Shown one piece after another: positions 1 to 64,000 of a stretch of 64,000 nt of DNA. Below the pieces are notes generated by a model. That model did no database searches. It worked only from the letters and a program-made list of their open reading frames with translations, and was not told the origin of the DNA. A program made the position numbers and the translations under genes. How positions within the stretch are numbered: the stretch's first letter is position 1; the number at the start of each line of letters is the position of its first letter. This stretch comes from Eledone cirrhosa. Its lineage: Eukaryota. The stretch covers positions 88,350,001-88,414,000 of the forward strand of contig OZ024740.1 in the NCBI GenBank assembly GCA_964016885.1, in the 5' to 3' direction.

Positions 1-624
1 TGAAACTAGACCACAAGTTTGCTTTCATTAACATTTGCTTCTCAAAAACATTATTTTGCTGGGCATGTGACCAATGAAAAATAAAATGAGAAATAAGTTG
101 CTAAGGTGCTCTTCTTTGAAAAACGAAGCAATTTCACCCGAAGATTGAAGCTAATTTAGTATCTGTTTGCTGGGAGATAACTACATAATTAACATACAGT
201 AGTCCATATCTGTTAAGGCTGTGATATACATAGATATTATAGCACAAAACGTTTGCATTCGGAGATAATATACTGTATTCGTAGAGCATAAAATTAAGAG
301 CATATGAAACAACGTACACTCGTTCGGATCGATCACTCCATCACAATGTGTTAGGAAACAGCAGGATAGAAGAGTTTACAACATACATATAGGCTGGAGT
401 TTGTTAATATATTAACTGCTATTGTATATCAATGAGACGAAACGATGTGCGTTATATTTATTGGAGAATCGTTTCGTTTTAACCCGATAACCATTATCCC
501 TGAACAGACAAGATGAAACCTTGAGCCATTGCAGAGGGCAACATATTTGTTAAATATTATTCAATTATCAAATTTTCTTCATAGTAATCCACTGATAGTC
601 ATTCACATTGGAACACTGACTCCA

Positions 625-1043
<419 letters not shown>

Positions 1044-1054
1044 GAACGAGTTGG

Positions 1055-1150
1055 ACCCCGACGGCTGAGCTCAAGCCGTTTCGACGGCTAATTCTGGACT
1101 AAAGGAACATTTTTATCCTGGTATTTGAATAGCCGAGCTTCTCAAGGGGT
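1055..1150 (-). ncRNA. Mirror copy of the family A hammerhead motif
   Basis: Reverse complement of 2144-2239 in the left arm; core and stems I and III identical. Confidence 0.68.
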
Positions 1151-2143
1151 AATTCCATATATGGTCAAAGTGATTGTCACAGGGATTGGTCAAATGTTTG
1201 TAGTTGAGACATAGTAATTCTATGATGGCAATTTGTGGAGGGAAGGGGTAGCTAAACCTGCCAGTAGGAGAAAGAGGGAGAGGGGGAGGAGGAGACCCAT
1301 TAATGCGTTGATAGTGCCGGCTACAGCTGGGCGTGAGGTCAAAGAAGATACTAGGGAGGGGGAGGGAGAGGAAGTCGAAACAGTAAGTAGAACAATAAGG
1401 GGTAAATATATAGAAAAATACTGAGTGTTAAAAAGCAATTAAATGTAAAAAAAAAAAAAAAAATTTACTTTTACTTCGGTACGAGCTTTTATGTAGCTTG
1501 CACTAGAACTTTTGTATCGTGGCGGCACCCTTAGAGATAGTATTAGTATTCTTTTTCGGGACTCTGAATTATTATTTTGTATTAGTTTACTTTTTTGCAC
1601 TGGGTGGTTGCTGGCCTTGTGCCTGGGTAGTAACTTTTATTATTTCGTGGTAGTTCCTTTAGTATTTTGGCCCATCACTTGTTGACCCGTCACCGTAAGA
1701 TATACTCAGTTTATTACTTATACCTCTTAAAAGGGTCTCATTTTAATTCCGTCCCACCTAGTATATATTTTTTTAGCCTAGCAATAGTGAGAGACTTAGG
1801 TCGTAGTAACCAGAAATTTTTTTTTAATTTTTTTAAATTTTTTTTTTTACATTTAATTGCTTTTTAACACTCAGTATTTTTCTATATATTTACCCCTTAT
1901 TGTTCTACTTATTGTTTCGACATCCTCCCCTCCCCCTCCCTAGTATCTTCTTTGACCTCACGCCCAGCTGTAGCCGGCACTATCAACGCATTAATGGGTC
2001 TCCTCCTCTCCCTCTCCCTCTTTCTCCTACTGGCAGGTTTAGCTACCCCTTCCCTCCACAAATTGCCATCATAGAATTATTATGTCTCAACTACAAACTT
2101 TTGACCGATCCCTGTGACAATCACTTTGACCATATATGGAATT

Positions 2144-2239
2144 ACCCCTTGAGAAGCTCGGCTATTCAAATACTAGGATACAAATTTTCATTTAGTCCAG
2201 AATTAGCCGTCGAAACGGCTTGAGCTCAGCCGTCGGGGT
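2144..2239 (+). ncRNA. Type I hammerhead ribozyme motif, U3:A8 core variant
   Basis: acccc-TTGAGAA-[stem II g..cggcta/tagccg..c, long loop]-GAAA-cggct tgagctc agccg-TC-ggggt; stem I acccc/ggggt; GUC cleavage triplet. Confidence 0.7.
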
Positions 2240-2349
2240 CCAACTCGTTCCTATTACCCACTCTACTACCCTAAGTATTGAGTATTTTGGTGCGTTATGG
2301 TCCACCTGGTTCCTTACCACATTTCTTCCGATATATATATATATATGTA

Positions 2350-2559
2350 TAAATATAAATCGCATTTCGGCGGGTAGAAAAAGCGAAACGTAACGCAAAT
2401 TCCGAGTCATGCTAGCAAGCGCTCCATGGGCTAAAAAGACCAGAGCAATAAACATAGGTTATAAGGGCCATACAAACTGAGAAGGCGGTCAAGAATCCAT
2501 TAACCACCTATGCCAAAAAACAAGTCAAGCTAAACAGATTAGACAAAATAAATGACATA

Positions 2560-2604
<45 letters not shown>

Positions 2605-3210
2605 CAAACCTGGACCCTTGGAATTGATGGTAAAATCCAGTACAGGGTTTCTGTGACACCTAAACCAATAATACTGTCTGCTTAAAACAATAAACTTTTG
2701 GTATGACGATCGAACGAGGAATATCACGTTATCAACAGGTATTTTGTTCTGCGCCAGTGTTGTAGATGACACGGTGTTTTGTAAAAGCACATGTGTAACT
2801 CACAGGGGAAAAACCCCAGATTTTGGCAAATGAATTCAGTATGTGTAAATCCATGCAAAAAATTGCATAAATAGCATAAATCGAATAAGCACTCAACTGT
2901 GTAGTTTTTAAAATAAACTTATGCAATTAATCTGTCAATAGAATTATTAACAGGTTAATTGTAAGACTTGGGAGATTAATACAAATATAAATTCAGCGGG
3001 AATCGCATTTCGGCAGGTAGAAAAAGCGAAACGTAACGCAAATTCCGGGTCATGCTGGCAGGCGCTCCATGGGCTAAAAAGACCAGAGCAATAAACATAG
3101 TTTATAAAGGTCATACAAACTGAGAAGGCGGTCAAGAAGCCATTAACCACCTAAGCCAAAAAAACAAGTCAAGCTAAACAGGTCAGACAAAATAAATGAC
3201 ATATTCATAT
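2350..3210. repeat. TA-flanked unclassified repeat (family B) with direct ~210-bp duplication
   Basis: 2350-2563 matches 2982-3210; internal part ~2667-2875 recurs at ~5558-5740. Confidence 0.75.
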
Positions 3211-3217
3211 GTATATA

Positions 3218-4070
3218 CTAGAAGAACTACCCGGCGTTGCCCGGGTGTAAGTCGACCTTTGCTCTGTTGTTAAAATGTGTGAAAGTTACTTCCCGGGCAT
3301 CACAGGTGCAACGTGGTTGTTGGGGTTCACGCTGTTGTTGGTGTTGTTATTGTCTACACCAAAGGAGGTCATCATGAAACAGGAGTTGTATTTCCACATG
3401 TTACAGCGGAACGTTGTAGCCGTAGTGTCGTCACCTGTAAGTAGATTCAGAAGAACGTCTGGCGAGTCAGGCAATGCCTCTAGTTGCACCTTACCTCCTG
3501 CACAGCACATAGAAGGCGCCTGGCCTGGCCACTTCATTGCCTTGCAGGATGTACAGACATTATCCATTTTGCCAATGGAAACTGTAGGCAGAAGTCCGTA
3601 ATCCTCAGAGGGGGTTATATCTGACGGCTGCTTTTACTCAGCCTGAGCTCTTGGCAGCAGTAGCTAATGTATGCCGAGAACGCTTAGCAGCAAGCCTGTT
3701 GTCTCTGTTTGCCGTGGACTCCTCTGCAAGCGCTTGTCGACGACGAAGGCGAACCCCAGCAAGCCTCGTCTGACGGGATGTTGGTGACTCCTCTGCAATC
3801 GCTTGTTCGTGACGAAGGCGAACGCCAGCAAGACGCGTCGTACAGGATGTTGGTGACTCTTCCGCCAGTGCTTGTTGGCGACGAAGGCGAACACCAGCAA
3901 GCCCCGTCGTACGGGATGTTGGTGACTCCTCCGCAAGCGCTTGTTGGCGACGAAGGCGAACATCAGCAAGCCTTGTCGTACGGGATATTAGTGACTCAAC
4001 CAGCCGGCAAAGACATCTATCAGCGAGTCGAGATTCGCGCTCAGCAGGTGTTTCCTAGAGAAAGTTAATT
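3218..4070 (-). mobile_element. Helitron deletion derivative: RepHel N-terminal fragment plus intact 3' end
   Basis: ORF 3286-3567 CTSCKAMKW..MCCAGGKVQL..P..LL.G....F..N..KYNSCFMMTSFG is a typical pre-Rep Helitron region. Minus-strand terminus acccgggcaacgccgggt-agttctt-CTAG|T. 5' end not located. Confidence 0.88.
3715..3998 (-). repeat. 69-bp tandem repeat (~4 copies) encoding 23-aa STPR-like repeats of the Helitron protein
   Basis: gtgactc recurs at 3784, 3853, 3922 and 3991; minus frame reads AEESPTSRTTGLAGVRLRRQQAL. Confidence 0.8.
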
Positions 4071-4491
4071 AATGCTACTGGTTAGCTAAGCCAAAGGCAC
4101 TGTGCCAATAGTAAATGAGAAAAGTGTAATATGAACAAATGGGAATCAAGGTAAGACAATACATTTAATATAACAAGGATTAGAATGTTGTAGTTGCTTA
4201 AAAGTGGTGACAGTTAGGATAAATGCAGTGCTTGCTAACTTTAAGGGAGAATATTGCATAAAGGATTAACCAATTAAGTTACTTCCCTGAGAACGCCTAT
4301 TTCGTCGTCTCAAAGCAGTAGCTGTATCTTTTTTGGAGGTAAGACTTGAACGTTTCCGTGGGGGCATAGCTACGTATAACGAAGCCGTTAGGTTAGAGAG
4401 GGGTGATTAAGTACAGAGAGAGGTGACACCAGATTTGCTAGCATGGTTACTGGTGAATGGGAAGGTTTGGAAATATGATTATAATAACTTA

Positions 4492-4761
4492 CCGAATTTT
4501 ACAGCCTATAAAGTGCACTTAAAATACCTAAAATCCATAAAAAAACAGCTCTGCGCTTTATACTTTATACTTTATACTCCGGTGAGCCTTATGTATAAAT
4601 AATACAATGGTAATCAATCACGGCTCTAACAGAAGTAATAAATCTAGACTAAAAGTAAAGAAGATAGCATTTTCCTGGTTGGCCTTACACGCCGTTGCGC
4701 GGACCTGATTTTAAATGATACGCCTTATATCCCGGTGAGCCTTATAGAGCGGAAAATACGG
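4492..4761. mobile_element. Tc1/mariner-pogo-type MITE
   Basis: Imperfect TIRs ccgaattttacagcctataaag / rc ccgtattttccgctctataagg; TA on both flanks; internal repeated ccggtgagccttat. Confidence 0.65.
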
Positions 4762-5744
4762 TATCTATTGGAAAAGAATACGAATTCATGACCAAGGTGT
4801 GACAAAATTGGCGTCTATACAGTGCCTGAAACAAACTTGTCTCAAACCCTGGGATCTTTCTCATTAAGTATCCACCCGAAAGGAACCGCTTCTTAGTTAC
4901 AAATAATAACCAAAGTGAATAGTAGCTATATTTCTGACATATCATGCCAAAAAGAACAATATATTCAAAAACTTTTCTAAAGTACATTCAATCTCTCTTT
5001 TTGACCGATGTCTTAATAAGCAAATTATCGATTTTTTATTAGCTGTCAGTGTTTATCTGCATGCAGGTGTGTACGTGTGCGCAATCAATTGCACTGCATG
5101 CAGATGGTCTATGACAACTAATTAAAAAATTAAAGAACAATAGCAATTTGTAAATATGCTCATAACATTTAGTCGTAAACAGAACATAAATGCCATTAGA
5201 GGTGGGCTAATAATGGAAAAGACACAAACCCTGGTGAACTTACGTTTAAAAACTCGAAAACTTACTCACTTCCTGTGCAAAAGACTGTGACAGTAGTGTT
5301 ATGAATTAAGTAATTTTTTTAGAACCTTTTGTTTAAAAAAGGAAAAAATTGGTACGGACGTAACATTTTTTACAACTTTGTATGTGTCCATTACAACTTG
5401 GTCAAAGTATTATTTAGTAAATCTTTTTCGAAAAGCATGATTATTTAAGACTGTTTGAAACTTTACTCACCGCTTTTAGCTTTTGGCATCACAAAAGACA
5501 CCATTAAATTTGGTTTCCTTTCAGATAGGGACAATACTGTATTTGCGACACACAAATCAATAATACTGTCTGCTTAAAACAATAAGCTTTTGGTATAATG
5601 ATCGAACGAGGAATATCACGTTATCAACAGGTATTTTGTTCTGCGCCAGTGTTGTGGACGACACAGTGTTTTGTAAAACCCCAGATTTTGGCAAATGAGT
5701 TCAGTATGTGTAAATCCATGCAAAAAATTGCATAAATACCACAA

Positions 5745-5790
<46 letters not shown>

Positions 5791-5792
<2 letters not shown>

Positions 5793-5991
5793 GAACGAGT
5801 AGGACCCCGACGGCTGAGCTCAGGCCGTTTCGATAGCTAATTCTGGACAGAATTGGTCCAGAATTAGCCGTCGAAACGGCCTGAGCTCAGCCGTCGGGGT
5901 CCTACTCGTTCCTATTACCCTCTCTACTACCCTAAGTATTGAGTACTTTGGTTATTATGGTCCACCTGGTTCTTTACCACATTTCCTTCGT

Positions 5992-5992
<1 letters not shown>
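5791..5992 (+). mobile_element. Minimal family A fold-back copy (~200 bp)
   Basis: ~58-bp perfect inverted arms (5791-5848 / 5856-5913), same tail as 2252-2330, (TA)n on both sides; lacks the 5' half of the hammerhead core. Confidence 0.88.
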
Positions 5993-6025
<33 letters not shown>

Positions 6026-6457
6026 TTTTGAGTTTATGTTGGTTGTATACCAACACCTCAGTATGCAGGCTGGAGCACTCGACGAAGTGCGCAGGTTGGT
6101 TTGGTTACTCCGGAGTAGTGTAAAATAAAGTTAAATAAAAGTCAAATGATTAAAATTTAGCTTCGTTTATTACTGCTATATATATTTCAGTGACAGCCAT
6201 CTTTGGCTGTGACCTCTTCAGGCAGTTTGAATTAGTATGGTACAGTTCCACAGTTCCTCAGTGAATTAACAACCCAACAAGGAACTGAGCATATCAGAGT
6301 ATTGACAATATTATACACCTAAACAACATATGTACTTGTCTATACCATACTAATTCAAACTGCCTGAAGAGGTCACAGCCTAAGATGGCTGTCACTGAAA
6401 TATATATAGCAGTAATAAACGAAGCTAAATTTTAATCATTTGACTTTTATTTAACTT

Positions 6458-6464
<7 letters not shown>
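6026..6464 (-). mobile_element. Fold-back element, family C, between (TA)n/(GA)n tracts
   Basis: Arms 6121-6242 and 6343-6464 are near-perfect reverse complements; 100-bp spacer; tail 6026-6120. Confidence 0.88.
6359..6413 (+). ncRNA. Minimal type I hammerhead motif (mirror copy 6172-6226, minus strand)
   Basis: actgc-CTGAAGA-ggtcacagcc taagat ggctgtcact-GAAA-tatata-TA-gcagt; canonical core and palindromic loop 3 as described for PLE minimal hammerheads. Confidence 0.82.
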
Positions 6465-6505
<41 letters not shown>

Positions 6506-7383
6506 GTGTGTCTGTATCAATGTATGTGGATATGTATTATGTAGTTATATACATTTTATAAAAGTACCCTTACAACAATGTATTGATCTCAGTAAAGGCC
6601 AATTACATTCTCCAACATATTTTATTATCACTTCGTGAAAGTATAAAGAGATATTAGCCTCGGAGATTTTTTTTTCATTTTCATACATAACAATATATTA
6701 AGAATATATTAGTAAATAATGTTCTTTTCAATCAAGTTAGATCGTTTTACGATGCTGGTTTGAACGGCTAACTTATGTAGATTAACAATAACAAAAGAAT
6801 AAGGGAAGTTAGTAGTTTCAGAGAATAACAGTTGTATGAGTCGATTGGAGGCAAGGTGAAGCAATCAGTAGAAAAGCCAATGATTTCTATTTCTTCACTC
6901 GGTGTTGAGTTCTATCCATGGCCTTGAGACTTAAAACCCGGCATATGTTCAATGTTATTAATCTCGTTGTTTATGTACTTGCCAACATTTCAAGTTGACC
7001 TGATCTGGACAAACAAATTAGAACATTATAAACTGAAAAAAGTATTAGACGCTTACAATCACAAATCAACATCCAGAAAGAACTTATTGACTTTGAGAAA
7101 TGTATTGGCCTGAAATGAATCTTAGCCCACCTCTACCATATCTTTACACACTGAGTAATTCTGTCGATCTCTTAACAATTTTAGTTTTGTATAATGGCTT
7201 AAATGACGATATTGAAGAAGCGCGCGTTAGAGCGTCAAACGAACTGACTTGCCCTATTTACACAGGCTCTTTGATTTCTGAGTTCAGATTCCGCCGATGT
7301 TACGTTTTGTTCTTCCCGGGGAGATAGATATTGTCAGGATCATTAGAATGATGCCTGTTATACTTTTTAGCCTTTATTATGTA

Positions 7384-7470
7384 TCATCCTTACGAGGTCG
7401 ATAAAATAAAGTACCAGTAATGTACTGTACTGGGTAATTGCTGGCCTTGTGCCAAAAGTAGAAACAATTA
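7384..7470 (+). mobile_element. 3' half of tRNA-derived SINE (Deu/Nin-domain-like)
   Basis: tcatccttacgaggtcgataaaataaagtaccag...gctggccttgtgccaaaagtagaaacaatta matches the other copies. Confidence 0.8.
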
Positions 7471-10400
7471 TGTATCTTTGCATGCTGAATTCAAATCTCG
7501 CCATGACCTACTTGACTAGTGGATCTCATTTTTCACCTGGTTTAACATTAACACAAAACGTGGTAGCCGTTAGCGACTCCATTCTATTGCAATAACCCAA
7601 GTTAGTTCTTCAGTTTAAGTATACGTTTTATCCTTCTTCGCAGGAGTATTAGAGGCTGTGAGATGGGCATGGGCATTGTCTTTTATTCTGACTAAGTGGT
7701 AAAGAGAACTTCTATAAATTCGAATATTTCACTTAGGTTATTTTAACATCAAACACTGTAAAGATTCCTATATTTACCAAAAGTTAATATTCTTAATAGC
7801 ATATAATGATAAGAAAAGAAAACATTCATTAAACTCCAAATAATATGTTTTATTCTGTTGTTTGCTGGTTATTTATTTGTTTAACTCTAAATTAGTTGTG
7901 TTGGACCAGACGTATGATCAGTTGTATTCAAGCATTTAGAATCCGATTTTCGTTTGCCCGAGACTATTTAATTTAAAGTATTCCTCTTTTTAAAAATACG
8001 ATAGAGCATGATTTGAGGGAGATTTAGTTGGTATCTCAAGCAGATAGATCAATTGATCGTACAGAAGCATACTCGTTGACATGCAACAACACAGAGGGTC
8101 CCGCAATGACAGCTATTGTAATTAAATATGGTAAATAACCAGTGAAAATGTATATGATTGTAATTTGCACTCACTGCTTCGTTTCTCGGGCAGAGGGCTC
8201 TCTTTGGATATTTTTCAATGTAATTATTTGAAATTGGCTATATGTCCGCCGTTCTGTGGGATTAATAACTGTTTATTGATTATTAAGGAAATCTAATAAT
8301 ATGGAAACTTGTCCTAGGTTTCAATCATAACTACCAAATATCAAACTCACTTCCCTGTAAATTTCTATAGAAGTTTTAGTAAAATGAAATTTAGAAGTTC
8401 CCTCCATTCTTCATTTTAGATACATTTTCACTAACGGTAATGAGCCTCCACATTACGGTTATAATTTTAATTGATTAAAAAAGCATTCTTTTTGGATCAC
8501 CTCATCATATATGGAAGCATGCACTTAATTATATGTGATAAAATCGGATATGCTATATGGTTTTGAGTTCATGCTCTGCCAAAGGAAATTTAATTTTTAT
8601 GTTTCAGTATCAATGAAAATCTGTACTAGTAATAAATCTCCGAATGAGTGAATCGAAAATATTCAATATTTGTCTACAAACTAGATTTTGTTTGCGTCAA
8701 CGAGAACATTTACAGAGTTACTCGCCCGCCCAAAAGGAAATAGTAGTCAAATAATTCTTAAATCACATAACGCAATATGCCTCATGAAAACAAAAATGGG
8801 ATTGTCTCCGTAAGTATAATTTATGTTTCCTTTGCCTTTACAGCTAAACTAATTAAGATAGTAATATTTTCTCGTCACTAAGGTTGTAAAGTTTATATAT
8901 TCATTTATCCAAAAAAATTAATATTTAGTCAAATATAAAGAAAAAGAATGTAGCATTGCAAAATGAGAGGAAAAAAAAGGGAAAGTGCAAGGATTATAGA
9001 GCAGCGAAAGAAAGGGAGAAGGGGTGAGGGTAACATATTTTATACATCAGAGTGATGTTTCGTCTGCTCCACGCGGACGAAATGGCAAAGACATTTCTGC
9101 AGACAATGACCAGTGACACCTGCTGCAACAACCTTGTGAAGTGAACGTTAAACATTCTTGGTTCAACAACAGTAAAAAGACCAAGAATTATAATAATAAC
9201 AAACGCAACAGCAATAATAGCAAGAACAAAAACAACAATAGCAGCAGCAATAACAACGACAACTTCCATACCAAGAACAGCAACAATAGCAACAACTGCG
9301 TGTTCTTTCATTTTTAAGCCATTTAGGTCTATTAATTCCAAGTGATCAGTCTCGTTCTCTTCTTGGTCAGAACGTGCTGGAATTGGTTTCTGTGAACTAC
9401 CCAATTACCATAGAATGATTTGAAATCTAGACCGCAAATTAATGAAGCATGCATTAATTATATTGTACTCGGGGCAGCAAGGAGTGATGAACTGCTCTTA
9501 CTTAAACAATTATTTACAACCAAGTAGACTCGGCTAGCGGATAATTTATGTTTCAGGAAGAGCTCAAATACCTGATGTAAACATAGGAAATTCTTGACTC
9601 ACTAACCGGTTGTCTGAGGCCGATTAATTATCACCATTGACAGTTTGGGCTGCTGTTAAATAATTAACTTAAGATAACCAAAGTGAAATGTTCGCTGATA
9701 TATAGAACAACATTTAGATTTTAGATTTTAGAGTGCAACATCTTTCATACACTTTTGTATAGATACTAAAGTTCTATTATTATCATTGATAATGTTCTGG
9801 GAAAGTGATTTCCGCAAGATCTATTTAAAATGAAAATATATTTTCTGTCTCTAAGTAAGCAATGTTTCCAAGCGAAAGAGAGCTGTATAGAATAGAGTTA
9901 TTCACAAATATTTTTAGATCCCGTTTTCTTCATTATTTTCCTCCCACTGTCAGAAGAACTACTCTTTGTCCTTTCTATCAATTGTTGGCTTACGTTTAGT
10001 CGGACATCTTGTCTGGTTTGAAATAGTTAATAGTTCCGAGGCATGAACATCAATGCTTTAGTAATGATCTATAGCCTGGTAAGGAAGCCGCTAACACAGA
10101 AAATACAATGTCTTTTTGCCAGTTTCTAAAGATTTATATTAGTATAATATCATTGCACGGAATAAATGTCAGAAAGTGTCTTTATATTTCACTTCGATAA
10201 CATAACTCTGCAATTAAATGATACACTCATAGAATTATATTAATATTAATATTTATATTTCGGACAATATACAAGACGCTGTCTATATAAAAGTAGATGT
10301 CTATTAAATTCTCTTAGACAAATATATTACTGGTATTTCCATTAACAAACTCATGGAAATAAATGCCTTTCTACCTCTGGAAATGGTTGTGTATAGCTGA

Positions 10401-11545
10401 ATCTGTAGAGCACACGTCATTTTCATTTCTGAATTTAAGCCTCCCGATGATATATTCTATATTTCCTCCCACCGATATCGATAAAATAAGTACCAATTAA
10501 AATCCATCCTAAAATCAATTTAATCGATTAATCCCTACCTTCGAATATATGGCCTTGTGCCAATATTAGAAATCATTATTTTTCTTTACACAAAGCACAA
10601 ACGTCAACTTTCACGACGAAACGTTATAATTGATTTCATCGATCATCGATCAGAGCAATGAAGGAAAACGTTGATGTAGAATTATCTATTGGTATTTGAC
10701 TGAGAAGAACATGAATGGATTTTATGTATTTCAAAATCATTCAAATTTTATTTCTAATTTTAGGAAGTATCCCAATACAAATATTGGAATTTCAAATTGC
10801 GTATATATATATAAAAAGAACAATAAAAAACTACTACTTGCCCAACATAGTTCAAATTTGCCACAGATGATTAAAATAAAAGCATTAGACATTGACGAGC
10901 TAAATATGCAACAGGGATTCCTGTTTGGGAATATAATGAAAAAATATTCATTAATTTTACTATACTTCATGCTAACAACTCGCTTAAGAAATACAAGAAA
11001 AATGTTTTACGTAACTACAAGGCTAGACCTTTGCGGGAAAGCAACAGTCAATTAAATCATGTCCAGAACATGGCTGGCTGACTGGCACGTTATCATATCA
11101 ACACTTGAATGATGAAATGCAAAGGTGACCTCAGCAAGATTTGAAATCAGAACTCAGGGGGGAAGATCATTAAATTGAAAAATAAAATTTACGAAAGAAT
11201 TCAGCAACAATATTCAACAACACTTCTTTTTCTTTTTTTTCTTCTTCACTCACTTATTCCTGAGAAAGTCCTCAAACAATTATTCCAGGGGATTATAAAT
11301 CAAAGTTGATTATTTAAAGCATATTATATCAAACAGCGTTATGAGTACTAGCAGAAAAACCTTCGGGTGGTTTTCTGCCAGCATGTGTAGTGTGCATATT
11401 GATGTTATACGCAAATATATATGCATGTAGATATACGTCAAATAAAATCGTAATTGACAATATGCACAGAAATTGAAGAGAGACTGTGTTACACTCTCTT
11501 CTGCAATCAGTAAAGTAATCTATGATACATTTAAAAAAGACGATA

Positions 11546-12785
11546 TCTATCTATATAAAACTGAGGATGTGTGTGTGTATGTCCGTACCCACATAACTTC
11601 TACAATTTGCAACCGATTTTCTTTAAATTTGGAATAAACAGGCGTTATGTTCCCAGGAGTGTTTTGGACTCATAAAAGTTTCAATTTTTTGTCTAATGCG
11701 GCCCCTAGATAAATATTAGTTGGTTGGTTGCACGAAAACTAAACACACACACACATATATATATATATATACATACATATACATCTAAAGATAGAGAGAG
11801 AGAGAGAGAGAGAGGGGGATTAGGGAGGGGAGAAAATTATAGCAGCCTTCTGTGAATTTAACTCTTATTTATTTATTTATTCTTTACACACTGTTCAACT
11901 CTCCACTTTCCTCAACCTTACGTCTCTTTCTCTCTCTCTTTCACACAAGAGGTACTGTGACTCTCTCTCTCTGTCTCTCTCTCTGTATGGGTGTATATAT
12001 GTTGTGTGTGCCCGGGGAAGTTACAGTGTCCGCACACACACACTCACAAACACGCATATATATATATATGTATATATATAAATAACGGAATCTTTTGAAT
12101 CTAGAAGAAAAAAATCAATCTGTGGACGCAGAAGTACATATTTCGTTACCACGGAAGGAAAATAGGAAGACGATACTTTGGTTTATGAAGACGTTCCTTG
12201 GCAATGAGTGGAAAAAAGCGAGGATAATTACGCCGTTGTGTGGAGGGTGGAGAACGATTTCTTGCAAAGACAAAAACACGTTATTGGAATAAATGGAGAC
12301 GCTAGACTAATATTCTATTTAGAATAACCGGATGATTCTCCGGAGTTTAAGAATAATGTAAATAAAGTTGTTAAACAGAAATGACAGAGGTTATTAAAAT
12401 AGTAAAAGTAAATAATTGTATCTACTTTTGGCACAGGGACAGCAATTACCCAGTGCATTACTGGTACTTTATTTTATCGACACCGTAAGGATGAAAGACA
12501 AACTAAACCTCGGCGGGATTTGAACTCAGAATGAAAAAGGCCGTAACTCTATGCGTCAAATGATGGCGTCCGACCCTCTACCGATTAGGCCAGGGCATAA
12601 GTATGCGCCGACACATACATACGCACACACAAATATACTTATATTTAATATACATACATATACACACATATACACGCACGCATACACATACATATATATA
12701 CACATATATACACATATATACCCATATACATATTATATATACCCATATACATATATATATTTACATATATATATATATATATATT

Positions 12786-12828
<43 letters not shown>

Positions 12829-13026
12829 TTCTGTTTGGCTTTTACACGCACACACACACATATATATATATATACATATATACTCACATACACACACACC
12901 TATATATATATGTACATATACACATATATATATACGCATATATACATACATACCTACACCTATATACGCATATACACGCACACATGCATATACGCCTAAA
13001 AACACATACAAATATGTATATATGTT

Positions 13027-13063
<37 letters not shown>

Positions 13064-13172
13064 CATACATACACATAAATACACATATGTACATACATAT
13101 GTACATATGCATATATACACACATACCCATGCATACATACATACATACACACATACACATACATACATATAT

Positions 13173-13207
<35 letters not shown>

Positions 13208-13290
13208 CACGAATGGATATATATACACATACATATATACATAACATGACTGCTATTTAATGCCCGAGCAACGCCGAGTACCTCTGCTAG
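11546..13290 (+). mobile_element. Complete non-autonomous Helitron with nested SINE and microsatellites
   Basis: A|TCtatctatataaaac 5' end; 3' cccgagcaacgccgagt-acctctg-CTAG|T, similar to the terminus at 3218; inserted between A and T with no TSD. Confidence 0.8.
12415..12586 (-). mobile_element. tRNA-derived SINE
   Basis: Reverse complement of the SINE at 13598 and 24960. Confidence 0.85.
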
Positions 13291-13597
13291 TTATATATAG
13301 GATTAGGAGAAAATTAGCGACGGATATATATAAACGTTTATATAAGTGATGTAATAAGTGTTATAATATAACGGCTGCTATCCGGAAGTGTTGACATTTG
13401 GACATTTTAAAGAAGCGAATCTTGAAATAAGCAATAAAATTATTTATATTTAACGAAGAGTTACGAAATTTAGTACTTAAATTATGTAACGCTCATTCCT
13501 TATTTATTCAAAGCAATCCAACATATTTTACAAACGGGATAAAAAACCCATATTATTTACGCAGTCCCGCACTCCTCCCTTTATTATATTACGATAT

Positions 13598-13786
13598 GGT
13601 GGAATGGCAGTATCGGTAGAGGGTCGGACGCCATGCTTTGACGTATAGAGTTACGCCCCTTGCCATTCTAAGTTCAAATCCCGCCGAGGTTAACTTTGCC
13701 TTTCATCCTTACGGGGTCAATAAAATAAAGTACCAGTAATGCACTGGTAATTGCTGGTCTTTTGCCAAAAAGTAGAAACAATTATA
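13598..13786 (+). mobile_element. tRNA-derived SINE, full length
   Basis: A-box-like tggcagtatcggtag, B-box-like gttcaaatccc, central gcctttcatccttacggggtc(g/a)ataaaataaagtaccag domain, AT-rich tail. Confidence 0.9.
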
Positions 13787-13796
13787 TTACGATAAC

Positions 13797-14493
<697 letters not shown>

Positions 14494-14498
<5 letters not shown>

Positions 14499-15203
14499 AT
14501 GCTTTGGGAGGGTCATGTTGCCAATAAGAAACACACACACCAGCTGCTTTCACTTCAATTTATTATAAGTTAAATTTATAAATTTAAGAATTTATAAATT
14601 TCCGGTTGGTTGCTTGGTTCCACAACCAGACGATTGTTCATATATTGTCAAAGTTCTATCGTCACACATTCTGTGACCTCTTCAGTGACTGGGGATTCTT
14701 TTCTTTGTTTTTGTGCCTCTCCTTTGTTCTGTCCAACGCCATCTTGTTTTTGTGTGTGTTGTGTGTTTAGTTTGCGCATGTGTTACATCCTGGTGTCTGT
14801 GTGTGTTTATATTTGTTTATTTATTTGTTTATTTACATGTTACTGGTTGGTTGTTTGTTCTATGTGTATGTGTGTTTTCATTTTGTCCTTAATTGTAAGT
14901 TTTGATGTTGCTATTCCATTCATGTTTTCTATTTAATTTTGACTGGAGTTCATTAATGTTTATTGCCTCTGTGATTTGTCTAAACATTGCGTCTTTTCTG
15001 CGTGTAGATTCTATTTTTATTTCTATGTTCTCTAATTTACCTTTATGTTCTATTTTAGCATGTTGGTGGAGTACAGATGATTCTTTACTATCTTGAAGCT
15101 CTCGCCAGTGTTCATTTAACCGTTCTCCTATACTACGCGCTGTCTCACCTATGTACACTATATTCTTATCTCTACATTGTCCTTCATTACATCTTATGCT
15201 ACA
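14494..15203 (-). mobile_element. 5'-truncated Penelope-like element (GIY-YIG C-terminus plus pLTR)
   Basis: Minus ORF YSIRC..IVYIGETARSIGERLNEH...EAINI..LNRKHEW; diverged reverse complement of 16377-17109; TA-flanked. Confidence 0.9.
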
Positions 15204-15216
15204 TATATATATAAAA

Positions 15217-15267
<51 letters not shown>

Positions 15268-15425
15268 TACTTTGGGAGGGTCATGTTGCCAATAAGAAAC
15301 ACACGCACCAGTTGCTTTCACTTCAATTTATTATATATTTATAAATTTATAAATTTACAAATCTACAAACTTATAAATTTCTGGTTGGTTGGTTGGTTGG
15401 TTCCACAACCAGATAGTTGTTTATA

Positions 15426-16688
15426 GGAAGGAGCAGCCATTGGTGTTAGCATTGCAGGCGACATAGCTAACTTATTCATGGTATGGTGGGACAGTAGACT
15501 TAAACAAAAACTTAAAGAACAATTAGAAGACAGCTTAACCCTGATAATGTACTCCCGCTACGTAGATGATATAAACATCGTAGTTAAGACACCCCCACTA
15601 AAGAACAGTCAGGAACTAGAGAAAAACACAATGGAAAGCATCCAGCAAATAGCAAACTCCATCCACCAGAGCATTAGAGTTACTATAGACTACCCAAGTA
15701 GATACCCCAACCATCGATTACCTGTACTAGACACAGAGCTCTGGTTAGATACCATTAACAACCAAAAACAAATCCTCCATTCCCATTATGCCAAACCCAT
15801 GACTTCCAAACATCTGATCCACCGAAACTCGGCCATTTCGGACCATACCAAAATCAACATACTGATTGCGGATTTGGTACGGGTGATGAGAAATGTGTCC
15901 CGCATGTGCAACCCCGAAGAACTAGAGAGACACATACAACACTTCATCCACTGTATGCAGTTCTCTGGCTACAATCAGAGAGATAGAATCAGAGTGTATA
16001 GAGGAGCCAGAACCAAATGGGAAAAAATGGTAAATAATGACATAAATGGGACCTGCCCCTTGTATAGGAGCAAATTTTGGAATAGAATAGAAAGAACTAG
16101 GAACAAGGCCAATAGAATAAACTCATGGTATGATAGCAATAAATACCAGAGTGTAATGTTCATCAATACAACCCCTAGAGGCGAACTAGCTACAAATTTA
16201 GAAGGGCCCTAAATAAACATAAACTCAATATTAAGATAGTAGAAAGACCAGGTACCTCCGTAAAAACACTTATTAGCAAGACATACCCGTTCCAAAGACC
16301 CTCATGTATAGATAAGAAATGTATAACCTGTAAAATAAGCCCCCATATTAACTGTAAAACTAGAAATGTAGTGTATAGCATAAGATGTACTGAAGGACAA
16401 TGTAGAAACAAAAATATAGTGTACATAGGTGAGACAGCTCGTAGTATAGGGGAACGAATAAATGAACACTGGCGAGACCTTCAAGATAATAAAGAATCAT
16501 CTGTGCTCTACCAACATGCTAAGATAGAACACAGGGGTACATTAGAGAACATAGAAATAAAAATAGAATCCACACACAGAAAAGATGCAATGTTTAGGCA
16601 AATTACAGAGGCAGTAAGCATAAAAGAATTACAACCAAAATTAAATAGAACATATGAGTGGAACAGCAACATCACAACTTACAATTAA
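15426..16688 (+). pseudogene. PLE RT C-terminus/thumb, Cys-rich linker and GIY-YIG endonuclease; one frameshift near 16195
   Basis: GAAIGVSIAGDIANLFM, RYVDD, LPVLD, HYAKP; linker CIDKKCITCKISPHINC; VVYSIRC...YIGETARS. Confidence 0.92.
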
Positions 16689-16901
16689 GGACAAAATGAA
16701 AACACACACACACATAGAACAAACAACCAACCAACAATAAATAAATAAATAAATAAATAAACAAATAGATAAATGAACACAAACACACACAGACACCCGG
16801 ATGTGGCGCATGCGCAAACTGAGCACACAACACACACACAGAAACAAAATAGCGTAGGATAGAAGAAAAGAAAGGCACAGAAACAAAGAAAGGCATCCCC
16901 A

Positions 16902-16944
16902 GTCACTGAAGAGGTCACAGAGTGTGTGACGAAAGGACTATGCC
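16902..16944 (+). ncRNA. Minimal type I hammerhead motif in PLE pLTR (paralogue 14647-14689, minus strand)
   Basis: gtca-CTGAAGA-g gtcaca gagtg tgtgac-GAAA-ggac-TA-tgcc; the paralogue has intact stem I (gtca/tgac) but GATA instead of GAAA. Confidence 0.72.
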
Positions 16945-17171
16945 TATATATAAACAACTATCTGGTTGTGGAACCAACCAACCAACCAACCAGAAATTTA
17001 TAAGTTTGTAGATTTGTAAATTTATAAATTTATAAATATATAATAAATTGAAGTGAAAGCAACTGGTGCGTGTGTTTCTTATTGGCAACATGACCCTCCC
17101 AAAGTATAACAATATCGGTTTCAACACACGATTTCAGATAAAGAATCTTGGTAAACAAATTCAGAAACGAA

Positions 17172-17207
<36 letters not shown>

Positions 17208-17408
17208 GAAAACAGGGAGAAAGAGACGATTATGAGGAAGAAAAATATATTTATTTCCTTTTTTTTGTGTCTCTCTCTCTCTTTTTTCTGGGTTAGAAAA
17301 TGATTAAAACGAAATGTTTTACTTTGTGTGAAGTGTTAAGGTATTAGTTGATTTATTTATTATTTAACAATGGCATTTATTTATCTATTTATATATTTAA
17401 TTATTGTT

Positions 17409-17461
<53 letters not shown>

Positions 17462-18140
17462 CAGTTCTGGTATCTCAAATTAACACAATAGAACAACCAC
17501 TATTATTGACACCATATATATTTCCGTGGGTACCTAGTACCTACTGGGATATCTATATCAATTATCTAATTCTCCTTAATGTAGAGAAAAAATATGCTGT
17601 ATCATGCTGCTATTTCTAGCAGCATGAAATATCAGCGAGTCTATAATTCCCGCTTTTTCTAACGGTCCAATAAGTGTGTGGGTCATTTTAACGGCTTGAT
17701 TCATTCACTGGGCAGCGGTTGATATATCTACATCTATACGGACTTATGTCTAGTAGATCTGGAAAAGCTATCTGAAGAGTTATATCTTTCCATTGGAAAT
17801 TCTCTGAATTTCCAATATTTTGATAAGCGAAACCGCCGGTCATAGCACTGGAAGAGATAAATATTTAAATCGTATTTTAATTTATTTAAAAGATTGTTTA
17901 ATGTTTACTTGTTCCGCTCATATTCATATATATATATATAAATATATATATATATAATATATAAGATCAAAAGATGGTTAAACGAGTTCCATGTATTTTA
18001 TTATGCGCATTTCAAAAACAAATATCATCATGCGATAACATTTGCGTTTTCGTCAGATAAAATATGAAGGTTAAAAAACACTTGTGAATAGTGCAGTTTT
18101 AAATCAACATACGAAAAGTAATTTTAGATTGGTGTGTGAT

Positions 18141-18350
18141 ATTGGGAAAAAATTGAGAGGGCTGGTTAGGAACCAGATGGACCATAACGCACCAGAGTAC
18201 TCAATACTTATGGTAGTAGAGTGGGTAGTAGGAAAAAGTTAAACCCCGACGGCATGAGCTCAAGCCGTTTCGACGGGTATTTCTGAACTCCAGAAATAGC
18301 CGGAGTCCAGAAATAGTCGTCGAAACGGCTTGAGCTCTGCCGTCGGCAGC
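18141..18350 (-). mobile_element. Diverged family A fold-back copy
   Basis: Tail ggaaccagatggaccataacgcaccagagtactcaatac; arms ~18246-18290 / 18303-18346. Confidence 0.8.
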
Positions 18351-18373
18351 TCAAAATGAATATTGATAAGACT

Positions 18374-18830
18374 TCTCCTTCTTCTTCTTCTTCTTCTTCT
18401 TCTTCTTCTTCTTCTTCTTCTTCTTCTTCTTGGAAGGGAGGCAGATTTCTCAAGTACCCCTTCCAGTGGGTCCTGTCAGAAGCAACCCTCCCCAGATTAT
18501 CCAGCGAGACCAAATGACCTTGTGAATGTATTGCGAACATCGTGCCCGTGGTCAAGCTCGGTGTTGGCTTTCCCCGTAGAATCTGTTCAGCGATTCTTAC
18601 CTAGATATTCTAATCACATGTCCGTAGTATGGGAGCTGCGATTTCTCGATGCGGAAAATAGAGGCTCTACATTTAGCAACCCCCTGATCTCCGAGATATG
18701 CATTTTAACGTGTAAGGTTACTTCAGAGACCTTTCGGAGGAAACCCATTTCGGCCGCTTGTATTCGAAAATGTATACTTTCGGTCACTACTGAAAATTCA
18801 TGCGTATAAGGCACTTTCTTAGAGGAATTT
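18374..18830 (-). mobile_element. RTE-clade LINE 3' fragment with (GAA)n tail
   Basis: RIQAAEMGFLRKV..TL...ISEIR..LNVEPL C-terminal RTE motif; (TTC)n at 18374-18431. Confidence 0.82.
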
Positions 18831-18899
18831 GAAATGTTGACGGAAGCAAAACGGAACCAGGCAAAGTCGGTTGGTTTGCAGCTTGGCATTGTCGCTTTA

Positions 18900-19372
18900 A
18901 CTGAGCTACATTTCTGTGCCAAGAAGAGACCGAGGCTGGGCGCCTGGCGTCTGAAATGTAGCTAGGCTCTCATTACCCTCTACGAGGTGGGCAATAGAAA
19001 TTCCTTCTCGAGTTCTACAGAGGATTAGTGGTTGGAATGTGCGACAACGCTCACATAGAGTCTCTGGGCGTCGACGAATTCAAACTGACCAGTCTGTTAC
19101 GGAGGAGCTACGAGCCGGGGACTATGGATAATTTCCAGAAGTCTCTCGCTTGGCAGGGCTACCGGGCGATTGGAGCACTGCCGATTCGAGATAAACACTA
19201 CAGGCTCGAAGGTGCTGTCAGACGGACCTGTCACAGATGCGCGCAAAGCAACGAAACCATTCTACACGCACTCATCCAATGTACATCCTTTACTGACTTA
19301 TGGAGTTACGTTGAACAGGTGTTATCGCATGTGGGACGGGTCCGGCTATCGACCATGTCCATTGTGAAGTTT
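18900..19372 (+). mobile_element. Tx1/L1-clade ORF2 C-terminal fragment (zf-RVT region)
   Basis: PGTMDNFQKSLAWQ.YR..LPIRDK..CHRC...ETILHALIQC is homologous to 40900-41200 (minus) and 36160-36270 (minus). Confidence 0.85.
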
Positions 19373-19409
19373 CCTATTAGAATATATTATTCATTCGTAA
19401 CTACATCTA

Positions 19410-19550
19410 ATAATAGTTTCTATTTTAGGCACAAAGCCAGCAATTACCTAGTACATTACTGGTATTTTATTTTATCGACCCCGTAAGGATGAAAGGCAAA
19501 GTTAACCTCGGCGGGATTTGAACTTAGATCATAAAGGGACGTAACTCTAT
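19410..19550 (-). mobile_element. tRNA-derived SINE, partial
   Basis: Matches the SINE consensus in reverse. Confidence 0.82.
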
Positions 19551-19559
19551 TTAATAATG

Positions 19560-21165
19560 CAGTGACTTCATCGAGGAAAGATCTGTATTCGGTGTCTGTT
19601 TGGGGAACAAACTTGCTCCACCTACAGAGACCTTTTTTCAGCTTAAGCGTCAAGAGACAAATTCTTCCCAACTATAGGATCCAGTTCATAACACATTCTG
19701 ACAGCTGAGGGTCTGTAAGTATCACCACACCTGCCTGTGCAGACTTTTCTGGATCCACACCTAAAGAGTGATGTTTCCATCATCCATCTTAATCTATAAC
19801 TTCGTTGTAGAAATCCCGATTATATTTATATAGTAGCATCTGACCTCCTCTACTAGTTCCTGCTCCTTGATTAGTGTCTCTGATTTCTTCGATTCAGTAC
19901 TGCATGTTCGCGTTAAGAGAAGAGCTGAGCTGCCAACTGATACTCATCTAGATATCTGCAGTTTCCGACTATCTAAAGGCAAGACAGGTCCATCTCGGCC
20001 TATATGATAATATGGGAAACACTGGCAGATAAGTCATAAATAGGTTTGTGGATGCTATTGTATCTAAACTCAGAGCAATCTGAGGGCGTTGAAATGGAAT
20101 GGAGACTATTCAGCTTGGCTGTTTCTGCTTCAGCTGTTAAATGCTGTTTCTGAACGCTGGTTGTGTGGTGCCAGGTAGCAGGTGCAATCAAATGGTCAAA
20201 GATTCCATCTGAGCGCAGGAGATGTAGAAAGCTTGGCTTGGAAATAAACTCCGCTTCTTGCTCCTGCGATACAAGCAGGTACAAAAAGTCGAGAGACAGT
20301 AAAGCTTTCCAAAGTTAAATACCATTCAATGAAGGCGTCTGATTCCGACAAGGGTACGTTCTGTTACCTCTTCTATTCATAATCTTCGTGAACAGTATTC
20401 ATGAACGGTGATTTCTGACATAAGCTTGAGAGGTTTGCTAGCGAGTTCAGCCCGACAGGAATGAAAATCAATGCTGCGAAGAGTGAGGCACTTATCATGT
20501 CAAGCAAGACTGCGGAGGACATTGTACATGTGAATGGCCTTCCACTGAAGCAAGTAGAAAAGGTCAATTATCTCGAGGCCGTGTTCACGAGTGATGGGAG
20601 CTAGGAGGCTGAATTAAGTGCAAGAATTACAGGAGCACTTCCAGTAATTCAGAGCCATCTGTCACGAAAAGAAGGGAGGTAGGTGTAGAAGCCAAGCTCA
20701 TTATCTTCAATTCGGTATTCGTGCCAACACTTACATATGGTCATGAATATTGTGTATTGACCGAAAGATAACAATTTCGAATACAAACAACCGGCATGGC
20801 GTTCTACCGGATGGTCTTTGGGGTAACGTTACTCGATAGAGTTTAAAGCTCGGAGATGAGAAAGCCCCCCTGATAAAGCCGCTCCTCCAATTTGAGAGAG
20901 CTCAGCTCTGATATAATGTACATTTGGGTAGAGGAGCTCAGGGAAAGAACGCTGGACCGATTTTACGGATAAAACCAGCCGACAGGAGACCCTAGGGTAG
21001 ACCCTAAGCAAGATGGTTAGACAATATCAATGAATTCAGCTTGTCCCGCTTGGGGATCTAGCCGTATCAATTGGAGACGTTTGTTTCTGACAATGAACCG
21101 CTAGAATGTGTAATTGAGGACTCTGCACCCACGACCCTCCCAGGAATAAGTGGAAGCAAAAAAGA
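19560..21165 (+). mobile_element. Heavily decayed RTE-clade LINE
   Basis: Residual motifs RQG..L.PLLFI, LKQVEK..YL, IQ....F.R.VFGVTLLDRV; 3' end caggaataagtgg shared with 23680. Confidence 0.72.
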
Positions 21166-22840
21166 ATACTATTATTATTATTTTAGATGGTGGTCGCGGT
21201 GGCAGGTTAGAGCATCGGAAACTATTTTGCGATATTATTTCCCGCTCTTTACGATCCGATTTCAAATCCCGATGGGACAAATTTGCCTTTCATTCTGCCA
21301 GTATCGTTAAAATATACTTGGCCAGTATAATTGGCTCTTCGACTGTTTACATCTCTCAATCTGGAGAATGTGTTCCTCTGCTTGAAATTATTATTCTTAT
21401 TAATATTATTATTCCTATTATCATCACTGCTGTTAAGATTAATTAATTGATTCATATTTAATCAAACATCTATTCTTAATTAATTATTTATTCTAGTTAT
21501 TGCTACAATTTAGCACATCTCCTAATTAAACATCGTTCGCACATCTTTAATAATTCTTTTTCATCAACTTCTCTTTCCATCTCGCCTACATTGCCAATAT
21601 TCTGGTCAACTACTGGGATCATTTGTCCACATTATCACTTCTTCTTCATTGTTTTACCATTCTCTTCTCCCCCTCGTTTTAGCTTGCTTTTTTCCCGTGT
21701 ATGAATATATTAACATTTCTCACAGCTCTCCCCTCACATCTTCTTCACACTTCTTAGTTATTTTTCTCCCCCACCCGTATTCTACGCCTATTTGTTCTTC
21801 AATCTATAAACTCTTTAATATGCGCTTTTAATGATACATATGTTATTGGTTTCTAACAATATTTTTCTTTCTCTGTAAATTTACTTTTTCTCACTCTCTT
21901 GTTCTTTACTCATTCTTAAATTAACTGTAACCTCATCTAAATATTTCATGGAATTATTTCTTTATTGCTACGCTCTTAGGTTTTATTTCCCATGCCCTCC
22001 CCAGGTTAGCTCAATTAGCTTTTGAATTATAATTTCTATTACTATTATTTGTTTTTTCTTAAATCGATCATACTCCTTCCAAAACACTTTATCATTTAGA
22101 ACTTATACTACGCAATAACTATTAAAGATAAGACCAAGAATTCGTATTCAATTAACCTGAACCTTGCCCTCAAACCTGTCATACATAACGTCGCTAAAAT
22201 AAAAAAAAAACATAAACATAAACCTCCTTTAATCTAAACCTAATACATCCTCTGATGATGCTCAATGTCAAATCAAGGGCATCCTTCCCAATTTGATATC
22301 CTGGAAAGTTCCAACAGGAAGGATTATAGCGGCATGACATAGGACTTTCTCAAAATCAGATCTTACACCTTCTGAATAAAGAACAAAAACTTTACGAACT
22401 GCTTTCTTAACGCATTCATAAAATCTTTAGAACATACAAATCTTTTAAACACATAAACTACCCTAGCCGCTAATGAGTGCTTTTTATTACCTTGTCTGCT
22501 CTTTGAATACATGGTCCCCCAGTCATAGGAGTGCCTTAGTGACTTGCGGCGTTTATAGGGCATTTGAAAGCTTGGCGTACCCCATCTCTCCAGGTCTGAA
22601 CGCAGCATATTTCTTCCAGGGAAGGATAGAGAGTGAGAGAAAGGACATGAGAAAGAGAAACAAAGGAAGAAATGTTCCCACTACTAGACTGGTACATCTT
22701 TCATCGACCTCGAAAAGGTGAAAGGCAAATATGGCCTCGGTGGGATTTGAAATAAGAAGCAAAGAGCCGTTCTAACGGCTCTTCTCATTCACCGCCTTAT
22801 TGCCCTAGCTTTAATATATATTTAATCATTGTCTACTATT

Positions 22841-23705
22841 TGAACACGGTCCCAAGGTACGTGAACTTCTTTACCTGCTTCAGTGGAACTCCATTCAGAT
22901 GTAGCGTGCACTGCGCAGACTTCCTTGAGAGGACGAGTGTCTCAGTTTTCGCAGCTCTGATTTTCATTCCAGCAATGCAGCACTGGGCGCAAATCTGTCA
23001 AATGCAAGTCAAAGATATTCTTCTGTCGTCTGCAAATTCCAGTCGACTAGTTTTACACCCGCCAGTCGTGATACCACTTCCAACCCGGCTGTGCATATCA
23101 GTCCTGTTCATCTAAATAATTGTTTCTACTTTAGGCACAAGGCCAGCAAATTACCCAGTGCATTACTGGTACTTTATTTTATCGACCTCGTAAGGATGAA
23201 AGGCAAAGTCAACCTCGGCGGGATTTGAACTCAGATCGTAAGGGGACGTAATTATGCTGGAAAGCATGGCGTCCGACCCTCTACCGATACTGCCAATCCA
23301 CCGCCCTTCATCCAAATAATGAACAGCGGTCGAAATGGGGTTCCTCCGAAGGGTCTTTGGAGTGGCTTTACTCGAAAAAGTGTGTAGCTCGGAGATCAGA
23401 GAGTCACTACAGGTAGACCGCTACTTCTCCGAATTGAGAGATCACAGCTCTGGTAGTATGGACATGGGGTTAGGATGTCTCAGGAAAGAATCGCTGGACA
23501 GATTTTCGGGCGAAACCAACAGTTAGGAGACCCAGGGGTAAACCCGAGCAAGATGGTTGGATAACATCTACGAGCTTGTTTGGTCACGCTTGGGGATCCA
23601 GCCGTATCAGTTGGAGACGGTTGTTTCTGACTGGCCCGTTGTAGGAAATGTTTGAGGAGTCTGCCCCACCACCCTCTCAGGAATAAGTGGGTGAAGAAAA
23701 GAAGA
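22841..23705 (+). mobile_element. RTE 3' fragment (23316-23705, plus) with inverted upstream piece (22841-23113, minus), split by a SINE
   Basis: EMGFLRRVFGVALLEKVCSSEIRESL; 22841-22980 is reverse-homologous to 20450-20587. Confidence 0.75.
23117..23306 (-). mobile_element. Full-length SINE with target-site duplication
   Basis: Flanked by ttcatctaaataat / ttcatccaaataat. Confidence 0.9.
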
Positions 23706-24671
23706 TTGTCTGCTATTTATCATGTATTTATTACATTTTAAACTAATTTTCCAACTTCATACAGATCAAATCTCAATCTACAATATTATACATTATTTCT
23801 TTATTCTTATATATTCTGATCTTAGTATTCTCCTTTAATTGTAACTTAATATTTACCTTCTATTCTCTATTATCTATAACCATCATTTTTGTTTCCATTT
23901 TTAATAATGACCTTTTATTAGCACATACTCCCCCAATATACTCCCTATATTTCACTTTATAATCACCACTATTTATACTATTTGACAATGTATCACTTAT
24001 ATAATCCTTTCGCCATTTAAACCAACATACATACTTTAAAACCCTAAATCTTTAGATGATCAGTTCAGGCACCATTACTCAAATTAAAAATTTATTGATT
24101 TAATTAGTTAATGATTTAATTAGTTAATGGATAATCCTGTTATCTTCATCTATCATTTTTACGTTTAATTTTTTTTAGCAAATTAAAAATTCTTCATATT
24201 GTTTCTATTTGCTCTTTCAAGAACAGCAAACTCAGTGCTAAAAATGTCACAGATTTCGATTTGTTTATTACATCATTTTCTCTACTTATCTTATCTTATT
24301 TATTTATCTATTTATTTATTTATTTATTTATTTATTTATTCATGACTATTTCTTGAAGATAAGATTAATAATAAATATTCACTACCGAATTTCAATTATA
24401 CTCATATTGCAATTATCATTAATTCAGATTTTACGTTGTATTACCTTCTTTTCAATAATATTAAAATAATCTTTTGATGCCGTCTTTTCTATTTTTGGTG
24501 AGACCATCTGTAGAAATCCTACCCTAAAACCTGTAATGTAAAGGTCAGTCATAAAAGAACAGATAAATCTATCCAAATATATCTCAGCGTTTAAATATAT
24601 GTATATTATGTTACTCAATTACGTAATTATTTTCCTATCTATCAAGTTATCCATCTATCTATATATTTATA

Positions 24672-24847
24672 CGCGGAGGTGCTGAACAGTTCCTGGCTCT
24701 AAGGATATTGATAAAGGGTACAGGGGAGGTAGGACTGCTGCAATAAATATGTGAATCTGAGAGGGGAATATACTGAATAAAATCATAAATAACTGACCCG
24801 CTGTATTTTCTTTTACTCAAAGCCTGAAACGTTTCAGCCCCATCTCG
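24672..24847. mobile_element. Decayed mariner-like MITE
   Basis: cgcggaggtgctgaacagttcctggct versus rc cgagatggggctgaaacgtttcaggct; TA near both ends. Confidence 0.55.
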
Positions 24848-24959
24848 AGTATCATTGATACACTTATATAAATGTTTATTGTTCCATAAATATACACTTA
24901 GTCCCTACCTGACCAATATTTAAGCGTAAATTACCTACCTATTGGTACATTACTGACAT

Positions 24960-25148
24960 TGTGGATTGGCAGTATCGGTAGAGGGTCGGACGCTATGCTT
25001 TGACGCATAGAGTTACGGCCCTTGCCATTCTGAGTTCAAATCCCGCCGAGGTTAACTTTGCCTTTCATCCTTACGGGGTCGATAAAATAAAGTACCAGTA
25101 ATACACTGGGTATTTGCTGGCCTTGTGCCAACAGTAGAAACAATTATT
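24960..25148 (+). mobile_element. tRNA-derived SINE
   Basis: Consensus match across head, central domain and tail. Confidence 0.9.
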
Positions 25149-26847
25149 GTGTTGGTGATGTAACATAACAAACAACCACAATAGCTGACTTAGCCACTGA
25201 ATGAACCAAGTACTGGAGTTGTTTGACGTTTACAACCTAATTGGCTTCGTAATATAATCGGCATGCACTATCTTTTTTATTTAATTATTTCATTTTTTCT
25301 ATATTTTTTTCTTTACTATCTGCATGAAAGTAAACCCGCTTCACACAAACCCCGGATTCTAACTTCTCGCATTCAGTCAATCAAGATATCAGTCCCAAGA
25401 CTGCGCACTATTTCTCCAGCCAAAACTCACTTGATAAAGAATAGTAATAACTAAGAAATAACTTCAGTTTAGTCATTCTGAATCAAATTCTTAGAGAAGG
25501 AAGGAAATATTTAATCGTGTAAGAATTATTCATTTAATAAATGAAAATAGATTTGTTCGTTCTTTCTTCCCTTAAAATGTCGTACTTCCGTTCCAAACAA
25601 AATCATTAATTATACATAGATATTATTATAGGATAGAATGTCTGATGGTTATCTGCGAACCCTTTCAATAGCAAAATGAGAAAATAATCTTATTGTTGTG
25701 TTAAATTCAACCAAGTCAATCATTTTTAGTGGGTGGAGTTTTTACGATGATTGACAGATGTGTGGATATAAATTGGAGAAGTGAAAGGGAAAGCAACAGT
25801 GAAATCAAAGTAAATATCGCAATCAGAAGAATAAAATAAAATTAGAACTGACAAGTGGCCAGTGTATGGTGTGATAAGAAAGTCATATTGGTGTTGCTAA
25901 AGGTTATTTTTGTGGAAGTAGACGTGGAGTGTAAGCTAGTGCTTTCTTAGCTCATCCCTTATCAAAATTGTATTTAATGAGTCTGTGGTGCTGTTAAAAC
26001 GGAGTATTAATGTAGTTTATCTCCCTTTGGCTTGTGTCTGTGGCTATACGTTGGTTCTGGTTGTTGGCTTTGGTTCAACCGTTATTGTCTGCTGATTAAT
26101 ATTGGGGTACAATTATATGTACATGTATGTGTTTGTGGGTGTTACGTGGTGTAAGTGTTGTGTCGGTGATGTATAATGGGATATTTATCTGTGTTGGAAG
26201 AGTATTTATATGTGGGTTATTGGATCGTTACTGTGGGCATATGGTGTATGCATCTGGTTGTGCATCATTTCGTTAGCTCATTAAGATGGATGTAAATATC
26301 GGTGTCTAGTTTTGCAGTATCAATATATTTACCAATATGAATGTACTTCTCTACAGAAATGTTTTTGGAACATTGGTTTATTAGTGTATTACTAGAGCGT
26401 ATGTGTTCTTTCTTGTGGACAGGGTTTATTGTAGTAGGGTGATTTTCATTTAGGCAGCGTTCATGATGTAATGTATAAATTTAGTACGCCGAGGGTTCAT
26501 GCGGCATGGGCTATTAGTTTTTGGTGTATAGAGTTTAAATATGTGTGAGTTTATGGGTGTAAGTATGTGTGTGTGTGCATAATAGTAACAAAGTACGGGC
26601 TTCTGCTTCAGTTATTGCCTAAATATACCCATCATAAACGACAATTAAATGAAAGTCCTTCTACTATAACAAAAAACCTACACACACACACACACGATCA
26701 CACACACGCACACACACTCGAATATACACACTAAGAAAGATGTACAAGCACACTCACACAGACATTTACACACATATGACAACATAATATATATATATAC
26801 AGACAGACACAGACATTCACACTCAGACACACACTCACACACACGCG

Positions 26848-26910
<63 letters not shown>

Positions 26911-26912
<2 letters not shown>

Positions 26913-27242
26913 CCTCCTGTGTGTGGTCTTGTTGTGCTGAAGGGGATTATGTGTTCCGTAAATCAGAGAGAGTGTTACCGTCTGGAGCTTTGCTCATGGT
27001 TGGGCCAGACTAGGTGGGTCGGTCTCCCGGGAAGCTTCCAGACCAACATTGACCCACGGGATGTGGCTCGCCACCAAGATGGCAGCCCCATCATCCGACT
27101 ATTCTTCGGAGGGTCTACAATCCACCCATTAGAACCATCATCCTGTTACGAAACAGCATCGGCTCTATGCACAGTGATGCTTCTGGGATCGCTGGCTTAG
27201 TATTACACCGGCCTCATCGAGCAAGAGCAAGAAGAAGAAGAA
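26911..27242 (+). mobile_element. Probable short LINE 3' end with (GAA)n tail inside a microsatellite
   Basis: GC-richer block between (TA)n and (CA)n ending gagcaagagcaagaagaagaagaa; family not identified. Confidence 0.4.
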
Positions 27243-27281
27243 TACACACACACACACACACACACATTTATATGTATATAC

Positions 27282-27378
<97 letters not shown>

Positions 27379-27990
27379 TTAAGCTCTAAGAAAAATACTT
27401 CTGAGCATTCTTAGAGCTTAATATTTGTAAATGACTACTAAACTGAAATTATCTGCTCCTACGGTCGAGCTGAATTGATAATCACATATTCACGGCTGTT
27501 ATTTCTAGCGCCATGGATATGAGCCAGAATGCTGAGAAGGTCGTGTGCAAAAGCACATGTATTTGGCTTGCGACAGATCAGTCTTTAGATACTGTCTTAG
27601 GAGAAGTGATTTTAATTTCTGGGTGCCTACCGTAGATCACAGAAAATTGATTACTCTACTAATAATTATTTTATAAATAGTTGTTCCGTAATTAATTAAT
27701 TATTTCATTAGTATAATATCCCTTGTGAAACAGGTTTATGTTTTGAAGTTCTGCCCGATCTGCTGAAAAGGTTTGAATTTTGAAATTTAAACTTGTCTAG
27801 GCACCAGGCAGTTGCCATTTTACGTCTGTAAGTATAGATTTAATATTTAAAATTCTCTAGATCGATACAGACGGACTATATGTACTTGAATTAAGGTATT
27901 TCTATCTGGCTAAAAAATTATTGTCATTTTGAAAAAAAAAACACAGTAGTGTTGATCATATATTTTTTAATTTTTAATTTCTAAATTGTA

Positions 27991-28026
<36 letters not shown>

Positions 28027-30077
28027 CGAGAGTTAGATAGATAGTTACCTGATATCAAATGCCGTTGCTTAAATTCACAATTATATGATCATTCAGATAA
28101 CGTTGTGCTGTACCGAAATGAAGGCTTCCCTTATGCAACCTGATATCACTGTTTTATTCACTATCCACGACATCGACCATCTGTTATAAGTGACTATCAG
28201 AGGCTGTGTAGAATCCCCAACAACATTTCGGATGAAAGGAAATGTCATTGCTATTCACCAGTACAACACGATACTGAATGATTAATCGTGTAAACGTGAA
28301 TCACAAATGATGGCATTCAGCTACGGCCAAATAAATATATCACTGTATGTACTTGTCTACACTTGTAAAAATCGTTTATATATATATATATAGCAACGTT
28401 TAATATTAATATGTAAATTATATACAGATTCATTTTCGTTCTGCTTTCACAAATATGTGTGTAGGTATGCGCACATGTGCGTGTTGGTGCATCCGCACAC
28501 GTACTTATCTATAAATAGAGAACGAAAATATATAAATATATGTATGAGTAGGTATTTATTTATCGATAAGTTTGTATTTGGAAATATTCTAAAAACTTGG
28601 CGCCAATCACTGTATATTTACGTTAAAAACTAACTTTTCTTTCAAGTATGAAAAATAATATTAGCTTTATTCCCAGTTTCTTTTTTTGTCCGTTTCTTTA
28701 AATAAATATATTCACTAAAACATTGTGTAAACAACAACAAGGACAATAACAAATTATTGGTATGCCTATAAGGTATTGGCTTATTGGTGCCTTAAGCAAC
28801 TGACGTTTGTAAATAATTGCCAAAGCTTAATGAGGTTAATGGTGTATCGAAAATATGTCTATTCGAGAAGAAAAAAAAGAATCAAAACAAATACGAAAAG
28901 TAAAAAAAAAAAAAACCCTGCAAAGCAAATAGACGATGGTAATGGTGGAAGAGAACTGAAAGAAAAAAATATATAAGATAGATGGTGGCTTATGGCTTAT
29001 CAGAGGGTAAAACTCCTGGAAAATGAGAAGATCGTTATTTTAATTAAATTGCTTGAAGGAAGAAACGATATTTTCTAACATTTTGAATGAAATAAATAAA
29101 TGAGAAAGAAAAAGAAAGTCATCATAACTTTAATGTTTAATTTAAAACTTGTGATGAACGTATCTCAGCAACAGCTAAATTTCTGGTTAGACAAGACCGC
29201 CATACCACGATTCTTTTCTTCTTGAATTGACGTAAGTTTAGTTTTGCTACGCCACCAATACTCTTTGCAATAAAAACCCCATCACTCAAAATGATGGTTT
29301 CATAAAGAGTCACATTCTAATGAAAGTTTGCAGGTTGGGGGATAGCCGATTCTATCAATTTTACTATTTGATTTATTTCATTTGAAGTTGTTCTCGGCAG
29401 GATTTGAACACAGAATGTAAAACATCGTAACTAAATAATGGTTTCTGATTTAGAAACACGGCTACAAATTTTAGGTTAGGGGAAAGTCAATGAAATCGAC
29501 CCCATTGTGTAACTGGTACTTCATTTTATCGAACCAGCAAGGCAAAGCTAACTCAATATTGAATTCTAGCTTTGACACAAGATCACAACTTTTGCTGGGA
29601 GCAGGTTTATTTGGTTTAAATAGACTTCAGTACTTGGCCAGTACATTATTTTCTTGATTCCCGAAAGGATGCAAGGTAAAGGAAGGCTAAAACGTCAGTT
29701 CCAATGGAGTCAGACGCTGAAGAGCAAATATGTAAATCCATTCTGAGCTACAAATATTTCACTTTACTTGATGTCAGTTTCACAGAAATGTATAAACGTT
29801 ACTGCTGCACGTTTCTATATATTTCTCAGTATTTCCACAAAATATCTACTCAAATTCAAAATATATACTTAGCTGAAAAATTGAAAGTGTCGTAAATTAG
29901 TTACTACTGCGATTTTAAAGGAAAGTTGCAGCGTAAGTAAATTGAATTGATTTCAATTGAGAATCGAACCTGCATGAAATAGCAACGTACCATGAGTATA
30001 TATATGGCTTTATTACTCTAACCACAAGACAAGGAGATTATTAGGGATTCTCTCTCACAAACGCCAATAGTAATTAA

Positions 30078-30270
30078 ATAATTGTTTCTACTATTGGCAC
30101 AAGGCCAGCAATTACCCAGTACATTACTGGTACTTTATTTTATCGACCCCGTAAGGATGAAAGACAAAGTTAACCTCGGCGGGATTTGAACTCAGATTGG
30201 CAAGGGTCGCAACTCTATGCGTCAAAGCATGGCGTCCGACCCTCTACCGATACTGCCAATTCACCGCCCT
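30078..30270 (-). mobile_element. Full-length SINE with TSD
   Basis: agtaattaaataat on both sides. Confidence 0.9.
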
Positions 30271-33200
30271 AAAGTAATTAAATAATATTGCCACGATGTT
30301 AATACCCCTTCCCCACCTCGGGCAATAATAGAGAAAGGAAAACAACAATTAAATGAAATTCCAAACACCGTTGCAGTACACTCGTCATGAATTTACCTTT
30401 TATTCCAAGCCGTTTATCGATGTTAGTAAATTTATGAGATAAGCAAAATACCACTATGTTGAGAGAGAGGAATAGTCGATTATGTAGGCCCCACTGCTTG
30501 ACTATTAATTATTTTATCGATCTTCATTATTTGAGTGGGGAACGATAAAATCGATTAAATCGACCACCCCATCAATACGTATTTGATCAATCTCGGAAAG
30601 ATGAAAGGCGCTGTTGATTTTGTTGGGATTTTAACATCATCGTATACCACTAATTATCGCAAGATATTTCATCTGTCACTCTACCGATTCTATAGATCAT
30701 GGTAGTATTGATTTCCGAAGCTGAGACAAGGACACAAATTTGCAAGGCATGGGTATTATTAACCTAATTGACTGTAATATAAGTATGATAATTACTTGTT
30801 CACCCCTGAAGATGAAAGGCAGAGTTGATCCATGTTTCACTTTAACTCACATTGTAAGGTAGTTAAGAAAATGCAGAAAGATGTTTAGTATAGCACGCTA
30901 ATTTTTTCCTCCACATTTTATTATCACCGAAGAAAATGATTTCATACATTAGCACAATGATACACATTTGTATCGGACAAACGTTGTCATATGATCTGCA
31001 CATGAAGTAGTTAAACATTCATTGTCAGTCTCAACAAAATTTGAACTCATATTGTAGAGAAAGGTAACTAATTTCGTAATGAATTAGTAGTAATACTAGT
31101 AATTCAGCCACCCCACCGCCTTAAGCACAATTATAACGATGGTTTCCTCCGTAAATATGGGTTTCTTTTGAAGATAATGAAAATATCGATTACTAGACTG
31201 GATTAAGAAGCTAACTATGGACAGTAATACAGAGTGTCCATTAAAATACACAAAATTGAAATGTATCAGAATCAAATAAACGTAGATTCTTACCTAGTTT
31301 TGCAGACAATCATTTAAATGTATTTCGTTTTTCTCAATGTTAATAACCCGTTTTTAAATTTTACTATTATGCTAATGGAAACGACTTAACTTATAGATTG
31401 GGCATGAATGTTACTGGGTTTTTAATGCGTCGTTAATTTAGTTCAAACAACTTTGAAGATAACAAATGAACGTTCTATAGAAAAAGAAACAACTAATTGG
31501 AAACAGATTTCCCTTTCAGGCGCAATAAATATTTATTTTATTAACCCTTTAGAGTACTTTTACTTTCTGGATACCTAATTACGATGCTTTTGGTAAACAT
31601 CTTTACGTAGTAAGAATATCGATGATGCTCTGTAAATAACGACGTCTTTCAATCAAGCAGAATACTGCCACTTATTGAAATGGTCACCGAATCGTTCCAA
31701 CTAAATTAAATTATTTCTTAGAAGGATGAAACTATATAGTACAAGGTATATCAGCTGATGCTACAGTAGATATGTGAACTCAATAAACCAACAGTGGAAC
31801 CACTACGCTGCCACCGTATCCAATGGAGGAAGTTCTATGTGGTCACTCGACCTTCTTGAAATAAGATTCCAATTTTCCTCAAAACACACCCGACTTAGAA
31901 TGACATTCATCATAAAACTGTTAAAGGTACATTGAACAATCTGGTTGTAGATATACGAAAATACGGATTGGTCACACCTGGATCGTCTTTGATGATAGTA
32001 CTATTCGATCAGATCCGATCCGAAGTCAAACAACAAAAATAAAACCAATTAAATAGAAAAGTATCATCCACGAATGGAATATAGTTCCCAGTAAAACGAG
32101 CTATGGATACGATTTCTATAGTCGGTTAAAACATTTCAGATTTAATCATTTCAGTTACCTTAGGAAAAATCATGACCATTAACAGTGCTTCGTAACTTCT
32201 ACAATATAAGGATGTTGTGTCAAACGAATAAAAGAAGCTAAAATCAAATATAGTTTTAGTCGTTAAAAATCACATTTTCACTGGTGCCGGAGGTTCTTTT
32301 TGTAATTGTATCTCATAAGAGATTTCAGGTTTTTCAGTGATAGAAAGTTGGATTTGAAATCAGAGACGCCCAGAGTCGCAACAGATGTAGGGGTCTAACA
32401 CTTTTGCTAATCAAGCGACGTGAACTGGTACTAGTATTTTTCGACAGCCTAAATGATGAAAAGCAAAGTTGACACATTGGTATGAAACATAGAACAGAGA
32501 CAGTCGGTGCAAATACTTGATGGTTTCTGTAGATAACGTGTCATGGCAAATTGAACATACAATGGTTCAATTTCAAAATTAAATAGATATCATGGTTAGC
32601 TATAGCTCTATTACATAATTAACAAGTAGGTATGTAATTTATAACGTGTGGGGCTAAACTTAAATTCTACAGTCTAACGGGAAATAATGACAAGGGGTCC
32701 TGTACTCATCTTCAAATCGAATTATCTCGTTAAGCTTTGCTCGTTAAACTTTGCTATATAATCCGTTTAAGATACTGTGTTACTTATAATGGCAGTCTAA
32801 CCCACGTTAAAATCTCAACTCATATTCATACTCACAAAGAACCAACGGACTGCCAAGATGAAAATAACTGTGATTAATATCATGCTCTCTAAGATGAAAA
32901 AACATCACAGCAAATGATCTGGGATTAGATATAAGGTAATGATTAAATATCTAAATAATCATTAGATTCATCTAGTGGAATCAGTAGCCAAGTCGAATCA
33001 GAAGACTCTACATTCCTGCTCAACCATCATACATTATATATGTTGCGGGTATCACCGAAAACGACCGCAAATATTTCTTCAGTGACTTCATCAACAATAA
33101 CACACAATTCTTCTAGACAGAAGTATCACCTTGTATAGTTTTTTTTGTTGTTGTTAAATGAGATCTCAGTAGCAATTCTTTATTTTCGAGTTCATCCACA

Positions 33201-33499
33201 TATCGCATATTTCCCCTGTAATTGATAGATTTTATTAAGCAGTCAAGTATAGTTAGTTCTTATAAGCATGTATTTCAAGGAAACACGTTGTTTAACCTAT
33301 CTGTGCTGATGTTTTTGAAACAGAACTCTTTTTTTCTTTTTCTTCTCTACTTTTCTACTACTGTTATAACAGTCTGCCGCTCTTTCTTAACATTCATTAA
33401 ATTCTCATCACCAATGAATGAGGGCGCTCTTAGGAGGGGCATCTTTCACCTCTGGGACTGAGCATGATGTAGTTTTTCTCTCTGTTATCTCAAGGTAAA

Positions 33500-34250
33500 G
33501 AGGAAGCCTTTGTCCACTTCAGGAACGAAGGTGGAAACAGAGATTTTGGTCTTCTTTGGAAATGGATCTCTTGGTGTGAGTGATGATGCTACAGGAAAGG
33601 TAGCCCCAAATACTTGTTTGTTACTTGATTCTTGATTTTGTTTTCATCTCTCATAACGGTAACACTTCAAGGGGCTTTTGTTGCCACATGCGGAACAAAT
33701 GGACTTTCTGCCATGCACCATCGGTCTCATTGCTTTTGATTCATCGTTCATAAAGGGATAAGGTTCTGGAATGTCCCTTTGGTGTTGGGAAGGGGTCATG
33801 TCTACTTGCAAGTAAACACTAACTCCTCCCGATCACATACCATTTCGCATGAGTTTGACAGCTATAACATGGCCATATTTTTTAACAATGGCAGATATAG
33901 CCCAAAGATTTTAGGATTTAACTGTTACCTTTGTTACCATTTACTGGGGTACAAACTTGTAATAAAGGACGTCGCCGACGATTTCTGCTCCTAGCTTTGC
34001 TTCATTCTTACTTCTAAAAGTCAGGCATACATTTCGTTATATAACAACTCTTTAAATTCATCGAAAATGAACCTGGTCCACCTTTTAGGAGACAAAAGTA
34101 AACCGGATTTTACCTTGCCAGTTTCTGGGTATATTTTTCGGAAAAGAAGCAAGAATTCTTTTGAAAACTGTGCAACAACATGTCTGTTTCGTTCTTAACT
34201 TTCCCCATGTCTAAACATTCAATATTGAATACTACTTTGGCGAGCGACGT
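33500..34250 (-). pseudogene. Possible decayed Tx1/L1-like ORF1
   Basis: Broken minus-strand coding-like text including HGRKSICSACG (degenerate zinc-knuckle context); many stops. Confidence 0.3.
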
Positions 34251-34871
34251 TTATGTCTATGCGTTAGTGTCAAACTGCGTGTGTGTGTTTACATTGTGTT
34301 TATTGTTGTTATTGCTGTTATTTATGTAACGAAAAGTACCAATTTCTGACATAAGATTCTGACTATTGATATCTATGTCTTCGAGTGTTTATTTTGATAT
34401 AGTGTTTAGTTTATCTTTCTCTAAGTAGTGTTTGTCTGTTTGTAAACTTGTTTCAGTAATTATCATTGAGTATCAGTGTGCTTTGGTTTGAGTTGGCTGT
34501 GTTCATACCTAACGTTTCACCCCACGTCAGCTCAGTTTTCAGTCTTTACGTAAATATTAACAGACAATGTCAGAAAAAACAAACATCCGACTGTGGTTAT
34601 TCTAATAATTAGTATGGATGTCTCGATATCATTAAGTCCACTGTTTGCAAAACAATACAAAAGCCAGAGAATATAATGTTATCCATTATAACTTGATAAA
34701 ACCTCAATCCCATTGGAATTATCTTAAGTAACACCCGTAAACATCAATATATATGTTACACTCCTACGCAAATACACATGCAGACACACATGAACACACA
34801 CACACACATTAACACGCACACACACACACACACACAGCCGCACACACACGCACACACACACATATATATAT

Positions 34872-35555
34872 AATTGTCTCTACTTTAGGCACAAGGCCAG
34901 CAATAACCCAGTGCATTACTGGTACTTTATTTTATCGACCCCGTAAGGATGAAAGGCAAACACACACTTTTATAATAAAAATATAATTAATACTAATATT
35001 AATAATACTGATAATAATTGTTTCTATTTTAGGCACAAGGCCAGCAATTAGGCAGTACATTACTGGTACTTTATTTTATCGACCTCGTAAGGATGAAAGG
35101 CAAAGTTAACCTCGGCGGGATTTGAACTCAGATCATAAAGGGACGTAACTCTATGCTTCAAAGCATGGCGTCCGACTCTCTACCGAGTCGGACGCCAATA
35201 ATACTAATAATTGTTTCTACTTTAGGCACAAGGCCAGCAATTACCCAGTGCATTACTGGTACTTTATTTTATCGACCCCGTAGGGATGAAAGGCAAAGTC
35301 AACCTCGGCGGGATTTGAACTCAGATCGTAAAGGGACGTAACTATGCTGGAAAGCATGGCGTCCGACCCTCTACTGATACTGCCAATCCACCGCCTTTAA
35401 TACTAATAATAATGGATTCTGATTTGGGCGTAAGATCAACATTTTTAGGGGAGGGGAAGTCGATTAAATCGACCCGACCCGTGCGTTACTGATACTTTGT
35501 TTTATCGACCCCGTAAGGATGCGAGGCAAAGCTAACTAATCTCTGCGGGATTTAA
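34872..35555 (-). mobile_element. Head-to-tail cluster of four SINE copies/fragments
   Basis: Copies at ~34872-34960, 35013-35195, 35207-35396 and an older one at 35410-35555, separated by (TAA/TAC)-rich tails. Confidence 0.88.
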
Positions 35556-35574
35556 TACTACTACTAATAATGAT

Positions 35575-36275
35575 TTCATTTATTGGCCACAAGGGCCGAC
35601 ATATAGGGGACAATAAAAAAAGACTGGGACAGTGGGGTTTTACAGAAAAATTGAGTAAACAATATGAATAACAATAACAAAGTAACAAGAAAAATACAAG
35701 AAAAATTCCCCAATAGGGGGGGGGGGACCACCCAGGGTTCGCTCAGGTACCCCACCAATCCTGAACGACCGACGCTTCGAGAGCACCCTGGAAGGGTACC
35801 CTTCTCCTCCTCAAATTTACCCACCTACAGGCGCATGACCAGAGTAGGCCAACTCACACGGACCATTCTCGCCACATTGACCCACCTATCAGCAAATGTA
35901 CTGGGGTACAGCACTTCTCTCTCCACCCTCACCTTCCATTCCAAGTGAAACTTGAAAAAGTTGATGAGGGATTGGCCGAAGAGAAAAGTGTCTGTCTTCA
36001 GTCCTTTCAACCTCGTCCACCATACAACCTCTTTCGCTACTGCCACCAGACAGAGGAAAATTGACTGCCCTTCCTGGCCAAAATTGAGCGGTGGGTCGAT
36101 CTTCACTATGGACTCGGCCGATAGCGGGATCCGTTCTACACGCGACAACAGCTGTTGGACATAACTCCACAAGTCAGTAATGCACGGACACTGGACGAGT
36201 GCGTTCAGAACGGTTTCGTCGCTCTGCGCGCATCTCGGGCAGGTCCGTCTGACAGCACTTCCGTGCCTGTAGTAT
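35575..36275 (-). mobile_element. Tx1/L1-clade LINE 3' end (ORF2 C-terminus plus 3' UTR with AATAAA)
   Basis: RRTCPRCAQSDETVLNALVQC...AKEVVWWTR...FADRW; minus strand ends gccAATAAAtgaaa. Confidence 0.87.
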
Positions 36276-36949
36276 ACTACTACTAATAATAACAACCCAA
36301 AATAATAAATTAGCATTTTATCTGTGCAATGAATGAATGGATTCGATAAATGCCAGCCAAATGTTGAGTCATCTGAAGTCTGTCACTGTCTTTTTTGTTG
36401 TACTCGTAACCACGAAATATTTACATCACAATGACAGGCAGCATTTGCATCAAATTTGTTGTCGTTGCTTAATTTCGGATCAGAACTGGCCGGGCAAAAC
36501 AGATTACAAAAACACTAACCACAATCATTTCACTTTTTTTTCTTCGAATAAAAGTTATGTCGGATTACATTACTCACTAGGTCCTTTTTTAAGATGCTAG
36601 AGCATAGCATTACTTAAAGATTTAATAGCTGAAATTTGTAGTGAAAATCATCGATGTAATTATCGAACACGATGTCGAATTGGTGTGTGAGATCTATTTG
36701 CCGTAGATGAAATCTATTTACTATACAAGACAAGGGAGCTGCTACGTGGTCAATAATTGTACTAGAAAGATCAGCTATATTTCCCTGAAATTATTACCTA
36801 TACTCTTAAAAACAAATATGGACATAATTGTAATGATATCCTAGATTGTAGGGTCCCGTAACTCCTGACAGAGTCGTAGTAATATACAGCGTTTCTTGTG
36901 TATTTTAAGCCTGGCGGCGTCCATCCCTCTCCAGAGAGGAAGAATAGAC

Positions 36950-37100
36950 CCAGTACTAGACTGGTACATTCTTATCCACATCGAAAGGATAAATGGCAAA
37001 GTTGACCTCGGCGAAATTTGAACTCAGAGAGTAGAGACCCGGATCGAATACCATAAAACATTCTATCCGACTTTCTAACGACTCTGCCAATTCGCCGCCT
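36950..37100 (-). mobile_element. Older SINE copy
   Basis: cccagtactagactggtac...ggcaaagttgacctcggcgaaatttgaactcag...ctgccaattcgccgcc. Confidence 0.75.
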
Positions 37101-38002
37101 GCTATCCTCGATATATTATGTGAAAAAGTACAGAATAGTCATGACGGCTGTAATAATTCTAATCAAAGGGCTGCCGGATTTTCTATTCAGGAATACACAA
37201 TAACTATTCCACATACAGGAAATATTACACGTGATCAACCAAGGTTCAATTCATAGCAGTGTTAGTGTCTCTAGAAAGACATGTCTCTCATCAACTTTAG
37301 GCTTCATATCAGAGATTAATACGTGCAGTATGGAAATTAGTCATCCACAAATAAATTGACACTATATTACACGATTATGGAAGCACCATAGCAGAGTGGT
37401 TAAGATCAATTTGAAATCACAAGGTCCTGTTTGATCCCATTGGATAAAAGTGTTCTCGTCTACCATATTTTTCCCAGTTCAGAGCCAACAATTATCATTA
37501 CATATTTATAGGAGATCTTAATTAGGCTCTAACCAGATTGGGTTCGACTCGAGAGTAAACATTTCGTAGACGGAAACTTTGTGGAATCTGGTTCAATATT
37601 GTTCTTGTAATTTGAAGGTCTAGATTTGTTACACACAGGGTCTCACTCACCTGGCTACTTTAAAAGTAGAATTTCCTTAAAATGCTCAGCCACTAGTATG
37701 GGAAAGTAGTTCTTTTTTTATCAAACAACTAGAGCCCCGTTCCTATAATCTGACACACTACCTATTCATTTAACTTCATAAATTAAAAAACTGCTAATCA
37801 ATTTCGACATCCATTTAAAATTATCCCCTTCCTCACGAAAAAAAGAACACAAGACAAAACAAAGGACAGCATCCGCGATTAGCCAAAGGGTATCAGAAGA
37901 GAAAGAAAAGAAAAAAATATAAAAAAGAAACAGAAATGATGTTGGAGAACGTTATGCTCTATTCACACGACACAAAATAAATGGTATATATATATATATA
38001 TA

Positions 38003-38408
38003 GGTAAGTATGTTTTGAAACAACGAGCAAGTTTGAAATCAGAAAATAGAAGCTTTCACCGTATTTTTTGACTAAAGAAATGTTAGCCTGATAGTGGGGT
38101 TTAGAACCCTCAGAGAAATGGAAAAAAGATAGGTATTGACGTACATGGGAGTCAAACCCACATCTTTAGTTATCCAGAGCACTGTGCTACCATTATACAA
38201 ACACATCAACCATCTCCTTCCATTCAAATTAGAAGCTACATTCTTAGGAAGTATAATGACAAGTAAGTATGTTTTGAAACAGCGAGCAAGTTTGAAATTA
38301 GAAAATAGAAGCTTTCACTGTATTTTTTGACTAAAGAAATGTTAGCCTATATATATATGCTAACATTTCTTTAGTAAAAAAATACAGTGAAAGCTTCTAT
38401 TTTCTAAT
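38003..38408. mobile_element. TA-flanked element with direct (38003-38090 / 38263-38348) and inverted (38358-38408) terminal repeats
   Basis: gtaagtatgttttgaaaca...gaaatgttagcct occurs twice, followed after a short TA run by the reverse complement of its 3' part. Confidence 0.78.
38136..38209 (-). pseudogene. tRNA-like (Gln-CUG-like) degenerate cloverleaf
   Basis: Acceptor ttgatgtg/tacgtcaa, D-loop taatggtagca, CT-CTG-GA loop, T-arm gtggg tttgact cccat; anticodon stem imperfect. Confidence 0.5.
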
Positions 38409-38415
38409 TTATATG

Positions 38416-38555
<140 letters not shown>

Positions 38556-38557
38556 TG

Positions 38558-38604
<47 letters not shown>

Positions 38605-39019
38605 TGAAAATTTGCTAATCTGAACCGTTTCTATGATTTCATTCCCAAGAATATAGTCGAATATTTCCATGCATGGTTTCTGTCCGGAGGGATGAAAATA
38701 TTCAGAGGAAAACAATAGAGTTAGCCATCATGATTTAATTTCTTGGTCAAGTGAACGACGAATTCGTATATATCTTTATTCCTGGAGATGTCTTAGAAGT
38801 ATTTATAATAAAAAAAAAGGTGCCTTTTGGATTTTACAACGACATTTTATACCCCGAAGCAGGAAAGCTATACTTTTCTAATAATTCGGTTTTGAAACAT
38901 GTCGTGTGTTACTGTGAACTGTGAAAAAAGAGAAGAAAAAAAATGGAACCAAGAAGACAAAAGTACAGACAGAAATACATTTAATAGACACAAGTTGAAA
39001 GTGCTTGTTTTGCGCTTAA

Positions 39020-40135
39020 GTGGTTCTGGGTTCAGTTCCAATTCCATGCACCTTGGGCAAGTGTTTTATAATATAGTATCGTACACACACGCACACACCG
39101 TGGTTTAGGATTTAGTTCCACTTCCCGGCACCTTGGGCAAGTGTTTTATAATATAGCATCGTACACGCATCGTACACACACGCACACACCGTGGTTTAAG
39201 ATTTAGTTCCACTTCCCGGCACCTTGGGCAAGTGTTTTATAATATAGCATCGTACACACACGCACACACCGTGGTTTAGGATTTAGTTCCACTTCCCGGC
39301 ACCTTGGGCAAGTGTTTTATAATATAGCATCGTACACACACGCACACACCGTGGTTTAGGATTTAGTTCCACTTCCCGGCACCTTGGGCAAGTGTTTTAT
39401 AATATAGCATCGTACACACACGCACACACCGTGGTTTAGGATTTAGTTCCACTTCCCGGCACCTTGGGCAAGTGTTTTATAATATAGCATCGTACACACA
39501 CGCACACACCGTGGTTTAGGATTTAGTTCCACTTCCCGGCACCTTGGGTAAGTGTTTTATAATATAGCATCGTACACACACGCACACACCGTGGTTTAGG
39601 ATTTAGTTCCACTTCCCGGCACCTTGGGCAAGTGTTTTATAATATAGCATCGTACACACACGCACACACCGTGGTTTAGGATTTAGTTCCATTTCCCGGC
39701 ACCTTGGGTAATTGTTTTATAATATAGCATCGTACACACACGCACACACCGTGGTTTAGGATTTAGTTCCACTTCCCGGCACCTTGGGCAAGTGTTTTAT
39801 AATATAGCATCGTACACACACGCACACACCGTGGTTTAGGATTTAGTTCCACTTCCCGGCACCTTGGGTAAGTGTTTTATAATATAGCATCGTACACACA
39901 CGCACACACCGTGGTTTAGGATTTAGTTCCACTTCCCGGCACCTTGGGCAAGTGTTTTATAATATAGCATCGTACACACACGCACACACCGTGGTTTAGG
40001 ATTTAGTTCCATTTCCCGGCACCTTGGGTAATTGTTTTATAATATAGCATCGTACACACACGCACACACCGTGGTTTAGGATTTAGTTCCACTTCCCGGC
40101 ACCTTGGGCAAGTGTTTTATAATATAGCATCGTAT
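39020..40135 (+). repeat. 80-bp tandem satellite (~13 copies plus a degenerate progenitor) derived from a SINE head
   Basis: Unit gtggtttaggatttagttccacttcccggcaccttgggcaagtgttttataatatagcatcgtacacacacgcacacacc with exact 80-bp period from 39271 to 40071. Confidence 0.95.
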
Positions 40136-40354
40136 ACATATACACAAACACTCACACACACGTGTATATAGGACGGTCGCCTGAAACGTTCGTAGGTTGA
40201 ATATGGAGTGATACTAGAACTGTGAAATCTTGCATGTCTTAATTTCCACTATTCTTATTATTAAATGCATTATTTCTTTCATATTGAAAAATAAACCTCA
40301 TCTGGTTATTCCATGAGAGTATCTTGGCCAGCCTATGAAGTTTTCTATCGACCC

Positions 40355-40405
<51 letters not shown>

Positions 40406-40451
40406 TTCAAAATATTAATAAATGGAGACATTCACGTACTCAAAATATATG

Positions 40452-40513
40452 TTTTATTATATATATTTCAGAGGTACTGTGGTGTTTTTTCAGTACGTCC
40501 TCATCATATAAAA
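40452..40513 (-). ncRNA. Decayed minimal hammerhead motif in a TA-anchored pLTR remnant (~40401-40560)
   Basis: ttttat-ATGATGA-ggacgtactg..cagtacctct-GAAA-tatata-TA-ataaaa; C3 mutated to A. Confidence 0.6.
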
Positions 40514-40669
40514 TATATAAATTGATGTATGAAATACCTCAACTGTGCTGATGGTTCAATTCCAGTACTGCCAAGACACACACCCCCGAAAAAATGTGCA
40601 ACCCTCCTCCTGAGGAGCACAAAGAGCGGGTGCTCTCTTCCTCTCCTCCTCCTTCTTCTCCTGTCTCAC

Positions 40670-43632
40670 CTACAGGCTGATATAGAGAGAAGGCCCATTC
40701 ACTCGGGCCATTCTCGCCACTTTCACCCACCTTTCATAAAACTTGCTGGGGTAGAGCACCTCTCTCTCCATTCTGATCCTTCTTCTAAAATGGTACTTAA
40801 AAGGACCAGTTGTTGGCCGGAGTGAAAAGTGTCTGACCTCAGCCCTTTCAACCTCGTCCACCATATATAACATCTTTCGCACTAGCTATCACACAGAGGA
40901 AAACCGCCTCTCCTTCGTTCCTCATAGCCCCACAAGTCAGCAACGTCCGGGCAGTGTACAAATGCGTGCTCGACGGTTTCCTCGTCACGCACGCATCTCG
41001 GACAGATCTTCTTCGAGGGGTCCCTACCCGGGTGCCCGTGTCTGTAGAGTTTGTCTCGAACGGGTAGAGCTCCTCGGTAGCACTGCCAAGCCAGGGACTT
41101 TTGGAAGTTGTACATCGGTCCCGGGACAAACGTCCTACAGAACAGACTGGCTAGCTCGTCTTCCTCCATGCCCAGAGCCTCTCCGAGAGCGTCGTCGCAC
41201 TTGCTGCGCACCAACCCTCTATAGAATGTTGAGGTTGAGTCTCCACTGATTGCCGGATCCGCTTGCCAGAGGGCCGTGAGCGCCTGGGCACATTCAATGT
41301 GCCAGTCGCCCACTTTTCTCGGTCTTTGCTTGACCCAAGATTGCAGCTCGGTGAGTGAGACGAGTCTCGGAAAGGCTTGCCTCACAATAGGGGCCCACAC
41401 CGGCTGACCGGTGAAGAATACCTGGAGGTGTCGTAGCCTTAATGCGTGTCTATGCATCGTCAGCCACGGCATCCTCAGCCCTGCGTTCGAAGGGTGTTGA
41501 CAGCAGATGGATCTAAAGGAGCCCTCTTCTTCCAAAGGAACCCGGAAGAGCCTGCGCTCCATTTTGGCGAGCCTTTTTGCTAGGCAAGGAACGACGGTCA
41601 AGCGGTAGCAGATGACGGACGCTATATAAGTGTTCGCCACCTCCGCTCGACCTTTCAGGGATAGTTTGCACTCGGCCCACTTCTGGGCGAGTGCAAACAC
41701 CCTGCCCGTTACCTCGTCCCAGTTTTTCTTCACTTGGAGGTCCCGTCCGAACCAGACCCCCAGAAGCTTCACCGGTGCCTCCGTCCAGCGTCCGACGACG
41801 CCATCGGAGAGCATCGGTTTGCTGTCCACGTTCCGAGTTGCAAACCGATGGACTTGTCCCGGTTCAGCTTGGCTCCTGTAAACCTTTCGTATTCCTCCAT
41901 TAAGGTGCCGATCTGCCCGATTTCCGAGGCGCACGACACCATTACTGTCACGTTATTGGCGTAGGCCGACACATCTTTCTGCAATCCCGGTTCCAAGGGG
42001 ATTCCCTGCAACAGCTCCAACTTCCGCAGTAGTGGCTCGAGAGCCAGCACATACAGAAGGGGGGAGAGAGGTCATCCCTGTCGGATGGATCGCCCGATTT
42101 GGAACGGCTCCGAGAATGCAGCCGTTCACCTTGACCCTCGAGCAGGTGTTGCTGCTGTGCATTGCAGCAATCCATCCCCTGAAAACGGGTCCGAAGCCTG
42201 CCGGCGCGAGCACCGCATCCAGGTACCGATGGTCGACCCTATCGAACGCCTTAGATTGATCCAAGTTAATCAGGGCCCCACCAAAGCCGGGTTCGTTCTC
42301 TTCACTCTCTACGATGTATCGCATGAGGTAGAGGTTGTCGTGTATTGACCTGTACTGGATTGCGCATGTGCGCGCTTCTCCCACCAGGTTCCCGACGACA
42401 AGCGCCAACCTCTTCGCTAACACCTTGGTCAAAAACTTTAACTCTATGTTTAGCAGAGTTATGGGCCTGAAGTTATCTATGTCATCCCCTTTGTTCTCGT
42501 CCTTCCTCACCAGCGTGACTACGCCCTTGGTCACAGAACTGGGAATTCTCCAGTTCTGTTGCCAGTTGCAGTAGACCGCCTCAAGGAGATCGGAGAACAA
42601 GTCCGTCATCACTACATAAAGTTCGTATGGTAGACCATCGAGACCGGGAGATTTGCGTTTACCGCATTGGCTCAGCGCTTCCCCTATTTCAGCGGCTGAA
42701 ATCGGCCTTTTGCAGGACTTCGCCTCCACATCCGAGAGCCGCGGCAGGACGTCGAGGTATGGGCCGAAATCCATGGCCTCACCTAGCCCGCCGCCCCTCC
42801 CGAAAAGTCGTGCAAAGCGCCGTTGAAAGGCCGCGAACGTCCGCTCAGGTTCAAGGATCACGCGTCCATCCTGGTCCTTCAAAGACCGAATCGTGGACTT
42901 GTTTCCACTTTTTGCCTCTGTCATTCGGGCCCAACTAACAGCTTTGGCTCCCTCGTTGCCCAGAGCACGTATTTTACTCCTGACAACACAGCCCTCGTGC
43001 TTCGCGTCAAAGAACTGGTCTATGGCGGTTCTTGACGCCAGCACACCGGCCACGTTGCACCTCCTAATCGCATCTTATACTCTATCTATCAATTCCCTTT
43101 CAGTTCTATTCCTATCTGATACTAATTCCTGACTAAAACCTATCGATTCTATTCTAATTTCTCTCCTGAGAGAGCCCCACCACCTGCTGTTGACAATTGC
43201 CCCCGTCAACCGCTGCTTAACTAGAGTGCTAACCCTCTTTGTCGGTAAGGACAACTTTAGCTTCCAGTAACCGGGTCCTTGTCTATGGGTTCTATCAAGG
43301 TTAACCACTCCGGTCACCAACTTGTGATCCGAATAGTCAACCATGAACATTCGTAGGACAGCTTAATATGTCCCTACCCTTATTTCTAACTAGGAACCTA
43401 TCTAGGTACGACCTAGATGTTACGCCGAGATTAGTCCACGTCCACAGTGGCACAGTCGGAAAATTTAGTCGATATCCAACCCCCGGCTGACAGAGAGATG
43501 CATAGATCTCAAAGTCGTCGAAGATGTGCTCGCTGCTGATCCTGGACTTGCAAATAGCTATCACATCCATTCTGTGCCATGATGCTTCCAGGACATCCCC
43601 AGGCCACGCACATTTAAACATCCAACTCTTAT
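40670..43632 (-). pseudogene. ORF2 (APE endonuclease, RT, zf-RVT) with multiple frameshifts
   Basis: MPVIRVGCLNVRGL; WTW..SYLDRFL; SDHKLV; GYWKL; KSPGLDGLPYE; NFRPITLLN; LDQSKAFDRVDH; AYANN (decayed YADD); KLLGVWF. Confidence 0.92.
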
Positions 43633-43838
43633 AACAGGCATGTTGGTGGTGAAGTGTTTAGAGTGGAGAAAAAGGAAAAGACACCTACCTGTCCTTCTCC
43701 TGGGGACCAGGCTGCACAATTTCCATGGGGGTGTCGGCGGTGTTGTTTGGTGGGGTGGTTGTTTGGGATGTGGTGGGGACATCAGTGTGTGTGGTGGTGT
43801 GTCTGGGGTGGTGGTGGTGGTGGTGGTGGGGAAACATT

Positions 43839-44822
43839 TCAAGAGGACGCGGTTGTTAGGTCTAGTACAGGGGTTCCCCACGTCCTCGGGAAAGTTCTGT
43901 TTGAGCATTGCGGTATTCTTGCTATCCGTTCTGGTCTCATTTGGACCAGAACTTCAAGGCTATTGCCGTCGAATACGCCCCCGGTGGATTCGCCTATCGA
44001 AAGGATTGTGTCCACATCTTCTAAGAATCCCGTTAGCACCCACCAAATGCTCGCATTTGGCCTGATGCCCGAGATTCTTATCTATTGAGTTCTTTTCTCC
44101 AAATATGTGGGGAAAAAGGTGTATGCTTTGGATACATTTGGCGACACAGAATATTTCCGTGCCGCCAATTCATCTTGCATTAAAACAGATATACTTCCAT
44201 ACAGTTTCCCTTTCTGTATGAAAGCGATATCCTTCCAGGAACTACTTAGGACTAGCTCAATTTCGCTTTGGGACAATTGAGCCGGTTTCCTAGTCGTGTT
44301 CGGAACTGTCCTAAAGATTACAGTCCTGAGAACTGTGTCCCTTCTAATTTCTTCGGGGAAGGTAATTGTGAATTCCCCACCTTTCCCGAAAGTTACACAA
44401 TTCCTTGCTTCTTTCAGCAATTTCTTGGCATTCGAGATGTCCAGTGCCTTGTGTGTCGGCGTTTCTCGGACCGCCTGTGCGAAGGAGACTGCAGCTGTGG
44501 GTCCGTTTTCTTTCGTGTTGTTATCATTGTTGTTGTTGTTATTCGTGTTGACTTGCTTTTTTCCTTTGTTGGTGTTGTCATTGTTGCTGTTGTTGGATGT
44601 GTTGTTATTGTCATTGTTGTTCTTGTTTGTGTAATTGTTACTTTTGGGGTTTTCACCCATTTCCATAATTTTTTCTTTTGATTCTGTGGTGTCTTTTGCT
44701 GGAGTGAGGAAGGAAGGCTTACAGCATTGTGCTGCTACCTTCTCTCTATCACTTTCCTTGGGGGGCGTGGCATGCGTCGTATTAATAGCGTCCATTGTCA
44801 CTAAACGACTTTTTATCGACAA
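43839..44822 (-). pseudogene. ORF1 (gag-like) of the Tx1/L1 element, disrupted
   Basis: 246-aa ORF with Asn-rich segment and SFAQAV motif, continuing in 43839-44039; lies upstream of APE. Confidence 0.7.
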
Positions 44823-45415
44823 CTTATAACTATCAAATTTCGTCCCAAAAAGGGGCGAAATTTATTTTACCCAACGTCTGCAGGCCCAGGCGATGGGTTA
44901 AACACAACAAATAACAAATTACTTAAACAGACCTACCGCTTCTCGTAATAAATTCCGACAAAATGCAGGAGCGAAACAAAAACACGTCTATCTTCTCCGA
45001 GATAGATAGATAGATAGATAGATAGATACATAGCTCAAAATGAATAAAGATAAACATTTTCTTCTTCTTCACTCACTTATTCCTGAGAAAGTCCTCAAAC
45101 ACTTATTCCAGGGGATTATAGAACAAAGTTGATTATTTAAAGCATATTACATCAAACATAGCGTTATGAGTATATCGGCTAAAACTAGATTTTTAGAGCT
45201 TCATTTATACAAATTATTTTTAGGCATGATAATATATAAGTAGTATAGTCAAACATAGTAAGGAAAAGATACGTTTATAATGAAACGTAATTCTACTTAT
45301 ATGATTGCTTAGACTTAGGTTTCAGATAACCAAGAATTATGCTAATCACCATAATTGAAATCGTTAATCAGTAAATTAAGGCCGTCATTACTCATCATTA
45401 AGCTCTTCATACCTA

Positions 45416-45473
<58 letters not shown>

Positions 45474-45624
45474 ATTTATTTACCACACCGCATATATATT
45501 TATTTCTAATATCAGTTATACTAAACATTATTTACAGCTTTTTCAGGAAAATTCAAATAAATTGTCTTGTGTTGGTAGCATAGTTTAGAGAGGGACTAAA
45601 TTTACAACAAAAAAAAGACGTTTA

Positions 45625-46725
45625 TCTTTATAAATAAAAGTCGAATCGTGTCCATCAGTCCCCGTGTCAGTTCACCGATGGAAGTAGGAAAGTGGAAAAT
45701 TCTACGGTGAAAAAAAAAAAATCAAACCGCGTTTTATCTTTTGCACAATGCTGTGTGTGAGTATATGTGTGAATGTGTGAATGAATGTGTGTGTAAAAGG
45801 GGGGAACGGGGATGGTGAAAAAACTGCCGCAAAAACAGACTTCCGAACATTTCCACGCTCTGCTTGAGTGTATGTGTTTGTGTGTTTGTGTGAATGTATG
45901 TGTGTGTTTGTGTGTTTGTGTGAATGTATGTGTGTGTTTGTGTGAATCTATATGTGCGAGTGTATGTCTGTATGTGTGTATGCGTGTGTATTTGTGTGCG
46001 TTTATCGGTGTTTGAGGGTTTATATTTATACACGCAAATATATATAATAACAACGATATTAATTCAAATGTAAATACAGGTGTATATAACGATTCGAATG
46101 TAAATAATATATTCAATATGTTTGTATATATAAGAATATGTAATTATACATATGTGCTCATTCTACCAGCGAAGAGCTTGTTTATAAGTGAGTGTGTGAG
46201 TTAGAAAGTGAGAGAGTGAAAGAAACAGACCTAAAGACTGAAAGAGAGGAATAGTTACAGAGGGTGAGAGAGAATATGTGTGTGTGAGAGAGAAACACAG
46301 AATGAGAACGAGAGAAAGAGAGAGAAAGAACAAGTTTGTATCAGAGTAGAATCAATTGAAAGAGAGCCTACACAAAGAGAGGGAGATAGCGGGAGAGAGA
46401 AATACTGTATGTGTATGTTGTGTCAGTGAAAATACGTGCGTGTGAGAGAGACATCGCTTTGCTATTGTAGCAGTGATAATGGAAGTGAGGGGGGAAGGGA
46501 GGAGACTAAGTAATGTCAGAAAAAGAGGAAGAGAGCTACTTCTCTCACTCTTAACTCTCTCTCCTTGTCCAACCCCCTCTCTCTATTCTCTCTCTCTCAC
46601 TCACTCACTCACTCACTTACTCACATTCGCTCTCACGAAAAATACTCCGTAATTCCAAAACAAAAGAACGCGAATTTCTACTTCTAAATGTTTAACGAAG
46701 AGAGTCGTTGCGATTGCTTATGTGT

Positions 46726-46814
<89 letters not shown>

Positions 46815-47625
46815 GGTGTGTGCGTGGGTGTGTGCGTGGGTGTGCGCGTGCGTGTGTGTGCGTGTGTGTGTGTGTGTGTATGTGTGTTGTGTATGGGTAA
46901 ATGTGTTACTGTGAAGATATTAATGTAATTTCACTCATTTTTCATTTAATCCCAATTTCAATTTTCAAAAAATATGCGAAGAAGAAAAATGTTCTCACTC
47001 TCCACAAGCTCTTCAGACGTTGTTAACGAGACAAGAAGAGATGGGGGGAAGGGGATGCAGAAGAAAATTATTCTACAGTGCAGCAAAGGCAAGTACAGGT
47101 AGTCAGAGCAAGGGCATTAGAGTCCCCTGCACACCCGACAGCAAAGATAAGAAAACGACCGAGGGAGGGCTGCTGAACGTAGGGCCAATGAGTCACACGA
47201 GGCAAGGGAAAAACAGTCAAAACAATTACGTCAACAAAATACAACTTGCAGCAGCCAAGAATCAGAAAAGGAAAGAGAAAAACGTTTAAAGGATGCAAGA
47301 CAAAGACAAGCTGCCAGAGTTGCCAATGAGGTAACAGTTAAGCGAGAGATTAAACAGAGAATAAACCAGGAGCAAACAGTTGGTGCAAGACTTCGCCAAT
47401 TCTCAGAGGAGGGACGTAAGCGTCTTGATCAAGATAGGCTGAAAACGTTTGACAAAAGTGTAGCACCTTTCAATGGGACTTGAAAAAGATCAGTTTTCAA
47501 CTATGACCCAAAGAATGACAATTGTACACAGAAATTGATTAGTATTGGTGCAATGTCAAAATAGTGCAGTTTTTGTAAAGGAAAGAAATGGGAAAGAGAA
47601 ACCCTCACTATGTGTTGTGGAGTAG
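45625..47625 (+). mobile_element. Helitron 5' portion, decayed, truncated by a SINE
   Basis: A|TCtttataaataaaag start; 47490-47620 translates FNYDP...SIGAMSK*CSFCKGKKWERETLTMCC, homologous to the 3286-3600 region. Confidence 0.68.
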
Positions 47626-47805
47626 CAGTATCCGTAGAGCGCCAGACACCTGCTTTTCAGCATAGAGTTATAGTCCTTTACGTTCTGAGTTCAAATCCCG
47701 CCGAGATTAACATTGCCTTTGATCCTTACGGGGTCGATAAAATAAAGCACCAGTAATAAACGGGTATAATTGCTGGCCTTGTGCCAAAATTAGAAACAAT
47801 TATTA
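47622..47805 (+). mobile_element. tRNA-derived SINE
   Basis: Consensus match. Confidence 0.85.
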
Positions 47806-48601
47806 TTTGATATTTATTTGTATATATATGTCATTCACTATTTTAAAATGATTAAATGCCTGGATTTATTCTTTGAATTTTTTCTATGAGCTGTTTTTGG
47901 GAGACAGGACACATGTTCGAGATTATCTCAATCATGACATCCATAGCTTTGAATGTAATATATATATATATATATATATTACATTCAAAGTTATATATAT
48001 ATATAGAGAGAGAGAGAATGGAAAACGAAATATCAGTGATGCATTAGAACTCAATTTATTGTGTTACAATTGTTTCCCCGACGAACAGCTTGAGGTGCGA
48101 TCCGTGTGTGGATCTACCTGACTCTAGTCTCGCAGGTTCCTCGGACACGTCTATTGATTTCGGATCATATCCTCTTTCTGGAGTTTTCTGGCCCTACAAG
48201 GCTATATCGGCCACCTTCATTCGCTTTGCGCGTCCTTGGGTTGGTCACTGGTTAGTGACGTCATCATTATTCTGACCACTAGTAGCAGCCCGGTGACCGT
48301 TAGAGCGTGAGCTGTCAATCACCCACTGCGCCGTCGGCAAAATTTCTGCTGTTTGTCAGTTCACACTCCCACTCGCACGCACACACACACAGATACTGAC
48401 ATATACATACAGAGTAGCTTGTGTGTTTACGTTTACACACAGAAATAGTCACACAAATATACGCATACATGCCCATAGAGAGGCACACACACACACACGC
48501 GCGTTTATATACGCACGCATATACACAGAAACACACACATACATGCACCCGAATATATACATGCACACACACACACGTACGCATCTGTACATGTACATAC
48601 A

Positions 48602-48643
<42 letters not shown>

Positions 48644-48912
48644 TACATACATTTACGCACACACATATGCACATCTGCACATCCATATGCATACATACAA
48701 ACACATACATATACATATATACACACATACATATACATATATACACACCCACCCACACGCCCACACACATACGTCTACACACACGTATACATATACATAC
48801 ACACACACACACATGCATATACATATACACACAGACACATATATACACACATACTTACACACACACATATACACACATACATACATACACATACATATAC
48901 ACACATATATAC

Positions 48913-48968
<56 letters not shown>

Positions 48969-49398
48969 TAATAATAATAAATTTGAAGACTAAAATCCAA
49001 AGAGGGCTTGATAAGGATAAATATATATCAAATATACAAGAACCGTAGAGCAAATAAATATATATATATATATACACACACACATACCACAATACATTTC
49101 CCCCCTGCACGGGTGCATACACACACACACAGACTCGCACATATATTCTTACACATATGTATACATGTATGTACACATATCTACACACATATAAAATAAT
49201 ATACAAAAAATACATGTAAGAAAAGCATATGAAGATACACCTTGGGTTGTGTATGTAGACGGAGTTGATATTATGCTGCCAACATGGATAAATCCGCGTA
49301 TAGGCACCTTAAGCAAGGCTACATATGGGAGTTCATGGTATTAACGTAAAGAGTGCTCAATCGGCATAGCGCCCATGGAAGCATCTTTGCTACCATTA

Positions 49399-49509
<111 letters not shown>

Positions 49510-49671
49510 ATTTATCTATTAAAATAACAGATTAAAGTTTAAACAAATAATCGCTGCTTTCACCCTTAACGGGATCTTCTGAAACTATTTGCTCTACGGT
49601 TCTTATATATTTGATATATATTTATCCTCATCGAGTCCTGTTTGGATTTTAGTCTTCAAATTTATTATTAT

Positions 49672-49708
<37 letters not shown>

Positions 49709-49711
<3 letters not shown>

Positions 49712-49914
49712 GTTATTCCGGGTTGAATCGGAGGTAACCACAGTAAGTAAGGTACTCAATACATAGCAGAGTATAACAGTTTTAATATAGATGAGATTCT
49801 ACAGGACTAGAACTGTTTCATTCATTAGAAATCATCAGGAATCCCAGAGATTCCTGATGATTTCTAATGAATGAAACAGTTCTAGTCCTGTAGAATCTCA
49901 TCTATATTAAAACT
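49709..49914 (-). mobile_element. ~200-bp fold-back mini-element consisting of two opposed hammerheads plus a tail
   Basis: Perfect arms 49778-49843 / 49849-49914; tail 49709-49777; (TA)n on both sides. Confidence 0.88.
49847..49899 (+). ncRNA. Type I hammerhead motif (mirror ~49793-49843, minus strand)
   Basis: gagattc-CTGATGA-t ttc taat gaa t-GAAA-cag ttctagtc ctg-TA-gaatctc; 7-bp stem I, GUA site, short stem II. Confidence 0.82.
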
Positions 49915-49936
49915 ATATATATATATATATATATAT

Positions 49937-51017
49937 CGTAGTCGACAACACCTACTTCGGATTCCTTGACCAAATATACCAACAAACCTCGGGATTGCCC
50001 ATGGGATCAAGTCTATCAGGTGTACTAGCGATCTCCTACATGGACAACCTCGAACGAAAGGCTCTCAACGCCTGCCACCCCAACGCCGTAGCCTTTTTCT
50101 CAAGATACGTGGACGATATCCTCATCCTCACATCTTCCCAAGACACGGCGAACAGAATCTATGAGACGTTCAACAACACGGACGAGAACATTGACTTCAG
50201 TGTTGAACACCCCAACGAAGACGGGTCACTTGCCCTCCTCGACTTCCGAATCAACACCACGGAACAAGGAGGGATCCACTGCAACTTCTACAGAAAGGCA
50301 GCCTGCAGGGACCTATTCGTTCACTACAAGTCCGCCCTCCCTAACAGTGCCAAAAGAGGATACATCACGAACGAGATCGCGCGGATCAAAGACAGATGCA
50401 GCGATCCCGCGAGTAGTGTCACTCATACCAAGCGATTCCTCGAGGTGCTGGAGACGAACGGGTACCCTACCTCGATCACAGACAGAATAGGAGACACCAG
50501 ACGCAAGAGACCGAGAAGCACCCAAGGCAAGTGCTTCCTTAAAATACCACACCTGGGCGAGTAAACCACCAACGCTATCCGCAAGGCTATACGGAGGGAG
50601 GGCCTCGACATCCACCTGGCCCACTCGGGCCCCTCCCTGCGAAGATGCCTCTCCAGGAAAACCGAAAAGTCTACTGACGCATGCTCCCTCAGAGACTGCC
50701 CGATACGCCATGCTAACTGTTGCCTACGCACATACGTCGTGTATAAGATATAATGTGACAGGTGCAACCAATACTACATAGGTAGCACAATTCGACCTTT
50801 GCACATCCGGATCAAGGAACACATTAAAACCAGGGCCTCGTCTTTCCGGAAACACATAGACAAATGCGGAAACAAAGACGGAAGGCCCATTGTCACAATT
50901 CTAGCGACTGAAAGAAACGTCGGCACGTTACGTATTAAGGAAGGGCTTCTTATCAAACGACTACAACCGCAAATAAACAACCGATTAGAGAGAAGCGAAA
51001 TGAAATGGCTGGTTTAA
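49937..51017 (+). pseudogene. PLE RT C-terminus and GIY-YIG endonuclease with in-frame stops (~50562, ~50751)
   Basis: YQQTSGLPMGSSLSG, RYVDD, LLDF, FYRK, L..NGYP; VVYKI*CDRCNQYYIGSTIRPLHIRIKEH; KEGLLIKRLQPQIN. Confidence 0.92.
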
Positions 51018-51726
51018 GTTAACAAGCGATGCAACAACACACAACACACGCACACACACACACACGCAAACGAGACAACTACACACACACACGCACACAC
51101 ACACACAGTAGCATTCCACCATACGAACATACTACACTGCCAATACAGATGAACAAGGCAACTACACACGCACACACACACACACATACTCAAGCGAGAC
51201 AACAACACACGCACACACACACACAGTAACATTTAACAAGCAGGCAGAGAATGGACTGACAGCTAGCACCATCCCACTCCCTCATTCGGCCGTTGACTTC
51301 TGTACGACCGACCCCATTTCACGCGCACGCGCGCTCGACCGAATACCTCAGATATTCAAATCAACAAACAGCGAAAGACGCGTTCCGAATTGTCCGACAG
51401 ACAACCTTTTCCCCCACCCCGGAAAAAAAACCCCAGTTGATGGATGTGAATCCGAAATATATAGGGACTATTAAATCTCTCCCAAGGTAACTCTCTCTCC
51501 TGTGTTGTTATTATTATTTTTACCCTTTCACTCTTCCCTTCATTCTACACATCTCACACATCTTATACACACCACGCATCTCAACGTACACCCACTTACA
51601 TATCTCTCTCTCCTCCACCGGACCCTGTTACCCGGAGATTTACCCATTTGCATTGTCGAGGCTTCCAAACGACTTATAAATATGTACTTATTGTTCCACA
51701 ATGCTTCAAGCAAACTTCAATACTCT

Positions 51727-51727
<1 letters not shown>
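49937..51727 (+). mobile_element. 5'-truncated Penelope-like element (second family)
   Basis: RT and GIY-YIG coding region, CA-rich 3' UTR, pLTR with degenerate hammerhead at 51431-51466; (TA)n on both sides. Confidence 0.92.
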
Positions 51728-51767
<40 letters not shown>

Positions 51768-51769
<2 letters not shown>

Positions 51770-53034
51770 GATATTAATAAATGGAAACTATATTTATAAA
51801 ACCATATTTATTTCATTATACATATTTCAGGGATACCAAATTAAATTATGGTATGCCTTCATCAGACAAAATACAATATATAACAATTTTACCAATAAGC
51901 TTTGACGTACCCTATGCAACCATTATTTTTGGAAGCCATCCGGATAGTGAGTTGTTTATATTATTTTAATAAGTCATAGTGTTAAGGACAATTAGAAAAA
52001 GACGGAGAGAGAGAAAGGAAAAAACGTGAAGAAGTATCAGAGAGAGAGAGATGCATGCAGAAAAAAGAAAGAGATAAATAAAGACAGGAGGAAAGAAAGA
52101 AAAAAGGAAGAAATAAGAAATAAGAAAAACAGAGGAAAGCAACAGAGAGATATTAAGTCATTAGACAGATAGGAAAACTCAAGAGAGAGAAATATTATAT
52201 ATAGAGAGGGGGAAATAATGAAAATTTTACGTCATGTCATTAAGTTGAGTTAACAATTTATATGAAATGAATAATAAAAATATAAATATTAATATTCATG
52301 AATGGGACATAAATATATAATATGAGAAATTAAGCATTGTTCAATAATGACTACATGTTTAGTTTAAAACTTGAGATCAATATACCAAAATTTGGGTTTA
52401 ATCAACCAAAATGCTACAGAAATCAGTATCTTAGGCAAAGACACACAAATATATATATATATATACGCACGTCCTGAAAATATATTTACTCAAGTCAACA
52501 ATATAGACATATAAAACGCAGACGATTTCTCTTAATCACTGCTATACATTCCTTGTGCTATAAAAAAGTTCACAGTACATATACATAAATATATACGATT
52601 AACATTCCTGTCTTCATATATACGATTACCATTCATGCATTTAACATTCTGTTAAAATTATGCATATCTGCAATCAAAACTGCGTGGTTAAGCAACATAT
52701 CTCTTACCCACAGACATAGATATACATACATATGACTTATTAAAATAATATAAACAACTCACTATCCGGATGGTTTCCAAAAATAATGGTTGCATTTTAA
52801 TAGGGTACGTCAAAGCTTATTTGTAAAACTGTTATATATTGTATTTTGTCTGATGAAGGCATACCATAATTTAATTTGGTATCCCTGAAATATGTATAAT
52901 GAAATAAATATGGTTTTATAAATATAGTTTCCATTTATTAATATCGTATATCTACTCCAAATACTTGTCGAGTGCTTTATATCAGTTATAAAAATATTTA
53001 CTTGTTGTATCCCAACAATTTTAAATAGAACTTT

Positions 53035-53038
<4 letters not shown>
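51768..53038 (+). mobile_element. Fold-back element, family K
   Basis: Arms ~51766-51977 / ~52732-52949; ~750-bp spacer; tail 52950-53038; (TA)n on both sides; no ORF. Confidence 0.87.
52843..52905 (+). ncRNA. Minimal type I hammerhead motif (mirror 51810-51872, minus strand)
   Basis: attttgt-CTGATGA-aggcatacca taatttaatt tggtatccct-GAAA-tatgta-TA-atgaaat. Confidence 0.8.
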
Positions 53039-53083
<45 letters not shown>

Positions 53084-53582
53084 GAATAATCGAGTATCGA
53101 AAAATCGGCGCACGAGTTCACGATAAACAAAATTCGAAATGAGCGGCAGATATATATATTTATTAAAATAACAGATTAAAATTAAGCAAAGAATCGTGTG
53201 AGTGCGCGTTATATATGTATTTATGTGTGTATATTTATATAATTATATGTATACACGCACACACACATATACATATATATATATTTTAATGACGTATTAT
53301 CTTCGTTTTTATCCGTTCTGTGCCAGGGAACGTTTCAACGAACCAAAGTATCGTCTTCCTGTCTTCCTTCGGTTGCACCGTTTTTTGAAATATTTACTTC
53401 TGCGTTCACAGATTGATTTTTTTTAGTTTCAGAAGATCCCGTTAAGGGTGAACGCAGCGATTCTTTGCTTAAACTTTAATCTGTTATTTTAATAAATATT
53501 TGCTCTACGGTTCTTATATATTTGATATATATTTATCCTTATCGAGCCCTGTTTGGATTTTAGTCATCAAATTTATTATTAT

Positions 53583-53652
<70 letters not shown>

Positions 53653-53958
53653 TTATCTATTAAAATAACAAATTAAAGTTTAGGCAAATAATCGCTGCTT
53701 TCACCCTTAACGGGATCTTCTGAAACTATTTGCTCTACGGTTCTTATATATTTGATATATATTTATCCTTATCGAGCCCTCTTTGGATTTTAGTCTTCAA
53801 ATTTACTATTATTACTATATATTGTTATTAATTCTGGCAATATTACACAAATATGACCCTCCCCAAGTATATCAATATTTGTTTCGACACACGATTTCAT
53901 ATAAAAAACCTCGCAAAACTAATTCATCGCCGTTACAGACAAACGCAGCCGAGGTAAA

Positions 53959-54045
<87 letters not shown>

Positions 54046-54046
54046 T

Positions 54047-54139
<93 letters not shown>

Positions 54140-54147
54140 CTATCTAT

Positions 54148-56850
54148 CTAAGGCGGGTAAAATTCCCGAGATCCATGGACGAGTTCTCTCCAGCGGTCTC
54201 TGTCCCTCATTATCGCTGCCATATCCTGCATATCCAACAGACCAGTGTCTGTCCTTAGGGCATCAACATATGTTAACCTTGGTCTTCCTCTTCTAGTGTG
54301 TCCATGTAGGGGCTCCCAAAGGAGCACTGAGTGCAATGTCAACTCTGGATGTCGGTGAGCATGTCCAGCCAACCTCAGTCTCCTCTGTGTCACTTTTGAG
54401 CTGACTTTTGGGATGCTCCCATACAGCTCTGAGTTTTTCATCCTCAGTGTATACTGATTAATGTTCAGAGCCATCCTCAGCATTCTCGTGTAGCACCCAT
54501 CCACCATCTGAGTGAGTCTCTTGGTCAGTGTCCAAGTCTCAGACCCATACAGCAGCACAGACTCCACTACAGCAATGAAGAGGCGGATTTTCAGGTCTCT
54601 ACGAAGGTCCGACTTCCACACCGATCTCAAGCTGTGACACGCCGCCCAGGCCTTGCTCTTCCTCCCAACCACATCATCTTCCGTATTCCCAATCTTTGCT
54701 CCCAAATACAGGAAGTCCTCAACCAATTCCAGCGGCTTCCCGCCTACATTAGTGATCCCCTCTGGCTTCTCAACATTCTCCACCAGATATTTTGTTTTAG
54801 TCTCATTCATTCTCAGCCCCACACTCATCGACACAGTCTCAACCTCTCGCATCAAATCCTCTGCCTCCTTCACTGTATTTGTCACCAAAACTATGTCGTC
54901 GGCAAATTCAGCATCCGATACCTTTTTCGCCCCAACTCTCCTGCTCTGAGCCGGTGCTACAGTAAAGCCAGTGTCCTGGTATTTCGCCAGTGCAAGGCGC
55001 ATACAATAGTCCACTACGATGATAAAAAGATAGGGAGCCAATGTATCTCCCTGGAGCACTCCAGCCAGTATCTCAAAGAACTCTATCATCCCATCAGGTG
55101 TAATGACTTGGGCTTTGGTGTTGGTGTAGAGCAGTGATATCAGGTCCACTATCCTCTTGGGGATTCCATAAGCCTGTAAGATCTTCATCAGGCAGTAACG
55201 GTCCACATAATCAAAGGCCTTCCTAAAGTCAATGAAAACCATGACCGCAGGAAGGCACTTTGCTCTAGCTCCCTCTAATATCCTCCTCAGCATCAGGATG
55301 TGACTGGTGGTTGATCTACCCTCTCTGAAGCCGTTCTGGTTGTCCCCGAGCTTCTTCTCCATCTCAGGCTGGATCCTGTTAAGAATCATCCTGTTGAGGG
55401 TCTTTGCCACAAGTGACGTCAGTGAGATCCCCCGGTAGTTGTTGGTGTTAGAGAGATCTCCCTTCTTTGGCACTGGGACGATGTTACTGATCCTCCACTG
55501 ATTCGGGGCAACTCCTTTCTCCAGTGCCCCGTTACAGAACCCCAGGATGATATCATCAAAATCACACCTCTTCATCACCTCTGATGCCACTCCATCCTCT
55601 CCATGAGCCTTGCCCTCCTTGATCTTCTTCTTGGCTCTCTGAAGCTCCTCTCTGGTGAAGGGCTCTGTCTCAACATCCAGTTCCTCAAACAGCCGCCTGA
55701 TCTCCCCACTGCTCTGGGCTGTGGAGGGTGGCTCTCCTAGTAGGGTCCTAAAATGGTCTAGCCATTTCCTCTTCCTATCCTCGGACCCCGTTCCCTGGAT
55801 CTGACTCGAACACCTTTTCTTCCTCCCTGTGATCTCGTTGATGATCATCCAGCCCTCCTTACATCCAGATCTGTCAACCGCTCTCTCCACACTTCTGATC
55901 TTCTCTATCAGTGCCTCCTCTCTGACCTCAGTGTAAGCGGTACAGAGCTCTTCCCTCATCACCTCCACAGTCTCCATCCCCTCCTCCGTAGGATCAGCAT
56001 AGAATTGGTCCCTGGCAGCTTTCAGGTGTTCTCTGGCTGCACACACTTTTGGGTTTGCAGAGCTGACGTGCTTCCCTTTGTTCTTTTTCCTCGGCACCAG
56101 GGTTTCACTTGCTTTCGCCACTGCATTAGTGAAGTGCCCGTACCTCCTCGTCACACTCTCCTCAGTCCATCCAATCTCTCTCTCCTCTGACTCTCCACAC
56201 AGAGCACTAAACCTGTTTCTCACTTCCACTGTGAACCTCTCCTGTAGCTTATCATCTTCCTTGAAAGCTCCCAGTCATAGATTGTTTCTCCGGGGCTGAG
56301 CCTTGCTCTTTCTTAAGCTCACGCGGACCTCACTCATAACAAGCCGGTGGTCACTACACAGTGTACTGAAATAGATGTATGGTTCCGTGTTCAGAACACT
56401 ATTCCGCCACTTTTTCCTCACCAGAATGAAATCAATCTGGGACTTGGACAGGTGCATATCTGAGATGTAGGTCCACATCTTCCCCAGATTCTTCCTAAAC
56501 CTTAGGTTGGTTGCCATCAAGTTCGCCTCCAGCAGGGTGTCTCTCAGTAGTCTTCCATTTCGGTTGGTGTTGTTATGGAAGTACCAGCAAGGATCTTCAC
56601 TGCCCTCCTTACTCAGATGTGCATTGAAGTCCCCCAAAACAAGCAGGATATTGTGTGCCTGAGTGGTGTTGACAGCCCCACACACCTCCTCATGGAACTC
56701 CTCGGCATTCACATCACTGTCCCCCTCGGTTGGACTATAGGCTGAGATGACTGTCAGTCTTGGGTTTCCATTGAAGGTCACCCTCAACACTCGCGGGGAG
56801 ATAGGCATTATTTCCCTCACCAACAGATTGGTTTTTGCACTGAACACAAA
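54148..56850 (-). mobile_element. RTE-clade LINE, 5'-truncated, nearly intact ORF (APE plus RT), inserted in (TA)n
   Basis: APE: SAYSPT, LGDFNA, QIDFIL, SDH; RT: NYRGISL, QNGFR, FIDFRKAFD, GVLQGDTLAPYLF, FADD, YLG; ORFs 56275-56847 and 54148-56229 are in the same frame, separated by one TGA; (TAGA)n tail. Confidence 0.95.
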
Positions 56851-56854
56851 GTGT

Positions 56855-58380
56855 TATATATTTACCTCGGCTGCGTTTGTCTGTTTCTCTCTACTCCTTC
56901 CCCGTTCTCTTTGTTGCTCTCACCTTCTCTCACTCCCTCTGTCAGTTACTCTTTCTCTCGACTGACCTCTTCTTCGCACTTCCACTCACTCACTCTTTGT
57001 TTCTCCCCTTCTCACTTCCTTCCGTTTGGCTAGTAGTGGGTTCTCTTCTTGCTCACATCTCTCTCACGTTGGATGGTCTGTATCTTGATAGCTCGAAATC
57101 CACCCAGATTACGCTGACCGGATAACCATGTTGCTTGTTTATTCCCGTCTTTGCGTTTCTTTTATCCTTCTATGTTGTTTACTTGTCTCACTCGCTTTAC
57201 GCGATTTACTTGTCCCAATAGCTTTTTTTAGTTATTGCTCGCACCAACCTGAGGTATATGATTTTTAATGCGATGAAATATCAATGATGGTTGGCAAATC
57301 ACTGACGAAGGACTATTTTTATCATATGTAACCCATGTGCAACCACGCAGTATTCTTCTTTCTTCTCATGTTTTTTATATATATTTACCTCGGCTGCGTT
57401 TGTCTGTTTCTCTCTACTGCTTCCCCGTTCTCTCTGCTGCTCTCACCTTCTTTCGCCCCCTCTGTCAGTTACACTTTCTCTCGACTGACCTCTTCCCCGC
57501 ACTTCCACTCACTCACTCTCTGTTTCTCCGCTTCTTGCTCACATCTCACTCACGTAGGATGGTCTGTACCTTGATCGCTCATGAAATCCACCCAGATTAT
57601 GCTGACCGGATAACCATGTTGCTTGTTTATTCCCATCTTTGCGTTGCTTTCATCCTTCTATGTTGTTTACTTGTCTCACTCGCTTTACGCGATTTACTTG
57701 TCCCAATAGCTTTTTTTAGTTATTGCTCGCACCAACCTGAGGTATATGATTTTTAATGCGATGAAATATCAATGATGGTTGGCAAATCACTGACGAAGGA
57801 CTATTTTTATCATATGTAACCCATGTGCAACCACACAGTATTCTTCTTTCTTCTCATGTTTTTTATATATATTTACCTCGGCTGCGTTTGTCTGTTTCTC
57901 TCTACTGCTTCCCCGTTCTCTCTGTTGCTCTCACCTTCTTTCACCCCCTCTGTCAGTTACACTTTCTCTCGACTGACCTCTTCCTCGCACTTCCACTCAC
58001 TCACTCTCTGTTTCTCTCCTTCTCACTTACTCCCGTTTGGCTAGTAGTGGGTTCTCTTCCTGCTCACATCTCACTCACGTCGGACGGTCTGTATGTTGAT
58101 CGTTCATGAAATCCACCCAGCTTAAGCTGACCGGATAACCATGTTGCTTGTTTATTCCCATCTTTGCGTTGCTTTCATCCTTCTATGTTGTTTACTTGTC
58201 TCACTCGCTTTACGCGATTTACTTGTCCCAATAGCTTTTTTTAGTTATTGCTCGCACCAACCTGAGGTATATGATTTTTAATGCGATGCAATATCAATGA
58301 TGGTTGGCAAATCACTGACGAAGGACTATTTTTATCATATGTAACCCATGTGCAACCACGCAGTATTCTTCTTTCTTCTC

Positions 58381-58387
<7 letters not shown>
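56855..58387 (+). repeat. Three tandem ~490-520-bp units joined by short TA runs (pLTR-like array)
   Basis: tttacctcggctgcgtttgtc at 56861, 57384 and 57872 (spacings 523 and 488 bp). Confidence 0.92.
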
Positions 58388-58462
<75 letters not shown>

Positions 58463-58526
58463 TGTGTTATATATATATATATATTATAGATAACAGCAGG
58501 ATGGACTGGTGTAATTCCTTAAAAGG

Positions 58527-58586
58527 TTTATTATGATCATTTCAATGACCGAGTTCAGTATGAAATCGGTGACATCATCAGGTATT
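58527..58586 (-). ncRNA. Hammerhead core with disrupted stem I in a TA-flanked fragment (58488-58692)
   Basis: CTGATGA-tgtcaccga..tcggtcatt-GAAA-tgatca-TA; palindromic loop 3. Confidence 0.58.
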
Positions 58587-58827
58587 CGAAATATAGCAAA
58601 GGATTATAATAGACAAAATCCATGGGGCTGAAAATCAGAGACATGAGGGCGACCGATCATTTAGCAGGTTCTACAGCGGTCGGCCGCCCTCAATATATAT
58701 ATATATATATATATATACTATATAAATTTGAAGTGGTCGGACGTGATATGTGTAGGTGTAGTCGGATAAACATCGAAACGGCTTGGTGGAATGCATCGAT
58801 TTACACAGTTATGCAGAATGACCCGAT

Positions 58828-58902
<75 letters not shown>

Positions 58903-59034
58903 AAGAATTAATATCTAGTAACATATATATACATACAGATGCATATCAATGCTAGCAAATATATAGGTTTTGTCTTAGTATCTTTGTGGTTCAATGCATA
59001 TATATATATATATAAGAGAAATAGGATTTCGCTT

Positions 59035-59641
59035 CAAGCATAGCTTTATACAATATGTATAATTATTTCGTATCTCCAAGGAAATACGATTTTAGGAAGT
59101 CGTAGGTATGCAAACACCGGGGGGGGGGGGGGGGGGGGCTAACGCTCTCTGGTGATGTCCAGCAGAAGCAAGGGGGACAACCGTCAAATTCAGGCTTAAC
59201 TGGCCTTCGTCAGGACGGTTCCTCCCACCGCTTGCGACTGATGGACTAGAAAACAATAGCGTAAGGTCTTCGAAAAGCTTTTAATTAAGCATACAGTGTA
59301 TTGCAAAATACACTATATATACATTCATATATATATCGCTATTTCAGAGCACCAATTCTAATTTTCAATTTCTGCTTGACCGGCAACCGCTCTGTATAAT
59401 CAGTTCCTGATTATTACTAGAATTCTATAAGAATCAAACATTCATGATTTTTAGCAAACAGGCGGAGTACTTGGCTTTGATAAGTACCAATCAGTACGAA
59501 ACAGAGCTGTCAGCTTTATCTCCCCTGTTTGCTGAAAATTTAAAGTAAGTGAGACTGTCACTACTCTAAAACAATAGCGTAAGGTCTTCGAAAGGCTTTT
59601 AATTAAGCATACAGTGTATTGCAAAATACATTATATATACA

Positions 59642-59644
<3 letters not shown>
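59035..59644 (+). mobile_element. TA-flanked non-coding element with ~78-bp direct repeats (59250-59327 / 59567-59644)
   Basis: aaaacaatagcgtaaggtcttcgaaa...tatatacattc occurs twice; a hammerhead motif lies between the repeats. Confidence 0.7.
59473..59515 (+). ncRNA. Compact type I hammerhead, U3:A8 core variant
   Basis: ggct-TTGATAA-gtac caatca gtac-GAAA-cag ag ctg-TC-agct; all three stems pair; GUC site. Confidence 0.78.
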
Positions 59645-59736
<92 letters not shown>

Positions 59737-60909
59737 GTTAAAAGGTATACACGTCACGTATTATTTTTATTTCACTCTTAATTAATGATTTTCACGTCCT
59801 GCCTTTGCCATCTCTGGATGAAGGAACTCTACTGAGACAGATGGTATTGATCCTGTGAAAGTTGCTGTTGTTATGGAGGTGTGGTGATGGATGGTAGCTT
59901 GGTAGTGTGTAGTGTATTGACTGTTGATACAGTGGTGAGTAGTTGTAGGGTGGTGGGTGTGTGGTTGAGGTGGTAGCATGGTGGTGATTATATGGTGATA
60001 GTACTGTGGTTGAGGTTGAGTGTGTCAGGTTGAGATTTGCAGTGTATTGATGTATCTTTGTGGTAAATGTGGTAGAGTGCTCTTTGTGTGGTGGGTGTGC
60101 TATGGTTGTCGTTGTGTGGTGGCGGTGATGTAGTGTAGTTGTTGTGTAGTGGTGGATCTGTTTTTGGTGTATTGATGCGTTGGTGTGGTGGGTGCATGTG
60201 GAGCGTTATGTGTTTTGTTTAACCTTTACTAGATGTGAAAAAATGTGTTCCATTCATGCCCACTACATTTTTGTCGAGACTAATGAGATTGAAACTGTTG
60301 ATGTTCAGTTTAAAATGTTGCAGGGTGATCAATGAGACACGTAGGGAAAGAATTCTAGTGGGACGTCGTTGTGGGAAGGAAGGGATGGGAGTAGTGTTTA
60401 GTGCAGGGCCTGATTCTAAGGAGTGAGTCCAGTCAGATGAAATTCAAGTTATGCTTTGAACATGCGGTTACCTTGAGGGATATTTAGTGAGCGCTGAGCC
60501 AAACATTTGGAGCGAACGTGATGATACTGTTCATGTTTAAGTGTGGTGTATTCAGTGATCTCTTAGTTCCACACATCTAATCGATAAAACTAATGAACAA
60601 TAACAATAAGCATAATCAGATCTTTTACTAATTTTGTTTCAATCATTCGACAAAGTCTTAAAGATTTCGGCGATCATATCGATACCAGCACTTACTTCAA
60701 TCTATTACGTATTATCGATCTCTAATTGCTGAAGTGGTAGGCTAGCAAACAAAAGCATAATCACACACACACACACTCAATCTCATTGAAAGTAAGCGTG
60801 TTTCAAATAGTATATACATGGCATATCATGCTTATTATGTTCCTGAATGTATACACTGATGGACGCATCACTTATATATGTATATATATATATATATATA
60901 TACACATAT

Positions 60910-61355
60910 ATAACAAAGGAATTGTGGTAAGGAACCAGATGGACCATAACGCACCAGAGTACTCAATACTTAGGGTAGTAGAGTGGGAAATAGGAACAAA
61001 TATGACCCCGACTGCAGCGCTCAAACCGTTTCGACTGCTATTTCTGGACCCGGATTTTTTGTAGGAATCTGCTGTGTCTGGGTTTGAATTTAATGCTCTT
61101 GACCAGGTGGAAAAGGTCGTTCTCAAAGAGAGAGAGCATAGGGTTCGGAGGGGGAGATTAGTAGGTATTGAATCCGAATCTCTCCTTGGTGTCGAAGTCC
61201 TGATTGTCGCGGTATCTATTGTAGAAAAAAGTTCTCCATCTTAGTCTTTTCGCAAAAAGGTCGATTTTTTGCGTGAGAATCCGAAGGTAAAGTTTTCTCG
61301 GTTCAGAAATAGCCGTCGAAACGGCTTAAGCTCTGCAGTCAGGGTCATACTTTTT

Positions 61356-61358
<3 letters not shown>
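60910..61358 (-). mobile_element. Diverged family A fold-back copy
   Basis: Tail 60910-60990; arms ~60991-61050 / 61300-61358; different spacer; (TA)n flanks. Confidence 0.82.

Positions 61359-64000
<2,642 letters not shown>

What the first reader, a model, noticed from the sequence alone, without database searches (positions are those of the whole stretch)
59473..59515. Second, unrelated U3:A8 hammerhead (43 nt) between direct repeats
Seen: ggct-UUGAUAA-gtac/gtac-GAAA-cag/ctg-UC-agct with all stems pairing, located between two ~78-bp direct repeats 317 bp apart. An independent occurrence of the same double change argues for selection on catalysis (inference). The direct-repeat layout resembles a tandem pLTR or retrozyme-like unit.
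Basis: partly seen in the sequence, partly recalled or inferred. Interest (0 to 1): 0.72.

Follow-up and report, generated by a model that had tools for sequence, protein, structure and literature searches.

The report
Damaged hammerhead copy in retrozyme family
This is one damaged copy of a 320-base non-coding repeat present about a thousand times or more in this animal genome; it carries a predicted self-cutting RNA with an already published base swap and was likely pasted in by a Penelope-type jumping-gene enzyme, so it is a new example of a known kind.

Summary
The 43-nt type I hammerhead with a U3:A8 core is present and beyond chance. It is one copy of a 320-bp tandem-unit repeat. The 'direct repeats' are the overlap of a 1.27-unit insertion (offset 318). 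This copy has lost 2 nt of the family's 12-nt palindromic helix III and is predicted to be crippled. U3:A8 is family-wide: one pattern gives 970 U3:A8, 310 C3:G8, 12 U3:G8 and 13 C3:A8, and the stems covary. That supports selection on the fold in source elements, not in this copy. Insertions show Penelope footprints: partial tandems, inverted arms, (TA)n targets and two 3' ends 26-31 nt apart. No parent with an ORF was found. U3:A8 is published as natural and active (PMC3088659) and in Penelope-like elements (PMC4209133); this scan has noted such elements before on other DNA. The window copy is joined head-to-head to an arm of a different hammerhead repeat, a possible two-RNA co-insertion. Cleavage and expression are untested. 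Verdict: new member of a known kind (non-LTR retrozyme).

The parts
59473..59515 (+). Type I hammerhead motif, U3:A8 core, GUC site (predicted cut 59511/59512)
   Evidence: family covariation
59502..59509 (+). Helix III, 8 nt here; the family has a perfect 10-nt palindrome (12 nt with A15.1/U16.1), so 2 nt are missing in this copy
   Evidence: other contigs carry 2 extra letters behind 59506
59448..59538 (+). Long distal extension of stem I (59448-62 pairs with 59524-38), with the hammerhead at its tip
   Evidence: 121-nt fold z = -4.97; 6 of 15 pairs with changes on both sides; coordinates
59250..59645 (+). Family B arm: 1.27 units of the 320-bp monomer, 5'-truncated, ending at the short 3' site
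59250..59336 (+).
59568..59654 (+). Second copy of the terminal redundancy (direct repeat 2), running into the TA run
59337..59364 (+). 'Tail' segment between the short and long 3' end sites of the family (internal in this copy)
   Evidence: (loose ends at 59362 followed by TA)
59646..59731 (.). (TA)n run at the 3' end of the family B arm (likely target)
59015..59249 (-). Family C arm: 5'-truncated end of a different hammerhead repeat, head-to-head with the B arm, ending at its long site in a TA run (about 58999-59014)
   Evidence: (2186 candidates)
59181..59218 (-). Degenerate C3:G8 type I hammerhead of the family C arm (helix III damaged in this copy)

Best explanation
The motif is the hammerhead of one 5'-truncated, 1.27-unit copy of a 320-bp non-coding tandem-unit repeat, likely a non-autonomous retrozyme copied into (TA)n by a Penelope-like element's enzyme, and this copy is predicted to cleave poorly because it has lost 2 nt of helix III. 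Shown: family membership, copy structure, covariation, the two 3' end sites, the deletion. Inferred: source copies are transcribed as multimers; two hammerheads pair their 12-nt palindromic helices III (predicted -20.1 kcal/mol), which frees the core from a monomer misfold, and cut at GUC to release 320-nt monomers that may circularise; a Penelope-type RT/GIY-YIG protein nicks AT-rich DNA and starts reverse transcription at one of two internal sites 26-31 nt apart, running past one unit and often making two head-to-head arms. U3:A8 is a tolerated compensatory form of the 3:8 pair, fixed in a source lineage.
For: Family: 1262 candidates, 40 scored, full-length matches 95-98% identical; 1027 exact core and stem II matches. 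3:8 states with one pattern: U:A 970, C:G 310, U:G 12, C:A 13, so 1280 of 1305 are Watson-Crick; the 25 mismatched copies split between both backgrounds (6+6 and 5+8), as post-insertion decay would give. Alignment of 51 of 68 distinct variants: 14 of 30 pairs change on both sides against 7.8 +/- 1.7 shuffled, 0 of 500 shuffles as high; the helix III palindrome is kept through sequence change. Penelope footprints: 75 of 139 insertion clusters have a head-to-head arm of the same family; 45 of 62 'tail' ends lie 26-31 nt past the internal TA run; one arm long and one short in 27 of 31 scorable two-armed insertions, p = 1.7e-5. Two monomers folded as circles give z = -6.7 and -6.9. Related family A (310 bp, C3:G8) forms arrays with 218 of 226 within-locus unit pairs identical. 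Literature: PMC4209133, PMC7229834, PMC11167929, PMC8557442, bioRxiv 2026.07.22.740005.
Against: No cleavage or expression data exist here. The monomer's best fold is inactive even in intact copies (active fold 3.0-3.7 kcal/mol uphill). Rfam scores are far below cut-off. Family B arrays are no more alike within (median 0.060) than between loci (0.064), and L002 mixes two subfamily types in one array, so a circular monomer template is not shown for this family. No autonomous partner was identified. In print: 8 of 9 Xenopus retrozyme dimers did not cleave in vitro (bioRxiv 2026.07.22.740005), and hammerhead cleavage was not needed for PAc insertion in vitro (PMC11167929). Covariation counts share ancestry; the 3:8 switch may be a single event (AU test p = 0.198).
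Confidence: 0.8

Rival explanations
1. The unit is the pLTR of an autonomous Penelope-like element, and the window copy is a 5'-truncated stub.
For: Tail, inverted arms and TA targeting are pLTR features. An unrelated Penelope-like family in this genome carries a U3:A8 motif downstream of its RT/GIY-YIG-like ORF. Three clusters are fused in the same direction to Penelope ORF pieces (L002, L008, L143).
Against: Units join head-to-tail with no ORF between them, with 11 hammerheads detected across one 5.5-kb array (L202). After the tail, 115 of 206 distinct contexts continue into the unit, 77 into TA and 14 into something else with no shared continuation. No intact ORF runs into the unit among 258 clusters, overlapping loci included. 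The ORF beside L025/L026 has its own, different pLTR and hammerhead. The three fusions join at different points and come from two families.
Confidence: 0.1
2. The hammerhead is a catalytically dead or dispensable relic; the repeat spreads through its Penelope-binding end or as satellite DNA, and the pairing is kept for RNA folding or by chance of ancestry.
For: Predicted monomer misfold. Cleavage was dispensable for PAc insertion in vitro (PMC11167929). L041/L042 (a duplicated locus) have a G12A change. Only one or a few 3:8 switches are recorded.
Against: The 3:8 pair is not a secondary-structure helix, yet both bases changed together with no amplified intermediate. N7 and loop II vary freely among amplified subfamilies while U4, G5, A6, A9, A13, A14, A15.1 and U16.1 are invariant in 51 of 51 aligned variants. 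Families A and B keep a full hammerhead with wholly different stems.
Confidence: 0.08
3. A chance motif, or a locus-specific ribozyme selected at this position.
For: The motif is short and has no Rfam hit at cut-off.
Against: No such motif in 60 resampled windows; about a thousand family copies; this copy is damaged relative to the family.
Confidence: 0.02

Closest known systems
Metazoan non-LTR retrozymes (Cervera and de la Pena 2020, PMC7229834, two of six parts read; Li, Clavereau and Pollet 2026, bioRxiv 10.64898/2026.07.22.740005, two of five parts read)
   Same: Tandem units in the 150-450 bp range, one type I hammerhead per unit, GC under 50%, no ORF, highly self-paired predicted circle, co-occurring Penelope-like elements.
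   Different: U3:A8 core in most subfamilies; a 12-nt palindromic helix III, longer than the 1-2 bp stems described; most family B copies are short partial tandems with inverted arms; circular RNA is not shown here.
U3-A8 minimal hammerheads of Cercyon Penelope-like elements in Schistosoma mansoni (Cervera and de la Pena 2014, PMC4209133, parts 1-2 of 4 read)
   Same: The same core covariation (about 1,300 hits there), found beside C3-G8 relatives; dimer-type design.
   Different: Those have a 7-8 bp helix II with a 5' bulge and little or no helix III; this one has a 4-bp helix II with a 6-nt loop, aligns to Rfam HH9 and sits in an ORF-less unit.
Natural U3-A8 hammerheads (Perreault et al. 2011, PMC3088659, passages read)
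   Same: States that C3/G8 covary to U3/A8 in several natural examples and that such ribozymes were already shown active in vitro; also shows palindromic stem III dimers (Figure S8 legend).
   Different: Here both states occur as amplified sister subfamilies in one genome, with countable single-mismatch copies.
pLTR and tail structure of EN+ Penelope-like elements (PMC8557442, passages; PMC11167929, parts 1-2 of 4; PMC3846280, passages)
   Same: Partial tandems, inverted 5'-truncated arm, a tail often at only one end, two internal RT start sites, AT-rich or microsatellite targets.
   Different: No ORF; the tail is 26-31 nt rather than 30-40; some insertions pair arms of two different families.

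Membership tests
Type I hammerhead ribozyme | Core N3-UGA-N-N8-A, GAAA and UH at a three-way junction with stem I open | tested here: met
   C3:G8 is replaced by the published U3:A8
Type I hammerhead ribozyme | Stems I-III supported by covariation | tested here: met
   14 of 30 pairs with two-sided change, 0 of 500 shuffles; sequences are related, so this is not a probability
Type I hammerhead ribozyme | Rfam family score at the gathering cut-off | tested here: not met
   HH9 16.5 bits (window), 17.8 (intact copy), 23 (family A) against 52; the canonical C3:G8 relative also misses it
Type I hammerhead ribozyme | Self-cleavage at the UH site | not testable with these tools
   needs an in vitro assay
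Non-LTR retrozyme | Tandem 150-450 bp units with a type I hammerhead in each | tested here: met
   320-bp period; L026 and L031 have 3 hammerheads, L202 has 11 detected. The window copy holds one, so it is a solo partial copy, not an 'active' dimer by the 2026 preprint's rule
Non-LTR retrozyme | No protein coding, no LTR, low GC | tested here: met
   no ORF of 150 aa or more over the element; local GC 0.35; no ORF between units. PBS and PPT were not searched for
Non-LTR retrozyme | Highly self-paired monomer | tested here: met
   circular folds z = -6.7 and -6.9 against 40 shuffles each
Non-LTR retrozyme | Expressed as linear and circular RNA | not testable with these tools
   no RNA holder listed
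Non-LTR retrozyme | Target-site duplication when present | tested here: inconclusive
   ends lie in TA runs, where a duplication cannot be read
Autonomous Penelope-like element (pLTR) | RT and GIY-YIG ORF flanked by this repeat | tested here: not met
   on the loci fetched only, a minority of all copies
Autonomous Penelope-like element (pLTR) | Tail, inverted 5' arm, AT-rich target | tested here: met
   shows that it inserts like a PLE, not that it is one

The most novel reading that the evidence does not exclude
The locus records a single insertion in which a Penelope-type enzyme primed the two cut DNA strands on two different RNAs: a family B arm ending at its short site and a family C arm ending at its long site. 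Mixed arms would rule out self-priming on one template as the source of Penelope's head-to-head repeats. In addition, the family is a natural experiment on the 3:8 pair: U3 weakens a 7-bp misfold with the palindromic helix III (-7.0 against -9.6 kcal/mol with C3), while the C3:G8 sister weakens it by changing helix III instead (-5.9), so the core swap may have been selected for folding.
Probability: 0.35. Interest if true: 0.55.

Novelty: new member of a known kind. Interest (0 to 1): 0.3.

Why it matters
The U3:A8 core and the retrozyme class are both in print, so the motif itself is ordinary. Two side results are useful. First, amplified U3:A8 and C3:G8 sister subfamilies without amplified intermediates give a ready-made set of natural sequences for testing whether hammerhead cleavage matters to the spread of Penelope-dependent RNAs, an open question (cleavage was dispensable in vitro in PMC11167929). 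Second, two-armed insertions with one long and one short end, some apparently mixing two families, bear on how Penelope-like elements form inverted repeats.

Tried and rejected
1. The RT ORF beside L025/L026 looked like the parent. Rejected: it has its own pLTR and C3:G8 hammerhead, the same family as window 15427-17171, and a TA run separates it from the array in L026. 2. Search for an autonomous parent by tblastn of 8 Penelope-like protein pieces against all fetched loci: only fusions to truncated ORFs of several families. 3. Expression: no RNA holder listed; laying four contig sets of unrecorded kind showed variants and ends only. 4. Rolling-circle test on family B arrays: uninformative, as within-array and between-array distances are equal. 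5. Direction of the 3:8 switch: two hammerhead-masked trees disagree (one search has the C3:G8 subfamily as a clade in an unresolved fork with U3:A8 lineages; nests the main U3:A8 clade within C3:G8), and one U3:A8 clade is not rejected (p-AU 0.198). An unmasked tree was set aside as circular. My early note of a 'likely reversion' is withdrawn. 6. One search overcounted inverted arms because of the internal hairpin and was replaced. The 'ends in TA' class is noisy and was not used as a count. 7. Three scans missed the window's other U3:A8 motif because of its 56-nt stem II; it was printed and recognised. 8. Rfam at cut-off over the window: 0 hits. 9. Lunse et al. 2017 and Przybilski and Hammann 2007 were not held; they are cited only through PMC6765202 and PMC3088659. 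No supplements were read. 10. The long/short rule in mixed-family pairs fits 2 of 3 scorable cases, too few to decide.

Full report
Observation. The motif is at 59473-59515 as described. A type I descriptor found 7 motifs in the window, one with U3:A8, and 60 Markov-resampled windows gave no U3:A8 hit. The flanking repeats are 87-92 nt long and 318 bp apart. The 43-mer's best fold is an alternative hairpin. The best Rfam hammerhead match is HH9, far below cut-off.

What it belongs to. The window lies in a 3.0-Gb genome. The 400-bp stretch has 1262 candidate matches; the 40 scored give full-length matches at 95-98% identity. The copies are built from a 320-bp monomer in partial tandems. The window copy covers 1.27 monomers, so the 'direct repeats' are terminal redundancy, and 318 is 320 minus a 2-nt deletion. 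That deletion lies in helix III: the family has a perfect 12-nt palindrome, and this copy's form was seen once among the 68 distinct variants read. Contigs of public runs show the two extra letters. A 16-mer from the unit occurs 18,504 times. It links this family (B) to family A, 310-311 bp, about 76% alike outside the ribozyme region, with a canonical C3:G8 hammerhead whose stems are wholly different.

Selection. With one pattern, positions 3 and 8 read U:A 970 times, C:G 310, U:G 12 and C:A 13. The 25 mismatched copies come from both backgrounds (U:G 6+6, C:A 5+8), at 0.5-2.6% per site, as expected for decay after insertion. N7 and loop II, by contrast, vary among amplified subfamilies. I aligned 51 of 68 distinct variants, leaving out 17 from loci fetched or overlapping those fetched for being mismatched. 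In that alignment 95.8% of cells pair, 14 of 30 pairs change on both sides (shuffles 7.8 +/- 1.7, 0 of 500 as high), and 3:8 reads UA 42, CG 7, UG 2. Subfamilies keep helix III palindromic through different sequences. These counts share ancestry. Two hammerhead-masked trees disagree on direction, and a single U3:A8 clade is not rejected (p-AU 0.198). So at least one compensatory double change is shown; its direction and number are not. U3:A8 motifs also occur in at least five other sequence families in the fetched loci, including downstream of the ORF of a Penelope-like family and at window 2144-2239. The variant is common in this genome, and independence of origin is unproven.

Predicted folding. 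In intact copies the monomer prefers a 7-bp pairing of helix III's 5' strand with stem I and U3-U4-G5; in context the active fold is 3.0-3.7 kcal/mol uphill, and 6.5 in the window copy. Two intact helices III form a 12-bp duplex of -20.1 kcal/mol, the window's only -9.0. This fits the published dimer model (PMC4209133; review PMC6765202) and predicts that the window copy is crippled. The misfold duplex is -7.0 with U3, -9.6 in a natural C3 copy and -5.9 in the C3:G8 sister, whose helix III differs. That U3 was favoured for this reason is a hypothesis from one lineage.

How it moves. Of 139 insertion clusters, 75 have a head-to-head arm of the same family, 21 have TA at the 5' junction and 30 were unassigned. 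3' ends fall either in an internal TA run or 26-31 nt further on (45 of 62 tail ends), mostly followed by (TA)n. Following a lead from an earlier scan note (e1-8834929), I scored two-armed insertions: one long and one short end in 27 of 31 scorable pairs out of 43 (p = 1.7e-5 against one half). PMC11167929 ties the tail to two internal RT start sites and shows both DNA strands extended in vitro; PMC8557442 notes the tail is often at one end only. These footprints are therefore known for Penelope-like elements. Family A arrays are nearly uniform inside (218 of 226 within-locus pairs identical against 31 of 445 sampled between loci, some of which overlap), as rolling-circle copying or very recent amplification would give. 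Family B arrays are older and do not show this. No intact ORF runs into the unit in the loci fetched, so the element is taken as non-autonomous; the partner is unidentified. The family at window 15427-17171 appears in the most direct fusions (L008, L082, L143, L202), but it is also abundant.

The locus itself. The 235 bp upstream (59015-59249, minus strand) are the truncated 3' end of another hammerhead repeat, family C (2186 candidates). It meets the B arm head-to-head at a short imperfect microhomology and ends in its own TA run. The C arm ends at C's long site and the B arm at B's short site. Up to 7 of 139 clusters are such mixed pairs (4 named, 2 with another hammerhead, and L205); of 3 scorable, 2 fit the long/short rule. 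One event using two RNAs would explain this and would argue against the self-priming model of PMC3846280. Deletion between two neighbouring insertions explains it too. Two paper searches listed no title or abstract on mixed-family arms, and passages of the one close paper did not describe them; that is weak evidence of absence.

Comparison with the known. Natural U3:A8 covariation and its activity are stated in PMC3088659, and about 1,300 U3-A8 motifs in Schistosoma Penelope-like elements in PMC4209133. Retrozymes of similar size are described in PMC7229834 and linked to Penelope pLTRs in bioRxiv 2026.07.22.740005. Thirty earlier notes of this scan hold the same keywords, and the 8 shown describe similar elements on other DNA; they are unchecked AI notes and not support.

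Verdict. A real feature and a new member of a known kind; this copy is likely a non-functional remnant. Interest 0.3. Confidence in the best explanation 0.8.

Noticed in passing
window 2144-2239 (+) and about 1055-1150 (-): Another U3:A8 type I hammerhead family with a 56-nt stem II and a palindromic helix III loop, in two head-to-head arms; its short and long 3' ends are about 80 nt apart.
   Followed up: partly
window 15427-17171 (+), inverted arm about 14480-15200: Truncated Penelope-like element: RT and GIY-YIG-like ORF pieces, pLTR with a C3:G8 minimal hammerhead (core at 16906), tail and TA ends.
   Followed up: partly
window 6173-6412, 51813-52902, 17998-18060, 61997-62068: Six further C3:G8 type I hammerhead motifs, two pairs of them in inverted arrangement.
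   Followed up: no
window about 56900-58390: Three tandem units of about 490-525 bp, 95-98% alike, ending in a TA run; a CUGACGA word without a clear downstream GAAA. Possibly another Penelope-dependent repeat.
   Followed up: no
L043-L090, e.g. G000:C1:1239971-1244170: Family A: very young 310-311 bp C3:G8 retrozyme in two-armed arrays of up to about 15 near-identical units; likely a large share of the 18,504 motif hits.
   Followed up: partly
L036:5241-7040 and L157-L171: Penelope-like family with a CxxxxCxxC linker whose 3' repeat carries a U3:A8 motif with a U-U mismatch at the base of stem II.
   Followed up: partly
L202 (G000:C1:82388500-82398000): A 5.5-kb family B array whose units alternate between variants, suggesting later DNA-level duplication in blocks.
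   Followed up: no
window 40882-44861 (-), 54148-56853 (-), 49911-51014 (+): LINE-like RT/endonuclease ORFs and another Penelope-like fragment; family names not tested.
   Followed up: no
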